From Podarcis erhardii (lineage: Eukaryota), in the NCBI GenBank assembly GCA_964252035.1, contig OZ176209.1: a stretch of 64,000 bases of DNA; one strand, 5' to 3'. This document shows, in pieces, positions 1 through 64,000 of this stretch. Position 1 is the first letter of the stretch, and each line of letters opens with the position of its first letter. Under the pieces are notes generated by a model. It made no database searches. It was given only the letters and a program-made list of their open reading frames with translations, and was not told the DNA's origin. The position numbers and the translations under genes were made by a program.

Positions 1-593
1 TGGCATTAATTAGAAAAAAATGGTATTGTTATAATGAGGCTGTTATTGGAACAATACTGGTACACACACACACACAAAATTGTTGTAAACTACAGCATCC
101 ACCATCCCTGACCATTGTCCATACTGACTGGGGCTGATGGGAGCTGGAGTCCAATAACATTTGAAGAGCACTGAGATGGGGTAGGCTGAGATGGAGATGA
201 CCAACAATCTGATTTGGTGTGACACAGCTTCATATGTTCCATACTTTGCTTTGCAAAATAACCCATTACAACCCCATCATGTTTCCAATTTCTTCTTAAA
301 GATTATAGGTGGTGGTGGAATAAAAAAACCCACACCACAGCATCTTAGGTAATGTGGAAATATAAAGCAATGTGAAATAGACAATAAAGTACTTGTTTAC
401 AATTTTCAACATTTCTGGAAATGGTTTTGGGGAGCTCAAGCCCCAACTGATTATCAAGTTGATTATCAAGTCAGAAACCTAACATTTTCCCATTTAATCA
501 TAGAGATGGTGGAAATCTGGCAGAAAAAAAATGTATAGATGAATATCTGTATCATCCTGTGTTCCTTTGCAAGCCTTGTTGCATATAAAGATG

Positions 594-717
594 ATCTGAA
601 GGCAGTCCTGTTAGGGAAGTTTTCTTAAATGTTTAATGTTTTATCATGTTTTAATATGCTGTTGGGAGCCACCCAGAGTGGCCAGGGAGGCCTGGCCAGA
701 TGGGCGGGGTGTAAGTA

Positions 718-772
<55 letters not shown>
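594..772 (+). mobile_element. L2 LINE 3' end with (ATT)n tail
   Basis: Matches the other L2 3' ends in the window (ctgaaggcag..ttagggaagt..gccacccagagtggc..gggcggggt) and ends in an ATT run. Confidence 0.8.
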
Positions 773-775
<3 letters not shown>

Positions 776-826
776 TTTTATTTATACCCCGCCCTACCCA
801 GCCAAGGCTGGGCTCATAATTAATAA

Positions 827-884
<58 letters not shown>

Positions 885-908
885 TACTACTACTACTACT
901 ACTACTAT
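827..908. repeat. (TTA)n-(CTA)n compound microsatellite, preceded by a short inverted L2 tail (about 778-815)
   Basis: Seen directly; it explains the poly-L/poly-Y ORF 636..989. Confidence 0.9.
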
Positions 909-1605
909 TCACCAACAATTCTTGATGTTGCAAGCCCCTTTATTTTATTTTATATAAATGTATCTGGTTTCTATTCAATATTTAAATGATTATTTATCAT
1001 CTGAGACACCCTGCCCCACCCCTGGGGGTTAAAACAGTACTCACACAAAAGGGGAATTTCAAAAAAGTCCACTCTCTCCTATTGGAAGAAAGCTTTCTCT
1101 AGCTTCACACGTAAGTGAGCCCATTGGCTGAGGACTCGAGATGGATTTCATTATGTGTATTCTTAACGGTTCATTAATAAACAAGGGGCAACCAGGGAAC
1201 TGGAGCTAGGTAAGGGGCTATATTCAATGGCTCCGGAATGCCCAATGTCTCTTCCTTATGCAACTAAGTTCAAATGTTAAAACTGGGCAAGAAAGTACCC
1301 TCTAGAATGGGTTGATTTGGGCCAGTTATGTGACACACAAAATTACCCTTAAAATAAAGGACAAAGGAGAACTTCAGCACAAAGCAAAGATCATTCATTC
1401 AAGCGCGGTCCCAGGAGGTATATTAAAGCCATGAATAGGAAAAAGCTCAGTAGTTCACCAGCTGAGATTTTAATGAGATATTTCCCCTTGCTGTGGTACA
1501 GGTTTTGCTCAGGAAAGAGAAAAGGCTGCTCACAAAATATATTCAGTTAATAGGCGCCAATAGCTTTTGCAGCCACTCTGGTAGCTAGCTGATTGCTGTA
1601 CTAAC

Positions 1606-1729
1606 CTTCTGTTTTGGCATAATCTGTAAGCCGAGTGTAATTGATCAAGGCTGCTTTCTCCAGACATTTTCTAACCACTTTCTTCACTTCTTCCGCTGGT
1701 ATGGGAGTGGCAATATCTTTCATTAAAAC
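1606..1729 (-). CDS. CADPS2: CADPS2 internal coding exon (124 nt): [41 protein letters not shown](E)
   Basis: Acceptor gacgcAG, donor GTTAGT; phase 0 to 1. [22 protein letters not shown] is CADPS2-type (CADPS: [22 protein letters not shown]). Confidence 0.97.
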
Positions 1730-2429
1730 CTGCGTCAAAGACAGTGCTCGAGTTAGACACATTACCATAACCCCCCAAGAGAAAAGGTTTCAACATATAC
1801 TAATAGTTGTTTTAGATTTGCTGGCAATTAGAGACTGAAAGAAAAGGAAGTCGCTAATCGACTTAGCTATTAATCTCTGCAGATTTGAGTGAAAAGCAGC
1901 CGTTTAGGCCATAACTTAGACTTGCCCACCTGCAGACACCATTTCTAAATGAAACACAAGGCTAAAACAAGTGTCTACACAGTACTTAACATACATGTTA
2001 TCTTGTAATATTTACAGCCGTTCATAAGGTCAAACTATCTTTACATTAAAGATTGGGGGTAGGGGAAAGGATGAAAAAACATCAGTTGGCTTGAGTTCAT
2101 TTACAGCACTTGTAGGGAGCTTTCACATGGAAGTTTTCTTGTAGAATAGGGCGCTGCTCCTACACAGAAGCTTTTCATGGCATCTGCATGATGTCATCAT
2201 CAAAATGCCAGTCCATACTTTTCCTTTACTTAAATCTGGATTTGCCCTACCACACAAAATCCAGTAAGAAAAATGCCCCATTACTGGCACAGGAAAATAA
2301 TAGCAGTGGCAGGTGAAGGGAAAGCCACAAGAATGACGCTGGAGACTGGTATTGGGTTGAAACAAGCCACAAAAGAGTAGGTGCAGCTAAGGCAAGACGA
2401 TCGGCCAATATTTTATTCAAGTTGCTAAA

Positions 2430-2806
2430 AAGGTAAAAGTAAAGGACTCCTGGATGGTTAAGTCCAGTCAAAGGCGACTATGGGGTGTGGCACTCGTCTC
2501 ACTTTCAGGCCAAGGGAGCTGGCGTTCATCCACAGGCAACTCTCCAGGTCATGTAGCCAGCATGACAAAACCGCTTCTGGCGCAACAGAACACCATGACA
2601 GAAACCAGAGCCCACAGAAATGCCATTTACCTTCCTGCCACAGTGGTACCTATTTATCTTCTTGCACTGGTAAGCTTTCGAACTGCTAGGTTGGCAGAAG
2701 CTGGCACAGAGCAATGGGAACTTACACCATTGCATGGATTCGAATTGCCAACCTTCTGATCGGCAAGATCAAGAGGCTCAGTAATTTAGACCACAGCACC
2801 ACCTGT
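2430..2806 (-). mobile_element. Sauria SINE, near full length, diverged
   Basis: tRNA-like head at the right end, diagnostic core gtacctatttatct..ttcgaactgctaggttggcag, ACCTTT-type tail at the left end. Confidence 0.9.
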
Positions 2807-3344
2807 GGTACCTCTGTTTGAACTCATGCCTCCTTGGTCTGAATTTAGCTCTCCGGACATTGTTCATGAGCTTCCTCAGATTTCTTGAAGAGTCTAGCAA
2901 TGGAAGGTATTTAAAGCAGTATGCAGTAAAGGCAAATTTCCTTAAACACGAGTTATCATGGATAGTCGCCACTGGTAGCCTTATACTGAAGTAGGTCAAC
3001 CTGTAGACTGATCCAACACATTTTTACTTACGTTTTTTTAGGGATTACATTTTATGAGCATGAAAGACTTTACTTATTTTCATGGAGAATTCCTCCATAA
3101 AATATATTGCTATGTGAGAGAATCCTAAAGATATGAATCCCATGACTGATTTAAAAGAGTCTAAAAATATTAAAAGTCATGTTCTACTCAACTGATTCGG
3201 TACTAAATAGGTGTCTGCCCCACCTCCCACACGGGGAAAATTAACATTTTGGAAATAATACCAAAATAGGTAATGTGTACACTTTGGTCAATTTCTAAAA
3301 AATACACACGTACTGGAAAAACTTAAATGAAACTCAGAACGTAC

Positions 3345-3408
3345 CCTTTCGAGTAATGAAAGTGTAGCTTTTAACGCTCCTTCTGGACGCCCAAAAGGGA
3401 AACAATAC
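3345..3408 (-). CDS. CADPS2: CADPS2 internal coding exon (64 nt): (R)[21 protein letters not shown]
   Basis: Acceptor tatttaAG, donor GTACGT; phase 2 to 0. Invariant CAPS motif. Confidence 0.97.
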
Positions 3409-3439
3409 CTTAAATATAGACAAAAGATAGACCCTTTAT

Positions 3440-3526
3440 TAGAATCATAGAACTGTACAGTTGGAAGGGACCCCAAGAATCATGTAGTCTAGTCCAACCC
3501 CCTGAATTGCAGGAATCTCAGCTAAA
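3440..3526 (-). mobile_element. Short CR1-type 3' tail
   Basis: agaatcatagaactgta.agttggaagggacccc..tagtccaacccc motif, shared with 31580 and 33118. Confidence 0.65.
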
Positions 3527-4506
3527 GTTGCACCTTTGTGTGACAAGAACATTTGTATATATTTCTTTTAAAATTATTTAGAAAAGTATGTGCTCCTTTG
3601 GGGGCGTAGGTGGGTGGGCACGAGGGACAGAACCCTTAAGTTGTACAATTTCCTGTCCTGAGTGGTATAATTGACTCTCTCCTGCCAATCATTTAGGCAT
3701 GATCTCCAAACACTTTTATGCATGGATGCTTTTAATGTGGGTGTGCAAAGTTTAAGGCTCTTCATTTCTATTTGGATGGCTCCAAGATGGAACTGGGTCA
3801 GAAAATGTGTACTACCCCAATTCCTAGTATTGTTTGAGATTTCATAGGGGTTTAAATCAACAAGATTAACAGGTTAGAAGCGCAATCCCACACAGAATTA
3901 CTTAGAAATAAGCAGGCTACGTTTGGGACCTGCTTCCAGATAAATGAGTACAGGATTAATAAACTTCTACATCTTCAATTTCTAATAACAAAGGTATTAC
4001 ATTTTCTTGCCCAAATATTCTTAGATTATCTGCATGATTTTTGCCCTGTCCTTTGTGCTTTCTCTTGTTACCATATAAAAGATGTAATCGCTATGACATG
4101 CCTAGTATAAACAATTCGCTGTCCACCAAGGCCAAATAGCAATGACTGATAGGCAAAATCAGTGTTAAGTTATATTTTTTTAAAGGAGGGGTCATTTGTG
4201 CTATATATTTTTGGTCTGCACCATCCATGCTTGCAAGTCTCTGATCTGTTTGCATGACCGGCATAAATTGGTACAGAATGGGCAAAATTCATATGCGACT
4301 TGCAACGTTAGGTAGAGTAAATGTCTGATGCTTTAAAAAACCAACTGACAGGAAGGGTGATATTCCTCTTCAAAGGCCTTAGTTGGTTTATAAAAACTGA
4401 ACGGCATTCAAATTTAAGATTGCACCAGGATCTAAACCCTAATTCACCATCTCCTTCTTTCCTCATAGCAATAGGCATGTCAAACTTGCAGTATGCAAAT
4501 GTTTAC

Positions 4507-4608
4507 CTGAAGTGGCTAATCTGGTTTTCCAAAAGAGAAGTAAGCCTTTCTTTAATATCTTCAAACTTTTCTTTCTCTTCAATGGTTACTGTTCCAATTC
4601 CATCTGGT
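4507..4608 (-). CDS. CADPS2: CADPS2 internal coding exon (102 nt): (R)[33 protein letters not shown](R)
   Basis: Acceptor catttcAG, donor GTAAAC; phase 2 to 2. Confidence 0.97.
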
Positions 4609-5332
4609 CTGAAATGTACAGGTTTTTAAAAAACGCATCATAAGTTTAAGGACAGAACAGTAGTAATCGTGTCTTAATTCATTAATGCATCACCTTGAAA
4701 ACATAGGCACTTATAGTTTACCAGTTATAATTTCACATAACACTTCAGCATCAAAAGGAGTAAAGGGGACAAAGCCCTGATGGCAATAACACAGCCTTTT
4801 AGAAGTCATACACTACCAAGACAGCTCTTTGAGAGGAATGGTGCAGCAGAAGTGTGAAATTAAATAAGCTGCTAACTGTGTCACGTACATATAATAGAGG
4901 ACGCAACAATTGAAAATAATTAAAATACATTTTCAAGGTGTGAAGAGGAGTCCAGTTCAGAACTTAAAGAGCAGTGAGCAGTTAAGAGCCACTAATATTG
5001 TGGCCCACAGAGACGACAAAACAGGTAGAGCGGAATGAGGTTAGCTGCTGTTCAATTTAAAGCCTAGTTCCTAATGGACCACATGTCTGGCAAATGCAGG
5101 CAGCTTTGTAATGTATATACATTTCGCATCGGTTCATGAAAATGCCACGAAAGAAGGCTTCTCTGAGCACCCTTCCATCACAATACTGACTTTGATCCCA
5201 AACTCCACAATTACCTTAATGTGATGGTAAGCAAGGGTGACACCACCAAGAAAACAATGTTCAACTATCATGCTCTCCTTAGGGATACTGCTTCACGGTT
5301 GGTCCCAGTCCAGTCTCTCGTTCTTTTAAGTT

Positions 5333-5460
5333 AGAGATGGGGAACCTCCAGATGTTGCTGGGACTCCAACTCCCATCAGCTCCAGCCAGCATGGCCATTC
5401 TTCAGATGATGTGAGTTGTAGGCCAACAATATATGGAAAGTTGCATGTCCCCTATCCCTG
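5333..5460. mobile_element. Small palindromic hAT-type MITE
   Basis: Internal inverted halves (ccagatgttgctgggactccaactcccatc / gatgtgagttgtaggccaacaatatatgg). Related copies lie near 85-200, 30010-30070, 37659-37780 and 38560-38680. Confidence 0.55.
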
Positions 5461-6904
5461 CCTTTTAAGTTTAAGCAGGGCAGAAGGCAGTGAGGTCTTC
5501 CTTCTTTTGTACAGATCCAAATCCCTCCTTGTCCATTTAGAGATGTGGTTAAATGTCTTTACTCAACTATGAAATCAAATCTGACCACCTGAACTTTATT
5601 ATATTGGACCCATTTTTTCAGTACTTTGCTGTTCAGTTTGGCTCCGTCCACAAGAGTAGATATGTAAGGCATTTTTCCTTCTCTGGATTATTGGCCTGTG
5701 ACTCAAATCCAGTTAACAATGTCCATGTGCAGAACAGAAGGTAACTTTAGGTGACTTTCAGATGAAATCATTCTGATTTATTTGCCACACAAAGTCTGCA
5801 GGGAGATTTGGCAACGTCGGCTAATTGTCAAGCATCCATTTCCATTTGTTTGCAAGGAGGTTATAAAATGTCATGTCAAGTAATTGCTATCCCGTCCTTT
5901 CCTAGGCATTTTCCCCATCGCTTTCCTTAGTGCAAAATTGTTTAGTGATTTTATTTTGAGCGGGTCTGTTGCGTGACAGCACCAAATCAACTTTAATTCA
6001 GCAACCTGAATTTACAGTTATTTGATGGAATAGCACCATGGCCTTCATGATTCCCCATCATGTCCTCTTCTCTTTGTTTGGGTTGTACCCTTTTTTTCTT
6101 TTTCCACATTCCTTAATGCCTGCTCATCTATGACAGCATAAGTACACATGTGTATAATAACTGGTAGGTCACTGAATTAAAAAAAGAGACCAGTCCACGT
6201 GATCTACTTTGTCTTACAAACAGAGAACTCAAATAAAACCAGTCAGCTTGAGCTCAACTGCAATTGGCAACTTTCAAAGTTAATAGCTTGGTGCAATGTG
6301 TGCCAGATTTATGCCTTATCCCCAGAGTATACCCCACCTGGAAAGTCCATGTTGCACACCGGAGAATGCAACATAAGCATCAAAAGCAACACATACAATC
6401 TGCAGTTCTTTGGATTCATCCTTTTGTAGTGGAATGCTATTCTTGGCTATTGTTTGGGTGTGTGTGGGTCTCAGAATGAGGTCTGGCAGGATTCATCGAA
6501 GTACACAGAATGTTGGCAAAAGGCTTGCAGAAATCTGAACATCTAGCCATTCCTTCAACCACATAGAATACACAACTGAATATGGTGTAAAGTACAAAAT
6601 CTTTGTCTCCTTTATTCATGGATTAGAGTGGCCCAGAGCACATGGCAACATGCCGTGTGCCTATTTAGAAATGTCAGTTCAAATGCCAAAAAGCAAGAAC
6701 AAGAGATCCTCTCTTAATTTCTGGTCATTTGCATCTCTCTTTCTCTTGCACTGCAGCAAGATCATAATAAGCGTAGATATTATCTACAGGGCTAATAAGA
6801 GTCTCTGCCAGTGGTAGAAACACCCTACCTTTGCTGTACAACTCCGAGAGCTAGAAGCACACCTCCTGTTGTACCTCAATCCCATCTCTGATTGCTGAGG
6901 GTGA

Positions 6905-7214
6905 CACAGTGTTTCCACCCCCATCGTTCAGCCCGGACATGGAGGTCCAGCTCTGAGGGCCTTCTGGCGGTTCCCTCCATGTGAGAAGTGAGGTTACAGG
7001 GAACCAGGCAGAGGGCCTTCTGGGTAGTGGTGACTGCCCTGTGGAACACCCTCCCATCAGATGTCAAGGAAATAAACAACTATCTGACTTTAAGAAGACA
7101 TCTGAAGGCAGCCCTGTTTAGGTAATGTTTGATGTTTTGTCGTGTTTTTAATATTTTGTTGTGAGTAACCCAGAATGGCTGGGAAAACCCAGCCAGATGG
7201 ACAGGGTATAAATA

Positions 7215-7263
<49 letters not shown>
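6905..7263 (+). mobile_element. L2 LINE 3' fragment with (ATT)n tail
   Basis: Encodes RAFWVVVTALWNTLPSDVKEINNYLTLRRHLKAALFR, the L2 ORF2 C-terminus. Confidence 0.85.
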
Positions 7264-7265
<2 letters not shown>

Positions 7266-7830
7266 ATGCAAACACTACTACCAGGGAAAAGCCCTAGCAG
7301 AAGAGATCAGCACCTGGAACAAATCATGGCCAGGAGAGAGCAAGATTAGATTAGTTGTGTGCAATGTTCTCTCTCTGCCTGAATTCTTTCTCTCTCTTTC
7401 CCCTGACCCCATTCCTCATGGGACTTTGCATGTGTGGATGCAATATTATATATGAAAAAGGTACTATCTGACCTTCCCTCCCATTTTCACACTAATATGA
7501 ATGTAGTTTAAAGTTACGTAGATAGGAATAGATTGAGGGATTTGCCCTTAAATATTTGTATATCTATTTACAGAAGCCAGCAGATGGGCCCTAATCTATG
7601 TTGGATCTCTAGCATGGAAGGATAGGTTTAACTCTTTGCTCCCTGATGTGGTTTAGAACCAGACTGGACCCCTCACAACTCCTCTGTTAACTCACTTGGT
7701 CCTTCCTCTGAATCCTGTTCTTCATTCCCTGGACAACTTCCACCATCCCTGGACAACTTCCACCATGCTTGCTGGGGCTAAAGTGAGATCTAAAGCAAGG
7801 TTAGTCCTCTCCAGCACACACTCTTACTGG

Positions 7831-7971
7831 TGTGCTTTCGAACTGCTGGGTTGGCAGAAGCTGGGACAGAGCAACGGGAGCTCACCCCATCACACAGATT
7901 CGAACCGCCGACCTTCCAATCGGCAAGCCTAAGAGGCTCAGTGGTTTAGACCACAGCACCACCTGTGTCCC
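7831..7971 (-). mobile_element. Sauria SINE head only (3'-truncated), flanked by a 49-bp direct repeat
   Basis: Matches the 5' 140 bp of the other Sauria SINEs. Flanks 7779-7827 and 7974-8022 are 45/49 identical. Confidence 0.85.
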
Positions 7972-8195
7972 TGTAAAGTGAGATCTAAGCCAAGGTTAGT
8001 CCTTTCCAGCACACACCCTTACCTAAGATACAACCAGGTATTCTCCTGCAGCATACATCAGTGAAAAAAAGAGTATCATATAGCTGATATCATCCGTGTT
8101 TTTTATAACTTAACTATCAAAAATATCAGGAAAGATTTAAGCAAATATTAGCTGGACATTTTAGCTCTCAAGAACTGAACGTGATCGCTTGGTCA

Positions 8196-8748
8196 TGACA
8201 CGATTTGCTGCACCAATAGGCACACAACCGGCTCCTCTCTTCTCTTGAATAAATTCTACTTGTGACCTGTCAGGTGAGGAAGCCCAACGTGCTTTTCATC
8301 TTTAAAGATAAATTTGAAGGACAGCAATTTCATCAGACACCGCTAAGATGTGTACATCACTCTTTTCTTTCATAAATGCAATGTGAAAGAAGAAGGAACT
8401 TCACTCCTCCCTTGCAGTGAATGCCATGACACCGTTACCTCGGCGTTCTGACAGATGGAACGTGCTAAGATACAGGTAAAATCCTCTGTCTGATTTGACT
8501 GTCAGGAGAAATTGCATTCTGCAGCGAGAAAGGAAATACTTCTGTCATGTTAAACTTTGCTGCAGCGTGTCACACGTGTGACAGGAGAGCGCCAGGGGTC
8601 CTGATAGTGACAAGCGAGAAAGGTGAGCCAGGATAATGTCACCATCTGTTAACCTGACGTAAAAGGAGAATCGCTACATGCACATGGGAGACCTCACAGC
8701 CCGTCATGTCTCTACCTGACTTTGCTGTCGTACAAAACTCTGCTGACA
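8196..8748. promoter_or_regulatory. Candidate intronic enhancer: dense TGACA/TGTCA cluster with a 16-bp palindrome
   Basis: 11 TGACA/TGTCA sites in about 555 bp, perfect palindrome TGTCACACGTGTGACA (8568-8583), no recognisable transposon. Function is inferred only. Confidence 0.4.
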
Positions 8749-11433
8749 ACACCTAGGATTTTCAAAGAGCTTGTTAGATCCATTTTCACTGACTATGCAG
8801 TGACCTGTACCTCAGAATAGTAAAAGTGAACAATACCCCCCCCCCAAAAAAATGTGTATGGTTTGAAACAAAGACAACTCCATCAGGAACAAGGCAATTT
8901 GTCCTCCCTTGTCTAAGCTTGTAGGCAATAAATATTTAAAATTATTTTTCCACTGAGAGGTGGCAGTAAGGCAGGTCTTGAGACCCTTGCTGTGATATCT
9001 TTTCTGCTTCTTAAAGGGTATGGTCCCTAAGGAAGGAAGTGCACCTCTCTGGAATAGCAGCGATTCATGGTGAGATCACAGTCTGACCTGGATACTTCCA
9101 GCTGAGAAATGCTGAAAAAACAAGAGCTTCTCACTACATTCTTTTTCCATCTTTTAGGTCCACAATAAAGGTGTAAACTGCAGAGTTTAAATGCCGCTCC
9201 TCACATTTTAAAATGAGGCATAACCAGAAGCATTAAGAACCAGCAATGGACTGGGGATATTTTCAAATACTACTACACCAGAAAATGCCATGAAAATGAG
9301 TCTAAGGTCATGACTAGCATTCAGCTTCCCGAGGAACCTTAAATCCTTCATATTTTCCACCTCACCCTTTTCCTCCTTCCACCAGAATGTGCTTTTCAGC
9401 AGGCTTTCTTAGCATAAGTGCAGATTAAACGGGAACTGAAAGTCAGGTGTAAAGTAAGGTTGAATTCTGCCTCCAGATTTTCAGGAAGAAAGCTTTTCCT
9501 TTGCCACTGAGGATCACATGCTGCTATGTTTTCTTAGACTCCAAAGTCTGCACTTGAGATAGCAGCTGGGGCCAACCACACAAATTTTGTATCTGCAAAG
9601 ATATACAGATATCTCTGGGCCTGGCAAAAAAATTTCTACCACAGCTCAAGCACAAGTGGTGTTGATTTGCCCTACTTTCAAATATCTAAAGGGTATCTCC
9701 AAGCTTTTCTACTGTTTCCTTTCCATCCCTTCTGGAAGACCTCTTCCTAGTACTAATGTAGTTCCCAGAGAAGCACAGGAACTTCGTATGGGTGGCATAT
9801 AGACAGTATTTAAGCCAAGAAAGTTGTTCGCCCCATTCCTGTGTTATCATCACCAACACTTAAAATAACAGTACATTGCAACCAGGAGAGGTAACAAATC
9901 AAAGTGAATGCAAATTGCTAAGTGACTTAATCTTCCCTGCTACAAAACACCAACTGATAGAAAAGAAAACAGTCCCAAATACATTCATCTGACATCCTTT
10001 CTTTTTTTGCTGCAGTTTCCAATGACCCACAGGACAGAGAATAATTCAGTGAAGGGGCAATGGGAAGCAAAGTGAAAACCAGCGCAGACTAGAGTTTCCA
10101 AGACACTCGAGACCGCAAAACATCGAAGAGAACAAGATACACCAATGTCCCTCCTTCAGAACTGCCACTGACACAAACTATTGAGAAATGAGACTTTTTT
10201 TTTTAAGACTCTGCGTCCATTGGCAAACATTGCAACAGTAAAAATAAATACTTCCAGCTGCAAACCTATTAAACAGCAAGGCAGATATGGCACTAGTACA
10301 ACAATGCTCTGCCATGGCTTAGTGCCTTCACAAGAGGCCCAGCTTCTTCTCTGGAAAGGAAATTCTCCATGTTCTGACATTTGTGTTCCCAAAGTCTGTG
10401 AAATATCTTACAGAGTTCATCTTTTGCGGATTCCGCCCCCTGCAAGAAAGGAAAACTTTAAGAACAATAAAGGGCGAAGCTACAACGTTGGTGGTAAGAG
10501 GCTTGATTTGGTTCCCGTGAGATGGCATTCGCTTTGATTATCTGTTTGACGAAAGTTCAGTGCATCAGCTTCCATCAAAGAGAGGGAGTGAGACGCCAAC
10601 CTCGGAAGCAGGTCGGGCATCTGTCAATTCAACCTGTTCTCAGCAGGGAGAAAAAGTCACTTTGCACTTCATGTATTTCCCACCAACATCATTTCAGAAA
10701 GAGAGTGACAAAATGGGAAGTCTCAGCGTGAGAACTAGATACAAGATGAGATGATGAGGAAGAAAACAATAGCTCCTTTTCTGTATTTTGTACCTTCACT
10801 TAACCTCCACTGCTACTGTTTAGATTGCCACGTCTATAGTCTATTTACATAATTAGCCCACTTCATGCATATTTCAAATATATAAATCTAGGGCTAAGGA
10901 CAGCAGCAACAAGCAACATTAGCACCTCTAAACAGTGATTTTGTCTTGGGAACACTATGCAAGGAAAGGCATGAGCTGAGAGGGAGGGGCACATTTCCCA
11001 GAACTCATTATAAATCACAGGCCTTGTTTTCGCAGATTTTAGTCACTGATGGACGAGAGCTGCAAAGAGTTTATTTTGTGGTCTGTATGCTGTCTTCATC
11101 CTACATGGACATGATTTGGACAACTTAGTAATATCAATGAGGAGCCATATCTGGTTTCCTCTGTAACATTGCGACATCTATGATGTGAGCCCTTCATTGG
11201 CTGAGTTCACCTGAGGAAGAATGGAACAGGGTGGGGAATGGCTATCAAATGGAAAACAGAAGGGTGAAAGAGCAGCTGTGAACAGTGGCAAATGAATGAT
11301 CATGAAAAAAGAAGGGGGGAGCCCATTTTCAGGCCTAGTCTACGGCAGCCATGGCAGTAAAATTATGCTTTTCTGCCACAACTACATTAGCAGTGCCATT
11401 CAACAGTTATTTCGGGGAAGGTATGGTAGATTC

Positions 11434-11671
11434 TTCCTGCCAACCTAGCGGTTCAAAAGCACATCAAAGTGCAAGTAGATAAATAGGTACCGCTCCGGCG
11501 GGAAGGTAAACGGCATTTCCATGCGCTGCTCTTGTTTGCCAGAAGTAGCTTAGTCATGCTGGCCACACGACCTGGAAGCTGTCTGCGTACAAACGCCAGC
11601 TCCCTCGGCCTGTAAAGAGAGAGTCGTCCGCGACTGGATTTAACTGTCAGGGGTCCCTTTATCTTTATCTT
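11434..11671 (+). mobile_element. Sauria SINE, 5'-truncated, with an internal deletion
   Basis: Core gcaagtagataaataggtaccgctccggcgggaagg and tail caggggtccctttatcttt. Confidence 0.88.
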
Positions 11672-11789
11672 ATGGTAGATTCTAGAATGCAAGGAGTTAT
11701 AGATCAACCCTTGGTGATTTTGTGGTGACAATTTTGCAGAACACTGACAAAATCACCTTTAATCATTCTGACATGGTCTCCACACTAAG

Positions 11790-12375
11790 GGCAGGATCTG
11801 TGGGGATGCTTCTCCAGTTTTGATGAATGAGTTTCATATTGTTCAATTTGATGGTGTGGAAAAGTTGCTTGGAGGGATGATGCCAACCATCTGGACCGGA
11901 CCTGTGTCCATCCTGGTTGGTAAGAGCTGGCCCGATGTGCTGTGGTGATCATAAATGCTTTCTTGCAGGAGGGCTGTGTCCCTGTATCCTCAAAGGAAGT
12001 GGTTGTGAGACCTTTATGAAAGGCCTCATCTTCGTATCCCACTATCCTAGACAATCATTGGCTAGTCTCCAACTTTTCCTTTTTGAAGAAGCTCCTACAG
12101 CAGATTGTGGCAACTCAACTCTGGGATTTCTTGGATGAAGTAGAGTTATCTGGGATCTTTCCAGTCTGGTTTCAGGCCTGCTTTTGTGGCTAAAACACAA
12201 TTGGTAGTCTTTGATGGTGACCACGGCGGTGGGGGCAGTGGCGGGGGCAGTTCCTCTTGATTCTGCTGGATCTCTCTGTGGATCTCTCTGTGACATTTGC
12301 TATTATCACCCATGGTATCTTCCTGACATGCTTGAATAGTATGGGACTGCGGGGGCACAATTCTACAGTGACTGA
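11790..12375 (+). mobile_element. Old L2 LINE ORF2 (RT N-terminal) fragment, degenerate
   Basis: Broken-frame motifs resembling IINAFLQEGCVP..KEVVVRP, SNFSFLKKLLQQIVATQL, FQSGFRP and LILLDLS. Confidence 0.7.
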
Positions 12376-14089
12376 ATAGTAAAAATAATAAAGGTGAATG
12401 CCATCTCACAGGAATCAAATCAGTCAAATACTCTCAAAAGGTGATCCTCAAAGATCAAGTACTGGTTGGCTACCAGGACAAAGTAATCACTTAAGACAAA
12501 TTAGAAACAAGGCAGAAGGAAGTCCCAGAGATACAATTCTAGTTGAAGGCTAGGGATGACACATTTATCCACTCCGTTACCTGAATTTGGGCCTGTTCTC
12601 TTATCATCTCAAGCAGTTAGGCTTTATCTCTGATATTTATGCCTTGAACCTCTGCCTTGTTTTTTACCGCATATATTGTTTTCCACTTGGAACTTGTGGG
12701 GGCTGATTCTACACTTTTGGGCACCAGACTGGTCGTCTCTTTCTCATTCAATTCTCATACCCACTTGTCTATTTTTTTGACCCAATTCCCTTCATACATA
12801 ATATATGCTTGGTCTTTCATCTGGTTAGTTTAACTTAAAATATTCCCTGATTTTTTCATCTTGACCCCCTCCCACCACATTTTCGTCTCTGTCTGTAACA
12901 CTGCGATTACAAGCCTTAAGGTCAGGGCAATGTGATTTTTTCCAATTACTGCTGTATAGCATCTAGTAGCTTTAGACACTTGTAAAATAAAAGAGGATGA
13001 CAATCTGCCTATGCATGTGGAAGCTGTGGTTCAAAACAACTGCAGACAAATGCGGTACAACAATTGCTCCATTTCCTTGCACCACTCACGTTATTGCAAG
13101 GTACTCCATTTTAATTTTTAAAAGCTATCTGCCACTGCTAGCAAGAGCAATTTAGTTTGTCTTTTTTGAAGTGTGGCTGTAGAGTTAATGTATGACTACA
13201 ATGCAGCAGAAAAAATAAAACAGAGGGCAGGGAGAAGATACAGGGAGCTTCTTCATAGCATCTTATGCAAAAAGATTGTCCACCACACACTGGGAGAAAA
13301 ACTGGCATTAAAAACAAACATTAATTACCTGCTATATGAAGTGGAAACATGGCACTCCTATGCACTCGGCTTCTGAAAGGCAACATGCCTTATATGGTAT
13401 TCGCCAAGCTGGTAATAGGGATGCGATGGCCCTCTTAAGAACAGAACACACTGCTCATCTAGCACAGCCAAACCATTTCACCATTGGGCCTTTAAGACGC
13501 CTTTGTCTCCATGTTGATGTCTTTCTCCTCATCAAGCCTGACTTAGGAAAAGTATGATTGGTACTCACCTGAAGTGTAGATCTCTGATTGGCATCATGAG
13601 GTCACTAGATTGGGTTCTGGCTCCACCCTGGTCACAAGGCAGGAGAAAAAACTGGGAAAATGGGAGGCTCCCCCTCATTTTTGCAGCCAAACTCCAACAG
13701 TCATTGATGTCACAAATGGTAAAAGGCCACTTTCTCCTAATACAGTTACAGCCACCAGCTGCCCAAATAGCATGAGAACATGCAGTAATAAATGAGGCAT
13801 GTTGTAGTCCATGTTAGGGTGTGGGCTCCAGTGACCTCATGATGCCATCAAAGTTCTACAGTTCAGGTGAGTACCAACCGTACTATCTCCTACTGGCACA
13901 ATGGGGTCACTGGATTGGGATGTACCAGAGCTTACCCAGTTAGGGTGGACCCCAACTGTAGACTAGGTTACTGTGGCAGGGCTTGCGCCTAAAGGAAGCC
14001 TCAGCAGATGAATGCAAACCAATCATATAGTGCCTTGTAAAGGTGCTAGGGGATATCCCAGTGGCAACCCTACAAATATCTCCAATGGG

Positions 14090-14345
14090 GCGTTAGTGGA
14101 GAAAGCTGCTGAGGAACACACATCTATGGGGATGTTAGAGCATGACAGCCCTCTGCTTGAGGATCCTGGAAGTGAGAAGAACGGTGGCAGCTGCTGGGTG
14201 GCCCAGTTCATGAAGAGGTCCACCACGAAGAGCCCGTAGCAGTTCTGAAGCTGAGAGAAGATCGGATGATGCAGCATCTATTCCCCATAGATCTAGTTTG
14301 GTTTGACTCAGCCAGTCTAACTGGGTGCTGGATTCTCCTGAAATA
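14090..14345 (-). mobile_element. DIRS (tyrosine-recombinase retrotransposon) remnant, RNase H / downstream region
   Basis: Minus-strand peptides GESSTQLDWLSQTKLD and LHHPIFSQLQNCYGLFVVDLF..ATQQLPPFFS resemble the DIRS ADWLSR..EW.LH...VDLFA....QLPRFFS motifs (recalled, not searched). Confidence 0.6.
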
Positions 14346-14351
14346 TGTTCA

Positions 14352-15379
14352 GTGGAAAATCACTTGTAGCTGAGTAAGACTGTCTTTCATAAACACGGTT
14401 TTAACAATGAGTCTGTAAGTGACAGTGGAGGCCAATTCTGGATCCCCATGTCCTTCCACAGTGGGGGCATTGGTTTCTGGGCGGGAGTTGATCAAGTTGT
14501 GGATTTGCCAAGCGTGCCTTCCCCTTAGCTCGTTTCTCCCTTGCATCCTGAGTTCGAGTGTCTTCAAAGCCCATGACACCTTTGGTAAAGACTGTTCTAC
14601 AATTGGAGCGCTCGCAGGCCAGTGTTTCACAGTTGACAGTGTTTATGCTACTGTACATTTTTTAAGATTTGCCTTGAGAGAGTCTTTAAACCTCTTTTGT
14701 TGACCACCAGCATTACGCTTTCCATTTTTAAGTTTGCAATAGAGTAGTTTCTTTGGAAGACGATCATGAGGCATCCACACAACATGACCAGTCCAATGAA
14801 GTTGATGTTGAAGAATCATTGCTTCAACACTGGTGATCTTTGCTTCTTCCAGTACACTATTAGTTCACCTGTCTTCCCAAGTGATGTGTAAAATTTTTCG
14901 GAGGCACTGTTGATGGAATCTTTCGAGGAGTTAGAGATGGCGTTCATAAGTGGTCCATGTTTCACAAGCATACAGTAAGGCTGGTAGTACAATAGCTTTG
15001 TAAGCAAGCATTTTGGTTTCTCTGAGAATGTCCCAGTCCTCAAACTTTCTACACTTCAGTCGGGAGAAAGCCGCACTCGCAGAGCTCAGGCGATGCTGGA
15101 TTTTGGCATCAATGTTGGCCCTTATAGAAAGATAACTGCCTAGGTAGGAGAAGTGATCAACATTTTCCAATGTTACACCATTGAGTTGGATTTGTGGCAC
15201 TGCAGAGGGGTTATTTTGTACTTGTTGGTGCAGCAACCTGGTTTTTGGGATGTTGAGTGATAGGCCAAGCTTTTCATAAGCTTCTGCAAAGATATTTAGG
15301 ATGGTTTGGAGGTCATCCTTTGAGTGTGCACAGACTACGTTGTCATCAGCATACTGAAGCTCTATGACAGAAGTTACGG
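14352..15379 (-). mobile_element. RTE-clade LINE, 5'-truncated, inserted into the DIRS remnant
   Basis: SVIELQYADDNVVCAHS..GLSLNIPKT..ENVDHFSYLGS..KAIVLPALLYACETW; C-terminal CPHCGRTWGSRIGLHCHLQTHC zinc motif. Confidence 0.9.
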
Positions 15380-16500
15380 GAAAAATTTTTGGGACTGTAG
15401 GAGGACAAGGAGAGGCCATTATTAGGTGGGTTTTCTGTTGGTTGATGATGAAGGCATGGGCTTTGAAGGATGGCATAGTGATTTCTAGATGATGGCGTGC
15501 TTCTTCTTGTGTTGGGGGATGAAGGATTAGATTTTCTAGGTAAGGATAGGTGTGAATGCCCAGAAAGGGGAGCACCAGGGCAACTATAATCTTGCTGAAA
15601 ATGTGGGTGAATCAAGTGTATAGTTTGCCAAGTATATATATGAGAGATATATCCCATTTTCCTCAATTGCCTGTTGTCTGTTGGGGTTGGAACAAATCTG
15701 GTGGAAGTTTGTAGCTCTGGTAGCACTTTAGCCTCATTTGGGGGAACGGGGTCATCAGAGTGAGAGATGCTCAAGACTTGCAACAATGGGCATCCTGGAA
15801 CAGTTGGTCAGAGGTCTGTTCCTCTAGCATGGATCCATCACTCCACTTCCCTTCTTCAGTTACAATGAAGGAGAAGGAGCCTGTACTCAGGGATGGCTTC
15901 TTTAATTTGCTGAATAATTTATGGTGATAGAGGTCCCCCTGTGGGCGCTGCTGGTCTTGGATGTGTTGGGAGAGAGGTTGGTTTCCTAGGGGATTGAGAT
16001 AGAAGAAGCCGCCTCCGGAAACCCCACAAATTCATCCTCATCTGAGGTGGTGGAATGAAAAGCCTGTGTCAGGGTTGGGTGGCTGTCATCTGAATCCCTT
16101 CCCAAGGGAGTGCCAATAGTGGCTGGGTCTGCTGTGGGTCACTGAGGAAGGGAAGGGCCTTGTGGCGACCTAACTGCTCTTGCAGGAGATGCTTTAGAAG
16201 CTTCCATGTGTTTCTGCTTCTGTTTAGCCTTGTGGGCTACTGGGAGGTCTACACCACAAAAAGCCGCTGGCTGCTGAGGTGGTTCCATGCTCAGCCATGC
16301 AAAGGGTTTGCAGGCAGCAGGCCAACTGGATGCCGAGAGATCAGGCTGCAGCAACAGGAAGCGTCGATGTGGCCTCCGATACCCACAGGTCTTCTTAGCA
16401 TGCTCCGTAAGCGCCAAAGGCGGGAACCATGACTTCCATCAAGACATGCTTCTCTGGGAAGGCTTCAGGATTTGGAGAAGGAAAGTCAAAAGGAGAAGGG
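15380..16500 (-). mobile_element. DIRS remnant: RT core (about 15390-15660) plus probable degenerate upstream ORF1 region
   Basis: FTHIFSKIIVALVLPFLGIHTYPYLENLILHPPTQEEARHHLEIT..AHAFIINQQKTHL resembles the DIRS RT (GIHVYPYLDDLLI..GFIIN.EKSHL). The upstream part (SDEDEFVGF, low complexity) is weaker. Confidence 0.65.
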
Positions 16501-16695
16501 CAAAACTAGCCTGAGTAAAAGCAGGAGCCAATCATGATGGGACTGCATCGTTCAGGCAGGAGCAACAAAACAAAACAAAACAACCTGACTGGGAGCCGCC
16601 CACTTCCCCAGAGAGTTTTTTCTCCTGCCTCATGAGCAGGGTGGAGCCAGAGCTCAACCCAGTGACTCCATGATGCCAGCAGAAGATCCACAGCT

Positions 16696-16786
16696 GCAAT
16701 CCTACATGTGCTTACTTGGGAGGAAGCCTCAGTGAGCTCCATGGAGCTTACCTCTGAGAAAACATACATAGGATTACACAGCACGA
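16696..16786. mobile_element. Short hairpin-type MITE (gcaatcct..acttac..gtaag..aggatt family)
   Basis: Imperfect palindrome; related copies near 3880-3958, 43560-43620 and 46980-47050. Confidence 0.45.
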
Positions 16787-18082
16787 TGTATAATCACAGA
16801 TATCAGCCTAGAACTCTGACCTATCCTGCTTTGTCTGTGAAATTCCTTTTCTCCCCCTTTGTAATGCTGTAGATGAATTGAGTGGATGTTATTATCTGTG
16901 TGTGAGCAAAATTCCGAGTGAGAGCTACTGTTTCTGTCCTTGACTTACCTTTCTTCTCTCTCCCTTTCTTCCCATTTCTTTTTCTCTTATTTCAGTATCT
17001 TAATACCAGCTGGAGCCTCTCTTTACAACGCCATTCTATTCTTTTATTTCTAAAACACTCATAATGCCTCACAAATACAGCGGCTTGAATAGGAGGAATA
17101 CATACAGAGTGGTCGAGGAGGATGTGCTCTCTCAGATATTTCAACGTCCTGCGTGCACCGATGTCCTTCACTCGCGTTAATAAATAAAAGAAAATACTTC
17201 TACCTTCCTTTTGAATTATTGAAATAAGTTTGGGCAATTATAGGACACACTGTGCTAAACATTAGCACCAAAAGGTTCAAAACTAGACAATAAATAAGGC
17301 TAGGGAAGTAGTCGCATGCAGTCAGGCTTCCACGCGAAAATTTCTATGAATGTGTCAGGCAGCTCAAGAGTTGGCATGGAAAGTAGGCTTTCATTGTAAC
17401 CAATAAAGGCCTTGAGATTTTGTACAAAAAAGAGGGGGGAAGAAAAGAAAAGCCCATCCCAATTCACTGAACAAAATAGTATTAATGAAAGAGGCTGAAA
17501 GCTAGCCCATCATATTCTTGTAAGAAACTCATCTTTGCAAGGATGTCCTCTCTTGTCCTTGTCAATTTCAGTCCCAACTATAGAAGGCAATCAAGACCGA
17601 GACCTTGATGACAGAGCCAGCCTTTTGAACACCACGAGACAGACTCGTTTGCTTTGTGTAAGCTGGCCATCTATCCTTCAGGTTTATTTATATATTGCTT
17701 CAAACATGTATTACTTATCTTTGTTTTCTTGAAGATCAGAGTAAAATACATGCAACTAAAGGAGCAATGGAAGCCGGGAGGTTAATTTTTTGCATAGTCT
17801 TATTAAATTCTCCATGTATAAGTGTGATCAGAGGAAGGCTCATGAAAAATAGGTCTTATAAAAACAAGACAGTGGAGTCACTGGACCCCCCTTTTTTGCA
17901 GGGGGTAAATCTACATGCATGGTGAAAGTGATCACCCCAGAAGCTCAGGGAGGAGGGAGAACATATTTTGTCAAGAAGCTCTGGCTCATGACTGAATAAG
18001 GCCTGAATAGTTGTTTTAAGGGTGGAGATGTTTTTTGTCAGGTACGGAAATAATGACAAGGCCTTAGTTTCTGAGCACATTT

Positions 18083-18442
18083 CAAAGTGTTGGTGCTGAC
18101 CTTAAAGCTCTAAACGGCCTCGGCCCAGTATAGCTCAGGGAGCGTCTCCACCCCCATCGTTCCGTCTGGACACTGAGGTCCAGCTCCAATGACCTTCTGG
18201 CGGTTCCCTCCCTGCGAGAAGTGAGGTTACAGGGAACCAGGCAGAGGGCCTTCTTGGTAGTGGCGCCTGTCCTGTGGAACGTCCTCCCATCAGATGTCAA
18301 GGAAATAAACAACTATCTGACTTTTAGAAGACATCTGAAGGGAAGTTTTTAATGTTTGATGTTTTATCCTATTTTTAATATTTTGTTGGAAGCCACCCAG
18401 AGTGGCTGGGGAAACCCAGGCAGACGGGTGGGGTAAAAATAA

Positions 18443-18484
<42 letters not shown>
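18083..18484 (+). mobile_element. L2 LINE 3' fragment with (ATT)n tail
   Basis: KVLVLTLKALNGLGPV..RAFLVVAPVLWNVLPSDVKEINNYLTFRRHLK plus the typical 3' end. Confidence 0.88.
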
Positions 18485-18485
<1 letters not shown>

Positions 18486-20149
18486 GTTGAGCTAAGACAA
18501 AACACCCTTGTGAATAAGATATGAGAAGAGTTGCTCATGTGGCCAGCAGCATTGAGTGACCTCTATCGGTCCCCCTATATTTGACATAAATATGGAACTT
18601 ACTTGTCATTGATTTAATATCTGATTGTCCCCACTTGTTTTGTTTTGTTTTTTTATTAATATTGTTCTGTATATTTTACTTTTATGAACCCTAAACCTGA
18701 TGTAAAAACTTTTTAAAAAAGTTATAAAAAAATAAAGAAATAAAAAAAATGAAGAGATTTGGTGACACTTCTTGCATTTTGAAATGTGATTACATCTTTT
18801 CTTTCCATCTGGTGACTCTCTTTCCCCCTTCTCACTCTTGCTGTTTTCCTCCCTGTTCTGTCTTCTTTTCAGATGGATGTAAGACTAGAAACTACCTAGA
18901 AAGTGCACCAAACAAATTTTCTTCCTCCGGTTTAATACAGAGATGCCTAGTTTGTTTGAGAAAGCTGTTGGCAGGAGAGGTGAAGATGAATCGTTGGTGA
19001 AGACTAGAGTGGTGATCTAGTTTCCTTACAGCAAATAAATTAAAATGGTCAGAGTTGTATAAAAGCAGAGTAATTTCCTGTTTGGAGAAAGGAGTCCCTA
19101 TAGGTAAACTTTTGAAGAGATCCTTTGGTCTTCTTAATCTCTGGAGTTCTGGTTAATCCCACCTCCACTGAACTGGACTCTGCAGGTTTAACAGGAGATT
19201 ATGGAATCCTCTTATATGTTTTCCCCTTGTGTATGGCCATTTTGTATTTTTATACTGTTGTTTGTTGCTATTTTTATTTAGTTTTTCAATCAGCTTTGGA
19301 CACTATTGAATAAATCAGGAATTTTATGTCAGATGTTTTGCTCTAGAACTATTTTAGACTCCCTTCTAGTTTGGGTCCTATAATGTTGCTTCTTTATTTG
19401 GGTACAATTATTGTTGAGCACTTGATTTATTTATTTATTTTTAAAAGCTTCCTTTAATCAGGAAGTTGCTGAAAATGCTTGGGAAAATGGAAATGCAAGT
19501 CAGGGTGGCAACCAAGTGCTTTTGCCTTCAGTTGGAAAGGAGTTGCATTGACAGGGAGAGCAGGAGACCTTGACAATTAGCAATCATTTCACAAAGAGGC
19601 CAGGGCTGCCTATATGAGCACTGTATCAGTGCAGAGGAAACCTATGAAAAACATTTAACAATCAAAGCTACTCCATTTGTAAGTCAGGCATATGAACAAG
19701 AATGGGAGGACATCAAAGGGAACAGGCAATTGTTGAGCTTGTGTCCAAGGTGGCAAAAAAAGAAGTAGTTGTATAAGATACAAGAGATCATAAAGTCAAG
19801 GACAGAGAAATAGGCTGCCTTAAAAAAAAAAAAAATCTAACATTGAGCCAAATTTGATAAGTTGGTGTACTCGTGAATTCTTTCTTTTTCCTAAAACTGA
19901 GTTGGATCTTTAAATGACTACCATGTAACTTGACATATGAGTAAAATTATCTGTGCCATAAAACCTTAATCCCATCCCAAACCACCAGTCAAAAGAGTGC
20001 ACCCATGGATTAGAATTTTCTCTCTCTCACTGTTGCAAAAATATAGACTGAAAGCTGGATTATCCACCATTTTTAAAACCTACAATTGTAGAAAAGCTAA
20101 CTGAATATATTATCAAAGCAGAACACCTTTATTGCAGCAGTGAGGTCAT

Positions 20150-20154
20150 TATCC

Positions 20155-20188
<34 letters not shown>

Positions 20189-20856
20189 AGCATCTATTTG
20201 TCTTGAGAGACAATGGAGTGCACCTGCAGGGGTGCAGTCAAACTGTTGTATTAGCAGAACTGAAATTACTTCTCTGGGGTGCAAGCCTGGGCAGTGTGTA
20301 TGGAGGTCCTGGACTGTGCAGACAACAAGACCCCTCTCTTGGCTTTGATGTGGTCCAACGGAAATCATAGCAATACATTTGGCACCAGCTTGGCTGGAGG
20401 AGTTGCCAGAAGAAGGCCTACAAGGTGTCATCCAACCATCTTAGGGACACCACTCCTTTTCGTCTCCCAAAGATGACGTACAAGGCAGCAGAGATTTAGG
20501 GCAAGAGTTTTCCTCCTCTTAGATGAGCTCCCTTTCCTGTTGGCAAGCCCCATCTGCCCTTCACTTCCCTCTGCAGCATGTGCTGAAACCGTCTTCTTCA
20601 CCATTGGACCCACTATTGATCTTGTCCACTCAATCCACTGAAGCCTGTCTTCACATGCAGGGGAAGTCCCTAACTCACTGAACTTTGAGGCCCATTGGCT
20701 ACTCTCACCTGGTTTAGCTGGCAAGTCAAAGCCGTTCCCGGGGTGTGGCTGCTGTTGCACGCTGACAGCTTCTAGGAGCTACTTGTGAGAGCTGAGTGCA
20801 GGATGGGGACCAAAGGTGGGCAAACTACTTCAGAAGGAACAGAACATGTCCCCCCA
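20150..20856 (-). mobile_element. Non-autonomous non-LTR (RTE/Vingi-mobilised type) element with an (AAC)n tail; family unassigned
   Basis: About 700-bp GC-richer block ending in CAA repeats on the minus strand and abutting an RTE copy; recognised only as a recurrent lacertid repeat. Confidence 0.45.
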
Positions 20857-20861
20857 GAAGT

Positions 20862-21953
20862 ACTTACTTTCTTTCTTTTTCTCTTTCTTTGACAATCACT
20901 CACAGCCGAATAAGATTGCCTTCCATGAATATGGTTTTGACAGTGTGTCCTTAAGTTGGTTTGGAGGCCAATTCTGGATCTACATGTCCTTCCACAGTGG
21001 GGACATAGGTTTCCGGGTAGGAGTTGATCACGGTGAGGATTTGCCAAACGTGCCTTCCCCTTAGCTCGTTTCTCCCTTTTGTTCTGAGTTTCTGCTTCTT
21101 CAGAGTCCATGACGCCTTTGGTAGAGGCTATTTTCCAATTGAAGTGCTCACAGGCCAATGTTTCCCAGTTGTTGGTGTTTATTTTTTTAAAGATTTGAGA
21201 GCATCTTTAAACCTCTTTTGTTGTCCACCAACATTATGCTTTCCATTCTTAAATTGGGAATAGAGTAGTTGCTTTGGAAGATGATAATCAGGCATCCGAA
21301 CAACATGACCAGTATAACCAAGTTGATGTTGAATACTCATTGCTTCAACACTCGTGATCTTTCCTTCTTCCAGTACAATGACATTAGTTTGCCTGTCTTC
21401 CCAAGTGATATGTAAATTTTTTGGAACACACCGTTGATGGAATCTTTCAAGGAGTTGGAGATGGCATTTATAAGGGGTCCATGTTTCACAAACAAAGTTG
21501 GTAGTACAATTGCTTTGTAAACAAGCATTGTGGTTTCCCTGCAAACGTCCCGATCCTCAAACACTCTATGCTTCAATCAGGAGAAAGCTGCACTCACAAA
21601 GCTCAGGCAATGATGGATTTTGGCATTGATGTTGGCCCTTGGGGAAAGATAACTGCCTAGGTAGGAAAAATGATCAACATTTTCCAACATTACACCACTG
21701 AATTGAATTTATGGTACTGCAGAGGGGTTGTTTTGTGCTTGTTGGTGCAGCACTTTGTTTTTTTTTAGCTATTGAGCGATAGGCCAAGCTTTCCATAAGC
21801 TTCTGCAAAGATATTTAGGATGGTTTAGAGGTCATCCTCCAAGTGTGCACAGACTATGTTGTCATCAGCATATTGAAGCTCATATTGAAGCTCTATGACA
21901 GAGGTTATGGTAACCTTACTTTTTGCTTTCAGCCTACTCAAATTGAAGAGCTT
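20862..21953 (-). mobile_element. RTE-clade LINE, 5'-truncated second copy with a (GAAA)n tail
   Basis: KLFNLSRLKAKSKVT..ELQYADD through CPHCGRTCRSRIGLQTNLRTHC; same family as 14352-15379; 12-bp internal duplication gagcttcaatat. Confidence 0.9.
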
Positions 21954-23152
21954 TTAATCTACCCTTCCTCTAACACCACACACAATCCTCTTCATTCTAC
22001 ACACTGTGATATTCTTGAAATCTACACATGCACACAATTAAAAAGTCTGTTTACCTGTAAGCCATTAATATGGAAACAGATGTGCTCAAAGTAACAAAGC
22101 GAAGTTGCCCAAAGCCACCTGTCCCTTGGGATGAACATGTACCCATTTATTGAATTATACAGCTAGGGATTGTTTGCCTTGTACCACTGCTGTAAATTCA
22201 GGGCTTTTGCCATACAAGCCCTAATTATGCTCTCAGAAAAACCAAATGTTCACTTAAATTCACATGTCCATTTATTGCTACTTCATTGCAAGTCTGACAG
22301 AATTCAAACCATTTTAGCAAGGAAAGGAGTAACGGAAACTAGGACAGAGGCCAGAGTCTACCACATGAAGATCAAGGAGTCCAAAATCCCCTCTTTCAAA
22401 ACAACTGCAGCTTTCGTTTCAGAATATGAAAATGCTACACACACTATAAAATTTCACTCTACCAGTGAAGGGAAAGATAAATTGTACTACTTCCAAACTT
22501 AGCTCAAAGCAGAGTCCAAGATGTATTTTGAGAAGCAAAAACAAAGCCAATATCGAGAGCAATTCATTAGCACCTATGATAGCAGTTTTCCCAGACACGT
22601 TATGCATGGCAGACACTGACAGATATTTTTAGGACGAGCATAGGTCAATGATAGAAGTTCACACCAGCACCCAGAGGTCATCACTGGGTCCCACAAGCGT
22701 TCTTCATTTGCACTGGACATCTATGGGTCACTAGAAAGCAGGGTCTTCCTAGGCGACGTTACATTTCTCCTAAATAAGTGATGCTTATATTTTTTCAACT
22801 GCAGTGAATGCATTGTTCCCCACCCCTTCATGCATTTACAAAATACGCACCTCCCCTTTTTTATGCTACAATGCATATAAAGACATGTAACAAACATCTG
22901 CTGTTTGGTGAGAAATAGCCCTTCAACGTAGATCTTTCAGAATGCCTGCATATTTTCAAGTGAGGTTCGCTTTGATATAAAAATGTTCTACTGCACTTCA
23001 GAACACACACAGACCATTTGCAAGAACTGAACTCTTGATGCTCGCTCATTCCTCTGCTACACCATGTGTGGGTGAAGCTAAGTCTAAATACATCGCTTGC
23101 CTCTCGTCACATAGCCTAATGACTTTCCTGGCAAGTCTGCATATTAAAATAC

Positions 23153-23340
23153 CTGTTGCCGTGAACATGAGAAGCACAAAAGGCAAAGCTGTAATGGAGC
23201 AAGGTTGGGTCAATGACAGCGCCATTCTCCGAGTGTTCCATCAATTCATTCAGGTAGCACAGATGGCGGTGACAGCCCCTCACACCATAACGAGCGCAGT
23301 ATTCGTCTAACACAAAGACTTGGCCCGGGCTAAACCAACC
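23153..23340 (-). CDS. CADPS2: CADPS2 internal coding exon (188 nt): [62 protein letters not shown](R)
   Basis: Acceptor ctcttacAG, donor GTattt; phase 0 to 2. YCARYG and [12 protein letters not shown] are CADPS2-type. Confidence 0.98.
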
Positions 23341-23460
23341 CTGTAAGAGATGGGAAGGGGGAATGTGTTGCGTCATTAAATCTGGACTGTTCTTTTATGC
23401 ACTGTTTTCAAATATTTTCAGAGAGAAAGAACAGAAAACTGCAGTTTTTCATGCAATATA

Positions 23461-23708
23461 CAGTGGAACCTCAGTTTTCAAACATAATCCATTCTGGAAG
23501 ACCGTTTGAGTTCCGAAACTTTCTAAAACCAAAGGCTCAATACGGAAGCCTCAAAACAAAAAAAACAATAATACTGAAAACTCAACCAGAAAGCTGCCTC
23601 AGAAGTTTGACTTCCAAGGCGCATTCGAAAATGGAAGCATTTACTTCCGAGTTTATGCCATTCCGAGTTCTGAAATGTTCGTCAATGAAAAATACAATGG
23701 TTCCACTG
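23461..23708. mobile_element. Tc1/mariner (Tigger/pogo-like) MITE
   Basis: TA|CAGTGGAACC ... GGTTCCACTG|TA termini with TA duplication. Confidence 0.8.
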
Positions 23709-26024
23709 TATTTTTAATCGATGTGATTTGTCATTAGCTCCAAAACTGACAGTGTCATGAACAATTTTTCGGCAGGGAGGGAAGAGAGGTATCACAAACA
23801 GAAATGCGTTAAAATGTTCAAAGTTGTTTCCCGCAATGTTCCCAATTCTTCCTGAGGAAGGAAGGTTAGAGGTTTCTCAGGCAGTGTGTTGCTTTAAGGA
23901 AAAGAACAAACATGAACAGCTTAGAATTATCTTATGAGAGAAAAGGCACACAGCAAAAGGGAAGTTTAACTGCTCGTGAGAAGAGTCCAAATTGGTTATT
24001 GGGAGATATCACCAAGATTGTGCCCAGTCAGCATCCTCCCTGCATAAACCCCTCACACCCAAAATGCCCCAGTGCTGACAACCAGACCTGCCAGTTATTA
24101 CATCTAGACTGCACATCCTACAATGGTCTCAAAGTGTCCTGACTTCAATCAGGGGTTGTTTGGTTAAATTTTCCATAGGGGAACAGTTAGGGCCAAAGGC
24201 ACCACCCTGCGAAGCACCATTGCAACTTCAAACCACAGTTTATGAAGCTAGCTTCATTAAGATCAACCACAGTTTAGGGTTTGGATACCAGGATATACTG
24301 TGATTAGCTGAACTCGGAAGCACCAGCTCGTGGCTATGACAAGAGAAGGGAGTGTGTGATCCCAGTGGGAAGCTATGCTCCCTCCCATCATAATAATCCA
24401 TAGTTTAGCATGATGTCTGAATGGGTTAAGAAAGGAATCCAGGAATACATCAGAAAGATCGCTGACACACTCGGCAGAATTAGGGATGGTGCTCAGCAAG
24501 CCATCAGAACGCACAAGACAGACATAGAAAGAAATCAAACATGGCAGTGTTTGGGTGAGAGATTTTTAGACATTTTGTCTGAAATTGTTATTGGAGACGA
24601 AGGTGGCTTTCAAAAGATAACTGGCTTAAGTAAAAACATCAGATTATCTTGTAACACCTTATACAATTATTACAACATAAGCTTTCGTGGACCAGAGCAT
24701 CAGATGTCTATGAAAGACCTGATGCCATAATAAACGTGTTAATCATTAAAGGTGTGAAGAGTCTCTGCTGTTTTTACTGCGACTAACATTGATACCCCTC
24801 TTAAAGTTATTACAGTACACAAACTTTTTTTTCCAGTAAAGGGAACTTTGGCAATGTAGGGTGTTCTCTGATTTCCAAACCAAAGTGTGAAAAATAATGA
24901 GTACGTCTTTAAAAAAAGAACGTACATACTACCTTTCACTTTGAAAAGAAAGACCAATGCAGTTCAAATAAAATAACAATATCAAAATAAAATATCAGTC
25001 ATGTTAACCAGTAACTGGTATTAATGGTCAGGGAAATGCTGGGGTAAAGTACGTTTTCAAGTGTGGCTGGAAACATCCCATAGTAAGAGACTGCCGGATC
25101 ATTGCATAAGTTAGGACACAGCAGAGAGGAGATGCACATCTGCAGACAGTGGCACCCTAATTTTGGTGAGCAATTTTCAGACGGAATATGTTTAATTTGA
25201 CAGAGTTGAAAGTTAGTTCCTCCTTGGCTAGGTGACACTTTTCTAACCTAAACATTTCGAAAACTGGATGCACTTAGACATGCTCACCATAGAAATAATA
25301 TAAGCAAAGCTTGGCTGTTGAGACTGAATAGATAATACTAAAAATTTACTTATTCTGAGGAACAGAAATGGAGTCATAAGCAGAAACAACTAAGGAGTGG
25401 TTACTCATTTCTTCACAAAATTCCCCAGGAGTTTTTTCTCACACTCAAGCTCTACCTGCACAACAGAAAGGTAGGAGTTTTTAAAGTTATCAAGTTAATA
25501 TTGTGATAATCACTTTTATTTTATAATTGCTTAGAAGCTCCCTACTGTTTACTGGAGAGTGCAATAAAGGAATTTCAGTATCGCTAATAGTTTAAATCAT
25601 AGGTTATGTTTAAATCTAATTGTTTCATATTAGCTTGGTTTTGTTTTGTGGTGAGTGTCGCTACTTTCATTTAATTTGCTGAAATGCAAAAGTTGGACGA
25701 TTAAAAGTAAATTTTCAGCATCTGCAGACTGACAGAAGCAACGGTATGGTTAATTTATTTATCTTTTTCTAAAGTTGATGTATGTGAAAAGATTCTAAGG
25801 GAGCCCTTAATAATAGAACCCACTATTCTCACAGAAGAAGGAAAATAGTGTGGGGTTGTGACTGAATTCAGTTTTGGAGGGGAGAGCTGTGCACATGGGA
25901 AAGGCGAACAACCCAGAAGCTGTGGAACGGAATGTAAGAAAATGTTTGTCAAGAAAGCTCTGGCCTATGACTGAAATAGGTCTGAATGTTTGTTCTGAGG
26001 ATTCCACATGCTACACACTTGATA

Positions 26025-26368
26025 GGTAAAGGTACAGGGACCCCTGACCATTAGGTCCAGTCGTGGCCGACTCTGGGTTTGTGGTGCTCATCTCGCTTTA
26101 TTGGCGAAGGGAGCTGGCGTACAGCTTCTGGGTCATGTGGCCAGCATCACTAAGCCACTTCTGGCGAACCAGAGCATTGCATGGAAACGCCGTTTAACGT
26201 CCTGCCAGAGTGGTACCTATTTATCTACTTGCACTTTGATGTGCTTTCGAACTGCTAGGTTGGCAGGAGCAGGGACCGAGCAACGGGAGCTCACCCCTTT
26301 GCAGGGATTCAAACCGCCGACCTTCTGATCAGCAAGTCCTAGGCTCTGTGGTTTAACCCACAGCGCCA
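26025..26368 (-). mobile_element. Sauria SINE, full length
   Basis: High identity to the other copies in the window. Confidence 0.93.
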
Positions 26369-27350
26369 TCAGAAAACATGTACATAATAGTGGCATGTTT
26401 GCCAGGGAGCCAGGATAGGCGATGACCAGCATGAACTTGGGTTCTTTGGTGTAAAATTACATTTTGGAATCAAGAACTACCAAGAGATAATGAGAATAAA
26501 AAAATCCCCACAACAGAGTTTACACTTCAGTTAATGAACTAGACCTCATATTTCATTAGTTTATGTGCAACTGAGAAGGGATTTTTCAAGTTACTCCTAA
26601 CCTCCACTTTCCCCATAAGTGGGATCATTCTTGTTGTGTAAGCAAAGAAAGCCAGTCAGCCAAGGCAAAGATTGACCAGTAGATAAGGAAGGATAGAACA
26701 TGAATGTTGTTTAATTTTTCGTGATTATGCATCCTTCCGATTGCAGCCTCCACTCCTCAAATACTCTATGCTTTCTTTTGAAAGTGGGGGAAAAAAGTGA
26801 AATTACAGAATACCCCTAGAGCGGTAAGTAATTTATCCAGGATTTAAGCCTACAAAGCTAACCTTGACTCAGCTGAATACAAGCACAATAAATCTATTTG
26901 CCTTTCTCCCCCTGTGGTTTTGATTCTATTCTTTGGATTTCTTTTTCCTTCCCAGTCCATGAAAGAGGAGAGAATTACAAGATAGATGACATAATGCTTG
27001 ACATCTGGCGAGCTAGATTTGTACCTTAAAATGCCTGTACAGGTGTTAGCAAATCCTACCACAGAGGGTTCCATATTTATTAAAGCCTTCTGTTTTTATT
27101 CAGCCCTCCCTAGAGGAGCTGATAAACCACGGTTCAGAGTCAGTTTGAGTCTATTCTCTTCTCTATTGAGTGGCACAGCAGTAGTCTTCAAGTGTATAAT
27201 TTTCAAATTTGAAGCCAATCGATTGAAATCCTTTATCCCAACCTCACGCACAGTTATTAAATGAGTCTGGAAGAAAAGACCACTTTGCAACAACTATTTC
27301 TCACTTTTTCTCTCTCTCCCCACTTCTTTTATTCCAGCCTTTTTACTCAC

Positions 27351-27487
27351 CAAACAAGAATAGGAATCATTCAATCGGTGATCCAAGGTCTTACTCTGAA
27401 GTACTCTAAAGAGTGCAGCATGGTCAAACTTGCAAGGATTAGCAGAAATAAACTCATCCATGCCCTGTTTCTGAGCGCGATCTGCAT
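27351..27487 (-). CDS. CADPS2: CADPS2 internal coding exon (137 nt): (N)[45 protein letters not shown]
   Basis: Acceptor tgatcAG, donor GTGAGT; phase 1 to 0. CAPS-family peptide, absent from the ORF track because it is short. Confidence 0.96.
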
Positions 27488-30097
27488 CTGATCATAGGGA
27501 GGAAAATGAATGTATGGATGTAGATTATTCCGCTTTAAGGACAGGCTTTAAATTTAATTCAGTAACAGCCTCATTCAAGTTTCATCTGCTCTTTCATGCC
27601 TCGCCAAACCCCTCCTGGATAAATACCTATCACAATAAAATCTAAGCAAACGGCAATGGTTTAAACATAGCAATGGATAAACAGGCAGCAGACAGCCCCC
27701 TTTTCATATAGTATGAACATTACCCCCACATAGACTTGAGACAGACTTAACAATCCATTCTGATATTTTTCAGAAAGGATGTCTACTCTAACTGCTTCTA
27801 GAAAGCTTGTAAAATATTGGAACAACAGACTTTCTTTCTGGAGTGCCTATTTTCACAAGGTAGTAAGTGCAACAGAGATCTTGTACATTAAAAAACCCCT
27901 CACTCTATAAAGTTTTGAGGAGGCCTCAGCTTATGGGCATTACAAAGATGCTCATCAAAGACCAAAGTAGCAAGCAAACATGGCTTCAAGGCCATTTCTC
28001 AAATGGCAAACTGGAGCAGAAATGAACACACAGGCTTGAACGAGGTCATTTCCAGCCTTTTCCTCTTTACATGCGGCTTTTAATGAAACAAATATAATGC
28101 AGTAATGGGAAAGAGTGCCTTCAACCTTCCAGGATTGAGTAACAAAACAGGGAGCAATTTTTGTGTGTGTAAATTATAGACAACGTACCATCTTAAATGG
28201 CATTTCAACCAGAGATCCGGACTTATTGTTGCTCACAGATTGCGTCTTTCAACGCCTTTGAACCCCGCGGGTTTGTCAAAAGACAAGCTCTGGTGATTGC
28301 ATTCATTAATGGTATGTTTTGTCAAAATCCTGAATGCGAGTTGTCCACCAAGTATGGACGGAAAAAGCCTTACAGTGACCAAAAGGACTAGTTATGCATT
28401 AGCACATTAGCTCACTTGGATTCCATAGACAACATTGGGGGTGAATAGTTTGCTATCAACTCAAAAATTGACTTAACCCTTACAATAAGGTCTCCGCTCC
28501 CTCTTTGTTCGTTTAATTTCAAATATGGGTCTTTTTATGTTCGTTACTGGAAAAGATGCATCCTAAATGTACTTTTGACAAAACTGCATAGTACAAACCT
28601 AAAATTTCTATAGAAAAGGAGACAAAAGTTTATTGATTAAACCCAATTATAGAATTGGGTTCATAATAAAACTCCATATTGATCTGTGGGCATGATGCTA
28701 ACATAATCAGTCACATTTAGAAATTTAGCCCCAGATCATATTGATCCATGTCAAGTCCAACTTTCAGCTGTATTTGCAGATGGAAGAATTATTTAATTCA
28801 AGCTGAAGGATCTGCAGTATCACGTCCTGAAAAGATGCACAAACTAATTCATATCACTTGGCTCTGCATTGTCAAAGCAAGAGTCACATCCATGTGACAG
28901 ATTTCACCAAGGTGGATATAGCAAATAAACAGTGTGACAGTACATTGATGATTTAAGGTACGAGATGATCATCTGCAGAAACAGTAGTATATTTTTCCAG
29001 CGTTTACGAAGCAACACCATGAATGATTAAACACCCTTTAAGCTGCAATCCTGTGCACAGTTAAATCCCATTGAAGTCATAACATGAACGTACAGATAAG
29101 TGAAAGGTAGATTACACCCCAAAGGGATCACCACTAGTTCAAGGGCAAACAGAGTTCACTTTGTATATAATTTACATGTCTTAACCAACAATAGATAATA
29201 TCAAAACACCAAAACAAAATGGGAATTGGTCTTAAATTGCATGGCATTTTATTTCCTGAAATCACATGGCACTAATGAAACCTTTCGAACAGCTCATTAC
29301 TAAAACTCTCCTCATTTTCAAACAATACTAAGAAGGATTTTTTTTTTTTTACAATTCTTAGTATTGTTCATTGCATAAAATTAAGCAACTATTATCCGAT
29401 GGCTCAGAAAAGGATGGTTTTGTCTTTTGTTTCTCATGCATAAGAGCTCAAGACAGAAATTTCCAAAGCATTCGTAGCCTTGGTCTTTCAATACCATTCT
29501 TTTCATTATATAGTCTTTCAAAAACAGAAAAATGAAAATTAGTTTATGTATCTTTTTGGAAATGTATTGATGCAGCACAATGAAGGCATCAACTCCTTGT
29601 TAATATGGTCCCCTGCATATGTAATGCAGTTACATCAACCTAAATTGATTCCACGTTGTTGTGGCAGCCTATGACTAATACGATAAAATGAGGTTAAGCT
29701 GAATAAATATAGCAAGAATAAATATAATAGGAATCATTTCCTAAGGAGAAGAAAAAGCACCCAATCCACAGTCAGGGGTCACAATGGGCATTGTTCAACA
29801 AAAGCCATAACTTGCATGGTGTCTGTATGTTTTTATGATAGATAACAGACTATTTTTTTAATAACCCACTTTTTATTTCTCTCAGTGGTCTTGGTGATGG
29901 AAATGGAGCAGAGGATCACCCACCAAAATAATCCCATCAGCTGCTGACACTCTTAACAATGGAAAACCAGCAAGAGTGAGAGGGGCTGTCTGCTTGACTC
30001 TACCACAGGCAAACTTGGCCCTCCAGATGTTTTGAGACTACAGTTCCTATCACCCCTGACCACTGGCCGAGTTGCCTATGCCTGCTCTACCATCCCT

Positions 30098-30886
30098 TGT
30101 AATAAACCATGAAGTAGCAGCTTGGACTGAAAGATGAGTGAGCGTAGAAGGTAACTTTATGAGATATCAACCACTGACAGGGATCCTGGAGGTCAATAAC
30201 TGCTAAGTGATACCTTTGGTTCTTGCAATACCAGGCGTTTGGCTACTGTACTGCACTCCCGGGTGTGAATGACTCTTCCCATAATTTTATCCCAGAAGAC
30301 CACAGCCAGGATCAAAACCCTTTTATGCTACACCTGCAGAATCTTAACAATGTCACTATACAGAGCCCCTTTGGTCCCGATCTCTATGGCTGGCTACATA
30401 AGGGAATGGAAGCAAAAGGGGAAATTTGTCAAGGACTGCCAGGCATCAGGGAATCTGATCCCTCCATGGTAGGCTGCCAGGAATACAGACAAGGAAGCTC
30501 TTACCAATGTCTTTCATTCAATATTCACACAGAGAGGCTTAGAAATGCAGCCACTTGGAGTACTGGCATTGCCACCCCCTTCTCTCCTCAATCAACAGCA
30601 CCACCACCCACCTTACGGTGGCTGCTGAGGGCCATTTGCCTACGAGCCCTTACTTTCAATGCTTGCCGGGTTCTGGGAGAAAAGGGTATGTCAGCCAGCT
30701 GCTCTGGCTCTGCCTCCTCCTCCTCCCCCATTATTTCCCAACTTTGCTCTTCATCTACCTCTGAGCCGTGACTTCCTCAAGCCACTGTTGTAAATCTATA
30801 CTGTCTTCCTCTTCTCTGGAAAGTTCAGGAGGGGGAGACGGTCTCCACTATTCCTCCTCTGCCAAGTCCCTGACACGGACATGACA
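30098..30886 (-). mobile_element. Solo-LTR-like element (TGT...ACA), related to 34347-34808 and 63404-63994
   Basis: TG..CA ends and a shared purine-rich 'gaggaggaa.ggtggag..tctcccagaacc' architecture. No TSD found. Confidence 0.45.
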
Positions 30887-30968
30887 AGGGTCCCATCACA
30901 AACATATCTCCTGTCTTTTCCACTGACTGTATCGTTAAGGATGTGAGTTAATGGAGAAAGAGGCCTAT

Positions 30969-31401
30969 TGTCATGGTTCCAGTTCATGGGCGGTCAAGGT
31001 CCTGGCTGGGAACGTCAGGACCGGGGGCAAGATGGCAGGGTGGGAGCAGGAACAGGGGTCCAGAAGCCAGGAGTCAGGAAGCCAAGATTCCGAGGGTCAG
31101 AGTGCCGGGAGTCATGAAGCCAAGGGTCTGAGGATCAAGAAGGAAGGAGTCAAGAAGTCAAAAGTCCAAGGAGCAAAGGAACCAAACGCAGCAAGGCAGG
31201 AAGCGTGTTGCTGTGGCAAAGAGCCAAAGGGAAATGCTGACCTTATATCCCTTCCTGGCTCTTGCCACCAGGTGCTGTTAGGTTACCAATCGGCCTCACC
31301 TGTGAGGCCACGCCTTGCCTATTCAGAACAAACTTAGGAAGGCCCCAGTCCTGCAAAGACCTACTAGTCACAGGGCCTGGCTCCTGCACGCACTCCTGAC
31401 A
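30969..31401 (-). mobile_element. Solo LTR (Ty3/Gypsy-type), 433 bp
   Basis: TGTCA...TGACA termini, perfect 5-bp TSD CCTAT (30964-30968 and 31402-31406), TATAAG on the minus strand at 31247-31242. Confidence 0.85.
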
Positions 31402-31579
31402 CCTATCGTCCAATCCCAAGGAGCATTGCTTTTCCATTTCAAATTTATTGTCACCATTACAATCCCCAAAAGAAAGGAGGTCATCTTAGATGGACACTAG
31501 GACAAGGGAGCTGTTGTGGATGGAATGGCAGCTCTTGCTTTCCTCTCTGGTTCTCTCCCTGGCAAAAGGGTTATTTGCA

Positions 31580-31980
31580 ATCATAGAACTGTAGAGTTGG
31601 AAGGGGAACCAAGGATCATCTAGTCCAACCCTCTGCAATCTCAACTAAGGCATCCATTACAGGTGGCCATCCAACTTCTGCTTAAAAACCTCCAAGGAAG
31701 GAAGGACAGTCCACCAACCTCCAAGGGAGCCTTGTTCCACTGCTGAACAGCTCTTACTATCAGAAAGTTCTTCCTGATGTTGAATCAGAATTTCCTTCCT
31801 TGCAACTTGAATCCATTGGTTTGGGTCCTAGCCTCCAGAGCAGGAGAAAACAAACCCCACATGGAAGCCCTTTAGATGTCATTATCTCCTCTCAGTCGCC
31901 TCTTTAACTGGCTAAACATACTCCATTCCCTCAAACACTCCTCATAAGGCTTAGTTTCCAGACCCTCAATCATCCTCAGA
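31580..31980 (-). mobile_element. CR1 LINE 3' fragment
   Basis: MIEGLETKPYEECLREWSMFSQLKRRLRGD and the CR1 3' tail (atcatagaactgtagagttggaaggg). Confidence 0.85.
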
Positions 31981-32356
31981 TGCAGTTCTGGCTGGGAGCT
32001 TTTTGCCATCGCTTCAGCCGCTGCCTTTGTGCACATGTTGCACAGCTGCTGAGCAATGCAAAGTCCCAGATCAAAAATATGCATTACAATATAGAACCAA
32101 TATGGGGAAAAAAACCAACCACAACCCTCACCACAACACTTTTTTTATTTATTTAAGGAAATACGGTTTCCATGGAAATCTGCATTTGAACTCTAAAAAT
32201 ATCAGCTGTACATTTTCAAAGGTAACGCAAGCGTGGTAATGAGCAGCAATCAGGCATTTCATGACACAAGCTGTCGGGAAAAATCAAGTTCTAATACTGA
32301 TTAATGACAGTAATGAAGTCCTAAAAGTAAAAAACAAAAAACAAAAAACAACTTAC

Positions 32357-32560
32357 TCTGCAACAAGACATCTGCCTGCATGTTGCTTCCTTTTGGGTTC
32401 ATCTTCTGGGCTTGGCTTGCAGGAATGGGCTTATAGGACTGTCCTGTGGCTCTATACATTGCCTGAACCCAGAGGATTCTATCTTGCTCGTCGTCACTGG
32501 CAAATATCACCGTGTCGCCTTCTTTGACTGCATTAAAGAACATCTGACCACCCTGGAGAC
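32357..32560 (-). CDS. CADPS2: CADPS2 internal coding exon (204 nt): (G)[67 protein letters not shown]
   Basis: Acceptor ttttgcAG, donor GTAAGT; phase 1 to 1. Overlaps ORF 32301..32543(-); end of the CAPS PH domain. Confidence 0.97.
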
Positions 32561-32833
32561 CTGCAAAATCAATCCGTCATAGTCTCCGATTCCAATATGA
32601 CTTTCATTCCAATATGATCAAGGTTGGAACATAAAAAGGAACCAGGCCACAGAACGCCACAAATATTTGCTACTTAGGGGCTTTACAGAAAGCTTCTCCT
32701 GCCTGCCCCTTTTTCTGCGACCCTTAGCTAGTTTTACTTTGCAATTGAAGAATTTTTGTTTTTGTTTAGCTACATGAGATAATTTGCAAGAACAGTTGAA
32801 TAAATAACGAATAAGCATCACACAGCAAAATAC

Positions 32834-32942
32834 CTGCATGAGGCGCTGTGTAGTCCACAGTGTATCCTTCGAGCTGCATTAACTCCTGGGGCTCAGATTT
32901 CTTCTCTCTGTAGCTGCACATTGCAAATGTGTACTGGCTAAC
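32834..32942 (-). CDS. CADPS2: CADPS2 internal coding exon (109 nt): [36 protein letters not shown](G)
   Basis: Acceptor ctttttaaactcAG, donor GTattt; phase 0 to 1. [12 protein letters not shown] is the CADPS2-type sequence. Confidence 0.97.
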
Positions 32943-33117
32943 CTGAGTTTAAAAAGAAGTTGGATTGGATACAGTTCATTACGTCATATTGCACTGCAAC
33001 TTGCAGAAGACTGGTAAGATACAACAACCAACTCCTTGGTGTGTTGCAGATAAGCTACCCACTGCTTATCTAGTTACAAATCACTTTTCACATAGCTGAG
33101 AAGGAATAGACTCTTCC

Positions 33118-33440
33118 AATTGTAGAGTTGGAAGGGACCCCAATGGTCATCTAGTCCAATCCCCTGCAATGCAGGAATCTCAACCAAAGCTTCCATGACA
33201 GATGGCCATCCAACCTCTGCTTAAAAACCTCCAAGGAAGGAGAGTCCACCACCTCTCGGAGTCTGTTCCACTGTCAAACGGATGTCAGAAAGGCTCCCCC
33301 CCCCAACATTTAGTTGGAATCTCCCTTCTTGCAACTTGAATCCATTGGCTTGGGTCCTAGCCCCTGGAGCAGAAGAAAACAAGCTTTCTCCATCCTTCTT
33401 GTGACAGTCCTTGAAATATTTGAAGATGGCTATCATGAAG
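33118..33440 (-). mobile_element. CR1 LINE 3' fragment
   Basis: MIAIFKYFKDCHKKDGESLFSSAPGARTQANGFKLQEGRFQLN, the CR1 ORF2 end. Confidence 0.88.
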
Positions 33441-33845
33441 ATGTCCTATTACTTTCACACGGACAGCCTGAAATGGACTAAACGCATCAGAGCAAAGCTA
33501 CGTTTAGTCTTTCAATGACAAATACATTTTGGCCCTGCGGATAATAGATCATGCTACCAATCTCTTTGTAATATTAAGACTGTAGTGAATTGATTTCATT
33601 TTATAAATAAAAAGGATTAATTTTGAATGAGCCGAAGCAATATTGAAAGAAATACCCATTTTTTTAAATGACAAAAATTGGGCCACTCTGATCTGTGAGA
33701 TGGTCACCTGTGTTGTCCTTCTCTTTCTGCTAACATGTGCCGCATTAACTGTTTCTTGTCTTTGGGGAGGTGGACTTCTCATTTTATCTGGTGGGGTGGG
33801 GTGAACTGAGAGAGGATATTTATTTGCCAGGTATGGCAAGCAAAG

Positions 33846-34193
33846 GGGACGCGGCTGGCACTGTGGGTTAAACCACAGAGCCTAGGACTTCCTGATCAGA
33901 AGGTCGGCGGTTCGAATCCCCGCAACGGGGTGAGCTCCTGCTGCTCAGTCCCTGCTCCTGCCAACTTAGCAGTTCAAAAGCATGAAGTGCGAGTAGATAA
34001 ATAGGTACCGCTCTGGCGGGAAGGTAAACGGCATTTCCGTGTGCTGCTCTGGTTCGCCAGAAGCGGCTTAGTCATGCTGGGCACATGACCTGGAAGTTGT
34101 ACGCCGGCTCCCTCAGCCAATAAAGTGAGATGAGCACCGCAACCCCAGAGTCAGTCACGACTGGACCTAATGGTCAGGGGTCCCTTTACCTTT
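33846..34193 (+). mobile_element. Sauria SINE, full length
   Basis: Head gggacgcggctggcactgtggg, tail ggggtccctttaccttt; TSD of about 12 bp (tatggcaagcaa). Confidence 0.94.
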
Positions 34194-34346
34194 ATGGCAA
34201 GCAAGTGACTTATCACCATTAGCTATGAGGGGGTGGGTTGAGGCTGAGAGAAAAAGGGTGTTCCTCTGTGAAAAGCTAAGAAAAATAAGTGTGGAAAGAA
34301 CTACAACTACCACCACCTACAGAACATCAACTTTGGAAAACGATCA

Positions 34347-34808
34347 TGTCACAGGAGTGTGCTGGTCAGTAATCACACAGCTCAAAGTTGGAGTTAACTC
34401 TTCATTAGCAAAAATGCGATCTCTACAGACTTGGCTGAGCGTCAGCAGCTCATTCCTGGTGGTATTACTTTGTGAAAATCAGTTGCTAAGACTGAAAGTC
34501 CCCACCTCCTCACAGAAGTCTAAGTCTTCTCCTCTCCAGGGCTTTTCCTGGAGACAGTGCCTTCATGCATCCAACCTCTCCTTCGCCCTTTTCACCCCTC
34601 TTCTGGTTCTGGGAGAGGAGAGCTTGTCTCAGCAAGAGGGGAAAACACCTATGACTCTCCACCAGCCTGACTCATCACTTGACCTCACGCACCTGATTCA
34701 GCTTCTCCCTCTGATTCTTGACTTCTCTCAGACTCTCCCACGTCTTCCCTGTGTGGTTCCTCAGCTGGTTCCTCCCACCACTCCTCTGCGTCCAACCAAT
34801 CCATGACA
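34347..34808 (-). mobile_element. Solo-LTR-like element
   Basis: TGTCA..TGACA termini and an AATAAA-like aatgaagagttaact near the minus-strand 3' end. No TSD found. Confidence 0.55.
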
Positions 34809-35958
34809 AATGTTGAGTTGCAGCTCAGATCACCATTCCATGTACCCCCACCCATAAACCCTTTCTAGATTGTGCTGCTTTCCACTACATATGAAGCTGC
34901 CAAGCAGGAGAGAAGTCCTTTAGGCAGGAATGCCAGGAGTTGAACCTGGAACCTTATCCTTACAAAGCATGTGCTTCATTACAGATATGCCAGGGCAAAA
35001 CATGCCTCCTGAACATACAGACTGACTTTGTGCATTTTCCCAGCAATCAGGAAATGCAACTAGGAAATTATGGGGCCTCCAGTCTTGTGTATTTGCTGAG
35101 AAAACCAGCTGTTGCATCATCTGCCGGGTAGAAGACTTAAAATGGAAAGTGATTCTCATTATCAGGCAAGAGGTTGCTGAGCTAATTCAACAGTCTGGTG
35201 CTACCTGATGCATGTCGCTTTTCTTAGTTCCCTTAATGGTGTTATTCACTATGCAGCCCAACAGTTCATCAACCTCTTGATAAATGCTGCTGCACGGAGG
35301 TGAAATAAAAAATGTTCCGATTTTGTACAACTCCTGAAGTGTCAACAGTGCAAGAGATATGAAAGCAGAAACAAAATGCCCATCACTTTGTATTGTTTCC
35401 TGGAGTCCTTCTGCATCTGCCCTATTCATGCAGCAGAATGAAGTGGTGGAACAGACTTGCGCACTTCAGATCTGACTGCAGGTGGAGGAAAGCAGCATGA
35501 GCAGCTGAGTGCGCGAGGGGGCATGTGGCGATGCAAGGGCAGGTCTTTCATGGAGACAAGACGGTCCTTTCCGGAGACAACCTCAGAATCAGAAAGCAGA
35601 AGGAACATGGTTCAAAACAAAAGCGAAAGCCAGATTATTGGTGTGTGTGGGTGTAGTTAATCAACTTCAGCCCCAAACTGCTTAAAGTATTTTGGAGGGA
35701 AGCATGGGCTGGCTGGCTAGCACCCTAAACAGGATCCTTCCTGCTAGGGGGGCTGGGGAAATATTGGAAGGTTTTGTTCCAGAACCCACTTGTAGCAACT
35801 GGAATTTGTGTTGTGGACAGAGGCACCGGCTTGTGAGGGCGATGTGACATTGATGCCCCGTGCGGTCTGTCAAGAGGAGGCAGGGGCGGAGCTGAATGCT
35901 GCAGCTGTGCAGCTTCAACGGTGGGCAATTCCTTCTGACGCCATCACTGGTGGGAGAG

Positions 35959-36174
35959 GGCAGAGGGCCTTGTCAGTAGTGGAGCCCACCCTTTGGAACA
36001 CCCTCCCAGCAGATGTCAAGGATATAAACAACTATCTGACTTTTAGAAGACATCTGAAGGCAGCCCTGTTTAGGGAAGTTTTTAATGTTTGATGTTTTAT
36101 CATGTTTTTAATATTCTGTTGGGAGCTACCGAGAGTGGCTGGGTAGGCCCAGCCAGGTGGGTGGGGTATAAATG

Positions 36175-36225
<51 letters not shown>
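35959..36225 (+). mobile_element. L2 LINE 3' fragment with (ATT)n tail
   Basis: RALSVVEPTLWNTLPADVKDINNYLTFRRHLKAALFREVFNV. Confidence 0.88.
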
Positions 36226-36226
<1 letters not shown>

Positions 36227-37333
36227 TCCTTCCATGGCAGGAAGAGGAGCTGGCCACTGGAGCCATGCTGTGCTTTGCTCCACACTTTTCTTCAGTGCTT
36301 TTTGGATGTTGCGGGGCTTGGCCCCTACTTCGAAAATATTTGGGGGCTGGTGCCCCTGCTTGACAATGTAAAAAGAGAGAAAAAGTCCTTGCAAATTATT
36401 GTGGTTGTGTTAGGCATTCACAAGAAGTATCACATGGCATGCTGGGAGGGGGGAGGATAATATATTGATTTTAACAATTAGTAAGTGGAAAGAGACTCAT
36501 GATCGCATCTTATCTGAGGCAAAGACCAGTATGAGATACTGATTTAGAATGTCCGCTGATGAATAACTTGGGATAAGCTAAACTAAGCATGCATAAATGC
36601 TACAGTCCTTAGGCATAATTCTATTGATCTGTGTCTGTGAGAAACTGCAGGGCAGCACACAGAACTGAGATAACCAAGTGAATATTCGTGGGCAAGGGAG
36701 ACTTCAGGCGTCCCAATGGCCAAAATGACAGCAAATGAATTCAAATAACAGCTTTCTTGAACACCGTGGATCAAAATTTCAGCGGGTATGACAAAAGAAA
36801 CCACCCGCACAATATTGAAATGCACCAGCCCCAACAGAAGTTGTAAAGCAATCGCTAAGCATATCAATGAAGGATCAATAATATCACAATGCTCATCCCT
36901 TGCCACTGTGTGCTTTACCTATACTGTCAACAGAGCTGCAAGTGGCCTGTATAAGCTTATATCAATGAACAGAGCCCTACAGTCTGCTGCAGTAATTGAA
37001 CAGCAGTGTCTTTAGACAACCAAGCATTGCATCTTCCTGCGAAGTTTTTCTCATGTACTGAAAACAAAGCCACACTCATAATGGCTCAATATGGAGGTTA
37101 CTGCCTGTAAATCTTCCGACACGCACATACTGCTCTTTTTTTAAATCCTTCTCCACTCAAACCTGAGGCTGAGAACAAGCAGAGAGAATGTTCTGCCTCA
37201 TGTCAAAGAGGAGGGGCACAAAACTACCCTTCCCTTCCTTTAACCCCAAATTTATTGTGGGCACTGGGCAAGGGACTATGAAAAAGCCCTGCTCTGTATC
37301 CTGAGAGCTCTGGAGAAGCCCTGTTGGACTCTG

Positions 37334-37420
37334 GAGGAGGAGGAGGAGGAGGAGGAGGAGGAGGAGAAGGAGAAGGAGAAGGAGAAGGAGAAGAAGAAGA
37401 AGAAGAGGAGGAGGAGGAGT
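37334..37420. repeat. Compound (GGA)n/(GAAGGA)n/(GAA)n microsatellite forming the tail of the adjacent SINE
   Basis: Seen directly; it explains the poly-L and poly-S ORFs. Confidence 0.9.
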
Positions 37421-37658
37421 CGTAGTTTGGATTTGATATCTCGCTTTATCACTACCCGAAGGAGTCTCAAAGCGGCTAATATTCTCCTTTTCCTTCCTCG
37501 CCCACAACAAACACTCTGTGAGGTGAGTGGGGCTGAGAGACTTCAGAGAAGTGTGACTAGCCCAAGGTTACCCAGCAGCTGCATATGGAGGTGTGGAAAC
37601 GCGAACCCGGTTCCCCAGATTACGAGACTACCGCTCTTAACCACTACACCACACTGGC
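37420..37658 (-). mobile_element. tRNA-derived SINE (Squam-type, family not determined)
   Basis: Minus-strand head agccagtgtggtgtagtggttaagagcggtagtc..gggttcgcgt with A- and B-box-like motifs. Confidence 0.75.
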
Positions 37659-38917
37659 TTGTGGTCCTCCAGATATTGTTGGACTCCCAATCTCATCATC
37701 CCTGACCGTTCAGCTGTTCTGGGGCAGGTGGGGGTTAAGAGTTTGAGCACATCTGGAGCAACACAGGTACCCCACACCTGCACTAGGGCTTCCTTTCTTG
37801 ACATAGCCCATAAACCCAAAGGGCAAGGGGACCTAGGGAGCCCCAGAGCTGTGCCCTCAGAGCTCCAGTATACAATGGCCAGGCCTATTTGCCTGTAGGG
37901 TAAAGACATTCTGGAGGAGCCCTGGTGCCACAACCATGAGATCTGGCAATGTGGCTGTAGCCACCCCAGAGTTTGCATCCACCAGCTTGCAAATGAGAAC
38001 CAGCACCACACCTCTAGCAGGCTGTATTAGGGTCCCGCCCACCCCTTCCTTTGCCTTTCCCCCTGCAAGTCACTCTGATTGTTCTTCTCGGGCCTCACTT
38101 ATGAAATGTTGGAGCTGGTTTAACTGCATGACCTTCAAGTCCCTACAACAAAACCCTGGAAATTCGAGGCTGAACGTGGATTGTTGGTGCCTATTCCACC
38201 CTGTGTGCCCCAAATTAACGTATGGGACTCCTCATGCAAAATGCCAGCTGAGCAACCTGCACACTTCTTTGATAACTATTTGCATTATAGCTATTTTTGT
38301 ATGCAATGAGTCAATGAATGCATTACCTAAACTGGTTCACATGGCCAATAGTTTGAAAACTCCTGCAATGGCCCACAGAAGATGACCCTGGCTGGGCCTA
38401 TTGGAGACTTTATTGGGTTCTGCTCTCAGTGTACCATGTGGCTATAACTAATTGTGGAATTGCTCTCTTAGGACTGATTTGGGAAGATGTGGTAGGCAGG
38501 CTCTAATAGGAATCCATGATCCAAACCACAAATGCTTCAGGGTAGCAAATGTGGTGCCCTCCATGTGTTTTGGACTACATATCCCATCAGCCTTTGTCGG
38601 AACAGCCAATGGAGAGGGATTATGGGATCTGTAGTCCCAGACATCTGAAGGGCTTGATGTTGTATACTCCTTGCATACATGATCCTGGGGCCACTTGAAA
38701 AAGTGATGTAAATGCCAAAGGTTTTGGTGAAACCCGGTTTTAAGAAACCAGAAGCAGTTCTATGGGCTAAATTTCACATTTCTCAACTGCAAAACTAAAA
38801 ACAAACACACATGCAGCTTCAACACTGGAGCTGTTACATACAATGAAGTTTTATTGCTCCACCAATGTTCTTGGCAATACTACTATCCATATTGAACAGG
38901 TAACAAACATTACAAAC

Positions 38918-38984
38918 CTGTACAAGAACGAAGTAGCGCTTTTTCCACCTTTTCCAAACCTTCTGCCCAAGTGCATACAAATAC
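38918..38984 (-). CDS. CADPS2: CADPS2 internal coding exon (67 nt), PH domain start: (G)[22 protein letters not shown]
   Basis: Acceptor ttggcAG, donor GTttgt; phase 2 to 0. The peptide matches CADPS2 (CADPS has [18 protein letters not shown]). Confidence 0.97.
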
Positions 38985-39401
38985 CTGCCAAGTAAAAATA
39001 ATAATCATAATTTAAAATGTTACACTAAAATGACTCTCAATGGCATATTAACAACACTATTTGAGCTCCTTTTGACTTAAGCACTTGATTTTTGTTTTAC
39101 CCTCTATCCACCTGCCCTTAAAATTCCTGTGTAATTTTCTGCGTGATATGCTTACAATTCTATTTTCAACTCAAGTATGATACAGATATTATATTACTCA
39201 TCTTTTCACAATCTTGTAAAGCAAGTCAGTATTGTCTCCCATGGGGTTAAGATTTGCTGAACAGTACCTTGTTAAGTTTATTGGTGAGGCAAATTTTAAA
39301 CTGGTGAGTTCTTGGCTCACCACTGTGACTTCAGTGTGGTCGGCCTTCAGGACGTTGGTTAAAATCCTACTATGTGAAGCAGACCTCCGTGTGCCAAACT
39401 A

Positions 39402-39649
39402 CAGTGGTACCTTGGGTTAAGAACTTAATTCGTTCTGGAGGTCTGTTCTTAACCTGAAACTGTTCTTAACCTGAAACTGTTCTTAACCTGAGGTACCACT
39501 TTAGCTAATGGGGCCTCCAGCTGCTGCTGCGCAATTTCTGTTCTCATCCTGAAGCAAAGTTCTTAACCCAAGGTACTATTTCTGGGTTAGCGGAGTCTGT
39601 AACCTGAAGCGTCTGTAGCCTGAAGCGTCTGTAACCCGAGGTACCACTG
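39402..39649. mobile_element. Tc1/mariner (Tigger/pogo-like) MITE
   Basis: TA|CAGTGGTACCTTGGGTTA ... TAACCCGAGGTACCACTG|TA; internal taacctgaa repeats. Confidence 0.9.
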
Positions 39650-40639
39650 TACAGGCTGTTTGTCTGCATTGTCGACTCTAGTTTTCTGCAATTCATCTGC
39701 TGTTTATTATAACAGTAGGTTTCTATTCTCCATCAAAATTTTACTCGTGATGGTGCCTCTTCTAAACACTAGAAGAACACTCGATGTATTTGTAACATTT
39801 TGTATGTCAAGATGTAGTTAATTACACAAGGGAAAACAGCAGTTTGATAAGAAAGTCTACGCTGATAAAATGCTTCAAAGACCAAAAAAATAATAATTCC
39901 CTAGGGAGTACAGCAACACCTGGAGGCCACAGGTTAGCTGTGCCCCACCCCAGTCTTAAGAACCTTCCTGTAAATATTAAACGCAAAGCAACCCTGCTTG
40001 TTTTTGAAAAAGATCTTGTATTGTCATTCAAAGAGAAGCTTGTGTTGTGTTAATCTTGACATAAGATGTACAACAAGTTTTTCCATCTAAAGAGGCATGG
40101 AGAGAGGAGAGTATGGTCCAGGTGGATTCTCTACTTTCTTACACCCCTAAAAGGCTGCCACTCAGACGCTTCGAAGAATAAATCCCCTACAGAAATACAA
40201 ATTGCATGCCGTGATTCATTCTCTTCATTCACGCTTGCACAGAAGAAAGTGTGTCTGTGTGCAGGCCAATATTCCAAACACACACTCAGGCTGCAGTGTT
40301 TACAATGGTATAATGACATGACCATTCCTGTACGCAAAGAAGACCCAATGCAAATAGGATTACTACTGAACTTCCTTAATGTCTCAGCTGGGTCAGAAAG
40401 TCTCATACTCTTGCTACTCAAGATGAATGGCAGGATTTTGCTGGCTTTCAAAAAAAGGAAGCGGCAAAAGAGCTATAGCCTGCCCGGAAGACCATTTACT
40501 CTGAAAACCTGCCCTTTATTCCTTATATTAGCATTATTGAGATGTTTGCGGTGAAAGGAAAAGCACACTGAGCAGAATGCAGAAGAGCTTTTTCCTTATC
40601 ACAACTCAAAACACTTTCCTGGCTATATGCTAGGGAAGA

Positions 40640-41476
40640 GCTCTGGCAAAGGAGCAGGTGAAATCTGTGATGATCTACTGGGCAAGAGATATTGGTCACA
40701 ATATTGAAATGGCTGCATGGGAGAAACTATGGAATGTAGATTTGAAATTCACAGCATATTATGCATTGAAAGAAAAATATATGAAAATGATATATAGATG
40801 ATATTTATCTGCTAGCAGACTTGCAAAAATGTGTAAATCAAAATCAAATCTGTGTTGGAAATGTAAAGAAAAAGAAGGCACTTTCTACCATATGTGGTGG
40901 TCCTGTAAGAGAACCAACACTTTCTGGGAAATGATTTGCAATGAATTGAAGAAAATGTTTAAAATAACTTTTAGTAAAAAAACAAAGCATTTCTTTTAGG
41001 GATAGTGAACACAGAAATTCTGAAGGCCCTTAGAAATTGGTTTATGTATGCTACAACTGCAGCCAGAATGGTATTTGCCCAGAGGAGGAAAGAGGATGCT
41101 GTTCCAACTAAGAAAGAGTGGCTGATGAAATCGATGGATTATGCTAAAATGGCAAAATTAACGGGTGTGGTAAGAAACCGGGGGGGGGGGTGGGATTATC
41201 AAGGAGTGGGGAACATTTGTGGAATATTTGAAGAATCATTTGTGCAATTAAGTACATTAGTAGGGCTAATTTAAATCAAGCAGTTAAAAGAATTATGAAG
41301 GTTAATTGTAGAATAATTCAAAAATGGAGTAAAGTGGAAAAGACAGTGTTAAAAAATTAAGAGAAGAAACCACAAAATGCAGGGAAGGGTAGTCTGATAT
41401 GTATTTGCATTCGAAGTATGTGATTGGAAGGTGTGTATTTGTAAACTGAAAATAAAATTTATTTTCAAAAAGAAAA
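40640..41476 (+). mobile_element. L1-clade LINE 3' fragment (ORF2 C-terminus, 3' UTR, A-rich end)
   Basis: WEKLWN..LCWKCKEKEGTFYHMWWSC..FWEMICNELKKMFKITF, the cysteine-rich L1 C-terminus. Confidence 0.8.
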
Positions 41477-41830
41477 GAATGTAAGTAAAGACCTGTTGGA
41501 CTAGATCAAAATATCTATCTTAGTCCAGCTTTCCATTTCACCCAGTTGTCAACCAAATCCTGCTAGGAAACTCACAACATTCCTCTCATACACGTGATAT
41601 GAGTCCTCTGAGACACACCGTCTCGGATAGGAAGAAATATAACTTCCAGCGACAGCCTCGTCCTTCATTGATTTATTGAAGCCCATTCTAAAGCTAGTTG
41701 CCTGAGCCATCACACCATCTCAAGGTAGCAAAGATGTATCGTGGGAAAAGGTTCCTCCTGTTAACCTGTCTTGCATCTTCTGCCGTTCAGCTTCACAAGG
41801 TGACTGCCCTGAAATATCCTGCCAACTATG
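41476..41830 (-). mobile_element. Old CR1 3' fragment, heavily diverged
   Basis: Residual CR1 3' motifs (ggactagatcaaa..atcttagtccagc; gccatcacaccatc). Confidence 0.45.
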
Positions 41831-41892
41831 CCAATTGAGCCAGCAGAGGGTTCACAGGAGTTCGGATATGGAGGAATTCCAAAGAAAGGAGC

Positions 41893-42510
41893 CCAGGCAC
41901 CTTCTATCATATGTGGTGGACTTGTAAAGTAGTAAGAGAATTTTGGGAGATGATATACAATGAATTGAAAAAAATATATGTTTAAAATAACCTTTTCTAA
42001 AAACAACAACCTACAAGCCTTTTTTTTTTTATTGTAGCTGCTGAAATTGCAAGCGACCAGAAGAGACTTTTCATGTATGTGACTACTGCTGCCCAGACAC
42101 TATTAGCCCAGAGATGGAAAGAAGGCACAGTCCCTACCAGAGAAGAATGGCAGATTAAACTGACAGACTATGCAGAAATGGCAAAACTGAGCGGAAGAAA
42201 TAGGAATCCAAAATTTCAATAAGGAGTGGGGGAAATATTTAATTTCCCTATAAACATTCATTGTAAACAATTAAAATTATTAGTAGGATTGGAATGAAGC
42301 TTGTAGTTAAAAGGTGGGCTATGGTTTTATCGGAGAATTAATAGAATTGGATTAACAGAGAAGGTGTAGGAGAAAAAAAGTTAACATAAGGACTCATGAA
42401 ATGGGAGGAGGGAAGCCCAAAGGAACTTATGGAAATTGTTTTATTTGTCAGCTTGATGACTGTTTGTAAATCTGAAAATTTAAATAAATTTATTTTAAAA
42501 AAAGAAAAAG
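41893..42510 (+). mobile_element. Second L1-clade 3' fragment
   Basis: GTFYHMWWTCKVVREFWEMIYNELKK..FMYVTTAARTLLAQRWKEGTVPTREEWQIKLTDYAEMAKL; same family as 40640. Confidence 0.8.
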
Positions 42511-42520
42511 GTACCCAAAC

Positions 42521-42789
42521 TGCCAGAGTGATCAGGTCTAACGGCTTATTTAAAAAAGGGTACAAATTTATAGCAAAGGTCCGATGGCTCCCTCCTTGCC
42601 CCTGCACCCAGCATTCCATGGGGCAGACTCCACAGCAAGGAGATGGCTGGTCTGCACCCAACCTTTATAGGCCCAGGCAGGCTACGTCGCATGATTAACA
42701 CAGGTGACTGGCACTGACCCTCACAGGTGGCTGATATCCCAAACATTACCTCTCCCCTCTAGCTATACCTGGAGCCTCCGGCTACATCA
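42521..42789 (-). mobile_element. Possible LTR fragment
   Basis: TG..CA ends, minus-strand TATAAA followed by an AATAA-like stretch. No TSD. Confidence 0.3.
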
Positions 42790-44194
42790 AAGTGTATGAA
42801 ACACACTTGATGTCAGGCGTGGCTAATCCTCTCCTCCTTGCTGGTAGCATCAAAGGCAAGAAGAACAAGAAAGTTCGTATTTATGGCTTTTATTCAGTCA
42901 TCTGGGTGCAAGACAAAGAACCCATGTTTCCACACAAGGGAGATGCTGCCTAAACTGAGCCCCTCCTCTTCCATCCCCAACAAAATCCTGAGAGCCTACG
43001 GCAAGTCCCAGGAGCCACACTTCTCTGCATTCTCTGCTCTTGAATGTGAAGTGATCAATAAGTTCTTGGAGAAGGAGGCTCTCCCAAACACTCCAAGGAG
43101 GTATCTGCTGGCTGCTCTCCCACTCCCCCCTCCTTCATTTTCAAAAAGGTTGAAAATGCCGTAAGCTTTTCCTGCAGGGAAGGTATATATAGAGGAACAC
43201 ACCACCACATGCAACGTTATGCGCACTGCCCTGTATTTTAAAGCAAACAATACAAAATGGCTGCTCTTTACCCAATACATCTGTATACATGTAGAACGCC
43301 TTCCGTTTGTTGAATATGGAGATGTTGGGGGTTGTGTGGTGGTGGCAGTTGTTAAGGTATAATGGAGGGTGTGGGAACTAGCAAAGAAGCTAGATTTTGC
43401 AGCTTGCAACCCCCTCCACATGTTCTTTCAAGGTCTGCAATACCCCCTTGTCTTCTACGATCCATTTAAGCTCGTCAAACTTTGACTACAAGCTCCCCAA
43501 AATGTTTGCACGCATTTCTAAATGCACAAATCCTCCTGAAATTCACATTGATTTACAGTGTAATCACAAACATGCCTACTCTGAAGTAAGTCCCACTGAA
43601 TTCAAGTATAAGATTGCAGGCTTGGTCAGTACACTTCCCCAATTCTGGAATTCTTCACCAGGTTTCAGGAAAAGCTTTGCTTCTTCCCATGCTTCCTTAT
43701 TGGTTACAACAATGCAAAGGGAGAAATTAAATAACCCCCTACTCACATTGCCCAGAACTGAAGTGGAAAGGCAAAAACTCAAGCAGTCAGGATATGCCAT
43801 GCTAAAATCAGAGGTTTATAAAGCAGGGTGAGGCTGTTTGCAAAAGGGCTTTCAAATAGCCCCACACTGCTTTGGCTATGCACCTTGTTCCCAGGTGTAT
43901 GGAGCCAAAGTGAGCAGGACTCAACCCCACCCCGCCTTCATGAGTGGGTGCCTCAGTCCCCAGAGGATTGAACCCCCAGAGGTGTCAGCTGATGGACAGG
44001 TACACAATGGACCAACGCGGACCCCCGATGCGCCAAGACTGGTTTGGGTATCAGAAGTTCCCCATCACTCCTCTAGATCTTTGGGATGCATGATTTCCAA
44101 TGCACCTCCTTTCTACTTCTACTGATATTGGAGCTCCGATATCAAAAAGGCAAGGACTGAAGTTTCCATGGTTGGAGGGAAGAGCCTTTTAGGT

Positions 44195-44400
44195 AAATAG
44201 GAAGCTGGAGTATACTGAGTCAGACCACTGGTCCACTAAGCTCAATAATGTCTACACTGGCTGGCAGGAGATCTCCAGGTTTTCAGGAGTATTTTCCACA
44301 CCATTTGTAGATGCTGGCAGTTGAATCTGGGATTTACTGTATATATGGGACAGTTGCTCTGTCACTGGGTTATGGTCTTAGGTGGTTGGATCCTCCCCTC
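44195..44400 (-). mobile_element. Diverged tRNA-head SINE with a CR1-type tail
   Basis: ggaagctgg..tatactgagtcagaccactggtcc..ttgaatctgggat..gctctgtcactgggttatgg. Confidence 0.55.
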
Positions 44401-46272
44401 TGCCCCTGGGCAGAGAAATGCAAAACATAGAGGACTACAGCCTAATCTATGTCTAATTAATACATTACATAATGAACTCTCTTCTCTGCTACTTTTTGAG
44501 TGTGCAAAGTCTGCCATTTAGCACCACTGACATTTCAAAGACATTATTGAAATGCATTTTTCAAAATAAAAACATTATAATGGGTCTTGGGTTGTTTCCC
44601 CCCGCCACATATTCCAAGTGACTATCCTTATACAAATGCCACCTTGGATGTGCTGACTTCCACAACAAGAAAATGGTGTTTTGTGTTAAATGCAATAATC
44701 AAAATTGTTAATACAGCATGTGGAAAATATTCTTCCCCTGTCACCTTAAGTTAAGTTCTAAAAGGAACAAAAAAATCAAAATACACAGCAATGGTAGTTT
44801 CTATTATCTCTCAGTATGTCAAATATGTACAGAGAGAACAAAAGTTTATGCATTAAAACCAAGCTGGGAGTTTTCACAGTTCTACATGTTGATGAAAATG
44901 TCCTCATTACTAATGGCTAGCAGAATGAATAATTTGTCTATGGAATAATGGAACAATTCATTCACGTGAGATGGCTGGCTTTATGACTTTTGGAGAGATT
45001 GTTTTCTCCTTGTTTGGTTGTGTGTTTTTTTATTCTAAGGAATGGAACAATCCCATATGCATCCTGAATACAACTTCTCTGCTTTCTATGAGGTTTTATT
45101 TATCAGAATAGGGGAAAATACAACAAGGGGAAGAAGAAGAAGGGAAAAAATCAATACACATAGCTGTTTAGTCCGGCAAAGGGCTTTCTTAAAAAGAAAC
45201 CTCAGTCAAGGTTGAAAGAGCAATTAATGCAGTCTCAAAATCTGGGCCATTCTGATAGAGTTCGGTTAACATGTGGCAGAAGTAATCATCCACTTGTGAA
45301 AATGATTTTCAGTTCATTCTCAAACGCCTTTCAGACACTCATGATCCCATTTAACTGACAACAATACAGGCTATCTGTGGGCATCATTGCATTCAATGTG
45401 AGAACCAATAGGGACCAAATGCCCACAGGCACTTTCAGTCATCACGACATGTTCAGTGTTGTTGCCTAGCATAAAAGGAATCTTTCCTTGTACCACATTC
45501 CTTCTTTTATTTAACCCTACAAGATTAAGCCCCCCCCTTTTTTTTTGCCTTCCATTGAGGATGAGAGAGACAACAGACTCAAGGCGACAATATGGCCTGG
45601 GTCATCAGAAGCGTTGCAGCAAACATTTCCAGATTGATTTTAGTACTTTTCTGCGCTCTTGAGAAAGAGGACTAAATACATCTTCACAACAAATAGGTGG
45701 AAGGGGGGAAATGGGGGGAAGAATCAGCCCAAACAGCTGTTGCAATTATGTTTGCTAAGTACAAATATCTTGAGTGTCAAGAAAGCTAAACAATAATGGA
45801 GACTATTTCTATTTACTTCCAATGAACGAGATGCTTATATCATGAATAGGAAAACTGGCGTTTAAATCCCAGATATTTCTTTGATTTCCTCCCTCCCCCA
45901 CTTTACTTCTACTCCTTCCTGTATATTTTGCCCATTAATACAGGCATAATGAAGGAGACTCAAGATATTGGCTGTTGCCACAAATGTAAAACAACAGAGA
46001 TTCATCAGTTCAGTTTCTGAACAAAACAGGCCAGCTGGAACTTCCAATTTTTCTGACCAAAGAAAAGTGAAGCACATCCCACATGTAAAGTGACGACTGA
46101 AACAAATATAAGCATTATGCTGGCAGTCACTGCAAGTCAGGAAAGTTTGCCTGTCAAACACAGAGTACTTACGCAACAAATATATCACCCTCAAACAGTA
46201 GGTAGGTAGATTTTTATAACCTAGAAGTAGAAGGTATATATGTTGTCTGTAGGTTCTCTGCAACCTTACTAA

Positions 46273-46390
46273 AAGGCAGCCCTGTTTAGGAAGTTTTTAA
46301 TATTTAATGCTGTATTGTTTTTAACACTCGATTGGGAGCCGCCCAGAGTGGCTGGGGAAACTTAGCCAGATGGGCGGGGTATAAATAATA
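46273..46390 (+). mobile_element. L2 LINE 3' end
   Basis: aggcagccctgtttagg..gccgcccagagtggctgggg..gggcggggtataaataat. Confidence 0.82.
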
Positions 46391-47176
46391 TTTTTTTTTT
46401 TTTTAAAAAAGGGGGTTTCTTTAAAAAAGAAAAGGTGAAGCTAGAGGGTCGTCGTCCCCCCATAAGCCAAGAAAAACTGCCCACCAGACTTCCAAAATGT
46501 TTGCTAGACCACTGCCACGGTGGGAGTTACATCTTCAGAAACACTCCACTCCTATTCTTTACTTACTGTAGCTGCATAGAGCATGGTGCTCTACCTTGTT
46601 GAAATGAAGTAGGTCAAGGCTTTTTCAGCTTGGAACCCCAGCTAAACTGCCTTGCATTTTATGATGGAATAAACGTGGGCCATAAATGAAAATAAACGAA
46701 TCTATTAAATTGTCTTTGCAGACCACTTTCTGCAAACAAGGGGATTCAATATTTTAAGTTAAAAAAACATCCTAAAGAGAAAACAAAATCATATTATTTA
46801 TGCTACATTTTTCTTAGATAATTAGTGGTCACTTCTCGCCTCCTGTATCAAGACGTTTCTCTTCCTTCTGAATGCATGCTTACAAAATCAGAAATTATGC
46901 AGGAACCCTTTTATAATTTCCGACAAAAGTCCCAAAGCAGTCACAACCTGATCTTGATCCAATCAGCTGTTCTATTAGAGCAATCCTATTCATGTCCTCC
47001 TCAAAAGTAAGTAAATTCAGTTCAATGGGACTTCAACCCAGGACTGCAGCCTAAATAATCATTCTAAATCCAATCCAAGAAAAAGAAAGAAAGCGAATAG
47101 ATTCCTTTGAAAAACACCTGCATTTAAACATTATTCTTAATATATGCTTGCATAGAAATAGAGAGAAATACTTCAG

Positions 47177-47672
47177 ATGTTGTTGTTGTTGTTTAGTCAT
47201 TTAGTCGTATCCGACTCTTCATGACTCCATGGACCAGAGCACGCCAGGCACTCCTGTCTTCCACTGCCTCCCGCAGTTTGGTCAAACTCATGCTGGTAGC
47301 TTCGAGAACACTGTCCAACCATCTTGTCCTCTGTCGTACCCTTCTCCTTGTGCCCTCCATCTTTCCTAGCATCAGGGTCTTTTCCAGGAACTCTTTTCTT
47401 CTCATGAGGTGGCCAAAGTTAACTGTACAATATGCAAGTTAGCCCCATCCCTTTCGCCATTCACACTGTCTCTGGTGGTGGTACCCCGAGAACAACTTCT
47501 GAAACATTTCAACATTCAGACAGGATGGCAAGTGAGAACATAGGAAGCTGCCTCAGTGAGCACTCAGGGCTGATTTCCTTCAGAATGGATAGGTTTGATC
47601 TTCTTGCAGTCCATGGGACTCTCAAGAGTCTCCTCCAGCAGCATAATTCAAAAGCATCAATTTTTCGCCGAT
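47177..47672 (-). mobile_element. BovB LINE 3' fragment split by a roughly 130-bp insertion (47420-47549)
   Basis: RRKIDAFELCCWRRLLRVPWTARRSNLSILKEISPECSL (47550-47672) and GHLMRRKEFLEKTLMLGKMEG..EDRSAWRALVHGV (47177-47419); (CAA)n tail. Confidence 0.9.
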
Positions 47673-48675
47673 TCAGATAAATTAGCCTAAAAGTCAAGCC
47701 ACCCTCCCCAATTATTATTTTTTTGAAAGTAATGAAGAAAAAGAAACAAAAATGGGGAAGGAACAAAACAACAGACTCTGAAATGGTTCCTTTCAAAAGT
47801 GGAACAAAAGTGGAAACCATGTCAGATGGGTAGGGTATAAATAAAAAATAAAAAAATTAACCTTTAGGCCCATAACTGTTCTATTAGATAATATGCCGTG
47901 CCTCTTTTTTCATTTACATATTTTTATTCTGACCATCTACCTTCACCAACACGCAAAAAAGCAAAATCAGTGCACGCTCTCAAGAAATGTTCAGTCAGGA
48001 GGTCCACACGTCTATTATTTTGAAAGTTACATGTAAGACAGATAATTGACTCCTGGTAGCCTTTTGTAACACAGCCTTTTTGCAGGGACACTCAATAGCG
48101 CAGGTAAACTCAACCATTACTATGTGCTCCTTTCTAGCAACCTTACTTGGAAGTACAATAGGTTTTGAGCTTAACACTGTAAAATTGCGGGACTAGGGTT
48201 GAGCTCCAGTGCCAGGAGAAGAGACGATTGTCACCCAGTACGACAGATCACAGGATCGGTTCCCTTGGATTAAAAGGGGAGGGGGGAAGAAGGTCAGAAG
48301 GCTTCATCAGCCTGCAGTTCCCCAGTAACTAGGATGCAACTGGGGATATGCTGTACACATGTACTACTATAAGAAAGCCAAAAACCATCTTTCTCCAGTG
48401 ATAATTTCTCTTATGTACTATTAGGAAAGGGAAAACATTTCCATTTCAGTTTCTCACCTTTCCAATCTTATTAAGTTCTCCAGATTTCCATATCAGCTAG
48501 TAATTTTTTTAAAAAAGACCTTATGAAAATTCAGTGGCATTTGACTGCAAATTTCTCCTTAAAAATATACCTTTTGTAGGCATATTTCTTCTAACATTTC
48601 TGGATCCTATTTTCACCAGCATATGTATTTTCGTAAGCACTGCTTGGGCTGGAGAACTGTGTTTCCAAATTTACC

Positions 48676-48790
48676 TTGTTTAGGGAAATTTTTAATGTTT
48701 GATGTTTTATCGTGTTTTTAATATTCTGTGGGGAGCTGCCCAGAGTGGCTGGGAAACCCAGCCAAATGGGCAGGGTATAAATAATAAAAT

Positions 48791-48830
<40 letters not shown>
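48676..48830 (+). mobile_element. L2 LINE 3' end with (TAA)n tail
   Basis: Same 3' end as the other L2 copies. Confidence 0.82.
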
Positions 48831-48832
<2 letters not shown>

Positions 48833-48833
<1 letters not shown>

Positions 48834-49024
48834 AGTGGTACCTTGGGTTACGAACTTAATTCATTCCGGAGGTCCATTCTTAACCTGAAACTGTTCTTAA
48901 CCTGCATGATTTATGTTCTCATCCTGAGGTAAAGTTCTTAACCTAAGGTACTACTTCTGGGTTAATGGAGTTTGTAACCCGAAGTGTTTGTAACCCAAGA
49001 TGTTTGTAACCTGAGGTACTACTG
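48833..49024. mobile_element. Tc1/mariner MITE inserted into the L2 (TAA)n tail
   Basis: TA|CAGTGGTACC ... GGTACTACTG|TA; shorter relative of 39402-39649. Confidence 0.85.
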
Positions 49025-49041
49025 TAATAAATAAATTAATA

Positions 49042-49074
<33 letters not shown>

Positions 49075-50143
49075 TGAAGTATACATGGCTATTTTTATTC
49101 ATCTGGGTACATTTGAAATCTAGCCTTTCCTTCAAGGAACATGGAGCAGCAGTTCTTATCATAGTCACCACCATCATTTTAATTTATTACCAGTCTTTCA
49201 CCCTAAGGTTCTAGGGTGGGTTACAACTATTTAAAATACAGCATTTTCATGGAATTATAGAACTGCAGAGTTGGCCATCTAGTCTAATCCCTTGCAATGC
49301 AGGAATTAAAAGCAGTTCTTAAAACTTACATGGTGTGCCCAAGAGTCCAAACATTGTCCTCACATCAGCTGAGAGAGTGTGGCTAATCCAGCCCAGCTCT
49401 CTCCCTGAACTTCATGGTGACATCTCTGCACTCTTAGACCAAAATTACAACCACTGCGCCTTACTGGTTTTCAACCTTTTCCATGGCTACAGCCATGAAA
49501 CAATTTAGCATATACCCCCATAATTTGTGAACCAAGCTATTTGCGGTATCTTGTAATTATTTTTGTAATCACTCATAATCACATTTCTTCTTCTTCTTCT
49601 CCTTTTTAAACAAAAGCTGCCAAAGAAATTAATTTAACAAAAATATTTTAAAACACTGCCAGAGGTTTGGAACTCATCAAGGAAACAAGAAAGTTTCAAG
49701 TCAACACACTTATTAGTTGTTTAATAGCAAAGCTACACTGGGAGGTTAATGGAGGGCCTTGCAAATTAATTATCACACCCCAATGGAGGAGAAGCGACCT
49801 CAGCTTCATAGGTACACAGATCCAACACACAAGTAATCACATTGTATTTCCAAGGGTACAGGGCGAGCCTGAATGGCACCCACAGCTAACCTCCTTCGAC
49901 AGCAGTACATATTCATTAAAACCATAAATTCCACTTGAAAACAACCTGCCTGTCCCAAAACAAGAGGTTCTTAAGACAATATGAATGCCTTGATTTGCTC
50001 TGTTCCTCAACCTGCTGCTGCCCTAAATCCCATCAGCCCCAGTCAGCAAGGACAATGATCAGGGATGAAACGAACTATAGTCCAAAACATCTGGCGAGCA
50101 TCAGGTTGGGGAAGTAATTTATGCTGTGGGTAATGGGACACAT

Positions 50144-50494
50144 GGGACGCGGGTGGTGCTGTGGGTTAAACCACAGAGCCTAGGACTTGCCAATCAGAAG
50201 GTCGGCAGTTCAAATCCCCGTGACGGGGTGAGCTCCCGTTGCTCGGTCCCTGCTCCTGTCAACCTAGCAGTTCGAAAGCACGTCAAAGTGCAAGTAGATA
50301 AATATGTACCGCACCAGTGAGAAGGTAAACGGCGTTTCCGTGCGCTGCTCTGGTTCGCCAGAAGCAGCTCAGTCATGCTGGCCACATGACCTGGAAGCTG
50401 TACGCCGGCTCCCTCGGCCAATAAAGCAAGATGAGTGCTGCAACCCCAGAGTCAGCCATGACTAGACCTAATGGTCAGGGGTCCCTTTACCTTT
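50144..50494 (+). mobile_element. Sauria SINE, full length
   Basis: TSD taatgggacaca on both sides. Confidence 0.94.
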
Positions 50495-50533
50495 TAATGG
50501 GACACACACAGCGGCTTGCATTAACCTCGATTA

Positions 50534-50659
50534 CAGGGTTTCCCAAACTTGGGTCTCAAGCTCTTTTTGCTCTACAATTCCCATCATCCTTAGCTAGCAG
50601 GACCAGTGGTGAGGGATGATGGGGAAAAGCAGTTCGAGACCTAAGTTTGGGAAACGCTG
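50534..50659. mobile_element. hAT MITE, 126 bp
   Basis: TIRs CAGGGTTTCCCAAACTT / AAGTTTGGGAAACGCTG; 8-bp TSD CTCGATTA / CTAGATTA (7/8). Confidence 0.88.
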
Positions 50660-51089
50660 CTAGATTAAGCAGTACGCAGTTCCCCTCCACTGGGCTGCCA
50701 CTGACATAAAAATACAGTAGAAAGGTGACTGATAAATTCAAAACTGTCTAAATCCATACAGAGGCAACCACAGAGTTGTACAGTAATCTTGTAATTGCAC
50801 TTTGAGCACAGTTAGGAGGCACTTCAGTGGCTGCTTGCATTGGGTATAATCCAATTTAAGTCAATGAGGCTACACGAGTGTTAAGTGGGCTTTAGATGAC
50901 CTTCTTAGAAACTCTCAGATGCTGTTTGTCAGACTACAGAGTCAACAAACATCAAGCCGGTGTTACATATATATATATATCTGTTTGTGTGTGTGTATAC
51001 ACATATACGAGGTACACTCACATTCTGCATTCCACTGCACAGTTCGTCTAAAGTAGCTACAAAACGGGACGATAAAAATGGATAGAGTT

Positions 51090-51195
51090 CCCTGTTTAGG
51101 GAAGATTTTCATGACTGATGTTTTAATGTGTTTCTAACCTTCTGTTGGAAGCCACCCAGAGTGGCTGGGTTTCCCAGCCAGATGGGCAATGTAGA

Positions 51196-51249
<54 letters not shown>

Positions 51250-51250
51250 T
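51090..51250 (+). mobile_element. L2 LINE 3' end with (AAT)n tail
   Basis: ccctgtttagggaag..gccacccagagtggctggg..gatgggc. Confidence 0.8.
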
Positions 51251-52479
51251 AAAAAAAACTAAATATAATAATAATAATTCACTCAAGCAAAACAGTTTAA
51301 GAGAAACTGCTCCTAACCTCTCATATGGATAAAATGTTTCGCAAACGTGAATGATCACTAGTGAGGCTTAAAAGACTTCTGACATTGCCTATGAATTCTA
51401 CTGATCCTGAGCCAGAAAACAGATTCTATAATAATAATTTATATATATTTAAAATCTGGCATCCAATTCAAGGTAGCACTAAAGAAATCGCTCAGTATGT
51501 GCAAGCTTTCTGCTTGTCTATCAGAACCACATGACCTTTGCTCCCCCTGTCTTCTGTGGGCTCTCAGATCTGGGAGCATGTTTGCTGGCTTCTACCTGCA
51601 GAAAACATTGGTGGAATCCAGACCCTGCTCTGTGCTGGAATTCAATAAATCCATTATTGCACATTGCATGGCTCATGCTGGGATTGCACAGAACCCAAGT
51701 ATCCATATTGCTTGAGATAGAAATCTGAGCTTTTTATTGTGTTCTTTTTTTGCGGGGCAGAAGCAACTATTGTAGAATGTGTAATACTTGGTTGCATCAA
51801 GTGTGAAAACATAGCGGAATGTTCCTGGTTTGTTCCTGGATTCTGCCAGCATGGTGGATCATGGTAAGGCCACAAAACTGTACAAGCAAAACTGAACTCA
51901 CAAAACTGTACAAGCAAAATTCCAGCAGCAGCAGCAACAAAAACAACAGTCACTAAAAGCTTTAAACCCTATTACTGAAAGAACTTCCCCCACTTCCAAT
52001 TACCTGTGGGTGGTCTAAACACTCTCAGGCTGATTTAGAATGTCATTACATCGACTCCGAATCGTTTGGCATAGAGTATCCTGGGGCAATTTTTACATGG
52101 TGTTTAATATATAGGATAACGCAATGATTGCTCCATGAGTTGGCTGCTCAGCTTTGGAGTGAATTTAGCAGCTTGTCGGCGGACTCCCTTGACCGGCTCC
52201 TTGGCTCATCACTATCGATTTCACACTTCGTAAAATAGGCTCCAGGAATCTCTACATGAGGTGATCCAGAGACACACCCCCCCCCCTCAGAAACTGAGGA
52301 CCTGAAGCTCCACCCTTGATACAAGTCTTAACAGCTTCTTGAAACCAAATTCCTTGAGTGACACAGCCACCAAAGGCGTAGGACTGAATCCACAAAAGCA
52401 TGAGTACCACACTGGTTGTGGCATTCTGAAAACGTTTGTGTCATTGCTAGTGGAAGAGTGCAGCCCTCTAATAGGCAGG

Positions 52480-52815
52480 TTCCAACAGAAGTTGCCAGCA
52501 CAACACTTGCTATACCAGAACACGTGCTATACCAGCTGCACTGGCTCCCGGTGGAGTACAGGATCAGGTTTAAGGTGCTGGTTTTAACCTTTAAAGCCCT
52601 ATATGGCCTAGGACCCTCGTACCTACAGGACCGCCTCTCCTGGTATGTCCCACGGAGGACCTTACGGTCTTCAAATAAAAATACATATTGAAGATCCCAG
52701 GCCACAGGGAGGTTAGGCTGGCCTCAGCCAGAGCCAGGGCTTTTTCGGCTGTGGCCCTGATCTGGTGGAACCCTCTGTCACAAGAGACTAGGGCCCTGCA
52801 GGACTTGGCATCTTT
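52480..52815 (+). mobile_element. L2 LINE ORF2 C-terminal fragment (different subfamily)
   Basis: QLHWLPVEYRIRFKVLVLTFKALYGLGPSYLQDRLS..RAFSAVALIWWNPL. Confidence 0.88.
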
Positions 52816-52890
52816 CCCCCCACCAAATTGTTTTCTCCCAGGTGCAAAACCAAAACTTTGGGTGGTCTGGTTTGTGAACTTTACCTTGGT

Positions 52891-53031
52891 CTAAGAACGG
52901 AAGCCAAACGGTGGAAGGGCACCGACGGCGGGAGGCCTCATTAGGGAAAGCGTGCCTTGGTTTAAGAAAGGATTTGGTTTAAGAACGGACTTCAGGAATG
53001 GATTAAGTTTGTAAACGGAGGTACCACTATA
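52891..53031. mobile_element. Right end of a Tc1/mariner MITE
   Basis: ggattaagtttgtaaacggaggtaccact terminus; the left end is missing. Confidence 0.6.
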
Positions 53032-53610
53032 GTTCATTTCATTCCTGCGCAAAACCTTTTCTAGCACAAGGTGCAATCTTCTGCATCTTCTGGGCTTTAA
53101 CTGTCTTGCAGTTGAGCTTGTTCAATTCTGTCCCTGCTGGTGCCCAGAGCTTAAGAGCTTCCACTTCGCTTCTGCCTCCCACAAGGAGGTAGGCAAACCA
53201 CGAACAGTCGTCTACACCCACAACCGTGGTTTTCTTCACCCTAACAAAACACGATTGCAAAGCCAAGAACGAATGATGGTTTTGAATTGGCTTGCTGTGA
53301 TGGTTTGCAGAGCAAAAAAAGAGATCATCCTGGCCTGGTTTGGACATCATGCTAAGCTAGCCTCTTCATGGTTTCTTTCATGGTAGGGAGGAGCGAAGCA
53401 GATGCATTTGGGCTCAATATGGCTTAATAAATCATAGTTTATGGGCTTAGCATTACATGCAAATGAGACAAATAACTACCCCATGTGGACAGGGAAAGTC
53501 AATCCTATCTGCCAAATATACCTGCACAATGAAGCTGGATTCAAACTCCTCTATGTGTCAGATCGACATTTTATGTTCTTTTGATTTAGACTTTTAAAAT
53601 CTCCTTACAT

Positions 53611-53960
53611 AGGTAAAGGGGACCCCTGACCATTAGGTCCAGTCGTGACCGACTCTGGGGTTGCGGCGCTCATCTTGCTTTATTGGCCGAGGGAGCTGGC
53701 ATACAGTTTCCGGGTCATGTGGTCAGCATGACTAAGCCGCTTCTGGTGAACCAGAGCAGCACACAGAAACGCCGTTTACCTTCCCGCTGGAGTGGTACCT
53801 ATTTAACTACTTGCACTTTGACGTGCTTTCGAACTGCTAGGTTGGCAGGAGCAGGGACCGAACAACGGGCGCTCACCCCGTCGCGGAGATTCAAACCGCC
53901 TACCTTCTGATCAGCAAGTCCTAGGCTCTGTGGTTTAACCCACAGTGCCACCCGCGTCCC
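53611..53960 (-). mobile_element. Sauria SINE, full length
   Basis: TSD ctccttacat on both sides. Confidence 0.94.
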
Positions 53961-54989
53961 ACTACTCCTTACATATATACACCTAAAATGCATTAAGTGG
54001 GTTGGCACTGTAAGTTGATCAACCTGAAATCTGTGTGACTTGCCTCTGAACAGACACAGCTGAGGTCTGATCACTGAAGGATATAACCAAAAAAGTTCTG
54101 AACACCTAATATCATAGACTGCAACGTCTTGCATGTAGCACACTCTCCAAAATGAAAGCAGAAATACATTTTAAGGCAGGAAATAGTGTCTTTCTTCATT
54201 CTTTCAAAACAAAATAGAATGGGCACCCAACATGACATAGTTTGCATATAACTAAGCTTTGGAAACAAAAATTTGAGTTTGCCAATAGAAAATGAAACCG
54301 AAACGCTTTTCACATTGCCCATTTTACATTTTGAACTTCAAGTTCACCCGTAGGCTTAACAGTTTCTTAGCTTTCCTTTAAACCATGGTGCCCTCTTGTG
54401 GCAAATGCTGTTTAATACAGAGGACCGGAAGCTGCTTGTATTAGTTTTAGATAGCTCATATACTGCTCACCAGACTACAACGGATTAATAACATAGATTG
54501 TGCATGAACTGCATCCTGGTATCACAAATGCCAATATAATCAGAGTTGCCTTTTGAAAGCACTTTATCACTGCCTTTTATAAGCAAGTGTGTAGCTGAAC
54601 ACGTATTGTACTGTACACAGTACTACCTTAAGGGTGAAAAAAATAAGTCCCTGGACAGAAGGAACTGTCTTTCTGTGGTATGGACATTGTGCAAAATACA
54701 GCCTCATAACCCAAGGGAGATTGGTCTAGCTTCTTCTCTGTACAGCAATGCCTATATAGCAAGAGTCATTAAGTTCCATTGAGGCCATTAATGTACCTTG
54801 ATGGCTGCCTTCATGACGGAGAATTGCTCTAAGCAGGTCTAGTTAACCGAAGCTCCCTTCCTCACATGTCATCCTCAAGTGTGTGGCTCCCAGACCCTTC
54901 CCCAACTTCACATTGAACACCTGTGCACATTCCTGACAGCACAGGCTTCTCAGTCACATGGAAATCTGTGACCTTGTTAGCTTGCAGTG

Positions 54990-55045
54990 CCAAGCCAAGC
55001 CAAGCCAAGCCAAGCCAAGCCAAGCCAAGCCAAGCCAAGCCAAAC
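54990..55045. repeat. (GCCAA)n pentanucleotide array at the edge of an 'aagccaaaccatgg' repeat into which the hAT element inserted
   Basis: Seen directly; it explains the QAKPS/LAWLG ORFs. The host repeat resumes at 56084-56120. Confidence 0.85.
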
Positions 55046-55341
55046 CAAGCCAAGCCAAACCAAACCATGGCTTAGCAGGAATATGTGGGCTCCCAGATAA
55101 GAGAGCGTGGCTGTTCTGCTCTACTTCTGGGTCGTGTTACAGCTGTGCTGCTGAGTGATGGTTTGTCTCACTCCAGACAAACCACGAGCCACAAGGCTTG
55201 TTCTCGGTTTGCAGCCCATGGTTTGTCTGGAGAATCAAACTACGAGCTAAGCCAAACCATGGTGCAGAGCAACAGCAGGACCAGTGGAGGAGCAAAGTGG
55301 CCATGAATTCCTGTCTGGGAGAGTGCACACTTGTGCGAAGC

Positions 55342-56083
55342 CAGGGGTCAGCAAACGTTTTTATCAGGGGGCCAGCCCACTGCCCCTCAGACCTTGTGTG
55401 GGGTCAGACTATATTTCAAAACATAAAAATACCTGCAAGCCGGTCCTGCAGCTGCTTCCAGACCTGGAGGAGGAACGCACTCTGCACGTGCTCAGGAGCG
55501 TGTCTCGGTGCCACTCACTCACTGGCATTGTTGACGAGCAGCAGCTGTTCCATTAGCCCATCCCCATGGAGCTCCTGGGCGGCATGCACCACACGCTGCG
55601 GCCCATCGTCCAAGGCCAGGTTGGCGGGCAGGTGGCGCACAGATAGCCCTCCAGCTGCTCCAGGGTGGCCGCCGAGCGCACCACCAGCAGCACTGCCGAG
55701 CTGGGCACCAGGCACGCCAAACTCCAGCTGAAGCCCCACGACGCACCTGTCACGATGCCCATGGTGCGGTCCAGACCCACCGCCTGCCCCTCTGTCCATA
55801 GCCGCACCAGGTTTACCTCAGCACGTGGGTGATGCGGCTTTGGATTGACTGCAGGAACTTCCTGCAGCCAATCAGAAGTCGCGCCAGCGTCGCCACCTGC
55901 CCAGAGCCGTCCGCAGCTTTGGATTGGCTGCAGGAACTTCCTGCAGCCAATCCAAAGCCGTGCCAGTGTCGCGGAAGTTAGTCCCCGCGCAGGGACTGAC
56001 TGAGTGGGTGGCAGGGTCTGCAGGTCGGATTTATGAGCCGGGAGGCCCCATCCGGCCCCTGGGCCGTAGTTTGCCGAGCCCTG
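55342..56083. mobile_element. Non-autonomous hAT (Charlie-like) DNA transposon, 742 bp, carrying captured gene cargo
   Basis: TIRs CAGGGGTCAGCAAAC (55342-55356) and GTTTGCCGAGCCCTG (56069-56083), 13/15 matching. 8-bp TSD TGCGAAGC (55334-55341) / CGCTAAGC (56084-56091), 6/8. No transposase. Confidence 0.88.
55523..55799 (-). pseudogene. SPR: Degenerate copy of sepiapterin reductase exon 1 (SDR N-terminal Rossmann region) inside the hAT element
   Basis: Across two frameshifts it reads M...GLDRTMGIVTGASWGFSWSLACL-VPSSAVLLVVRSAATLEQLEG...LPANLALDDGPQRVVHAAQEL..EQLLLVNNA. This aligns with SPR (TGASRGFGR..LVLSAR...LRQLEAEL...VPADL...RLLLINNA). It ends at a GTGAGT donor (55522-55517) where SPR intron 1 begins. 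Confidence 0.88.
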
Positions 56084-57060
56084 CGCTAAGCCATAGTTTG
56101 GTGTAGTATCACGAGCTAACCAAGTCTTTTTGTGTAGGCTTCGTCTATGCCCACATCCACTGTCAATGTGGAGACGTGTGAATTTAAGGGACTGCTATAT
56201 TTTCATCACAAAATTTAATTAGCGTTAAAAATATGCACCACTAGCTTCAGGAATGGTGCAAAGGAACATAGAAATTCAAACTGCACTACTGTTCTGGATT
56301 ACGCCTTGACTTTTTCTGTGTCTGTTCATTCAGAAAGTTAAGAACATTCCGCCTTCAAATTCCCTGATCAGAAAGCAGAGAAGTTCTGCTGGTCCTGATA
56401 GAAATACGCACAACATAACATGTTACAATTTGATAAAATGACAGAATGGCCAAAGCCTCGGAAGTGTGCCGTCTTAAAACGAAATACGGCGTTTTATGTT
56501 ATTTCATGCCAATCAAAGTCGGAAGTCTGCCATGCTAATAAAAAAGCAATTGACCCCAGCAGCGAAGCTAATTAAATGAGATAAGATAATTAAATGCTTC
56601 TCAATATGTAATCAAAATGGAAGCTGTAAGTGTTTCACAATGAAGTATTTTTTTCTCTCTCCTCAGTGCTAGAAAGAACTGGAATGAGCCTAAACAGATG
56701 CACAAGAAATAGGCCAGACTCCAGAGAAACAAAACATGCTTTTGTGGGGGAAAACAGAGCTTTGTTTTATCTTGAGACAGAAGCCCCTCAAAGCTGACCA
56801 CAAGTTGTGTTGAACGCAGCCATAGGTTAAGAGATAACATGCACAACAAGAAACAGCACATATTTAGTACTAGACATGGGGAAACATCTTAATGTGACAA
56901 CAGTCAACACATGTAAATGAAGTTTCCCATCCACACCAAAGGGAAAGACATAAATGTGCATCTGTATCAAAGATGGGGAAACCTGTGGATTTATAGATGT
57001 TGCAAGGCTACAATTCCCATCATCCCTAGGGACCATGGATGCTGATAGCTGGGGCTGATG

Positions 57061-57144
57061 GGCCTGTAAAGCAAGATGAGCGCTGCAATCCCAGAGTCGT
57101 CTGCGACTGGACTTAACTGTCAGGGGTCCTTTACCTTTACCTTT
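57061..57144 (+). mobile_element. Sauria SINE 3' fragment
   Basis: gatgagcgctgcaatcccagagtcg..caggggtcctttacctttaccttt. Confidence 0.85.
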
Positions 57145-57383
57145 TTAAAAGACTATTACCTGCTCGACATCTTAATCCTTTATTACTTACCAAACAAGCC
57201 AGCATAGAAAAATAAAATAAATATGCAGTACTTTGCTATTCTAATGAGAATTATGCACCAGGTATCTTTATTGCCATGCCATGAGAGGTTATGAAGGCTG
57301 TATTACATGGGATATGCATAAAAAAAACTCAAATCACAAAATAAATAAAGGAATAAATAGAAAGGGATGTGGCTCAATTATTA

Positions 57384-57639
57384 CAGTGGTACCTCAGGTT
57401 ACATGCGCTTCAGGTTACATACACTTCAGGTTACATACGCTTAAGGTTACAGACTCCACTAAACCAGAAATATTACCTCGGGTTAAGAACTTTGCTTCAG
57501 GATGAGAACAGAAATCGCATGCTTGCGGCGCAGCGGCAGCAGGAGGCCCCATTAGGTAAAGTGGTACCTCAGGTTAAGAACAATTTCAGGTTAAGAACTG
57601 ACCTCTGGAACGAATTAAGTTCTTAACCCGAGGTACCTG
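57384..57639. mobile_element. Tc1/mariner MITE, opposite orientation to 39402-39649
   Basis: TA|CAGTGGTACCTCAGGTTA ... TAACCCGAGGTACCTG|TA. Confidence 0.88.
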
Positions 57640-58796
57640 TACTTAAGTATGGGGAAAGTGGCTCAAAGCAATGTCTAGGTAAGTGGAAATAAGAAGAATC
57701 AGGGCTATTGGACATCAATAAAATACTATTTTATACAAAAACAAAAATTCTACAAGCCTGGCAGTAGAAGCTCCAGGCAGTTAGCAAATCAGGTAAGACA
57801 AAAAAGGGGGGAGGGGGAACATTGTAAGCATTCTGAAATAGTTTGTCTCCTACTAGAGCTTTAATAACTCAGTAAAAAATAAACGTGATTGCACTGAAGC
57901 TCTATTGCAGTGTTGATGAGTGCATAAAAGTATCACAGCAGATTATTTATTTAAATTGAAAGAACCTGATTCAGATGTTTTCCCCCATGATTGAAACATG
58001 CTGATGAGGCCAATACACAGTTGAGAGTTTATTCCCAGAGCAGTCAATTGGCTTAAATGCCAACCAATCACAGGATTATAGCCTAAACCACTAAGGAAAC
58101 CTTTCATCTGCATAGCACTGTATGGGACGTTAGTCCAAACTGTGGTTAAAAAAAGTTGAGTTTGTATCTGATTTCCCCCAAGTTTTGCAAATATTTCAGA
58201 CTAATTACTCTGAAATGAATGCAAAGTGATACCTCGTTTTAGTAATATATCTTCTGGCAATTAAAAGCCTCTCGGCTTCTCTCTGCAATTAAAATGGCTG
58301 CAACTTGTTACAAAGGTCTCCAAGATCCCTTTACTAGCAATTATTGCCAGAAAAAAAAAAAAAGATCAAGCTTGTTGCTATAATCTGTTCTCTATGGATC
58401 TATCAGGAGGATGTACACTTCTGTTTCTTTATTCCCTAACCCTTTTGCATGTGATCTCATCATCATTATGCAATGACTCATTAAAATAATTTCTGCATGG
58501 CATTTCCTTATTTTTTGGGTAAACTGATTTAAATCTATTCATTTTGTTCAGAACAAGAACAAACAAATACCTAAAAGGTTGAAATGCCATCACATTTTTA
58601 TGGCAAAAACTTAACTTTATTTCCTATGATTCAACCTATGGTATGCAACTTGATGCAGGAAGATTGAAATGTCAGAATCAACACCAATATTTTTGGCAGC
58701 CTGAACACACAGCATGAAAACAAACTCGCAGAAAAATATGCTAAGTGATTGTAGAGGTGTGCTGCAAATTGACCTAGCGTTATAGTGCTTTATACT

Positions 58797-59271
58797 GGGA
58801 TGCGGGTGACGCCGTGGGTTAAACCACAGAGCCTAGGACTTGCCGATCAGAAGGTCGGCGGTTTGAATCCCCACAACGGGGTGAGCTCCCGTCACTCAGT
58901 CCCAGCTCCTGCCAACCTAGCAGTTCGAAAGCACGTCAAAGTGCAAGTAGATAAATAGGTACCGCTCCGGCGGGAAGGTAAACGGCGTTTCCGTGCACTG
59001 CTCTGGTTCACCAGAAGAAGCTTCATAGAGACCACAAGGGCCATCGAGAAGAGATGGAAGAGACCACAACTTCATAGAGTTGGAAGAGACCACAAGGGCC
59101 ACAAGAGACCACAAGAGTTGGAAGAGACCACAAGGGCCATCGAGCTTAGTCATACTGGCCACATGACCCAGAAACTCTATGCCAACTCCCTTGGCCAATA
59201 AAGCGAGATGAGCGCCGCAACCCCAGAGTCGGTCACAACTGGACCTAATGGTCAGGGGTCCCTTTACCTTT
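58797..59271 (+). mobile_element. Sauria SINE, full length, interrupted by a 120-bp mosaic insertion
   Basis: TSD tatagtgctttat; insertion at 59024-59143. Confidence 0.93.
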
Positions 59272-59418
59272 TATAGTGCTTTATTGTGTTGTCTTATTGT
59301 GTGCTTCATTGCTGCAGCCTTACCACACTCATTGCCATTTTACAGAGGTAGCTTAGAAAGTACCTGTGCTTTTGTCCCATAACATTCCAGGAAGGCTAGA
59401 CATTTATGCTTTTATATA

Positions 59419-59677
59419 CCGTATTTTTCGCTCTATAAGATGGACCAGACCACAAGACGCACCTGGTTTTGGGAGGAGGAAAACAAGAAAAAAAATGTTC
59501 TGAATCTCAGAAGCCAGAACAGCAAGAGGGATCGCTGCGCAGTGAAAGCAGCAATCCCTCTTGCTGTTCTGGCTTCTGTGATAGCTGTGCAGCCTGCACT
59601 CACTCCATAAGACGCACACACATTTCCCCTTACTTTTTAGGAGGGAAAAAGTGAGTCTTATAGAGCAAAAAATACGG
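59419..59677. mobile_element. Tc1/mariner MITE (second family)
   Basis: TA|CCGTATTTTTCGCTCTATAAGA ... TCTTATAGAGCAAAAAATACGG|TA. Confidence 0.9.
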
Positions 59678-60269
59678 TATATATATATAAAATTCTGCCC
59701 TCCTTCTCTGAAACATCTGCACTGGTCACCAAGATGCTTTCGGAAACAATTACTGTGCTGAATATTGCGTAAAAAGCCCCAAATGGCTTAGGTACAGGGT
59801 ATCTAAAGTGCACCCCCCGCCCCCGTTCACCAGTATCATCTTGCCCACACCATAAGATCTGATGAAGAGACTGCCCTCTCATGACAAAGGCTTGGCACAC
59901 TTTGCCACGAGTGTTTGCAGGGTTCGCAGTTTTAAAAAACAGAGCAAAGACGTATTAGGAAACTGTAGAGATTCCATTCTCAGAAATGATTGGAATTCCC
60001 TATGCAATCTGTGGCAAGGCTTGATCGACTTTCTCACAGCTGGAAACAAAAGATGCACACAGCCTTAATTGATTTATGCTTTGAAATTAAAAAAACAAAA
60101 CAAAAATCCAAGATGTTTGCAAAATCCACACCCCTGCAAAAATGAATAATATAACCCACAGATCAGCAGATCAGCTCATATTAACCTCCAAACAAAGGGT
60201 TTGAAACAGCCAGGAAAGGGTCTGCTCAGACCCTGCAGAGCTGCTGCCTCTCTTGTTCCCCCCCCCCCC

Positions 60270-60600
60270 AATTTTTAAAAATTGATTTTCCAAATGTTTT
60301 TTAAACAAATAAACAAACAAACAAACATAAATCTCTACTGTATTTAAATCAAACTTAGTAACATTGTAAAGTGACTTCCTCATATCCCTCTGGTTGAATT
60401 TCAGTGTATATCATTTTAACGGTTTTCCAAAACCACTATTCTTATTAACTTAATCACTTAACATCCTTTTGTTTTCCTTTCCAATTCAGTATTAAATATA
60501 CTAATTCATCCCATTACCTGATTAAATCCTAAGCCTATCTGTTATTTGCAAGCTTCTCCAATTAATTTAACTTAACATATTTAACTAGAGCTCCTGCCTC
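60270..60600 (-). mobile_element. Probable L1 3' UTR remnant
   Basis: AT-rich; resembles the reverse complement of the L1 3' regions at about 41200-41470 and 42200-42500. Confidence 0.4.
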
Positions 60601-61029
60601 ATAAAGCAGATAATACTGAATTGTATGAACCGCTAGTATGACTTAGCAGGTTTGTGTGTCTCTTAAGTTAGTAGTAAACACCTGAGGCACAAGCAAACAA
60701 GTATACTGAGAACAACTAAAACTTATAAAGAATGTTTCCTCCTCTTTGCTTTCTTGTTTGTCCCCTCCCTTGTCAATAACTCTGTATTTGCTGATTTTAT
60801 TTAGCAACTTTTAATGAGTTTTTAAAATATTTTGGCTTGACGATGTAATATGTGCTGTTGGCCACTAGGCTATGCTAAAACATAACCCATCCAACCAAAC
60901 GTATTTTTCAGGTAATGTTACTTTCAAAGCTAGGCATTTCTTCCAAGTCAAGATGCACACATAGCATATATGCTAGAAGGAATCAGTTCTAAGAAGTATG
61001 TTTCCCCCCTTAAGTCTACACAGCCCTGT

Positions 61030-61302
61030 CTGCACTTTACATCTAAAGTGGTATCAAAAAGTCATGGCTTCCCCTAAAGATTCCTGGGAAATGTGGTTTG
61101 TTGAGTGTGTGGAGAGTTGTTTGGAGCCCCCCCCCCCCAATAGAGCTGTAATTCTCACAGTGGTTTAACACTCAATCCTCCCTTCCCAGGGAACTCTGGG
61201 AATTGTAGTTTGGTGAGGGGAACAGGGGTCTCCTGACAACTTCCAGCAACTTGAACAAATCCAGGGTTCTTTTGAGGAAGCCATGGCTGTTTAAAGCTGT
61301 AT
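61030..61302. mobile_element. Palindromic MITE interrupted at its right end by a Sauria SINE
   Basis: Inverted halves tcatggcttcccctaaagattcctggg / ccagggttcttttgaggaagccatgg. Confidence 0.65.
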
Positions 61303-61649
61303 GGTAAAGGTAAAGGGACCCCGGACCATTAGGTCCAATTGTGGCCGACTGGGGTTGTGGCGCTCATCTCGCTTTATTGGCCAAGGGAGCCAGTGTACAG
61401 CTTCCGGGTCATGTGGCCAGCATGACTAATCCACTTCTGGCGAACCAGAGCAGCGCATGGAAATGCCGTTTACCTTCCCACCGGAGCTGTACCTATTTAT
61501 CTACTTGCACTTTGACGTGCTTTCGAACTGCTAGGTGGGCAGGAGCAGGGACTGAGCAACGGGAGCTCACCCCATCGCAGGGATTCGAACCGCCGACCTT
61601 CTGATCAGCAAGTCCTAGGCTCTGTGGTTTAACCCACAACGCCACCCGC
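61303..61649 (-). mobile_element. Sauria SINE, full length
   Basis: High identity to the other copies. Confidence 0.93.
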
Positions 61650-61689
61650 ATGGTAGTGTTTCATTATTAATATTATTATTACTACTAAT

Positions 61690-61880
61690 TATATTTATAT
61701 GTCACTTTTATCTTCCAAGGATCTCAAGGTAGTTCTCCTCCTCCCCATTTCATCCTCACAAAAACCCTGTGAGGTTGGTTACACTAAGAGCTGGTGACTG
61801 GCCCAAGATCAGCCTGTGAGCTTTTTGGCTGAGTGGAGATTCGAACCCTGCTCTCTCAGGTTCTAGTACAATACCCTAAA
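61690..61880 (-). mobile_element. MIR/CORE-like SINE remnant
   Basis: catttcatcctcaca..ccctgtgagg..ggcccaagatca..gagattcgaaccc CORE-like motifs. Confidence 0.6.
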
Positions 61881-62450
61881 AGTGCAAATCGGGTCTCAGT
61901 TCCACAAGCAGCAGTCAAGAGCATGTAACACCATACATACTGTAGTTGACAATACCATACATACAATACCATATTGTGAACTACCTACCATAAATCCAAG
62001 GTTAACTCTGTTTTAAGCCATGCACTGCACTTAATTGAAGTCACTTAACCTTAAGTGAGTTAAAACCAGTGCTTCTGCTTATCTGTTCAGTGGATGCATG
62101 TGCCCAGGGATTAATATTATCAGTTAGTCCCAATGCATTTCAGACTTCTTCTGTATTTTAGATATCCAAGCTCCACTGATGCTCAACTGAGATTAAATGC
62201 TTGGAAAGCTGTCCATCTTCCTGGCCAAAGCCAGGAGAATTGATGTGACAAAGTTGGCTTTCACGATCCACCCTTTGGGTCCCAAGCAGTTAGCTGAAAC
62301 GGTTGAAACTGCAAATATTTTATTTCATCTCACTCCTTGCCCTTCCTCCCAAAGAAGTCCAGGGCTGTGAGCACCAGAGTGATAAAACAAAACTACTGAA
62401 AATAAAACAAGCATATAAAAATGTGTAAAACAGCCACATACATACTACCG

Positions 62451-62788
62451 AGAGGGCTCTCTACCTGGTTCCCTGTAGCTTTGCTCATTCTCGCAATGAG
62501 GGAACTGCCAGAAGGCCCTCGGTGCTGGACCTCAGCGTCCGGGCAGAATGATGGGGGTGGAGACGCTCCTTCAGGTATACTGGGCCGAGGTTTAGGGCTT
62601 TAAAGGTCAACACCAACACTTTGAATTGTGCTCGGAAATGTACTGGGAGCCAATGTAGGTCTTTCAAGACCGGTGTTATGTTCAGCCCGTGTTATGTGGT
62701 CTTGGCAGCCGCCCCCAGTCACCAGTCTAGCTGCCGCATTCTGGATTAGTTGTAGTTTCCAGGTAGCCCCACGTAGAGCGCATTGCAG
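62451..62788 (-). mobile_element. L2 LINE ORF2 C-terminal fragment
   Basis: WKLQLIQNAAARLVTG..KDLHWLPVHFRAQFKVLVLTFKAL..YLKERL. Confidence 0.88.
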
Positions 62789-62893
62789 TAGTCCAACCCC
62801 CTGCAAAGCAGGAATATGCAGCTGCCCCATATGAGGATAGAAACTGCAACCTTGGCATTATCAGAAATCACGCTTTAACCAACTGAGCTATCC
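62789..62893 (-). mobile_element. Short tRNA-head SINE with a CR1-type tail, abutting the L2
   Basis: Minus-strand ggatagctcagttggttaaagcg..gccaaggttgcag..gcagggggttggac. It lacks a complete cloverleaf, so it is not a tRNA gene. Confidence 0.65.
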
Positions 62894-63139
62894 ATGCACT
62901 GGAACAGTATCTTTCAGTTGTCAAACGCATGGGTGCAAATGAGTGTTTTTAAGCTCCACCTGAAAGATATTAGAGGGGGACAAATGCACCTCGCCAGGGA
63001 GGACATTTCACAAATGGCAGCACCACTAACAGAGCCCTTTTTCCTGCTCGACTCTAGAGTCTGTGATGGTTGATATTGCAGGAAGCACTGTTTTAGCTAC
63101 CTGAGTCTCAAGCTGATTGGGCTTTGTATTAACACACTG

Positions 63140-63345
63140 AATTGGGACTGGAAGCTCACAGGAAGCCGGTGCTCAGCTTTCAGAACACATGGTACTACCA
63201 GGCTGCCATACTTGCCAGCTTAAAGGCCACATACTCCACTAGCTGCAGTCTCTTCCAAGGGCAGCCCCGCAAAGAGAGCATTACAGCAGTCCAGACGGGA
63301 GGTCAACAGAGAATGGGCAACTAAGCCCAGGGCAACCCAGCCTAG
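63140..63345 (-). mobile_element. Old L2 ORF2 fragment
   Basis: AHSLLTSRLDCCNALFAGLPL motif. Confidence 0.65.
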
Positions 63346-63403
63346 AAACAGCTGTACCAGTGAACCAATGTAAGGCCAGCATAAACACTTCAAGCCACAG
63401 ACA

Positions 63404-63994
63404 TGTCAGGGTCTGACTGGATGAGGAAGAGGGGTGACCGCCACCAGGGATGGCACAAAGGAAGGAGACATGGGCCCAGGACAGTGGGGATCAGTCTGTT
63501 GAAGGGACAAGTTGGGAGGTAGTAGAAGGAGGAGGTTTGAGTGAGCACAGATGGGATGGAAGAAGGAAGCCATTCCAGGACAGGCCTGGGTGCCAAGAAT
63601 CTTGTGTGAGCGCAGACCAGTGAAGAAGAGGCAGAAGCTACTTCTACAGCTGGACAGCAGCTGGACAGCTCCATTCCTGCTAGTTCTCCTCCTCCACTGA
63701 CACCCAGAACATGAAGAGTCCTGCAAATTAATGACCAATGGGCCAGACAGGCCCAGAAAGGAAGCTCTTCCCATCACTGCAGTATATGGCTGCTTGGGAG
63801 GAGTAGAGTTTGAGAGGCCTAGAGAGGGAAGGAAGGGCCAGACACCAGTTCCAGCAATGTCTTCAACTAGGGGAGACTAGTTCTGATGAGCTCTGTTGCG
63901 TTGTTGTTGTTTTTACTTTTGTGAGTATAAGCTAGTTGCATTTTGTGTCTCAAGTAATACTCCTGACCTGTGGATGACCTGCATTCTCTTGACA
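63404..63994 (+). mobile_element. Solo-LTR-like element, same group as 34347-34808
   Basis: TGTCA..TGACA termini, purine-rich 5' half, ctcctccactgacacccagaac motif. No TSD found. Confidence 0.5.
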
Positions 63995-64000
63995 GTCCCC

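Follow-up and report, generated by a model that had tools for sequence, protein, structure and literature searches.

Positions 55342-56083 of the 64,000-nt window (the whole stretch of Podarcis erhardii DNA that was analysed) are occupied by a 742-bp non-autonomous element of hAT type, with a GC content of 0.55-0.69 compared with about 0.38 in its surroundings. Read along the minus strand, the element begins with a terminal region (56083-55973) and continues through palindromic repeats (55972-55834), an ATG at 55799, a stretch that reads as an SDR-like N-terminus in shifting frames, the motif LLLVNNA with a GT dinucleotide immediately behind it and about 87 nt of non-coding sequence to a second terminal region (55435-55342). 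The coding stretch derives from the gene for sepiapterin reductase (SPR), and the parts of the element, compared with the SPR locus of P. muralis (L002) and with copies of the element at four P. lilfordi loci (L001, L005, L006 and L007), are as follows.

55334..55341, no strand: left copy (TGCGAAGC) of the 8-bp target-site duplication (TSD), a 6/8 match with 56084-56091
55342..55435, minus strand: hAT terminal and subterminal region, the 3' end in SPR orientation, conserved in L001, L005, L006 and the cargo-less MITE at L005 43103-43422
55436..55522, minus strand: first 87 nt of SPR intron 1, opening with the GT donor (55522-55521) and matching P. muralis SPR collinearly at L002 4326-4411
55523..55799, minus strand: decayed SPR exon 1, with its ATG at 55799-55797 and its last exon base at 55523, aligning to L002 4001-4325
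55800..55805, minus strand: 6 nt of SPR sequence 5' of the ATG, with which the cargo begins on its 5' side; homology in L002 starts at 3995
55806..55972, minus strand: non-SPR interior, a short linker and then two 79-nt tandem units, from repeat finding
55973..56083, minus strand: hAT terminal and subterminal region, the 5' end in SPR orientation, which aligns to the corresponding ends of L001, L005, L006, L007 and the cargo-less MITE
56084..56091, no strand: right copy (CGCTAAGC) of the TSD, pairing with 55334-55341

Boundaries, termini and non-SPR interior

Short CAG...CTG termini together with an 8-bp target duplication are the signature of hAT transposons, and both are present here. The terminal inverted repeats (TIRs) start with CAGGG and match at 13/15 positions (55342-55356 on the plus strand against 56069-56083 on the minus strand), and these termini, which we take to resemble the hAT-Charlie type, are kept across the five copies of the family. 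The duplicated octamers are identical at 6/8 positions in the window, at 8/8 in L005, L006 and the cargo-less MITE, and at 7/8 in L001. The boundaries of the window element are validated by its paralogues, because their similarity to it stops at 55342 (L001 and L005) or 55344 (L006) on one side and at 56083 on the other, within 2 nt of the termini. The preliminary description had proposed an element of this length with these imperfect TIRs and TSD, produced by one insertion; the paralogues back its boundaries, and the same structure of termini plus cargo recurs on four other chromosomes, in three two-ended copies with an 8-bp TSD of their own.

These observations also bear on the possibility that no transposon was involved, and that a segmental duplication placed a 5' fragment of SPR between inverted repeats that occur there by chance. 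The terminal 15-mer alone is not significant in the window (4 matches with at most 3 mismatches, against 2.4 expected) and the TSD is a 6/8 match, both of which would suit such a duplication; however, the similarity to the four paralogues ends no more than 2 nt from the termini wherever an end is present, and three of them have TSDs of 7-8/8 at unrelated flanks, which refutes this reading and makes it very improbable. Insertion of a transposon at the window locus rests on the 6/8 TSD plus the evidence from the family.

The hAT element appears to be nested within a mid-copy repeat (55059-55341 and 56084-56212, at 3-10 times single-copy depth), which has 18-nt inverted arms at 55059-55076 and 56085-56102 and adjoins a (GCCAA)n microsatellite at 54979-55077. 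Extremely high-copy repeats are found on both sides of the locus (53800-54053, 56975-57228 and 57356-57600; summed contig depth 10^5 to 10^6), and many contigs connect 53960 straight to 57382, which suggests that the repeats at these two points are two halves of one abundant element.

Inside the element, the two 79-nt tandem units (55834-55893 and 55913-55972) are near-perfect palindromes with inverted CCAAT boxes. Summed contig depth is about 6500 times single copy in the bin containing these palindromes (55832-55958) and about 9000 times that of the single-copy flank in the terminal bin (55324-55450), and L007 has the palindrome unit too, at 13733-13785, where it is embedded in another kind of repeat. 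A captured SPR promoter was considered as the source of the CCAAT palindromes and rejected, given the thousands-fold depth, the unrelated repeat at L007 and the lack of any match in the 4 kb upstream of SPR. By the same three observations the palindromes are repeat-derived, and the CCAAT unit belongs to a lizard repeat of very high abundance. As a composite, the element has three components: the SPR cargo, the hAT termini and, at 55806-55972, a putative stretch of another repeat that is itself abundant.

The SPR cargo and its decay

Aligned with blastn and MAFFT, window positions 55805-55436 (minus strand) match the P. muralis SPR locus at L002 3995-4411 (E 4e-78), and the cargo takes in the 6 nt preceding the ATG, the complete exon 1 and, beyond it, the opening 87 nt of intron 1 with the GT donor. 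In P. muralis, SPR exon 1 covers L002 4001-4325 (325 bp) and encodes residues 1-108, ending in LLLVNNA plus one G; a phase-1 GT donor follows at L002 4326-4327, and exon 2 starts from 6099. The captured parent piece is about 417 bp long, and its first exon has a GC content of 80%, a composition paralleled by the reported bias of Pack-MULEs to the GC-rich 5' ends of genes. Alignment to a genuine lacertid SPR gene thus bears out three proposals made from the window alone, namely that 55523-55799 is SPR exon 1, that this exon ends at NNA/G, and that the roughly 90 bp after the donor belong to SPR intron 1. No other match to the window element was found in the rest of the P. muralis SPR gene or in the 4 kb upstream of it, and a search of the SPR loci L002, L008 and L009 for a relic of the lacertid SPR-bearing hAT family revealed none.

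Short protein matches of the SPR pieces are weak but specific, and it is the nucleotide collinearity that argues strongly for the identity of the cargo. The N-terminal piece had a single match in NCBIfam, the sepiapterin reductase family TIGR01500 (profile positions 2-51, E 0.051), and the sole PDB matches of the C-terminal piece were SPR chains (residues 61-104, E 0.046). Nothing was returned by phmmer for the N-terminal frame piece against the PDB, by a Pfam search with the N- and C-terminal pieces, or by a homologous-protein search with the 94-aa mixed-frame ORF, and a protein-atlas search of the fragment gave 'SDR fragment' only. A full-library HMMER search with the C-terminal piece led to short predicted proteins, plainly further copies of the SPR fragment, several of which continue beyond NNA into the same post-donor sequence, and a profile built from the fragment copies finds the genuine SPR proteins of Podarcis muralis, P. 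raffonei, P. lilfordi, Zootoca and Lacerta. Four longer proteins (P0001, P0005, P0008 and P0010; 432-1574 aa) match the 46-aa SPR piece with 35-46% identity in 3-7 stretches apart from one another, and are probably of repetitive or low-complexity composition.

Judged from its sequence, the cargo is a DNA-level copy of SPR, since its collinearity with the parent crosses the boundary between exon 1 and intron 1, and this excludes a retrocopy. A processed pseudogene of SPR would likewise appear as a decayed coding fragment distant from its parent gene, but the window copy retains the donor and the first 87 nt of intron 1 and has neither exons 2 and 3 nor a poly(A) tail, which refutes this origin and leaves it with almost no probability. 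Like other Pack-TIRs, the hAT element has an interior that originates, as a DNA-level copy, from a host gene at another place in the genome, and the SPR-bearing copies lie on contigs whose sizes differ from that of the SPR contig.

The window copy of exon 1 measures 277 nt and the parent exon 325 nt. Three deletions separate the two, one of 8 nt (near 55783), one of 15 nt (near 55717) and one of 25 nt (near 55641); the 15-nt deletion is in-frame, while the other two shift the frame and correspond to the 'two frameshifts' noticed in the preliminary description. There is also a 1-nt insertion at 55512, in the intron piece. Overall the cargo is 83% identical to its parent, with 63 substitutions over 369 aligned positions (55436-55805), of which 39 (62%) are changes of CpG to TpG or CpA; its GC content is 0.66 and its CpG o/e ratio 0.58, compared with 0.80 and 1.06 in the parent. 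A functional SPR paralogue would need an unbroken frame that includes the TGxxxGxG motif and the catalytic part. Residues 1-108 alone are represented, two deletions disrupt the frame and motif arginines are changed to W, and a copy with this sequence is unable to encode an SPR enzyme. A search for RNA runs found none that convincingly contains the window copy (at most 0.05 of words). The window copy probably has no function and is most likely a neutral relic; residual activity is plausible solely as a source of a start codon and a splice donor for chimeric transcripts.

Copies of the family and a second capture

Four further copies are located on four different P. lilfordi chromosomes:

L001, 2704-3444: SPR-bearing copy, TSD GTGTGGAC / ATGTGGAC (7/8)
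L005, 2266-2962: SPR-bearing copy, TSD GTCTGGGG (8/8)
L006, 2113-2926: SPR-bearing copy, TSD AGCTGGAG (8/8)
L007, 41526 to about 42200: SPR-bearing copy, 3' end truncated

Both cargo junctions are common to the window copy and all four of these, and L001, L005 and L006 have both termini. Identical junctions at differing sites, with differing duplications, indicate that the element was mobilised after the capture; the shared junctions and separate TSDs thus point to a single capture, after which the element transposed. Capture at the DNA level by a non-autonomous hAT, as first proposed from the window sequence, is upheld by these recurring junctions along with the collinearity with SPR. A cargo-less MITE with the same termini is present at L005 43103-43422 (320 bp, with a perfect TSD, GCATAAAC) and is likely to be a relative of the backbone element. 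The preliminary description had looked to the rest of the family both for SPR-bearing copies and for other host fragments: the former exist, and the five sequenced members all carry the same SPR cargo, different cargos being unseen among them. Within the window, a self-BLAST of 54800-56600 found no second copy.

A maximum-likelihood tree built from the cargo unites the five copies in a single clade (97/97), whose stem is short (0.053) and whose tips are star-like (0.12-0.14). This clade falls inside the lacertid SPR clade (100/100), where the tree does not fix its placement among the SPR genes of Podarcis, Zootoca and Lacerta. This topology fits a single capture and then a burst.

Copy number and age were assessed by aligning Logan contigs of four related species to the window. 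Single-copy flank depths in the four species were 22, 14, about 9-17 and 143, and the SPR core reached about 15-18 times the flank depth, although contig depth is not a copy number; a base other than that of the window was found at 55693 in 12-20 distinct contigs per species. Together these values suggest, roughly, 10-20 copies per genome in each of the four species. The insertion site of the window element is occupied in relatives B, C and D, where contigs bridge the unique flanks into the element, and flank differences are about 1-6%; the insertion is therefore older than the divergence of the four species. A search for an empty orthologous site in the three relatives examined yielded occupied sites only. 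Zootoca has gene models derived from copies of the element (P0012 and P0026), which dates the family to the split between Podarcis and Zootoca or earlier.

Besides these two Zootoca models, the captured exon is included in P0003 and P0009 of P. lilfordi and in P0004 and P0007 of P. muralis, all of them predictions. P0003 spans L005 2501-43677, P0009 spans L007 2501-42082, and P0026 is fused to an RPL27-like part; the labels given to the models in annotation are 'hypothetical', 'SPR-like' and 'RPL27-like', and the models are either annotation artefacts or real chimeric transcripts. They raise the question of co-option, in which the copies would act on SPR by antisense or small RNAs, or would serve as alternative first exons through the captured ATG and donor. 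What speaks for co-option is that models of P. lilfordi, P. muralis and Zootoca take in the captured exon or start inside it, that P0003 and P0009 reach over about 40 kb, that the P0003 product exits the cargo exactly after the end of exon 1, and that orange colour in Podarcis depends on SPR regulation (bioRxiv 10.1101/481895). However, all copies are heavily decayed, having lost CpG in the way that is typical of methylated DNA free of selection, the window copy is not clearly contained in any RNA run, and the gene models are 'hypothetical' or 'uncharacterized' predictions, such that co-option appears improbable in comparison with a neutral relic. The region upstream of SPR is the orange-morph locus in Podarcis (bioRxiv 10.1101/481895), and no link was found between this locus and the SPR-bearing copies.

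A second SPR-bearing hAT came to light through a 113-aa 'sepiapterin reductase-like' protein (P0018) of the amphisbaenian Rhineura floridana, which surfaced in the profile search. The corresponding element (L003 2900-3895, CM057606.1) is 996 bp long, is bounded by 15-nt TIRs (CAGTGGCGTACCAAG and CAGTGGCGTACCTAG) that match at 14/15 positions, and is flanked by an 8/8 TSD (TATAAAAC). Its termini (CAGTGGCGTACC...) are unlike those of the lacertid family. The interior (2987-3821, about 835 bp) is collinear with Rhineura's own SPR gene (L004), starting about 15 nt 5' of the ATG and passing by way of exon 1 and the donor well into intron 1, with identities of 85% and 77%, and in the cargo tree it is sister to Rhineura SPR (100/100). 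From the distinct termini and the derivation of each cargo from the lineage's own SPR, it follows that two unrelated hAT families took the same SPR module independently. The Rhineura element thus resembles the lacertid family in the gene that was captured, in the part taken (exon 1, donor and start of intron 1) and in its 8-bp TSD, and differs from it in having unrelated termini and a longer cargo of about 835 bp derived from Rhineura SPR.

Origin of the family and its significance

We conclude that the window element is very probably old and inactive, and is one copy in a multicopy family of Pack-type, non-autonomous hATs that carry a piece of SPR. A hAT MITE of an ancestral lacertine lizard gained a genomic SPR piece of about 417 bp, a promoter-proximal CpG-island exon together with the beginning of its intron, most likely via template switching during double-strand-break or replication repair. 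The chimeric element, which may have been mobilised in trans by a hAT transposase, spread in a burst to some 10-20 scattered positions, with a separate 8-bp target duplication at each. Among the loci examined, none showed an autonomous hAT with these termini. The window copy was inserted before the four sampled species split, and has subsequently suffered CpG deamination and deletions.

Another possible history makes the window locus the founder of the family, a cargo-less MITE that was filled in place by transposition-independent gap filling and from which all other copies descend. Gap filling is the main origin of animal Pack-TIRs (Tan et al. 2021, PMC8277862), and a star tree excludes no copy as the founder. 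Yet the prior for any single one among some 10-20 copies is low, the branch from the window copy to the parent is no shorter than the others (tips 0.12-0.14), and the multicopy Pack-TIRs of Tan et al. 2021 (PMC8277862) do not fit gap filling. We regard a founder at the window locus as unlikely, and the window element as one inserted copy among many.

Gene capture by hAT elements is already documented in animals. Tan et al. (2021, Nat Commun, PMC8277862) identified 370 Pack-TIRs in 100 animal genomes, 208 of which are hATs, and set out the gap-filling and FoSTeST models of capture; only 4/370 were multicopy (three in frog and one in alligator), and lizards are not mentioned in the text of their paper. 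The process is consequently less novel than the preliminary description had implied. In the open-access full-text literature we found no report of an SPR-carrying hAT or of a 'Pack-hAT' in lizards; what is new is the SPR-hAT family itself, which is unusually multicopy and well resolved among the Pack-type hATs already described in animals.

The closest counterpart is Pack-hAT-N8_XT of Xenopus tropicalis (PMC8277862), which is likewise a non-autonomous hAT with a 5' fragment of a host gene between its termini, present on several chromosomes with distinct TSDs and at a distance from the parent gene. Whereas Pack-hAT-N8_XT has 3 copies of a 291-bp 5'UTR, the SPR-hAT family has about 10-20 copies of a full coding first exon with its donor and the start of the intron, and it is also much older (tips about 0.13) and common to lacertid genera. 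Plant Pack-MULE, Pack-CACTA and Pack-TYPE elements (PMC5861414, PMC8903248) share with it transduplication at the DNA level followed by amplification, but belong to the Mutator or CACTA superfamilies, have long TIRs and TSDs of 9-10 bp or 3 bp, and number thousands per genome, often with several cargos. Captures by Helitrons in vespertilionid bats (PMC4224331) are similar in that vertebrate DNA transposons amplified promoters and 5' exons; these are rolling-circle elements, however, with no TIRs or TSD, in which capture occurs by read-through and not by template switching between termini.

In plants, new gene structures arise to a major extent from gene fragments that cut-and-paste transposons have captured, while in animals such captures have been thought to be mostly single, non-mobile copies. 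The lacertid family provides a multicopy example in amniotes whose first exon is complete and comes with its splice donor, whose parent and junctions are defined, and whose amplification is burst-like. For annotation and read mapping at SPR it also calls for caution, as some 10-20 dispersed look-alikes of SPR exon 1 give rise to gene models that are chimeric or spuriously 'SPR-like'. That an amphisbaenian hAT took the SPR module separately hints that capture is non-random. We tentatively raise the possibility, which we consider doubtful at present, that squamate hATs repeatedly and non-randomly capture CpG-island first exons, from a few bases before the ATG (possibly from the transcription start site) through the donor to the start of intron 1, as they did twice independently with SPR; capture would then be directed by the local state of DNA and transcription, in open, GC-rich, R-loop-prone promoter-proximal DNA, and not by chance. 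If this is true, such hATs would be a genuine vertebrate system that spreads first exons together with their donors and seeds chimeric genes.
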